Shown here: positions 1 to 64,000 of the stretch, one piece after another
How the letters are laid out: each line of letters opens with the position of its first letter
Numbering within the stretch: the stretch's first letter is position 1
Program-made: the position numbers and the translations under genes
DNA from: Diadema antillarum
Taxonomy: Eukaryota
Direction: 5' to 3'
Assembly (NCBI RefSeq): GCF_040938485.1
Contig: NW_027271551.1
Span: 620,001-684,000 of the forward strand
DNA length: 64,000 nt
The notes under the pieces: generated by a model
Database searches by the model: none
Told to the model about the DNA's origin: nothing
The model's input: only the letters and a program-made list of their open reading frames with translations

Positions 1-15549: not shown

Positions 15550-18500
15550 GGGGCTAATTTCAATTCATAAAGATCATATCACCGTAATGAGGCTATCTGA
15601 CAAGTTTCGTGAAAATCTGTCCTAGACTTTTCAAGAAGATACTGACAATGTAGAAAATCCCTCTCCTCCCCTCACCCCCTCCCCCGCGATCCGGACGGAA
15701 GTTTTTGTGGAAGTTTTTGTGATGTACAATTGTTGAATATGCAAAAACAGATTTACAGATCGAAAATTAGACTCTCAATGCTTTTAATTAGGCTAAAATA
15801 TCATCTTGAGCTTAATTTGCATAATTAATTGATTTGAATTAGAAATTGATTGTTTCAAAAAATCTTATGACACAATCTTTTGTAGATTATGACGTGGGTC
15901 TCACGCATGCGAAATTTCATCGCGATCGCACCACCAGTGGCCGAGATCTCATGGGGGGGGGGGGGGGGGGGGGGCGGTGTGAGCATAGCAAAAAAAAAAA
16001 ACATCCTAGCTCATTCTTATTTGGTTATATAATACAAGAAGAATTTCGATAATACCGTAGTTTGGGGACTTAATTGAGCCCCCCTCCCCTTTTTCGGGGG
16101 GGGGGGGGGGGGGGGTGGTGGCTACTATATAAACAAATTGAGATCCCATTGCCATAATCGTACTACCTGCCAATTTTGTTGAAAATCTGTCAAGGATTTT
16201 ATTAAGAAAATCTAAATGGTGGAAGTTCATGGGCAGTTTTGATATGGAGTTTATCTATTATCTTTATACACAATGTCGCTAAAGTAAATGATTTGCACAT
16301 TTCCCGGCGACGTTTTGCACATTTCCCGGCAAAATTGAACTTTTGCACATTTCCCGGCGTCATGTTTGCACATTTCCCGTTGATGAAATTTGCACATTTC
16401 CCGGCGAGACGTTTGCACATTTCCCGGCGTTTGCACATTTCCAGGCAAGATGTTTGCACATTTCCCGGCGTTTGCACATTTCCCGGCGAGACGTTTGCAC
16501 AATTCCCGGCGTTTGCACATTTCCCGGCGTTTGCACATTTCCCGGCTCCACACGGAGTCGAGTGTACTGTAGGTGTCAGGTATGGTAAGGATTTGCGCGC
16601 GAGAGTGGTTTCTACGCTAAGAAGTATGCAACACGGACGGAAGCTAGAAAACGACCGTGCCTATTTGATGTCAAGTTCATGCTATATTTGGTTTAGAAAT
16701 ACACATAAATTTATGTTTACAATATTAATTTTTCGTAAATTATATATATCTAAGCTTGAAAAATTTTGTTTCAAATTATAAAACCACAAACTTTCACATT
16801 ATATGATAAAATTGCAACTAATCATTTGAACACTTAAATTGGTTTTTAGAGGCACGGCTGTCAACTTGGTGAGTAGGGCATGCACTACGTAGCATCTTTT
16901 TGCCGGCTCTTTCACGATCGCTTGCAGGAATTATTTTTCAAAAATCGCGTACGGAGACAATTTTTGATGTCCAAGCGTATAAATTGGTGAAAGTTTATAT
17001 TTTTTACTCTTCTTAATTATCAGTACAGTGAAAATCTCAGGACTGCTTCCCTTTAACTACTGTTCACATTTTGTACATTTAACTATACTTAACATTGATT
17101 AAACTGAGTAACATTTTCACAGTGGTCGTTTCTCTCCCTAAGTCACATTTTAGAACTATTTTGAAGCACTAAAACTGGGGTTTTTCGTTTCATCTGCAAT
17201 TAGTAAATAATACCTTTAATGATACTGTTCAAAATTTGCTGTGTATCTGAAAGTTTACATTCCTCTGATCCACTTCATTCCTTGCCAGTGGATTAGTAGT
17301 CACAGCGACAATTCCTTGTAAACTTTAAAATTCTTTGATTCACAACATCCATAGAGACAAGGTATTTCTAAAACTTCAGGAAGAAGGCCCATCTCCATAT
17401 GACACCACAGAGAGGCTTGAAATGTCTGAACATCATCAGTACACTGATGGGGAACAAACAAGTGGAACAAGGAAGACTGATGTCCACCCTTCAAAATGAG
17501 GATTGTATAAGGCCAAGTAAAAAAAGAAAGTAGTTTCTCGTCCGGGTTTTTTGAGCAAGGCGATGAGGGAGGTCCTTACTATTTGATATCTTACTATTTT
17601 TTCCAGGATTGTCAAAATGAAAGTAATATGTGTTTCTCGTCCGGTAATTCTGAGAAAGGTAACGAGAGAGGGTTTTACTATTCCAATTTATGAAATGAAA
17701 TATCACTCTGGTAGCTGTGTTATGAGAGACCAGGTCCCAAGTGTATGTCTTGCCTGCACTCTGTGCATTTTCAAACAAATAGATATAATATGTACCATAC
17801 TTGAAATGAAACTTCATGCATGCAGAAATACATTTGCTTTTTCTTTCCAGATGTCAAGGGAAAATGACCATCTTAATACTGGTATTTAGTGTTGTAATGG
17901 CATTTCATATACCAATGTACTTGCAATTCTGATGTATTGTGCTATTACAGTAATTGAAACAGGTATAAAACATTCTATCAACAAATGTACGACTGAAATA
18001 AATTCCATGATATTCAAAACACTGCTTTATTTATCATTGGCGTTTGTGACTTTTTGTGTCCACACAGCTGGTATGTATCTGCATCTCTTCACAGCACAAT
18101 TGTAGCACATTCAACTGAAAACTGGCTGGTACAATTGCAGATGGATGTCAAAATGATACTGATATGGCATTATAGCATTAAGCATTTAAAGATGTTTCTC
18201 CATGTTCTAAAAAGACATTTGATAATCACTCATCATTTGGATGATGAATGATTGTATCACACTATACAGGTGATACAACTCACGGCCGCGTCCGCAGAAA
18301 TACGAGACAAACCAGAATCCGTGGAAAAGTTATTTATTTTGTAGATACACCCATTTAATAATTCTACATTTGCTGGAAAAGCGCATTCAATTTCTCTTCA
18401 AAATAGAACAATACATCGCCGTCAGATGCAACGTTGTAAGAGCAGAGTGTTTGGGCCTCTACACATTCGAATGTGTTCATGCGTGCGTGCAGACAGCTGA

Positions 18501-21500
18501 CAGATGGGGACCCTGTCGACAGCTACAGACACGCATACGCGGCCAGCACGGCCACTGCACTGGCACCGTACCTTCCGACACTGCACACACATGCACATAG
18601 TCACAATGACATGAAAATGTATACATACAAACTCGATACAATCCTCACAAGCATTTGTACAGTACAATTCATCCGCTTAAAATATGAGAAACGGGGAAAA
18701 ATACGAACAATGCGCGAAATATGCATGGAATATCAGCGATTGTTTGCAAAAAATGTTGCCGCTATCGCGTTCACGACGTACCGAGTGCCCTGTACATCAC
18801 AGCCCAGGCCCGCGCGCCCATCCAACTACAGTCCGACTGCTTTGTGGGTCATTCCTTCTTGCCGAGCTCGCAGTGTGAAATGCATGCGTTATTACATACG
18901 CACCACAGAAGCTACAGCTGTACTCCAGCTAAGTAGAGGACGCAAGCCGTAAATAGAAATGAGACATCACGATTGGTAGGTGAGTTGTCGATTTTTTTTT
19001 TCGGCGGCCGAAAAAATAGTCAATATCAAACAAGTCGATGCGGCAACTGAAAATCGATGCGGGCGGGGAGCGGGCTGGGACGAGAATTATGAATTTCTTG
19101 GTATTTTCAGCGCCATTTTGAAAATAGTAAATAGTAAAAAAATTGATGCGGCGGCCAAAATCGATGCGCGCGAGGACAAGAAACTGGTTTCTTTTTTTAC
19201 TTGGCCTAAACTGTACACTGACATGAGAGCAGTTACTACAGCAGCCACTGGAATATGATTAATCAGTGATGGCAAGCATTATAACCCATTCCCTACAGGA
19301 ACCTGGTGGTCTGTGTATTAAGTCTACGGTGCTTTCAGAATTTAGTATGGAACGGGTTCATTATTCATGCATCCATTCGATAACTGCAAACATGTTAATA
19401 CTGTAAAACATGATATTTTCATGGCATGAAATTTTCCTGAATTGAAGCCAACAGCCTTTTTCGCAAGTTGCCTCTAACATTCAACGCATATAGTGTAGAC
19501 AAGACCTTTCACATGCCTTTTAATTTCGCGAATCCTAGCTCTCACAAAATTTGCAAAATTAAAATGCATGCTAACATTCCTTGTTTTACAGTAAATGATG
19601 CCGCAGGTCATTTTTCGTTACTGCGATTCACCTGTTGTGATCCATTTGACGCATTTCACAGGATCTGTATGATACTGTAGTGTCGCAACATTCTCTCCAT
19701 TCTTTCCCCACAGTCGAACGCCGTTGTCATAGCAACCCGTAAGGATTCTAGGGAGATAAACAGTGCACACTCACCATAATACAAATACTAAGCTTTTATC
19801 ATCTTCATCTTCTTTTTCTGGAGTTCTATTGAAAGCAAAATTCATACAAAATGGATGAGTCAATTCATTTTGGAAAACTTTGGTCACAAGTGCTGTACAG
19901 ATTTTCATATTACCATCATTATCTAATGCTGGTTTATTGTTATGATGTGTATGTACAATGCTCAGAAACAACTTTGATGGTAATGCATAAAGTTATCAAA
20001 TGTCCATCTGTAATTATCAAAAATATGGATAGACTACATAACAGAGTAACTGTTGTTATTTCAAACATTACAATATGATACACTTTTTTTTTACATGTGC
20101 ACCTGTATGTCGACCATAGATGTGTATACTAAAATGTATTGGCATGTGATATGCAATGTAACTCAGGACTAAATATGTGACCCGCTACAACAAAAGGATC
20201 CTAAAGTCGTTGACGGCTGAGCCGAGAAAATCGAGTTTGAAGTCACATCATCAAAATTGGTCAAAACAATTGGATTTCTGTTTTTGGTATAATTTTGTAA
20301 TCTAATGTTTTATCTATCATCTGCTGAAATTTCGAAGCTTAAAGGGTGTGTACAGTTCTGGTCGAGGTAAAGATTTAGCTTTTAACGTTTTGTGAGATAT
20401 TCAGAAACCACTCTATGAGATGTCAAAGAGCATGTAGTTCTAAGGGGTATCAAAAGTTTATTCGATGAAAATCGGTTTTGAAATGGCTGAGATATCCAAA
20501 AACAAGGTGAAACAAAGAGATATTAATAAAGTTGGGGCATGTCGCCTTTTATTATTAGCACTTTTTTGGATATCTCAGCCATTTGAAAACCAATTTTCAT
20601 CAAATAAACGTTGAATCCTCCTTAAAATTACATGCTCTTTCATATTTCATAAGAGGCTTGTCATTATCTCACTTAGGAATGTTCAAAACATGAATCCCTA
20701 CCTCAAGCAGTACTGTACAGTCCCTTTAATGATCAAAGGAAAGGCGAGAAATCAGCGTTTTTCTGGACTACGATTTTCTGACTTTCAACGTAACAGAAAC
20801 GTGTCCGAAGATTTGTATTTTTAGCGCCGCAGCTAGACTCCACCCCTAGCAACGAGGGAGTGAAGTGATCTTATTGGTCAGTGCGTGGCATCCTGATAAC
20901 TGATTGGTCATGCGTAGACCGCTGGCGCTAAGCTTGAATGAACATCGCGGAGGTCGCTAGGAGCATGCCTTCTATTGTCCAGCGGTGAAAACTGTCTCGC
21001 CTCCTTTTGATCATGACAGCGTCAGAAGGAAAACTTTAAAGGCGTTTTTCTCCAAACTCTAATTTCCTCAACCACTTGACATGCGCTAATAAAATCATCA
21101 ATATCTCCGCAACCGAGTATTTTTATAAGCTGTGCTATATATGAAATTAAAGTAGAAGAGTAAGGGAATAATGTCATGCCATTTTCAGAAAATTGTCCTC
21201 CCCCGACTTTCAGATCCTTTTGTTGTAGCGGGTCACATATATCTTTAACACTTTTGTATACTGATAGTGCAATCAAATCATCCGGCTGGTTGAATGGTCT
21301 CTCTGTTACATTGTTCAACCTTCCGAAGTGTCGTTATTGTATAAACAATTTGAAAACCCACAACAGGTGAAATTGACCACTGACCTTCAATTGTATTAAA
21401 TTAAGAATAGTGTGATTAAAACTTAATAGGTCTATATATCTGGACAGGGTTCAAATTCAGATGTACGCCAGAAACTCCAATGAATTCATTGCACGTTCTC

Positions 21501-24500
21501 CACACAGATGCTAATAACCAGTGAAATGCCAACATGCAGATCTCCTCCCCTCCCCCCCCCCCCCCCCATCCATTTAGGTTGGAATTTTGAATACGAATAC
21601 CAGGATACTTAACTACACGTACCTACGTGTATGTAATTTTCCCAGCTACCTACATAGGAAGGCATGACTGTAAGCTAAGTATGTAATCCCAACCTCAACC
21701 ATACATGCTGATGTGTACAATTTTTCTTTTTTCCCTGAGCTGTTACAACCTGGAACCTCTTGTAATGTTGGGTCACACATGCTCCAAGCAAAGAGGCATG
21801 TGTTTTTACTTGCACCATGCACGGTCACTTTAACCCATTGAGGACGAATCCCGAGTATACTGTATACGCTATATATTTCGCGGGGGTTTTATTTTCGCGA
21901 ATTTCGCGAGTTGGGAGCTATTCGCGAAATTAACAACACGCGAAAATATTACCTTCCAAAATGAATCCCTTGCCTTGATGATACGAACATTTCAGTACTA
22001 GAATACCATGTCACGGCTTACCGAACAGACCATACTGGCTAAGCTTGTTTACGCACGTCCACGTCTACTTACGAATACTGTAGAGAGCCAATCCATTATC
22101 GCAAGGGGACCACTCATCAGAAATCCAGCGCGATGGACTTAACCACTTCAAAAATGTTGAATTATAACTTACTAGTTCGCAGAGTTTGGCAAGTCTTTTT
22201 CATGCAGTGTATAACTAGTATCATTCTTATATGCTAGTACAAATGTAAGTTGAAAATTCACACTTTCTTTGCCACTTCATATTTTCTCTGGTCCCCCAAT
22301 TGCGAATTTAACCACTCGCGAAAATGTGTGACATCGGCAATTCGCGAAAATTTATGTACGCGAAAATTATAGCGTATACAGTACTCGGGCAGGGGTCTAT
22401 GGGAAATGCGTGTTGTAGCTAAATCAGTCCATCTTTAACGGGTTAATTGTACATTAGTGACATTTAAAATCATCCTGCTCACCATGTCACCTCTCACTGA
22501 CGCACAACACTTCTGTCATCCCGAGATAGTTCCAAGGAGCTGCTGAAAGGGGTTAATGCTTCAAAGTTCAAGGTTCAAGACATGGGCCTTGTGACGGATA
22601 AGAGGATGTACACTGCACAATTTATACTAACCTGTCATTCCATCCATGAATAGCACTAACCCAATCGTCATGAAGAATGCTCCCCACTGGTTCAGGGGCA
22701 GCCTGCTTCACAACATACTCCACCTCAACAACTGTTTCGGTAGAGATGCCGCTAGCCTCGAGGTGACTGGCCAGGGGCAGTCGAAGGAACTCTCCATCGA
22801 TGAGGAAGTCAAAATCCACATTCTGAATGTCTGCCTCTGCCTTATCTGTCCATCAGTGAGACAAAAAGGACAATGCAATGACCTAAAGTTTGTAGCATGT
22901 ACAGCTGTATCTGTTTACAGAGTGCTTCAGAATACTGTAAAATGAGGAATGTTTGTGTGCAATTCAATTTCGCGAGAGCCAAGATTCGTAAAATTAAAAT
23001 GAACATGAAAGTTCTTGCCTACACCATACACATAGAATGTTACAGGCAACTCGTGAAAATTTTATGCTGCAAAAAACAGCCATCGACTCCAAATCGCAAA
23101 AATTTCATGCCGCAAAAATATTGTGTTTTACAGTAAATCATAAAACATCATGGAGATCTACAATGTATGACACAATGGCATATGACAGAAGCAAATGATT
23201 TGAGCTTGAGAATATGCAATTTTATATCATCATCTTCAACAGATAATGAAATTGGTCCATACAATTGTAGGTACCTGTGTCGGTTCACTGTACATCACCT
23301 AATGCCCAAATTCGCATGTAAATACACACTCATACATTTTGGAGATGAAACCTAGGGATACTTATCTGGTAGTACTAGGATTAGACAGTTATACACATTC
23401 AAAAATGGAAAATATCGTTATATTGGGATATCTATCTGTTAGTACTAGGATTAGACAGTTAAACAAAAGTATCATTTAAATTGCATAAATCTATGGGGAA
23501 AAAAAGGAATAAAAAAAGTTTAAAACCCCAAATAACATTCAACATTCTATAGGAATATGAATTTTACCTTCATTTAGGAGCTTGTTGATGAGTGAACTGA
23601 GTTCTGGGACACCCACATTCGCCGGCACAGAAAATGGGGTATCAGAAACACGGTATCTGCAGCAGGATCAAGAATGTTACAGGCAAGGATAAGATACAGA
23701 ATCATTAGACACTGCAATAATGACCATGTTTAAACAATGAAGGACTGCTCTACATGTATCTGAGATGAAAGTTCTTTGCCATTATAATCTTATCGACTGA
23801 TCTGCACTTAAAATGCAATGCATATTTGTTATGACCTGTGTGGACTTGAAAATGTCAGTCTTCCATTGAAACTGAATTGCAATTTATATAAGAAACTAAA
23901 TTTAGAAATGTTGTTTATGTGTTGTAAGGGTGTGGAATTTTTTTTTCTGTCTTTCTTTGGTTCCCAGAGGTACAAATTAGGTTAAAGGTTCTACAGCAAG
24001 AAAATTTGTGTAAACTAAGACAAGGTGATATCCCACATCGTGAACTACCATGCACTGGGCAGCAGGCAAGCTTCTCTTGCTATTTGTGTTCCTAACAGTT
24101 GCTGAAAAGCAGTTGCTGCACAGGCTTTGACGATAAGCATGATAAGTACGTCCATACATTGTATGTTGTCCATGGAAATAGAAACATAGAATACTAATAG
24201 TAATAGGCGGTATTTTGTAGACTATAAGTGACAATTCAACATGTGATAAGGTCATTGCTGCTCACCTCACACAGCGATTTTGACACATCAAACACAGTGC
24301 GATATCATGTACCTTTGCTCCCTACTGCAGAACCAGAATTATCAAGCTACATTTACGATGTTGCATCACAGAAAATTGCCATGATCATGGCGCAAAATTT
24401 GAGGACGTCTGCTACGAGTATAAATTACAAATATTTTGTAGAACACGGTCTAGCTGGAATACAAAAAAAAAAAAATGCTGGAAATCTAACGAACGATAGT

Positions 24501-26847
24501 TGTGAAAATGTCTTTTGTTGTTGTTGTTGTTGTTTATTTTAACTCTAACGTTAAGTGTCACTTTAGTTTAGTCCATAGAGATGTATACTAATAATATACT
24601 AGAGCGCGGACTGCGTGTGGCGCGTACGCAGTGCTCGTGTGCTGAGATGAAGAGGCCGCGCGCCATCTTTGTCCGGGCAAAAACAAGCATCGGTCCGGGC
24701 AGCGCAGTAGTGGTGGACACGTGAACACGTATACAACAAGCGCTCAAACACGTATTGCCTTTCAGCAAAAAGATGAGGGGGTCGGAGATGAGAGCCTCGG
24801 AAGGAAACAACTCAAAAATTAAGTTGCTAGCAATCTCTTATTATGAGTGGTAAAGAAAATGAAAAAAAAAATCACTTTATTCTCAACAAGGTAATACTTT
24901 CAAGCCGACCAACACGACCATGGTCCATGCAATACAAAGGGTTCTCTTGGTCTCTAGACTGCCGGATGCCCCTTGTGATACAGTATACTGCGTCAATTTT
25001 TGTATTTTTTTTTTGCAGTTATATTTTTTTTTTTTTCTGTATGAGGGGACTGCATTCTATAGTCCTATCTGTGTATACGAGTGTTTCATTGTATTTCTTT
25101 TTTTTTTTCTGGTGGTGGTGGAAATGAAATAAATCATTTTTATAAGTACGTGTAGGCATATTGGTTCCATGACATATTGATGTTCAAGCTCGAAATGCTA
25201 ATATTGAAGCTTACATAAACCCTAACCCAAATCATAACACCCACGGTGACCCTAATCCTAATCCTCACCCTGCCTTTCTTACAAGAACCAAAAGCCCAAT
25301 CAGACCCATGATGGTAATTCTACTTTCAGAAAGATATCAATGCCGGAGCATATGTCCTGTCAGCAGGCATATATTACGTATTCTGAGCTTTTCTCACACT
25401 ATCTTAGTGAAATTAACTGCTGGTATAGCAAAGGGTGGAGGAACGATTTTTTTTTTTTTTTTTTTTTTGGGGGGGGGGGGGGGACTCAGTGGCCAAATAG
25501 GGCACTTAGAAATGAGCACTTTTTTAACTTAAAAAGGGGAGTTTTTTTTTTTGTGAAATGGGGCAAATGCCCCCTCCCCCGTTCCGCCGACCTTGCATAT
25601 AGTTATGTACTGTATTAGCTATCTATATTATAGTAGCAATAGATCGAGAATAGCTGAGGGAGGGCGGAGTGCCCCTGACGAATTTTGCAAGACCTTTTCT
25701 TTTCTTTTTCCTTCTTTTTTTTGTCTTGAATCAATCTGTTTAACACACACTATAAATGTAATTTTAGTTACTTGTGAAAGTAATCTCCGCTCCCCTTCTT
25801 TTCTCCTGTTTCTATATCCAAAAGCAGCACATGAACCAGGCATTTTGCAACATAGATCTATGCTACTTGAAGTAGAATTTGCGAATTTAAGAACATTTTT
25901 CGATTTCCAAACTCCGATGGAGACCTTGGCATAGATGCCAGCCTACTGCCGTTGCATCCCGTCGTCGATCTCCCTGCATGCTCCGTAGCACTACACGTTA
26001 TCGGTACGGTCGCTAGTCGAAATTTGCCCGGACCAAAATGGCGAACGCCTCCTTCTATCGGTCACAGGGATTTTACGGAGTCCGCCCTCTAGTGTTCTTA
26101 GTATACATCTCTATGGTTTAGTCTATAGAGGAGAGCCGTAGAAGAAGAAAAAAAATCCCTCGGACAGACCGATTTTTCTATCTAACACTAACAGTTACAA
26201 TGTATATACTTAGGTCGGTGAGCATGTGATAAGGTTACATAGTTTATAGCCCGGAGCGTCCCGGGGTTACCCCATACACATACCCTATGCGTATGGATCA
26301 CAGTAGGGTGTAGAGTTCTGTCGACTGTGGTATGGATGGGGCTGCTGGTCGCAGTTAGTGATAACTGATAGTGATAAGGTGTGATTTAGACAGAAAGATC
26401 CGTCTGTCCGGAGGAGTCTTTTAATTCGGATTATTATTTTTTTTTTTTTTTGACGTTATCGCTCTCCTCTGGAGGAGGAGGGATCCGTCAAGCTAGACGC
26501 AGTCTCTGCGGAACTTTTCCCCGACGACCAGATACAGACCGATCTTTCGGTCAAAGTGTGATTGGATTTGGAGACGCAAGACGATTTATAAATAGCAGTG
26601 CAGTGAAAACAGCACATGTTGCTCCGCGTGGGACCACGCTGACGTCTGAAGAGGGCATTCTTCTTGACAGAAATTATCAAAGCATATCTAGAAAGAATTA
26701 ATGATGAGATGATCATTTTTATAATAAAACTCCTAAGATCTACGATCGTAACTAGAAAGTGTAATGCACCATAACTTACCGTTCCTGTTTCGTGAAGAAT
26801 CGAGTTTGTTGATACGCTCCCACGTTGTCTTCACTGTGTGACGCCAT
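858..26847 (-). CDS. WDR12: Ribosome biogenesis protein WDR12/Ytm1 (NLE/UBL domain + WD40); 11 coding exons in window, final exon beyond the left edge
   Basis: Exons 26780-26847, 23568-23656, 22632-22845, 19632-19747, 8269-8423, 7054-7099, 6466-6554, 4991-5131, 3050-3155, 1662-1794, 858-930. All introns are GT-AG with compatible phases (1230 nt, 410 codons). Translation includes [110 protein letters not shown] and LAVDWS, matching WDR12 along its length. Confidence 0.96.
1845..2532. mobile_element. Non-autonomous DNA transposon with GTGACC..GGTCAC ends and 4-bp AWWT TSD (Sola-like)
   Basis: ~35-bp TIR gtgaccgtgcatcacaaaacgaacaaaaagtcgc / gcgactttttgtttgttttgtggtgcagggtcac; ATTT duplicated on both sides. 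Confidence 0.7.
4641..4892. mobile_element. Palindromic MITE flanked by TTAA
   Basis: accatgggcaaagactgtagttttgtatggggcgc is mirrored by gcgccccatacaaaactatggtctttgtccatggt; TTAA on both sides. Confidence 0.7.
5935..6019. mobile_element. 85-bp piggyBac-like mini element
   Basis: TTAA-CCCGTTGAAGAC...GTCCTCAACAGG-TTAA; second copy at 21834-22442, interrupted by another insertion. Confidence 0.65.
6024..6447. mobile_element. Kolobok-like MITE family A, copy 1
   Basis: TTAA TSD; TIR AGGCACATGGTCCC / GGGTCTATGCGCCT; close second copy at 34971-35394. Confidence 0.8.
9325..9570 (+). pseudogene. Decayed THAP zinc-finger domain of a transposase
   Basis: Reads [38 protein letters not shown], then shifts frame to [29 protein letters not shown]. 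This follows the THAP pattern (F.FP....W....LC..HF...LKPDAVPT) with one stop and one frameshift. Confidence 0.7.
10747..10960 (+). repeat. Tandem GCCGGGAAATGTGCAAAC array, left arm
   Basis: 10 copies of the GGAAATGTGCAAA core with 0-16 nt linkers. Confidence 0.95.
11072..12447 (+). mobile_element. Helentron-associated non-autonomous element (HINE/DINE-like)
   Basis: 5' subterminal ATGCCTCCGCC with a nearby inverted partner CGGAGGCAT, then a GTCC/GTAC microsatellite and internal AGGTCAAAGGTCA-rich repeats. The 3' end has GGCGGAGGCAT, the hairpin GTCGC-CATA-GCGAC and a T-run. Inserted in a T-run with no TSD. Confidence 0.75.
12450..13480 (+). repeat. Three ~330-bp tandem units (inner left arm of the foldback)
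   Basis: Recurrent blocks GATTTTCACC...GTCAAAATGAGCCCCC...GAGCTAAGTTAGTGCTATGAAGACA...TTGATTATGGCGGA. Reverse-complement copies occur at ~14270-16200. Confidence 0.85.
14369..14696. mobile_element. MITE built of TTATTCCGAA / TTCGGAATAA motifs
   Basis: GGTTACAGCTCGTTATTCCGAAGG..CCTTCGGAATAACGAACAGCACC with an internal ~46-bp tandem duplication; a related copy lies in opposite orientation at 63253-63479. Confidence 0.7.
16291..16546 (-). repeat. Inverted copy of the 18-bp array, right arm
   Basis: 12 copies of the TTTGCACATTTCCCGGC core. Confidence 0.95.
17511..19206. mobile_element. Zator/Harbinger-like non-autonomous element with TAA TSD
   Basis: 19-bp TIR GGCCAAGTAAAAAAAGAAA at both ends; TAA at 17508-17510 and 19207-19209. 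Confidence 0.75.
19401..19591. mobile_element. Tc1/pogo-like MITE (TA-CTGTAAAA..TTTTACAG-TA)
   Basis: TA TSD and short TIR; related copy at 22935-23133 and a partial copy near 4300-4403. Confidence 0.65.
20177..21236. mobile_element. Sola-like non-autonomous element with ATAT TSD, carrying a nested Kolobok-like MITE
   Basis: TIR GTGACCCGCTACAACAAAAGGATC / GATCCTTTTGTTGTAGCGGGTCAC; ATAT on both sides. Confidence 0.75.
20343..20725. mobile_element. Kolobok-like MITE family B, copy 1
   Basis: TTAA-AGGGTGTGTACAG...CTGTACAGTCCCT-TTAA; second copy at 56451-56800. Confidence 0.8.
21860..22381. mobile_element. Tc1/pogo-like MITE inserted in the piggyBac-like mini element
   Basis: TA TSD; TIR CTGTATACGCTATA / TATAGCGTATACAG. 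Removing it restores the GAGTATACTCGGG core, which aligns with the 5935-6019 copy. Confidence 0.75.
22935..23133. mobile_element. Tc1/pogo-like MITE
   Basis: TA-CTGTAAAA...TTTTACAG-TA. Confidence 0.6.
24573..26116. mobile_element. Unclassified non-autonomous DNA transposon with 6-bp TSD
   Basis: Perfect 19-bp TIR CCATAGAGATGTATACTAA; TTTAGT at 24567-24572 and 26117-26122. Confidence 0.8.
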
Positions 26848-27209
26848 GTTTTTTTATGTTGTTGTTTTGTTTTGTTTTTTGTTCAGTGAGAATCGTAGTG
26901 GCGTACGCGTGCGCGTTTTCTGTTTTCATCTCCGAGCAGCGAGAATAATTTACGTCATCCACGGTCATCCGTCAGTTTTCATTCGTTCTGCGGAACGATT
27001 CTTTTCTTCAAATGTAAGCTTTTTGTTTGTTTGGTTTTTTTTTTTTTGTTACGCGTATTTGAAAGCAGTGCTGTATTCGCTTTACGAATAAAATAACTAA
27101 GAATTCTCACTTCACAATTAAGGTTAGGAGTTCATTTTAGTATTGATCTTTCAGTCCTTCTATTGCCTGATTTTTTTTCTCTCATTTACTAGTATACACA
27201 TTAGGATAG

Positions 27210-28230
27210 CAACCGAGCTAACATTTTGGACGTTTTCTGATCGTTCTTGAAACGTTCCAAATTCGTTATTTGGACGTTTTCAGAACGTCTTTTTGTGGAA
27301 GGTTTTTTGACGTATTTAAAAAAAAATAAATATTTTTTTTAGGATCTGCAGAAAACCATTTTAAAACAGTCAAAACGCTCTGTGGACGCCCAGAAAACCT
27401 TTGACAACCGTCTAGAACGTTCATAAATCGTTTTAAAAGTTTTATGACCCTTTCCAGACTCGTTTAGAGAACCTTTTAATAACCGTCTAGAACGTCCAGA
27501 GAGCCATTAAAGAACGTCTAATGTGTATTTTTATTAAAAATTTAAAAAAGTAAACGCCATGAGATTATACAGTCACATTATGGGATTAATGAACCCTAAT
27601 ACTAATCCTATATTCTAATCTGTTCCTAACGTCCTACCACCATATACCTATATCCTATTCTCAGTTGATGTGTCTATATCACATTATTTTGTATACCGGC
27701 AAAAATGTTGTAATGCATGAAACATGGTTAACTCAACTAAGATTAAATCACATATGCCTTATAATTAGGCCTATTGAAATATGAAAATACCTCTTCATAA
27801 CACATTTAGAGATTGTGAATAACTGAAAAATCGATAACGTATAGGTACAATTAACACACAAAATTTGAATGCAGGATAAATACTTTAGATTTCAATGTCT
27901 TTTATCTATTTCCACTAGTTTTCAAATTTAAGATGTTCTTAGTTGAGTACATAAATATGCATGAATATTCATGATAAAGAAACCAATGACGAAGACGTAC
28001 CAGACCTAATAAAAACTTTTGTGGAAGTTTATAAATGACGAAGACATGGTAGACAGGCGTTTTGTAACGTCCATCGACGTTTTTAAAACGTTCTCAAACA
28101 AAAACCTGTGCTTCGTCCTATTGACGTTATATTATGTACGTTTTAAAACGTCCATTTCATACGAAGACGTGCGGAACCTGAAAAAAAAAAAGTTGAGGAA
28201 ACGTTTTTTTTTTAATGAATTTGCTGGGAT
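27210..28230. mobile_element. Probable degenerate CMC/EnSpm-like non-autonomous element with GGACGTT/AACGTCC subterminal repeats
   Basis: Clusters of AACGT/ACGTT motifs at both ends; the right end TTTGCTGGG loosely mirrors the left CCGAGCTAAC. No clear TSD. Confidence 0.4.
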
Positions 28231-29277
28231 CGTAATTATTGTAGGTGAAATTAATGATATTTGATAGCATCGCACGTTTTACATGATTTAATATCTTTTT
28301 GAAATATAATTATCATGATATTTATTTAATATGAATAAATATAAATAAATAATCAATAAAATAATAAACAAATAAATAGATAAAGCAAGCATAAAGGATT
28401 AATGCACGTACGATACATTTTGGTTAAAGTTATTATATATCCAACTATACTCATTGTGATTTGTATGTGTTTGTGTAAAAAGTTGCTTCCTTGGATAACT
28501 TCTCTGAAAATCGGCTATTGCATTATCTATGTCTACCCCTATGACGATCACACTATTTTTGCAAACAACAATCTTAGACACAACTGTTTTTCACCTAGGT
28601 CATCACTCAACGTCCTTGTAATCATCATGGTTATTATCAGTGCAAGCACCATTAATCACAAACAAACAAACAAACACACACACACACACACACACACAAA
28701 TGGCAAAATCTTTAATTGAATGAGACCATTAAGATACCAATAAGTTCGGTCACAGATTTTGGTGTTGCTCATTTGCGACCGATAGCCTACCTTGCACTGC
28801 ATGGCCACTGACGTGACCATGGTGACTGGGGTTTGCCTCACAGTTAAAAGAGTGTGTTATATCAAGAAGTTGAAAACACCTTTCAGGGCAGTTTATTTGA
28901 GTTCTTCTAGAGAAAAAAGAAGAACTACACTGCACAGTAGCGTTTTGCTAGCGACATGTAAAATAGTACTAAAATATCAGTCCAAAAAAAAACAACAACA
29001 ATCAGTTCACTCCATGTTATACATATTAGGCATCAAAAACAGTGACAACAAAATATAAACAAGAAAACACTTAGAACTGAAAACAAAGAAAGGCTATTGT
29101 AACAGTCTTTGAACTGCTAATGAGAAATAAGCTTTAGAAGTTAGTATACGTAATTTTCTTGAAGACAAACCAATTATTGTTTTGTAAGTTATTAATATTC
29201 ATATTTCATTTGCATTGTTATTATTATTAGTTGGTATTTACCATTACTGTTGTCATCATGACTACGCATACTACTTC

Positions 29278-29305
29278 TACTACTATGCTACTACTAGTAG
29301 AAGTA

Positions 29306-29343
<38 letters not shown>

Positions 29344-29481
29344 ACGAGTAGTAGTAGTATAGCAGTAGTAGTAGTAGTAGTAGCGGTGGTAGTAGTAGTA
29401 GTAGGCCTAGTAGTAGTAGTAGTAGTAGTAGCAGTAGTAAAGTAATATACGTAATAGTACGTAGTATAGTAGTAGTAGTAG
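29278..29481. repeat. Compound (TAG/CTA)n microsatellite island
   Basis: ~200 bp of interrupted AGT/TAG triplets, preceded by CTA triplets. Confidence 0.95.
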
Positions 29482-30107
29482 AGTACACATAAGAGAAAGA
29501 GAAGTATATACATTGTAGTAGCACAAGTGCAAGTTTCGCCGTCGTCTTTTCACTCCATTTTGAACGCGGGGAAAAATTACAATAACCACTCAGTTGACTG
29601 CATACCGGTAATATAGCCAAGAATAAATCAGTTGAGAAGTTGTTGCTGGACAATCTTTCAATGTTAAAGTGCCACATCTATTTCACAGCTTAAACACAAT
29701 GACAACAACAGCAAACAAACAAAAAAACAATAATGTAAAGGTCAAAAAGGTGACAAGAATGATCAGACCTGTGTGGATGTATATCCGTATACGAATACGA
29801 GAATTATTGCAATGAAGTCATTGACTTTTGTGGTTTTTGAATTATACCTTGCACCTCCTGCCTCGTGAGGATATGATGTCACCGGCAGTGCTCAGGAAAT
29901 ACAGCGGTCCAAACTGTGTGCTGTATCAGTCAGCACTCGCGGGTAGACCATCTGCTGACTGGTACCAGGTACCAGATATTGTTGTTGTTTTTGTTTTTGT
30001 TCTTTTTATTTAGTGATATAACACGGTGATTAAAGAGTTGAAGAGTAGGATCCTATACAATGGAAAGGAAGAGAGAAAGAAAAAGGAACAGATATATAGA
30101 TGTATCG

Positions 30108-30157
30108 GAGAGAAGAGAGAGAGAGAGAGAGATGATGATGATGATGATGATGATGAT
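30108..30157. repeat. Adjacent (GA)n and (GAT)9 microsatellites
   Basis: gagagaagagagagagagagaga followed directly by nine GAT units (30131-30157). Confidence 0.95.
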
Positions 30158-31072
30158 ATAGGCAATCAGACATACTTTTGGCGGAAATAAAATAAAATGA
30201 AATGAAATTAATTAAGGTTTTTACTTTCCCTATCGCAGTCATTTTGTTCCCTGTTCAAATTCATTATTGATGAAGTGAATACCTGTCAAATATCAGTCAG
30301 CCCCCTTTAAAGATAAACAAACTAAACAAGAAATTGTAAGCAAACAAACAAACAAAACATAGAGATTCATCAGTCATTTATTGATATCATGATCTTATTC
30401 CACAGTTACCCCCTCCCACACACACACACACACACACATACACACAACTACACTCAAAGATGAAGGTAAAATTTTACATCTCGATCCTTCTTGACGTATG
30501 ATATTATATATAATGTCATAATGACATGGTTGAAAGCAAAGGAAGTGACAAAAACAAACATCTAAAACAAATTTAAAACATGACTGGTACTAACGAAAGA
30601 GAAAAAGAAAAACAAGCAGGCACAACAAAGATCTGAGAAATCGAAATGAAACATTCGTATACAAGTTGTAACAAGTATTGAAGAGAGCATCTCGTCATTC
30701 TCATTCCTTTATTATCTAACAAGTGTAAAATTGAAATTTGGCAACTTTTTTGTTCTTTTTCCTTCTTGATTTTAATTAGTCTAATGTTCTCCCTTTGTGT
30801 GCTCGACCTAACTTATTTTGATAAAGTCATGAAGTTGAATGCACTCCTTTATACTTTATTAGGCTTTAATTGCCCCCTTTCAATCCGTTGGTCATTATGG
30901 ATGCCCATTTGCGCCTTTTGTGTTGCTTCACTTTTGTTACGTCCTGTTCTTCACCCCGATTCCCTGAACAATGTGTCAGTCGCTGCCTCACACGGCCGGA
31001 AAGGCTGTGGAATAAAACCGGAAAAACAACTCATGAGCTGTAACAGCGGGTGATTTGGTACTGTCAGGCACC

Positions 31073-31106
31073 GATTGGGACGATTTTCAGCTCAAAATGT
31101 ATAAAA
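31073..31106 (+). promoter_or_regulatory. Putative Trf core promoter: inverted CCAAT (GATTGG ~31073-31078) and TATAAAA (31100-31106)
   Basis: The motifs lie ~110-140 bp upstream of the ATG at 31216. ETS-like CCGGAAA cores occur at ~30996 and ~31018. Function is inferred. Confidence 0.5.
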
Positions 31107-31215
31107 GTCGACCACATTGTCTGTACTCCTCAGATTTCTCGGGTTCGTGCTTCCACGAGAGAAAAACTTCCAAAGCAACGAACAGAAAACTTGTCAAGAG
31201 ACGGATTCCATCACA

Positions 31216-33127
31216 ATGGCCTGGAAATCAACTTTGTTCATCCTCTTTCTCGCTGCACTTACTGTCGCAGGTAAGAATAACCTCTTTCTTTCACATCGAG
31301 TCCTATTTTTTTTTTCATATGTGTACTCTTTTACCTATTCCAAGATTACAATAAAAAAGTTTAGATAAAAATTTCAATATGCACAGAGAATGAGAGAAGA
31401 AAAAAAATTACGCGAAACTGAAATTCAAATAATCAGAGATGGCGTATGTTTGATTTTCTGCTCGATAAATCAAACCAGCGCTTAAACACTGTCTAGCCAA
31501 AACAAAAAAAAAAAAAAAAAAAAACCCAGATATGAATAACATATATATAATATATGATATATATTATATATAAATACTTTTATATATATGAGATTAAAAT
31601 CTCATATATAATAATATCTATATATACTATCATATATATAATATATATATATATATATACACTTAAACTTTATTTCTGTGTTAATTATAACTTCGTATAA
31701 CAATTACACTGTGTTTATGATTCCTAGTCTCTCTCTCAGGCTGGAAAGTTATTATTTTTACTTTCTGAACGAGAACGATACTCACGTATAATCACGGGAA
31801 AAACGGTTAGAGTTGGTTTTCAGTTCTACATTACTTGTTGCTTGAAGATTACATTATTATCTCAACGTCTAGTTTCCTTACCAGGGACTTTGGATAGCGT
31901 TTAAATGCTATGGGGTTTTGTGTTCCAATACGCACTCAAGGCGCACAAAGGGTTGACATGAGGCTACCACAAAGGTGTGTCTTGATTTGCAAAGTTCGGC
32001 AGGTCTAATTGCTTCTATTCGTCTAATAACGTAACGTTTTGTCCACTTCTTTTGTTGCAATATCTGAACTGATACCCTTCATAGTACTGTACATTGACAA
32101 TGATACCACCAAGATTGGAAACACGCGGACTTTATAATATACGTCTGTCTTTGGTGCTTATTTTACAGTTTGCGCACAGAACGGTCGTCGGGGTCCAGAC
32201 GATATACGAAGGCGGGGTCGACCCTCTGATCGTCCTGGTAGTTGGGGAGGACCAGGTGGCCGCCAGACTGAGGCGAATCTAGAGCAACGCGGAGGCGGAC
32301 GACGAGATGGTGGTCGTAGGAATGAGGGACGTTCTCGACCAGGGGAGCAATTTTCAGACGGCCAAGAAAGACAAGGCGTAGAGGGAGGTGAAGGAGCTGA
32401 GTTCGGAGGACCAGGGGGCTTCAGACGAAGAGGCGGTAAACCGTTCTTTGGACAGGGAGGAAGACAAGAGGAAGGTCGACAAGGAGGACCGGATGGGGAT
32501 ATGTCACCGATGTCTTTTGGTGGTGGTAGGAGGTCTGATAGAGCCAATGAAACTGATGGAGACGAAAGCTTCCCTGGTCGTCATCACGGAAGGCATCACT
32601 CACGCCACCATCACCATCATCAACATCACCATGGAAGGCGTAATGAGAGTGAGGAATCTGAAGAAGGAGATAACAACGGTACCAGTATCTTCCCTTTCAG
32701 GTTCGGTCGCCATGGAAACCGCCGACATCACCATGTAAAGTGCAATGAGAGTGAGGAGTATGATGGCGAAGAAGACAACAATGACACTCGCATCTCTGAC
32801 TTCGAGGATGCACCATTTGGTAGACCATCTCGTCGTCGTCATCATCCCTGCAAACGTAATCGTACTGAGGAGGAAAATGAAATCTCAGATCGAGGGGATC
32901 GCCGTGATCAATCTGGACGGGATGGTGGGCGACGCGGCGAAGGTGGAAATGGTCATCCCTTCCAACGTCCGGGCAATGGTGGTCGTCCATTTGGCCGTCG
33001 AGGTGACAGAAAACCCGACAGCGATGACGAGGACATGTCGACCACTATCTCAACAAGGACTGAAGAAGTTGAAATAGAAGCAGTTGTTACCGACATCCCC
33101 GAAGTGAATGACGGATTTTTGGCATGA
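31216..33127 (+). CDS. Trf: Transformer (Trf, 185/333)-like secreted immune effector, 337 aa, two exons (31216-31270 leader; 32169-33127 mature protein)
   Basis: Exon 1 encodes MAWKSTLFILFLAALTVA followed by G|gtaag. After an 898-nt intron (ttttacag|), exon 2 is one open frame: VCA|QNGRRGPDD...GGKPFFGQGGRQ...RHHGRHHSRHHHHHQHHHGRRNESEE...RPFGRRGDRK...TEEVEIEAVVTDIPEVNDGFLA*. The two-exon leader + Gly-rich + PFFGQGG + His-rich + RGD + N-X-S/T + acidic C-terminus layout is diagnostic of sea urchin 185/333 proteins (from recalled SpTrf sequences). Confidence 0.85.
31541..31660. repeat. Degenerate (TA)n tract in the Trf-like intron
   Basis: Direct reading. Confidence 0.85.
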
Positions 33128-33527
33128 GCAGACTTTCTTCGTGTTTTCATGCCCAAGGACTTGGTGAACATTAGAATTTTGTTATCGACCCTGCTTAGCT
33201 CGTTTTACGTGGAATGGCACAGACTCGATTGCTCCAAGTTGTATGTCATATACATGTATTTGGAGCAGTAATCCCCTTTAAAATCTTTCCCCAAGCTGCC
33301 ACAGACTTCTGCAGTCACGTTTTCTTATTTCTCGACTGCACTCAGGACTTTTGATAATCTCCCGTTCAGCGTTATTACCCAATTTCTAGAAAATGATAAA
33401 AACCTATTTGATATAATTTTGTTCATATAAGTCGCCACATTTGAAAATGCAATTTGAAATGATCATGATTTGTCGTATTAACTGCCACTTTTGACAAGTG
33501 GGAACGGAATATGCATGTAAAAATAAT

Positions 33528-33533
33528 AATAAA
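33528..33533 (+). terminator. Candidate polyadenylation signal of the Trf-like gene
   Basis: AATAAA ~400 nt after the stop codon, followed by GT/T-rich sequence. Confidence 0.4.
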
Positions 33534-34970
33534 CTGCATAATTTATGATGCACTATATTGCCATACTTTCAACCGTAATGCCGCGTTGTTTGTTTGTTTT
33601 TATGTGCCCTTGATAGAGCAGGAGACAAAAAGAACATTTTACATTTTGTTGATAAGTGTTATGTGTGTTTGTGTGTACATGTGTTTCATGTTCGTAGTGA
33701 GGAATTGCGATGTGATTGAAATACATGTGCAGACTAAGAAAAGAAAACACAAAATAGTTTGAAACACAAAAACACGCATACACACACACGCGAGCACGCA
33801 CACACAGTATATTGGAGGATAATTCACATTTCACGATATTGGGCCAACAGTGAAATATAATTTCATGTTTGATCACGTGTATGCAAAGCATTTCCTTCCT
33901 TACCCTTAGTTTTCCAATTACATGTTTCCTGTCATTTTTTTTTTCTTGAGTATGAAAATGTGCCACAAATTACAGAATACAGAATAAGCACTAAAACACA
34001 CAGATTTGATTTCAAGCTCATCTTTTTTTTCCTTTCCAATTCTTCATTTACATCTCATGATATCCATCAGCTGTCCATGTCATACAATGTAATACATGTA
34101 CAAATATATTTTGAGAGACATTAAGTCCCAAGTGTGTAAAACCATGGTGCATAGTGTAGATGACACTCCTGTGTTTGAGCATCTCAGTCACAGTGTATAA
34201 ATATACACATACATTCTCTCGATGCCATCTTCAGGCATAAAATGAATTTTCTGTACATACATTTGATTTGAAAAAATCTCATTCAAAGAATAAATAAATA
34301 AAAATTGATGCATTGTTCTGAATTGCTTTTTAAGCATAAATGTACTTCATTTTCCTCTGAAACACTATCTTTACACCAAAATCAAATTTGAGACAACAAA
34401 ACCGCGTGTAAACCAACCCTTGAAACATTTCCCACTTCCTTCATGATTCAATAATTTTACACACATTTTTGGATAACTCCCTTCTAACATTCATGACAAA
34501 CCTCAAAATTTTGTAGACATTGTGTCATGACTGCCAACTGGGTACACATGTTCCATTTTTTGCTACTTTGTGGGTGGAATTTCCTTTCCGTATATCTGAA
34601 TCCATGTGCCTTTTACTGGCTCCAGTGTGAGCTTCAACACGGACAAATTGAACTGGAGCAATTCTACTCCACGCTGCAGTATATAGTTCTACAGTTGTAG
34701 GCACAGTACTTGATATTGTGAATATCGTTCTTATGATGGAATCGGGATAGCTCCACATTACGTGAAGATTGTTCAGGAAGGTTTCAGAGCATCCTTATCA
34801 ATTTCAGAAAGGATATTGTCTCATAAAGGGTTATCATCAAGGTATCAACATCCCAAAGATTAACATAATTACGGTGGTCTTAAGGGGTTTTTAGCACACA
34901 AAATTAATGCAAGACATCTTGAAGATATGCAACATTCTGTGCACTATGCTCAAAATCTGCGACTTGTTAA

Positions 34971-35394
34971 AGGCACATGGTCCCGTGGTTTAGTTGAATG
35001 CGTAAGCGGGCACACAGCGCAAGTTTCCTATAGAGACCTACGCTTATCGACTCCTCTTTAGCGCTTATGCTGTGACCCACTTCCCCAAGTCCTAAGAAGA
35101 CGATCCACTGTAGTCAGTGGTCTGATCACAGTTCGGCTCATGATTCGGCTGAGGGGGATGACAGCTTTAGCAAACTTCTTTTGTGATGTCATAATACAAA
35201 GCACATATGCACGCTCCCTGGCATTACTACAGACCATGTGATGCATAGAGAAGACAACGAAGGCAACGTTACCTAGCAACACCTACGCGCTTTACTCTTG
35301 ATGACACCTCAACTTTGACAATCTTCGTACCAATACTAATGGTGATCGGCAGTCTCATCAACAGCGCCCTCTACACTACCGGGACTATGTGCCT
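34971..35394. mobile_element. Kolobok-like MITE family A, copy 2
   Basis: TTAA TSD; colinear with 6024-6447. Confidence 0.8.
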
Positions 35395-35655
35395 TTAAAT
35401 TGCTGAAATTGTAAGTACAGTGTGTAGGCAAATGTGTCCATAAATGTACCAAATATCTGGCTAAAGATAACACCTTTTGATTGCAGACCATTCACTATGG
35501 TCAAATGTTCAAAACTATGGCTGTGATAGCCCCTGAGGACATCTGGACCCTTTAGTCCAGGATGTGACATTATTTTCAGCAATATTTCATTCTCAGGCTG
35601 CCTGGCAGTAGATGGCGCTATTCTAATCATCTGCTTGCCAGTAGAAGCACACCAG

Positions 35656-35803
35656 GGCCCTGTTGCACAAAAGTTGTGATCAATCATTAGACATAAAATC
35701 AACAAACGTAAGGCCCTGAATATTCAATTCCAATCGGCTGATAACAGACTTCTGTTTGATTTTCTGACTTGTACATGAGAGCATCGTTTTATGCAACAGG
35801 GCC
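35656..35803. mobile_element. PIF/Harbinger-like MITE with CAG TSD
   Basis: TIR GGCCCTGTTGCA / TGCAACAGGGCC; CAG on both sides. Confidence 0.65.
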
Positions 35804-36877
35804 CAGCCAGCAGACAATCAGAGTTAACCATCCATTGACGGGCAGGCAGATGATGAAACATATTGCATTATACATCCTATTTTGTACTACTCCATAATGA
35901 GCTTGACCCTAACTACAGGGGCCTATCCACAATGTCAAGATCTTTTCCATACAGCAAAGTTACAATTTTATGTGTTATCATTCTCTTTATTTTTCTTGAC
36001 TTTTAATCGCAAATATCTCCATTTGGCAATATGGACTTATTGGTATCTGCAAACAAACTCTTCATTTTCTTTTGTGTTACATACTTCACAGATAGATGCT
36101 ATGATTTGCAAGATGATATCACAACAGCCTTTGTGATTCTCTGGCATTATGTTTCTATCTGAATGATTCTACTATACCCAATCTCCAAGAGAAAAAAAAA
36201 TGAAATTACATTACAGTAAAAAGATTTTCTTCAAAATCGAATGCATGTCAATTTCCAAGGAGGAATAATGCTGATTTGGTACTTCAATGGATGAAACCAA
36301 TGCATTTTCCATGGCATAATAGTGGCAACTATACACCACATAGCAATTAATGCTGGAGAAAGAAAAAAACAGCAATAAAAAGAGGTTTTCTTTGAAATGT
36401 TGCTAAACATCTTCACCCCCCCCCCCAAAAAAAAAAAAAAAAAACTCCATTACTGCTCAGACAACCTGGTACAAGTGTATCTACAATTGTACTGTATCTC
36501 CCTTCTCAGTCAGAGAGGCAACATAATTCTAGTGCATGGGGAAATGAAACAGCAAGAGTAAAAGAAGTGTAAAAATATTGGCCTTCTGCCATAAATGTAG
36601 AGCAGATTCCACCATTCCTATCCTTGGCGATAAATGGCATCAAGGTAGTTTAACGGGGTCCTGTACCACATGCAATGCACTTGTCAGTGTTCCATGTACA
36701 AGTTGCATGGGCAGTGCCTTTGCACAAAGACATGAGCAGGACATCATACTCAGTTCAAGTGTTCAAAATCATTTCCACACAGTGTTTCTCTACTTTTGCG
36801 ACAACAAAATAATTGCTTCCATGGACAAAAGTTCTCCCTCTCTCTAAAAAAAGAGCAGAAAATATTCCAAATCATTA

Positions 36878-38126
36878 TCAGACCGGGGTACCCTCTCCTC
36901 TTGATGAGGTTTCAGTTCTGGCTTTGGTCTGATCCACATTTGTTACGTCTTCGAGAGAAATCTTGTCCACGGCGTGAAGGAGACCGTCCAGGTTGTCGTG
37001 ATACTGCTTGCCAGACATCCCCAGCTGGCTTGGCAGAGGGCTGCTGTAGGCGTGAGATGCTTCCACCTCCTCCAGAACCCTGGAGGACTTGAGGTCCTCT
37101 ACAGCCCCTCGCACCAAGACATTGAGAAGCCACTCAGAGTTACGCTTGCGCTCCGTTGTGAGGGGTGGGTAGGGGTTCCCGATGTACTCCAGGAAGGCCG
37201 TCTTCTGATTGTGATCTCCTTGGAAACCCGGAACTCGCAACAGCCTGGTGAAGTTCTGTGCTGTCCCTTCAAAGCGGGGACCTAGCACTTTAAAAAGCTT
37301 GTGAACTTGCTTCTTATCCTGTGATAAGAACAAAAAGAGACAACATTGACTACTTAATTTGCAGATGACACATGTAACAGGAACTCTTTGACAATTTGAA
37401 GTGTTGGTTGAAGGTATTTTATGACTATCAATAGACTTGACTTTGAACATCACGATTTTAATGCACTGCAAGTTAGACCACATGTTTGTCATTTTAGAAA
37501 TATCATAACATGTCAGCAAACTTTGTTAATTTTTCAGTCATTATCATGTTATCTGTATGCAGTCTCCAATAAAGTAATAACCATCATTAGTGATGTTTTC
37601 CCTTCACTCAATCATGAGCAAAAGGGCTTTTAATCCATCTAGAACAAGCTGGTTTAATGTAGCACATATTTTTCAATACCTGTTTGTGCATTCTCATGAC
37701 TAGTCTTCGACAGGTTAATAACGTCACTTTAAATTTCAAGAAGTATGCATACATTGTACATATTGAGCTGTTAAATCATTCACAGTCAACACATTGAAGA
37801 CAGAACATGCAAAAAAGTCCTTTGAAGAAATGCACAAAGAAAGTAATGCATTTACAAGTACTTGTTTCAAAGCCTTTTCCTTTGTGACATTTCAATTAAA
37901 TTTCAGTGATACAGATGAGAACAGTCTGCAGTACCAAGCCTATAAACAGAGTGCTGGTTTACACAAAAACAATAAATTCCCTAAGTACTTCTTTTTCTTA
38001 TTTTCCTTCTTCATTCCACTATCACATGCCTTGCAATGTTATGAAAATAATACAAAACATACAGTGTTGACAACTTTTGTCCATTCCGTACACTCAAGGA
38101 ACATACTCTGAAAAACACACACATAT

Positions 38127-38161
<35 letters not shown>

Positions 38162-39203
38162 AACTGTTCATATAAGAAAGCTACTTCCACATCTCTATGT
38201 CCCAGTAAATTCAAAATCCACATACACTTGTAATTTTTTGTAAGTAAAATACAGGATTACAAAGTAAACCCAATGCGACACACATCAAAGCTAAGCAGTC
38301 GTAGTGTGTAGAAAATTACGTAACTTATCATATGGGAATCTGGCGAAGAATACGTTTATGTACATATCATGTTACTTTTGTCACAGATATTTGTATCACA
38401 AGTGTGCCGTCTTTACCTTGAGCCAGAAGTCAGCTATTTTCATGGCTTCAGGATCCCGGTCTCCCCTTTTTGCCACAGTGATAAGCTGTTGAAGAGAGAA
38501 AGGAATGCCGCACTCGTTACTTGTGGAGTACAATGTAGCTGGCGATATGTTATGTGGGAGGGAAGTGTTATCCAAATAATTGTCTTTACAGTGACATACA
38601 CCATACTAGTTAATTAGTTTGGGGGGGGGGGGCAAGAGTTCCTTTTGTATCCCCCACTAATCTTTTGTCATATCTCTCTACACTATTAGCACTCCACCCT
38701 TATTGCCTAATGCACGGCTGCACGCTGTCCTTATGTCAGAGAGAAGCTAGGAGTGAGATTACATATACACGTCAGCAAGGGGGGGGGGGGAGGGTATGCA
38801 TCTTCCTTCCAAGATAAAGAGCTTTCAAATTTCAACTTGAAGCAATACACTTGGCAATCGGGTGCATGCCATACAGTATTATACAATATATAACATTTGT
38901 CTTATTCTGAAAAAAATATATACATATGAAGAGTTTGTTTGCAAAAACCGATAAGTCCATATTTGCCAGAGATATTTGCGATTGAAGGTCAAGAAAAATA
39001 AAGAGAATAATAAGAAATTTTTCGCTTCTTTTGACCATAACTTCAACAATACATGTACCATTATATGTAGTGACCAATATATAATTTAAAAGGTATTATT
39101 TTGTACTTTATATCAGAGACCGTACTTCAAAATCTTCAAAAATGGACTTATCGGTTTTTGCCAATAAACTCTTCATAGTATCTATAATATATATACATTA
39201 TAC

Positions 39204-39237
<34 letters not shown>

Positions 39238-40424
39238 ATCATGTAAAGAGGTCTGTACAGTTGTATATAGATCATAAATATTTGCCAAATAGTAACTCAT
39301 CTGGCAATTGGTAATCCACTTTGTTTGTTCGTGTTTTTGCTTTTTTTATGTGTGTGTTTGCATCTTTGTGAGGTGTAAAAAAAAAAATGAAAAAAAAGTT
39401 TTTAGGTGTTAGAAACCAAACCAAGGCTCACCTTCTAGTGCATGAGACAATGATATTAACATGATAAAGTAGGATCTCTAGCTACATATCTACAGTGAGT
39501 GCACTCCCATCATATGAACGAAAATGGTTATAACAAAATTCCAGTTACTAATACAACGTGGTATATATTCAGGCCACAACATTTTCCGTTATATGTTTTC
39601 CATTTGTTTATCAGTGTTTATTTGTTTGTTATGAACTAAATAGTCATTTCGATACTTTGAATGATTAATCAATGAAAGAAAAATACCAGTCCCACGGACT
39701 TGGTTATAATGGGAGTCCACTGTATGACAAATTCCAGTACCATACTTACTATGGTCCACAGAGATAAGATACAGTATTAAGCTACGTTCTACATCTCATC
39801 ACCATGTTCATCGGATAGCATAGAGTTACCACATAACAGTTAGAATGAATGCAGCAGTATTAAATAAATCTAAATACAGATATAAGCGCGGTAAGCGGCT
39901 GTCTGTGACATTGTCATTGGGTCAAAACGATATAGGTCTACTTAACACGATTTATCTTGGTCATTTTATTCAGGAAATGAACTGGCATCTAAAGCGTCTT
40001 ATCCTTGACAGAAGACGTGCTATGACTGTTCATGTTCCACTAGATTCTGTATAGAAAATAGCTGTAGTTGGTCTATGGACTAAGTAGCCCGACCAGACGC
40101 TGTTACTACGCTATGCGAAAACAGCGACGTACCATGTACAGCGACTGGGCTGTGACCTAGTTATGGACTAAGGTACATTGCAGTTTACAGAATAACTAAC
40201 ACGATTTAGAGTACGTGGGCCCATGCGACAGTCGACGTCAATGGAAGTGTATCGGTACTTACCCTTTCAGCATATTTCTGTGTCTCGTACGCTTTCATGT
40301 AACCCAGTTCGATACGTTCATACTTCACAAGTGCAGTAATATATGCTTGAAGTAAATTCACACGGTTTTCCGGGCTACCACCGAAGCGCAAGTAGGGCTT
40401 TATCTTAAATTTTATCCGTCTCAT
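36878..40424 (-). CDS. MRPL17: Mitochondrial ribosomal protein L17 (bL17m), 223 aa, 3 exons
   Basis: Exons 40263-40424 (MRRIKF...RVNLLQAYITALVKYERIE...YAER), 38417-38485 (LITVAKRGD...AMKIADFWLK) and 36878-37318 (DKKQVHKLFKVLGPRF...FTRLLRVP...AFLEYIGNPYPPL). Introns are GT-AG, phase 0. Motifs match the L17 family. Confidence 0.94.
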
Positions 40425-40558
40425 CTTGAAGAGACTACGTGCGATGTAGATTCGTGTACTAGTATCATGAGAATAATCAATAGATGCATACGAAACGCAT
40501 TTGCGAAACACACACAGTTGCACAGCTGCATGCACATCATGAATGCAGCATACAGTAA

Positions 40559-41025
40559 GGGCTCACACCCATAAATATTTCCCCATAGGGACGTGTGTTA
40601 AAAATCAAATTTCAAAAAATTCTGTAAAATGGCTGGGAGAAATGAGGTGTTTCAGCTTCACTAACCTGGATAAGTTAGATGTACCCTTTCATCCATCAAA
40701 ATCTCAGGGTGGATAATTCAGTTCAAATTCTGTTCAGGGGTCCGAAAAGCCAGACTACGAGTTCTTGTCACTCAAAAAGTCACCCATTTTCCGTACACGT
40801 ACCCAATGAAATATAGTCCCCTCAAATTCCACCAGAAAAGCTTTCATCTTCTAACTAAAATGCAATTTGTAGAGGAATTCATACTCAATATCTACAGCTA
40901 TTCAGTTTTTTGCCAAACTACATCATTGATTTTTAATTAATTTTTTTCTTCATTTATTTTGGTATCTTTGGTACGAATTTGTGAAGGGGTTTCGGACATT
41001 CCATTGTATTTACGGGTGTGAGCCC
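40559..41025. mobile_element. PIF/Harbinger-like MITE with TAA TSD, just upstream of MRPL17
   Basis: TIR GGGCTCACACCCATAAATA / TATTTACGGGTGTGAGCCC; TAA on both sides. Confidence 0.75.
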
Positions 41026-41477
41026 TAAACCTGACCACGTGAAAAGCTATTCTAACTTCCAGACGTTGAATCAGAGACGTTGTGGGACCACCTCGCTAAT
41101 CAACCAAAACTGTAAAAAACCCAATCAATTTCAATCCAATTTCAATTCAATTTATTGAAAGATAAAAGAAACATAATGATATAAGGGATTTCATAAATTA
41201 TTGCAACAATATAGTAATAATTCATGATATTTTTATGATAATTTTGTATTATAAACTTTCACAAGTTACTTTATGAAGCAAAATATTGAGTATTATCATT
41301 TACAACAATTAATAGTAGTCCTTATAAGTTGGATGGACAACGATTTTCATGCAAAGAGACTTGAGAAAAAGAACGCACGTGTAATACATGTAGCATCATG
41401 TGGTAATGACACCGATCCAGAGACAAATTTTGCTGTTATTCAAATTCATGAATTTCTTCCGTCGAGATGTTTTCATC

Positions 41478-41648
41478 GCAACTGATTGACAAATTGCCCT
41501 ACATCGAGTACATCGACGTAACATAAGCACTGAATTGATCACTGCTTTTGGTATATTACTATAACAGTGTTTTAGTAGTATACTACTGAAACACTGATCA
41601 AGTCAGTGCTTATTCACGTCGATGTAAGGCAATTTGTCAATCAGTTGC
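41478..41648. repeat. ~170-bp imperfect palindrome (foldback)
   Basis: GCAACTGATTGACAAATTGCC.TACATCGA...AAGCACTGA.TTGATCA is mirrored by TGATCAAGTCAGTGCTT...TCGATGTAAGGCAATTTGTCAATCAGTTGC. Confidence 0.8.
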
Positions 41649-42225
41649 AAATTTTGCTGTTGCTGTCCATGTCGTCGGCACTGTCAGAGTATTGAATCAT
41701 CAAGTCGGGTTTTGTTGAGAAAATTTAATCCGCCACTGGGAGACTGTTGACAGTGTGAAAAACGTACATTATCATATTGTGTCAAAACTTTCCAAAGAAC
41801 AAAAAGCTTACAATACAGAAAATCTAAAAGCGCATACCCCGGAAGTGGCACTAGGAAAAAAAAAATATAGAATGACACTTTTGACTGTATGCGGTAAGGC
41901 CTTTGTGGAATGAGAAAGGTGAGCTGAAGACATTTTTTTTTTTCGCCAGAAGTTACGCTGAAGCCTTTGTTTTTGCTTTTATTTTCGTTTTACTTGTTCA
42001 TGAAACCCGGAAGTATAAGGATCCCCACTGATCAAAAAGTGGCGCCGGCCTTGAACAAAAAAAAAAAAAGACGAAGTCGAAAGCTTAGTACACATTAACA
42101 AATCTGACTCAAATAGTTCTTCTTCTACAAGCATGAAAAAAGACATTTGTAAAGTGTGCCCCTTAATCTGCACGCAACCAAACTTTGTACGCGCATCTCT
42201 ATGGACGCATGTCTGGAGACGCGCC

Positions 42226-42258
42226 CATTACGTCAGCATCCTCTGCTGCTATGGTAAC
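42226..42258 (+). promoter_or_regulatory. RFX X-box-like (CTGCTATGGTAAC, 42246-42258) and CRE-like (TTACGTCA) motifs upstream of KLHL10
   Basis: Motif matches lie ~180-210 bp before the ATG. CCGGAAGT ETS motifs also occur at ~41839 and ~42007 in the divergent MRPL17/KLHL10 intergenic region. Confidence 0.4.
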
Positions 42259-42437
42259 GCGCGGGCTTCAATCATCCTGTGGCTATTGAGTAGGCTTATG
42301 TGTTTAGCAACGCGCGTAAAACCCAATGATATTTATTAAGGTGTCATCTCGTTCTTGGAAGTGTAACTAGAATGGATTGTGTTTACCCCCGGGATTAGAC
42401 ATTTATTTTGAGGAAGAATCGGGAAAGAAAAGATTTC

Positions 42438-45400
42438 ATGGAAGCCGAAACGGAGCTGGAGGCTCCTGCTTTTACTATTTTCGACGAGCTGCGCAAGAAT
42501 GGACAACTTTGCGATGTTACTCTGGATGTGGGTGACCAGAAATTCCCAGCTCATCGGAATGTTCTTGCGGCGTGCAGCAGATACTTTCGCGCCCTTTTCA
42601 CAAATGGAATGCACGAGTCGGAGAAGAACGTTGTGAAGATACCGGGCGTTGATCCGCCCCTCATGGCGCAGATTCTCGACTACATCTATACGAGAACGAC
42701 CCCCATCAACGCCGAAAATGTCGTAGACCTCCTGCCTGTGGCGGATCAGTTCAACGTGCAAGGTAACTATTCCTAAAGCAAGGAGATTCCTAAAGCATCC
42801 ATTGGGGATGATGTCATCAATCAAATTCATGGCTCAAAGATCTTTTGATTAGGGTCTACCCGTTTCAAATCAGATGAACCAAGCAACGCTCGCTGACATC
42901 TGACTTTGATATGAGACGCTGGTAACTAATATTGCGTTCTCATTGCGTTCGATACTAAGTCTGCTATTATGCCTATAAAATACCCTCAAACAACCGACCT
43001 AATAGTTTGCAACCATCTAGGCCTAGACGGGTGGGATCTGTATAGTCTATGTTATCTTTATTATAGTTTGATGGAAGCAGGATGAGAGGAGGTAATAATG
43101 TAGAGGCATGGTTTATCTTCTTCTTCCGTTAAGCGCAGCTTCATGCTTGAAGATTACGCACCGTAGTGTGTGAGGGTGTGCAGCCGTATGTGTGCTCCAC
43201 CAGTCAAATTCCACAAGTAGGCATCCGAGAGTATTTACAAAATATATGCATGGAGGGCAAGTAAAATCCATAATTTCATATATGAGCTGCAGTTACGTCT
43301 CCCTCGCAAGAAGGACTTGAATAATGCCTCGAGGGAGGGTGAGTCAGCCGGGTCTGCTGGTAGGTGGTTCCATTTAGACTATCATTATTGCGATGGGCCC
43401 CCATTATTTAGAGTCACTCTTTGCAACCTTTTTTATTTAACTCGATAACCAGTCAGATCGAATACGATTTTTTTTTTCACTTTTGACCGACATTGCGGCT
43501 CACCGGCACATGGGCCGTATATAGGCGCCTACCACTGGACCACCGGTTGAGAAGCACTGATTTTTAGAGCTTAGCTAACGTAAAGATGACAATGAGTGAA
43601 ATTACAGAATGGTAGCCGTTTCAATCCTCAACTATATAAAGCTACATTAGCAGTGGACGCGTGGTGGAGGTACATTTAGAAACAGATGAACAGTGAGATA
43701 TAGGCACCTAGGTCAACTACTAACGATGAGGACAAGAAAATAATGATTTTTATGCCCGTTTTCTTCTCAAGTTAGATAAAGTGGGTGAATCGTAGCAGCC
43801 ATTCAAGAAGAGCGTATTATGATATCGCTCTTAAAAGAGTGACTTCAACTATTATTATTTATATTCATGATCCATGAAGGTAGTGTTGCCCCAATGCACG
43901 AATTACTCTAGCTAAGTCTGATATTGATTGTTGTCACATTGTCAGTAATCGTCGTTTATATAACCAAATTTTGTGAATGCGCCGATTTAAACATGAACGA
44001 ACCCGTCGATCAGTGTTGTGTTCACTGGTTTTCATAGTCAGAAAAGAGACAAGAGATCTTCATTTTAGTTAACCAAAATTCATTGCAAATCACGATAGAG
44101 ATAGCGCAATGACTCTCACTGTCAAAACGCGTTGTTAATAAAGTTGTACAAATCCCTGACCTTTCGCCCTACAGAAGATTTAATTTTTTCTTTGCTTTAC
44201 TGTTTTTTTCTTTATTGTTACTCATTTTCATATGTATTTTGTCAATCTACGTTTTTACAATTATTACAAATAATACGCTCTGCTTATTAAGTTTGTATAT
44301 AATTTCTCTGTTTATTTCATGGAAATAAATTTAGATGTTGAATCTTGAATCTTGATTTTTTAGCATGCTCCTTTTTGCTTTTCCTTGAATTTTGATGATG
44401 CCTCTTTCTCTGGTTTCTTCTCCAATCTATAGGTCTTGTGAAGGAATGTTGTTCGTACCTCGAGGAGCATTTCTGCCCCGCGAACTGCGTCGGGATGTGG
44501 CGCTTTGCCCAGTCCTACTTCTGCTTTCCCCTACAGCAGTCAGCCTTCCGCTACATCCTCGTCCACTTCGAGGAGGTCGCACTGGGAAGCAAGGCGGACG
44601 AATTTCTCGAAATACCCATCGAAGATCTTGAGACCATCATCAAACAGGTGAAAGACGTAATGGTTGGCAATTCTTTTGTTGTTGTTGTTGATGATGAAGT
44701 TGTTCTGCAATTGGGTCCCATTTCATAAAATATGTTAGGATAGCAACTCTTGCTGGAAGAGCAACTTCCAATAACAACAGCCAATCAGGAAGCTGTATAA
44801 TTCTTGAAATCTTTGAAGGCTTCCGTGGTGGTAGAACGTTGGGTGGTAGAAGGCTTCACGGTGCACCACGTATTCTTTCTGGAGTATGTGAGTGGCCCTT
44901 TCTTAAGGGCATAATTCTTGTCGTTACCGTGACAATTTCCATTCTAGCAAGAGTTGCTTTCATATCAACTTTTTTATGAAATGGAGCCCAGGTTGCTGCA
45001 TGTTGCTTCGAGTTTATATGATTGATATCCAATATTACAAAGCCTTCCCATTATCAGTTTGTTTTACATGAGATGAACCTCCTACATAGTTAATCAGTTT
45101 TATTTCGTAGTTTTCCTAGGAGATCCCAAGAATATTGATTAATCACGATAACCATGCCGAAAACATAAAGATTATAGTCGTGTGGTTAACCTAGATATCC
45201 TATAGCAAATTTCAATTGTCCTTTATGCATGAGAAATGTATCCTCCCTGAAAAGTGGTCTCTACCACCTGTCATTATGAGATGACAGTTATAATATCGAG
45301 TGTGTATATCGGTTCAGCGGTATAAAGCATCCAACTACTATAGGGTGCGAGAGTGACATTGTATATTGACAACAGAGTAAAATGATGTCGACTCTTGGAA

Positions 45401-48400
45401 ATTCGTAGGACGAACTGAACGTGAAGATGGAGGAGTACGTCTTCGAGGCGGTGCTCCGCTGGGTTCGTCACCGCGAGGCGCAGCGGCGGCACCTCGTCGC
45501 GCGCCTCCTGCTCAACATCCGCCTCGGCATGATCAATACGGATTACTTCATGAATAGCATCAAAGCCCATCCCCTCGTGCGAGACGTGGAGGATTGCCGA
45601 CCGGCCATACTGCAGACCATTCACTACACCTACAACTTCGACCCCAATGAGACTCTAAAGGGACCAAGTGCGGTCATCTCGAGACCGCGGTATGTGTAAA
45701 TTTGCTATTTGACGATGCCAACTTTATTCAAATAACNNNNNNNNNNNNNNNNNNNNNNNNNNNNNNNNNNNNNNNNNNNNNNNNNNNNNNNNNNNNNNNN
45801 NNNNNNNNNNNNNNNNNNNNNNNNNNNNNNNNNNNNNNNNNNNNNNNNNNNNNNNNNNNNNNNNNNNNNNNNNNNNNNNNNNNNNNNNNNNNNNNNNNNN
45901 NNNNNNNTTTTAACCAGGGTATAGCCCCATCTGTTGTTTCTACACAGTTATTCTTGGGAGCCCTGCAGCAATAAAAAAAAAGAAGTAACAATTGATTCAA
46001 ATAACAAAGTAACGAATCTAGGACATCCTGTTGTACATAGCAATATCAAAACCATCGAAATGCTATGTGTAAATAGTGCATGATAATGATACACATATTC
46101 CCCACATTATTTGTAATAGGATTTATATCTTTACACAATATAGGAATATCGAGTTGCACGTGGAAATTACTCCTGAAAGAACTATAAACAGGGGAAAATG
46201 AGGAATTTGAAAAGACAGTTGTAAAGGAGGGGAGGAGGAGGAATAGAGTCTTTTATGTTGTGAATGGATGTGATGAGAAGGGGAAGAGTTGCCGTGTAGA
46301 CGGTCTTAATGAGAACTCTTGGTATAGGATGAAATCCTGAAAGGACTGTGGAGAGGCCCTGACGAGGACCGTAGATTATTGCTTTGTTGATCACTCTCAT
46401 ACAGGTGTAAAACGTCCTTTCTTTTATCGACTAAAACATCTCAACCACTCACTCTTAATCAATTAGATTACTTAACAGATGAAGAAATAGTTATTCATTC
46501 ATGGATACGATTATGATGTGAAAGTGCAACAATCTCAAAATGTGAAAGTGCATCAACATCAAAGCTATGAGGATCATGACTACCAATGACGTCATGTTTG
46601 GCCAAAAGAAACTTAACAGATCTCAAAACTGTTATGTACTCGTAAATACTTAGGTATACGAAAGAAGAGATTAGTTGGACCACTTAATGACACAATGTGC
46701 ACGCGAAAAGGTGCCTTTCCGAAGCTGCCTTTATTTCGCAATGCGCATGCGCATCATACATTGAAGACACGTGCCAATGCATGGCACGTGATGGGGGGGG
46801 GGGGCATTTCATGAAGCGTTTTGTCAAATATTTTTTACCTGACAAACTGTTATATTAAGCTACTGAAATCCTTACATCTGGTTGGCTGAGAGCAAATTTG
46901 TTTGACAAGTTTGTCGGACAAAACGCTTCATGAAATGCCCCCTGGTTCTTCATACATAACAAAAACCACTATTAAGCAGCAAGGGACACACGGAAAGTAT
47001 TCGTAAAGCCTTTGTGACTTTTCTTGATATTAGGTTGCCTTTCAAGCTCTTGTTCGCGGTAGGCGGATGGAGTGGCGGCAGTCCAACGAGTGCCATCGAG
47101 TGTTACGACACTAGGGCCGATAGGTGGGTGCTGCTAGACACACAGAACAATCGGCCGCGCGCCTACATGGGCATCGCCGTCCTCAACATGAAACTCTACG
47201 CGGTCGGCGGTTTCGACAGCAACCAGTATTTTAACAGCGTAAGGTGCTTCGACCCTATTTCCAAGGTAACGAACGATTTCTACCACAGTGTTGAGATTAA
47301 CCAGATCAAATGTTTTTTTTTTCCTTACTTCAGTTTGGCACGCGTGCCGTTATGTTGTAGGCCCTATATGTCTCTATCACGACACACCCAGAAGTAACTT
47401 TGCTGTAATAATGAAGTGGCAGTATCTCAATTAAGTGCTGACGTGATGTTCGACATGACGCAGTGATGACATAATGTTCGACATGACGCACTGATGACGT
47501 AATGTTTAGCATGATTAACATATTATTAAAAGTTTTGAATGCACGCACACTAAAAGTTTGGACGTAATAATCATGCATTCAGAAGATACCTAACTCACTA
47601 AAATTTCACGTTGCAAGAGAGACCTGCTTGATTATTATTTTGTTTTTTGATTGCGATTAGTATCGACCTTACTCCGATGAAAGTGTAGGACGCCACCAGA
47701 ATAGTGGTGTCGTGGTGACTTTTCCGTATTACACTTGCTCCTTCCTTCCTCCATTTCTTTCTTTGTTTTTTTTTTCTATTTGCCTTTTTCTTTTTCTCTG
47801 TTTTTATTACGAAGGTATGGACAGAGGTGGCACCCATGAACTCCAGGCGATGCTACGTCAGTGTTGGCCGCGGTAGGGGATCGCATCTACGCCTTGGGTG
47901 GCTTCGATGGACACACCAGACTCAAGACCGTCGAAAAGTATTTCGTCTATTATCCTTTCTGGATGAATACTCACTTCTCTCCCCACAGCCCATTCCAAGT
48001 TTGTCATTGCTGTCTGTTTGCAGAACCCGGTTGAGGATATTGATTCGGGGACAGGGCGTGGCCGGAAATTTATCATATTCAATGTTTCCTTCTATACTTT
48101 GAAAGAAAAAAAAAAAACCATATTATATTCGATGCCATGTGACCAAAGTAAAATAACATACTGCTATACAGTGTCACGTGTTGTATATTGACAATTGTTG
48201 CTTGATGAGAAATAACGTATGGTCTATAGAAAAAGATTTCCCAAATTGTTACATCATGCTATGATTATCATTTTTAAAATAGATTTATACCAATACATTT
48301 AAGTGGTATTATCATCCCTATAAAGGCAAGCGTGTGGACAATATTATGTCTGAATATAAATTATCAGGACACTGAAATGACGCTCAATATTACCTTTATA

Positions 48401-51400
48401 AGATACGACCCGGTCAACAATCAGTGGACATTGATCCGGTCGATGAACCACCATCGCAGCGATGCGTCGGCGTGCCATCTGGACGGCAAGATCGTCATCG
48501 TAGGCGGGTTCAACGGCAACGAGTGCCTGAACTCTGCGGGAGCTCTACGACATCGAATGGACGAGTGGGCGGGGACCTGCCTCGCATGAACAGCAGACGG
48601 AGCGGTGTTGGAGCAGTGGCCTTCAGGTAAGACGATGACTGCGGAAGCTATACGCATTCAAAATACCCACTATGCATGTGTGGCAACGGACAGGAAGAAA
48701 CATTTACGCCAAAATTGATGTAAAATATGCTTCCTGTGTGCATGAAAAGGGATCCGTATCTTACTGCGTATCTTCGGTTGACTTTTCTCGTCTGGGAGCT
48801 ATCATCCCCACACAGTGTTCTTATCAATGTAATCATTTGAATATTCAAACCATCTTGTTCCCGATAGTGGTGATCTGGTGAATTTTATGAGGTCATCCAC
48901 AAACATAAATGTGTATTTGGGAGAGCTAATGAAAGTTGCATCGACACTGAAGTACTAAGCCCTATCTAATCATCAGCGCTTCCTTGAAGTCCATTTGCCT
49001 TTAGCAATGTCACCCCAATAAAGAAAAAGAAAATGTTAATTCAGCATTTAGGAATACGTTCTGTGATTCATTTCTTGGTTGTCATCAAGCTGTTCCTGTG
49101 CACGTCAACAGAGCCGCAAAAAGTGACAATTTAACAAATGCTTGCTCTCACTTTGGTCCGCGTGCAACCAAAAACAGAAGCAGCGTTTACGCCGTCGGCG
49201 GCTTCAACGGGCTGACCCGCCTGAACACGATGGAGCGCTGGGCTCCAGGAAGCCTCCAATGGACCGTTGCTCCAAGCATGTACATCCACCGCAGCAACTT
49301 CGGCGTCGCCGTCCTCGACGACATGATCTTCGTCATTGGCGGGTTCAACGGCATCACCACCATCTACAACGTCGAGTGCTACGATCCGGACAACGACGAA
49401 TGGTCAGTCAGACACGTAGAGGTCATGGAGGGAAAAAAATGTGTTTTGGACTGATTTTTTTTTTCGATTGTTTGATGATTAAGCGATACTTGGGTATATA
49501 GTGGATAGGAAAGCAGAAAGACAGACTAATATGCATGTAGATACTGGAGATGAATGAATAAATGAATTAATAGATAAACACATAAAATATGAATAGGTAA
49601 ATCATTTCAATTAGATAAATGAATCAATGCATTCGAATGATATATGAACGAATGGATGAATGAATGAATAATGAATAGAGATATACAGAAGATAGGGATT
49701 ATGATAGACGTCGATTGATGATTAATGTCGATTTGGCATGTAGCCTTAGGTTATCGATATTTGAACACTATCTGTCTTTGGAATCAATGCTAATGGGCAA
49801 TGTTTGACAGATAGGATTGCTGAATGCTTTAATAAATGCGTATTCTTGTCATGAAATATCTACACCTTTCCTTGCGCTCAAGTCTTGAACAGGGGTCGTT
49901 GATTACCTTGAGTTCTTTATCACCTTTGGGTTTTGTTTTGTTTTTTTTCTTCTATTTAATAAGAATGATGAATATTGATAGTCATCCAATGTCGTATGAA
50001 TGCATCATTTCCTTCGTTGTCATAAAGGATAAGTTTACAGACAATTTCTTCACCAGGTGCTTGAAGAAATTTTCCGATAGGATATAAATTCAGTTTAAAA
50101 CTGAAACAACAAGAGCAATAAACTTATATTCAAAGTGCCGTATGCAATATTTCTCAAGAAAAAGTTTGGGAGAAACAATTTTCGTAAACGGCTCACTAGC
50201 AATGGTATGAATGTTCATAGATATTTTGATAGTGACTACATCATTTTCATAACTTGTGTATGTACTATGCTTGAGTGTTTCCTCATTCACTTGCACATCA
50301 AAGTTCAGCTTAGTCACACAAGTTCGACAATTTCTGTAGAATTGAGCCACCGATATATCAAACGGTGTATATATCAAATCAACAAGCATGCATTACTACA
50401 ACGTGTGGTTATACCTTCTGGCCGCTTGATCCAGGTACGATGCTTGCGACATGAACGTATACCGAAGCGCCCTGTCCATCGGCGTCGTGGCGAACCTGCC
50501 CAACGTCCGGGAGTTCACCTGGCCGAGGGATAGAGATCTACCTCCGCCGGCCTTCGTCCCCACCCAGGCCTCGCTCGAGCAGGCGGCCATTGCCATGGAG
50601 GAGAGCAATCATGCGCGTCTGCTGTCTAATGATCCAGCTGCAGAGGAAGCCGCCGATGAAGCAGGTAGGTAACCATGGTGATGACGATGAGATCAAAATC
50701 TGTGAGATTTACGTCACTTCATCCTTGGATGTGATGTTTATGGTCACATAGATTGCGTGATGAATCATAAAAAGTAACTTAGTATTGCCAAGGTTGTTTT
50801 GTCAAGATAAATATCAAAATGAGCAAATATTGGAAAGAGAAAGGGGATAGGTGGTTCGAGATATCACCGGCAAAATGGACGAATTCAGAGACTATCCCTG
50901 ATGACAAGAACCACGACAAACTTATGTGTATAGTTCGCAAAACAGGGAACGCAGCTAGGTTATCGAGATACATTAACAACGATTATGATTAAAGGATGAC
51001 GAATAATCAGAATCTGTGATTCGTTCGCGTGCCTTATTTTTCCTTGGAATTGTGATAGGGACATCGATTCAAGCAAACAATGCAAGCCTCGCCTATTAAA
51101 CAGCAGGCCTATATAGACTTAAGATTATTTTTCTTTGACAGAAATTAACGAGTTTCTCCGTCGACAAGCTGCACTTGAGCAAGAGCAAGCCAACAACGAC
51201 GCGGAGGAGTTTGAGGACGAGGAGGACGAGGATGACGACGACGAAGAGGAGGACGACGAGGAGGATGTTGAGGCCGATGAGGAGGTCCAGTTCCCCGATC
51301 GATCACCAAATCAGCGAAGGCACCCAAATGTCAACCCAACAATTGGCGCCAGTAGCAATGCTAGCCAAAGTAGGAGTAACCATAGCAACGATAGTTCGGG

Positions 51401-51407
51401 TCAATAA
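42438..51407 (+). CDS. KLHL10: Kelch-like protein 10-like (BTB-BACK-6xKelch) with acidic C-terminal extension; 9 exons, local indels in exons 5-6
   Basis: Exons 42438-42762, 44433-44647, 45409-45689, 47034-47265, 47815-47937, 48403-48626, 49178-49402, 50435-50664, 51142-51407 (2121 nt). Motifs: LCDVTLDV..FPAHRNVLAACSRYFRALFT, DELNV..VFEAVLRW, RPRLPFKLLFAVGGWSGGSPTSAIECYDTRADRW, MNSRRCYVSV, RSDASA, RSNFGVAVLDD.IFVIGGFNGITTIYNVECYD, WYDACDMNVYRSALS. Confidence 0.9.
44712..44989. mobile_element. Harbinger-like MITE
   Basis: TIR GGGTCCCATTTCATAAAA / TTTTATGAAATGGAGCCC. Confidence 0.6.
46801..46942. mobile_element. Harbinger-like MITE
   Basis: TIR GGGGCATTTCATGAAGCGTTTTGTC / GACAAAACGCTTCATGAAATGCCCC. 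Confidence 0.7.
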
Positions 51408-52901
51408 TATAGATGAAAGGTGTGCTATAGTGTTGGAATGACAAACTGTGCGACTCCGACCATGATTCTATACCTATAAAGAGTCTCCAAAATATGTTCA
51501 AGATATAACACGGGGATGTAAATTGTGCTGGCTGTATGGCCCTTGAAAAAGAAGGTTAACAACGAACTTCATTTCGTCCACTCAAGCTGTTTGTCTTGCA
51601 CCTTGCCGAGCGCTCTAAGGAGTCTAAAAAAGTATACTTAATGCAGCTGTAAATACCCACTCTAAACGTTAAACGTTATATATTTCACGTTATACCTAAA
51701 AGCTTGTACGCTCTTCTGTAAAAGACGTGCAATGTCGTTACGACTTTGTAAGCATATGAATGACTAAAGAAAAACAGAAAATCCTTCAAATTCATCTTCA
51801 GAAGACATTGCAAGTATCAGCCTCTTTAAAACCGGCTCCCTCTTCAGCGAATAGTTCATACAATGTCATACCGTTTCCTATTGACACCTTGAAGAGTGCC
51901 TTGCAGCGTATACAACATTATTCACTACATATCTTAAGACACTCATACAAGCACACACCAACGCACATACATCCGTACAAAATCTTACATAACATGGCTG
52001 AATCTTCTTTTTTTATGACTCACTCAACAAACACAATTATGGCATTCTGGTAGAACTTACTGTTTTCGTAGAAAATTTTGCGCCAACATAAGACATGGCT
52101 ATGCGGATACCAGTCCCATCTTACGACAAATTTCAAATGAAGTTGAAGGAAGCATTGTGTTAAAACACACGACATAATTGGGAAAAGAAGGATTTGAATT
52201 CAAGAATTCTCGGCATTGGTCTCTGTGTCACAGATACAAGTCATTTCAGCCCTTCCACATGAACGCCTTTCGGAAGCAGCCACACATCTTGACGTTTGTG
52301 TATACTATAGCTGACACATTGGTTTGAGAAATTCAGTGATTGTCAACCAGTGAGAATATCAATCCAGCACTATATTGCACGGTAGAAGAATGCATCATGC
52401 ATGTACAAAGGTGAAAAGCGGATAACCAGCATTGATATTGACCACAGTTTAAATCATCTCCCTTGAACTAAAAAAAAAAAAAGAACAGAAAGAAAAGAGT
52501 CGCAGTGGATATTTCCACTGAGTACAGCTTAAAGAATCTGCTCACTGTCTCTAGTAAAGGCCCGTGAGCTTGATTGGTCTCATGTACATAGAGAAATATG
52601 AAAGTACTTATATCATTTATAAAGGAAATCATTCTACGTTTAATGATTATATCTATTTTTCAAAGCAATAAATTTTTTGTACTTATTCATGCCGAAAGAG
52701 AGAAAGAAAATAATTGCGGTAACTTGCTGCATTCCTTTAATTAGATGCAAATAGATTGCCAATGTGGTGTTTGCAGTCGAGTGTGATATATTTCTCATGG
52801 CTACTTATGCAAGCGTCTGCCCTGTTCCTATTATACAATGTTTGGGAAATCCCTTGTTTGTAATGCAATATTGGAGATGACTGGCAGGTGATCCTACTAT
52901 A

Positions 52902-64000: not shown

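Follow-up and report, generated by a model that had tools for sequence, protein, structure and literature searches.

The window analyzed in the current work is a stretch of 64,000 nucleotides of the Diadema antillarum genome (JBFRCO010000663.1:620001-684000), in which a two-exon gene, originally predicted to be a divergent member of the Transformer (Trf, 185/333) immune family, is located between WDR12 and MRPL17. Its spliced coding sequence of 1014 nt specifies a protein of 337 amino acids, which is 100% identical to a D. antillarum RefSeq entry annotated as ‘uncharacterized protein’ at NCBI. The locus comprises the following features.

22622-22819, reverse strand: WDR12 exon encoding the NLE domain (E 6.7e-18 to human WDR12)
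30108-30157, no strand assigned: (GA)13 directly followed by (GAT)9, detected with TRF, about 1.06 kb upstream of the ATG
30870-31215, forward strand: 5’ flank and 5’UTR, about 81-83% identical among Diadema paralogues (blastn against both clusters)
31100-31106, forward strand: TATAAAA box in the conserved 5’ flank
31216-31270, forward strand: exon 1 (leader), with ATG at 31216; 55 nt, being 18 codons plus 1 nt, phase 1
31271-32168, forward strand: intron, 898 nt, GT-AG
32169-33127, forward strand: exon 2, 959 nt including the stop codon (33125-33127)
32177-32533, forward strand: Gly/Arg-rich N-terminal region, residues 22-140; 30% Gly, 19% Arg, pI 11.4
32441-32464, forward strand: PFFGQGGR, eight residues identical to those with which the glycine-rich region of SpTrf ends
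32534-32863, forward strand: His-rich region, residues 141-250; 16% His, containing the run HHHHHQHHH
32624-32851, forward strand: imperfect repeats R1 (residues 171-207) and R2 (residues 208-246), in tandem, each about 35-39 aa in length
32891-32899, forward strand: first RGD motif, residues 260-262, private to the window copy (RWD in all paralogues)
32999-33007, forward strand: second RGD motif, residues 296-298, private to the window copy (RGG in paralogues)
33014-33124, forward strand: acidic Thr-rich C-terminal tail, residues 301-337; pI 4.1
33528-33533, forward strand: candidate polyadenylation signal AATAAA, the first past the stop codon, by pattern only
about 36878-40424, reverse strand: MRPL17, a 223-aa gene with a Ribosomal_L17 match

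The original prediction of a 55-nt leader exon and a single large exon, together encoding 337 amino acids, proved exact to the base, and the open reading frame list indeed lacks the leader and the N-terminal half, since it holds only an ATG-started piece of 208 aa (32501-33127). Exon 1 encodes the hydrophobic leader MAWKSTLFILFLAALTVA and terminates in the donor GCAG/GTAAG, while the intron, which carries a poly-A stretch (31499-31524) and an AT-rich microsatellite (31541-31659), ends at 32168 with the acceptor TTTTACAG. The end of the signal peptide (VCA/Q), the entire mature protein and the stop codon are specified by exon 2. Position 32179 was considered as an alternative acceptor and was rejected, as its use breaks the frame.

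All protein features noted beforehand were found, namely KPFFGQGG at 32438-32461, the two RGD motifs, six N-X-S/T sites, the Gly/Arg-rich N-terminal half, the His-rich repeats and the acidic tail, the composition of these regions now being measured. The N-X-S/T sites are located at residues 145, 177, 188, 211, 223 and 249, five of the six being within the His-rich region, and a second Gly/Arg block is positioned between the His-rich repeat region and the acidic tail. The repeats R1 and R2 have the form NESEE..DNN[GD]T..FGR..RRHH and align with each other with a score of 73, compared to 24.5 +/- 4.5 for shuffled sequences (z 10.8), a score of 73 being reached by 0 of 1000 shuffles. In an AlphaFold2 model based on the family alignment (mean pLDDT 41.7), the leader helix (residues 2-24) represents the sole confident part and the sole secondary structure, with pLDDT values below 50 for all but one of residues 26-337; the mature protein is thus predicted to be intrinsically disordered. 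A Pfam scan of exon 2 matched no family.

Considering that the low complexity of both the Diadema and the Trf families inflates alignment statistics, the case for homology was made to rest on shuffle controls. At database scale, a word-based homologue search retrieved Diadema proteins only, as did an HMMER profile search that covered 1.84 billion representatives exhaustively, in which no Trf was found at E <= 1e-3, and the reciprocal search with Sp185/333 returned no Diadema proteins at that same threshold. With about 16 bits in local phmmer, the PFFGQGG segment on its own remains below listing level, and the full family profile was therefore used for searching. When this profile was compared with 5.8 billion proteins, Sp185/333 B9 of Strongylocentrotus purpuratus was the one protein from outside Diadema among 8000 scored candidates, the match having an E value of 2.8 for the whole database. 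This lack of significance at database scale and the absence of a Pfam match would be in keeping with convergence, that is, with a secreted protein of low complexity that is specific to Diadema and similar to Trf in composition and block order only, the two having no common ancestry. The same applies to the finding that shuffles preserving local composition attain roughly two thirds of the Smith-Waterman score obtained with the real sequences, which indicates that much of the raw score is compositional.

Direct comparisons point in the other direction. BLASTP with composition adjustment aligned residues 1-331 of the window protein with residues 1-319 of Sp185/333 B9 (29% identity, E 5e-7), and hhalign aligned the Diadema family with camarodont Trf across 283 columns with a probability of 99.1%, an E value of 5e-19 and a score of 134. 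The corresponding control scores were 26 upon reversal, 14 +/- 2 for global column shuffles, 23 +/- 6 (maximum 39) for local shuffles in 40-column windows and 45 +/- 9 (maximum 70) for local shuffles in 20-column windows; for the mature part without the leader, a score of 80.7 was obtained, compared to 24-28 +/- 4-5 for shuffles. Smith-Waterman comparisons with five Trf proteins resulted in z values of 10-17 against global shuffles and mostly of 4-9 (range 2.7-8.7) against 30-aa local shuffles. Full-length comparisons were performed with database proteins, while SpTrf sequences from a paper supplement were compared by eye and through one 43-aa segment. The Gly/Arg-rich region, which closes with GGKPFFGQGGR, was aligned by hhalign with the Trf glycine-rich region, the His-rich region is colinear with the Trf histidine-rich region and the acidic tail with the Trf C-terminal region (TTES..EVVEI..), so that about a dozen sequence blocks are colinear with Trf from end to end. 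The PFF triplet is invariant in the Diadema family and in camarodont Trf. The original prediction that the leader and most elements would differ from SpTrf did not hold in view of these blocks and of the leader, which is about 50% identical to that of SpTrf, ungapped; in a family protein of D. setosum, the leader stretch AALAISA.AQ matches SpTrf.

Convergence therefore has to contend with real scores that exceed those of local-composition shuffles (z of about 4-10) and with several features for which composition offers no explanation: the exact 8-mer PFFGQGGR at the same place together with the similarity of the leaders, the RN.TEE and GNRG(G/R)W blocks, whose order is common to Diadema and Trf, and the length of the leader exon and the phase of its intron, which match those of a Trf gene of Lytechinus pictus. 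We regard it as largely refuted and as highly improbable. The original prediction had named a better match to a biomineral or spicule-matrix protein, or a similarity due to composition only, as findings that would speak against it; such proteins were not matched in any search, and the shuffles were exceeded. As BLASTP, hhalign with its shuffle controls, Smith-Waterman comparisons and the L. pictus exon 1 agree on a Trf-like, two-exon gene, the alignments support the interpretation of the window gene as a true homologue of Trf (185/333), its ancestry being shared with camarodont Trf beyond composition.

Both neighbouring genes were confirmed, WDR12 being a 447-aa gene with NLE and WD40 Pfam matches. 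The gene had been described as solitary, which is correct for the 64-kb window, where tblastn with the window protein and a divergent type-B paralogue as queries detected no second copy, but not for the genome, since a cluster is present on another D. antillarum contig. This contig (JBFRCO010000249.1) contains at least three close paralogues in tandem within about 15 kb, and the divergent type-B gene is located about 38 kb from them. A matching layout was found in D. setosum, with three tandem copies in 14 kb, and in both species GA repeats are positioned 0.8-1.1 kb upstream of cluster copies. Multigene clustering and GA repeats thus hold at the level of the Diadema family, while the window copy is unclustered but retains the upstream (GA)13(GAT)9, which is part of the unit duplicated among Diadema paralogues; downstream of the window copy no GA repeat is present. 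The few members sampled vary by small indels (3, 7-8 and 2 aa), and type B has a 74-aa repeat that occurs in two or three copies. Within a clustered Diadema Trf family, the window gene represents a dispersed member, and the earlier suggestion of an orphan or ancestral-type locus is contradicted by the tandem cluster and type B in D. antillarum, and likewise in D. setosum.

One homology block between the window and the cluster copies ends at 30132 (blastn), and homology to the cluster copies stops 7 nt past the stop codon of the window gene, because of which the 3’ flank differs from theirs. A rearranged, leaderless copy in D. setosum is accompanied by a fragment of the window-type 3’ flank in inverted orientation. 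As a possible orthologue of the window gene, a single copy of D. setosum was evaluated and rejected, since its exon 2 is not more closely related (dS 0.38) and its flanks, except for the inverted 3’-flank fragment, are unlike those of the window.

The window copy differs from its Diadema paralogues by a dS of 0.33-0.38, with dN/dS values of 0.25-0.33 against all of them. The two haplotigs show 0 coding differences in 1014 nt, while their surroundings differ by about 1.1% plus indels; high allelic diversity was accordingly not encountered for this copy (one individual, two haplotypes compared). A pseudogene was rejected because the open reading frame is intact and dN/dS is about 0.3. Judged by these substitution rates, the window copy is a paralogue that was dispersed long ago, according to dS probably before the two Diadema species split, and it is under purifying selection.

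A different question is whether such a copy would still act in immunity. It could be a Trf homologue that has lost its role as an immune effector and that either serves another extracellular role, such as RGD-mediated adhesion or metal binding, or is expressed at a low level and being lost. This would agree with its isolated position between housekeeping genes, its deviating 3’ flank, its two private RGD motifs, the absence of allelic coding diversity, unlike the hypervariable SpTrf, and the inverted 3’-flank fragment at the rearranged, leaderless D. setosum copy. However, the open reading frame, the splice sites and the TATA box are intact, and the dN/dS of about 0.3 and the zero coding differences between haplotigs argue for maintained function rather than decay. 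Moreover, an identity of 81-83% between its 5’ flank and those of the cluster copies suggests shared regulation. Loss of the immune role is, in our assessment, improbable.

The window gene is very probably an intact, dispersed Diadema Trf paralogue that arose by an old duplication from the main locus, its immune role being extrapolated from published Trf. According to this reading, some 3.5 kb (approximately 29654-33134) would have been duplicated long ago as a unit out of the main Trf locus into the WDR12-MRPL17 interval, the product of the gene consisting of a cleavable signal peptide followed by a mature protein without a predicted fold. By analogy with SpTrf, HeTrf and PlTrf, phagocytic coelomocytes would produce and secrete this protein as an intrinsically disordered, multivalent binder, which may attach to microbial surfaces, LPS, beta-glucan and flagellin, gain structure upon binding, and promote opsonisation and phagocytosis, while the poly-His run may confer affinity for metal (Ni). 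The published Trf properties from which an immune function of Diadema Trf may be extrapolated are those described in PMC5491942 and PMC8268236. A more specific proposal, which we consider doubtful though worth stating, is that the window gene is a specialised, non-diversifying, constrained single-copy Trf with its own RGD motifs, for instance a cell-adhesive or integrin-binding opsonin, which has long been separate and exists beside the old types A and B, in contrast to the unstable genes of the cluster. If this were true, its comparison with the cluster and with camarodont Trf would allow the Trf of the euechinoid ancestor to be inferred, with a 55-nt phase-1 leader exon, PFFGQGG as its core, the blocks RN.TEE and GNRG, and a GA repeat upstream.

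In the literature searched, reports of Trf are confined to Camarodonta, and the family is stated to be missing in the cidaroid Eucidaris and in sea stars and sea cucumbers (PMC8634487, PMC8268236); a description of Trf or 185/333 in Diadema was not found there. The Diadema genes would therefore extend the family to Diadematoida, and the original prediction that such a gene is informative on how the family arose stands. If Diadematoida possess bona fide Trf, then the origin of the family, the leader-exon design and the clustering are at least as old as the last common ancestor that Diadema shares with camarodonts. In our reading of echinoid phylogeny, this ancestor represents the base of crown euechinoids. 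The leader, PFFGQGG, RN.TEE, GNRG-W/PFG and the acidic tail may serve as anchors when Trf is searched for in other urchin orders. D. antillarum has suffered basin-wide die-offs from disease. The Diadema Trf loci are direct candidates for Trf work in this species, with relevance to disease. A 2026 D. antillarum genome paper lists Trf as a family yet to be examined there (PMC13511894).

The closest correspondence in gene structure is with a Trf gene of L. pictus, labelled ‘PPP1R10-like’ by NCBI, exon 1 of which is also 55 nt in length and in phase 1, with donor CAG/GTAAG and acceptor TTTTACAG. Between the two genes 37 of the 55 exon 1 nucleotides are identical (67%, ungapped), and the intron is 852 nt in L. 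pictus versus 898 nt in the window gene. No neighbours are shared (tblastx of +/-10 kb, with the window and every Diadema locus as targets), similarity of the 5’ flanks does not exceed that of shuffles, and the L. pictus gene has no second called gene of similar size within +/-10 kb; in L. variegatus, a single LvTrf gene has been described. The L. pictus protein is the most divergent camarodont protein in the tree, in which Diadema types A and B form their own clades, apart from all camarodont Trf, with 100/100 support.

HeTrf (Heliocidaris erythrogramma) and PlTrf (Paracentrotus lividus) are of similar size (257-349 aa) and contain about 11-12% Arg or more, and likewise possess poly-His stretches and up to ten N-glycosylation sites without a conserved RGD, although their element sequences are unlike those of Diadema; for two HeTrf proteins, Smith-Waterman comparison with the window protein gave z values of 14-17 (global shuffles). 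Since neither PlTrf nor HeTrf contains RGD (PMC8268236), a central RGD does not define the Trf family.

SpTrf (Sp185/333) was represented by B9 epsilon (B0ZT35) and D1 alpha. The SpTrf RGD directly follows PFFGQGGR, a place occupied by QEEG in the window gene, whose RGD motifs are located past the His-rich region, unlike the central one of SpTrf. The type-1 repeats of SpTrf (GGPMGGRRFDGP) are not recognisable in the Gly-rich region of the window gene, while the Diadema type-B protein retains GGPGGERRFDPSRF, which is similar to such a repeat. The window copy is furthermore unclustered, unlike SpTrf, and its haplotig copies encode identical proteins, unlike SpTrf alleles. Common to both are two exons with a short leader exon, and the SpTrf and Diadema leaders share the pattern M..K.TL....AAL.(I/V).A.AQ. 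The order of regions is that of SpTrf, from glycine-rich through His-rich with N-glycosylation sites and imperfect repeats to the acidic Thr-rich C-terminus, and the mature protein is disordered, as predicted or known, in both. In SpTrf and Diadema alike, the genes form a multigene family and are tightly clustered, GA repeats being located close by.

The gene under study lies in the window JBFRCO010000663.1:620001-684000, and the two-exon model of the original prediction proved exact to its coordinates, as follows with the associated signals.

31100, + strand: TATAAAA box 5' of the gene
31216-31270, + strand: exon 1, 55 nt, with its ATG at 31216 and ending GCAG/GTAAG
32169-33127, + strand: exon 2, with acceptor TTTTACAG at 32168, joining exon 1 in frame; stop codon 33125-33127
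33528, + strand: first AATAAA 3' of the stop codon

The spliced coding sequence of 1014 nt specifies 337 aa and is 100% identical at the protein level to a D. antillarum 'uncharacterized protein'; an alternative acceptor AG at 32179 breaks the frame. The mechanical ORF list displays just an ATG-started 208-aa piece and thus, as had been noted, misses the leader and the N-terminal half, while KPFFGQGG, the two RGD motifs and the six N-X-S/T sites were located precisely at the predicted positions. The neighbours named previously are likewise borne out, being WDR12 upstream (- strand; NLE exon 22622-22819 versus human WDR12, E 6.7e-18; a 447-aa gene product with Pfam matches to NLE and WD40) and MRPL17 downstream (- strand; a 223-aa Ribosomal_L17 protein), with a BTB-Kelch gene next beyond the latter.

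Contig JBFRCO010000268.1 has these three neighbours as well, together with an identical Trf protein, and is evidently the other haplotype of this region, so that both haplotypes are present in the assembly on separate contigs. Window positions 21216-43127 are ≈97.6% identical to that contig, from which they differ by numerous indels and by the rearrangement of some blocks. An 8.6-kb comparison of the haplotigs around the Trf gene shows 91 mismatches and 60 gaps, and nonetheless differences at 0 of the 1014 coding nucleotides, where our own calculation gives an expectation of ≈11-12. An interspersed repeat of ≈400 nt (84-91% identity), probably a transposable-element fragment, occurs at window 20339-20729 and 56447-56804 and, on another contig, once close to the type-B gene described below (L004:20587-20983); runs of N occupy window 45737-45907 and 56286-56424.

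Targeted comparisons clearly identify the window gene, at the level of sequence, as a homologue of Trf, whereas database-scale searches were negative or marginal. The Pfam search with the window protein gave no match, and an exhaustive HMMER profile search (1.84 billion representatives, E <= 1e-3) returned only Diadema proteins and no Trf. The nine-sequence Diadema family profile, searched at E <= 10, brought up a single protein from outside Diadema in the 8000 candidates that were scored, namely S. purpuratus Sp185/333 B9 epsilon (P0008), at 25 bits and with E 2.8 in a database of 5.8 billion sequences. The similarity to Trf nevertheless goes beyond composition; BLASTP with compositional adjustment aligned residues 1-331 of the window protein with 1-319 of P0008 at 29% identity (E 5e-7). 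As these sequences are of low complexity, it is the shuffle controls, and not the nominal E-values, that carry the statistical argument. The Diadema profile was aligned by hhalign with a camarodont Trf alignment, gathered with P0008 as bait from S. purpuratus, S. intermedius, Heliocidaris erythrogramma and Lytechinus pictus, and scored 134 at full length (probability 99.1%, E 5e-19, 283 columns), as compared to 26 for the reversed control, 14 +/- 2 for global column shuffles, and 23 +/- 6 (maximum 39) and 45 +/- 9 (maximum 70) for local shuffles in 40- and 20-column windows, respectively. Following removal of the signal peptides the score was 80.7, versus 24 +/- 4 (40-column windows) and 28 +/- 5 (20-column windows). 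Smith-Waterman scores of three Diadema with five Trf proteins exceeded global shuffles by z values of 10-17, local shuffles in 30-aa windows by 4-9 for the most part (range 2.7-8.7) and those in 15-aa windows by 2-7. The joint Diadema and camarodont Trf alignment contains about a dozen colinear blocks:

Block 1: leader M..K.TL....AAL.(I/V).A.AQ
Blocks 2-3: GG(R)PGG; GG(K/R)PFFGQGG(R)
Blocks 4-5: N(E/D)..EDG; His run
Blocks 6-8: GRRN(E/H)(S/T)E; RHH.K; (A/N)PFGR(P/K)
Blocks 9-11: RN.TEE; RDG; GNRG(G/R)(R/W)
Block 12: tail TTE..T...E(V)(V)EI

Within the leader block, the stretch AALAISA.AQ of the D. setosum protein P0003 matches SpTrf. The PFFGQGG motif can also be seen in the SpTrf alignment in the supplement of PMC11089230.

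The window protein has a signal peptide with predicted cleavage at VCA/Q, leaving a mature form of 316 aa (pI 6.5; Gly 19%, Arg 16.5%, Glu 10.8%, Asp 8.5%, His 6%) whose N-terminal Gln is like that of most SpTrf, and which is organized as follows.

Residues 22-140: basic Gly/Arg-rich block
Residues 141-250: His-rich glycosylatable block
Residues 251-300: second Gly/Arg block
Residues 301-337: acidic Thr-rich tail

A poly-His run and N-glycosylation sequons are present, and the His-rich region includes two imperfect tandem repeats of ≈35-39 aa (z 10.8). AlphaFold2, supplied with the family alignment, placed a confident helix only at leader residues 2-24, residues 26-337 having pLDDT <50 save for one residue and being without secondary structure (mean 41.7, pTM 0.14). 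This predicted disorder is consistent with that demonstrated experimentally for rSpTrf-E1 (PMC5491942). The two RGD motifs occur in the window copy alone (RWD and RGG occupy these sites in paralogues) and are not equivalent to the RGD of SpTrf, which directly follows PFFGQGGR; because HeTrf and PlTrf also lack RGD (PMC8268236), the motif is not family-defining. By extension from published Trf work, phagocytes would express the window protein and either secrete it or carry it on their surface, and its Gly-rich and His-rich parts may bind microbial surfaces and PAMPs multivalently; it could gain structure upon binding and, once bound, might enhance phagocytosis.

The suggestion that the window gene is an orphan locus did not hold, as tblastn detected clustered paralogues in D. 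antillarum and D. setosum, belonging to two subfamilies (types A and B), with all copy numbers being lower bounds:

D. antillarum, JBFRCO010000249.1: three tandem type-A copies within ≈15 kb
D. antillarum, JBFRCO010000249.1, ≈38 kb from the type-A cluster: divergent 376-aa type-B paralogue P0005 (L004:10001-11996)
D. setosum, chromosome OZ188187.1, ≈4.67 Mb: three type-A copies in 14 kb
D. setosum, OZ188187.1, ≈37 kb from the type-A cluster: 453-aa type-B gene P0007 (L008:10001-12469)
D. setosum, OZ188187.1, ≈4.55 Mb (L002): rearranged copy

In both species ≈37-38 kb separate the type-B gene from the cluster of type-A copies, and this arrangement is therefore conserved. The exon-2 reading frame is intact in all Diadema copies found. 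A 74-aa repeat of type B is present twice in D. antillarum and three times in D. setosum; both type-B proteins also have a longer poly-His run and keep the GGPGGERRFDPSRF segment, which resembles the SpTrf type-1 repeat. The D. setosum model P0004 (L002:9414-11050) is chimeric, in that a fragment in inverted orientation, which corresponds to the 3' flank and the end of exon 2 of the window gene (window 33751-33058, 73% identity), adjoins a 5'-truncated exon 2; its leader exon is absent, and its N-terminus as annotated is a Trf tail translated in antisense. This locus looks like a rearranged and probably dead copy, in keeping with Trf-locus instability.

A maximum-likelihood tree resolved three clades, namely camarodont Trf, Diadema type B and Diadema type A, with 100/100 support for the Diadema-camarodont split and the window gene forming an unresolved lineage inside type A. 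The window gene has a dS of 0.33-0.38 when compared with each of the other type-A copies in both species, exceeding the 0.15-0.28 between cluster copies of the two species, and it therefore probably left the cluster before these species split, an age that intra-cluster gene conversion could exaggerate. Gene-wide dN/dS (0.25-0.33 for the window gene; 0.21-0.59 overall) indicates that it is under purifying selection rather than decaying, as judged from coding sequence.

Trf genes were known in 2021 from six species, all Camarodonta (PMC8634487), and a sea star, a sea cucumber and the cidaroid Eucidaris tribuloides are reported to lack them (PMC8268236). Diadema is placed in Diadematoida, an order of Euechinoidea that lies outside Camarodonta; its Trf genes are annotated 'uncharacterized protein', full-text literature searches for Trf in Diadema found no describing paper, and the D. 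antillarum genome paper (2026) mentions Trf as future work only (PMC13511894). The Diadema genes are a new lineage-specific subfamily of the known Trf family.

Gene structure was taken as a character independent of protein similarity. The L. pictus Trf gene (P0016), like the window gene, has an exon 1 of 55 nt in phase 1 with the same donor (CAG/GTAAG) and acceptor (TTTTACAG) contexts, the introns being 852 and 898 nt, respectively, and the leader exons are identical at 37 of 55 nt without gaps. For SpTrf, exon 1 is described as 51 or 54 nt and as '18 or 19 aa' (PMC8634487, section 'Exon 1 is conserved'), figures that are mutually inconsistent, and the L. pictus gene, with a measured exon 1 of 55 nt (18 codons plus 1 nt), was therefore used instead. 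P0016 (L007:10001-11770, CM073226.1) is named by NCBI 'serine/threonine-protein phosphatase 1 regulatory subunit 10-like' (PPP1R10-like); this name is wrong, the protein having 43% identity to Sp185/333 B9 over 97% of B9 length and its gene the Trf structure.

The unit common to the window gene and the cluster copies extends from ≈29654 to 33134, ending 7 nt past the stop codon, and includes one repeat upstream of the gene:

30108-30157: (GA)13(GAT)9 repeat

A long (TAG)n microsatellite of ≈65 units (29295-29485) lies just 5' of the ≈29654 boundary. Several cluster copies have GA repeats 0.8-1.1 kb upstream, and two D. setosum copies have TC repeats ≈1.1-1.3 kb downstream; only one other repeat of this kind exists in the 64-kb window. 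The pattern is reminiscent of the way in which SpTrf genes are flanked by GA and GAT repeats (PMC5491942).
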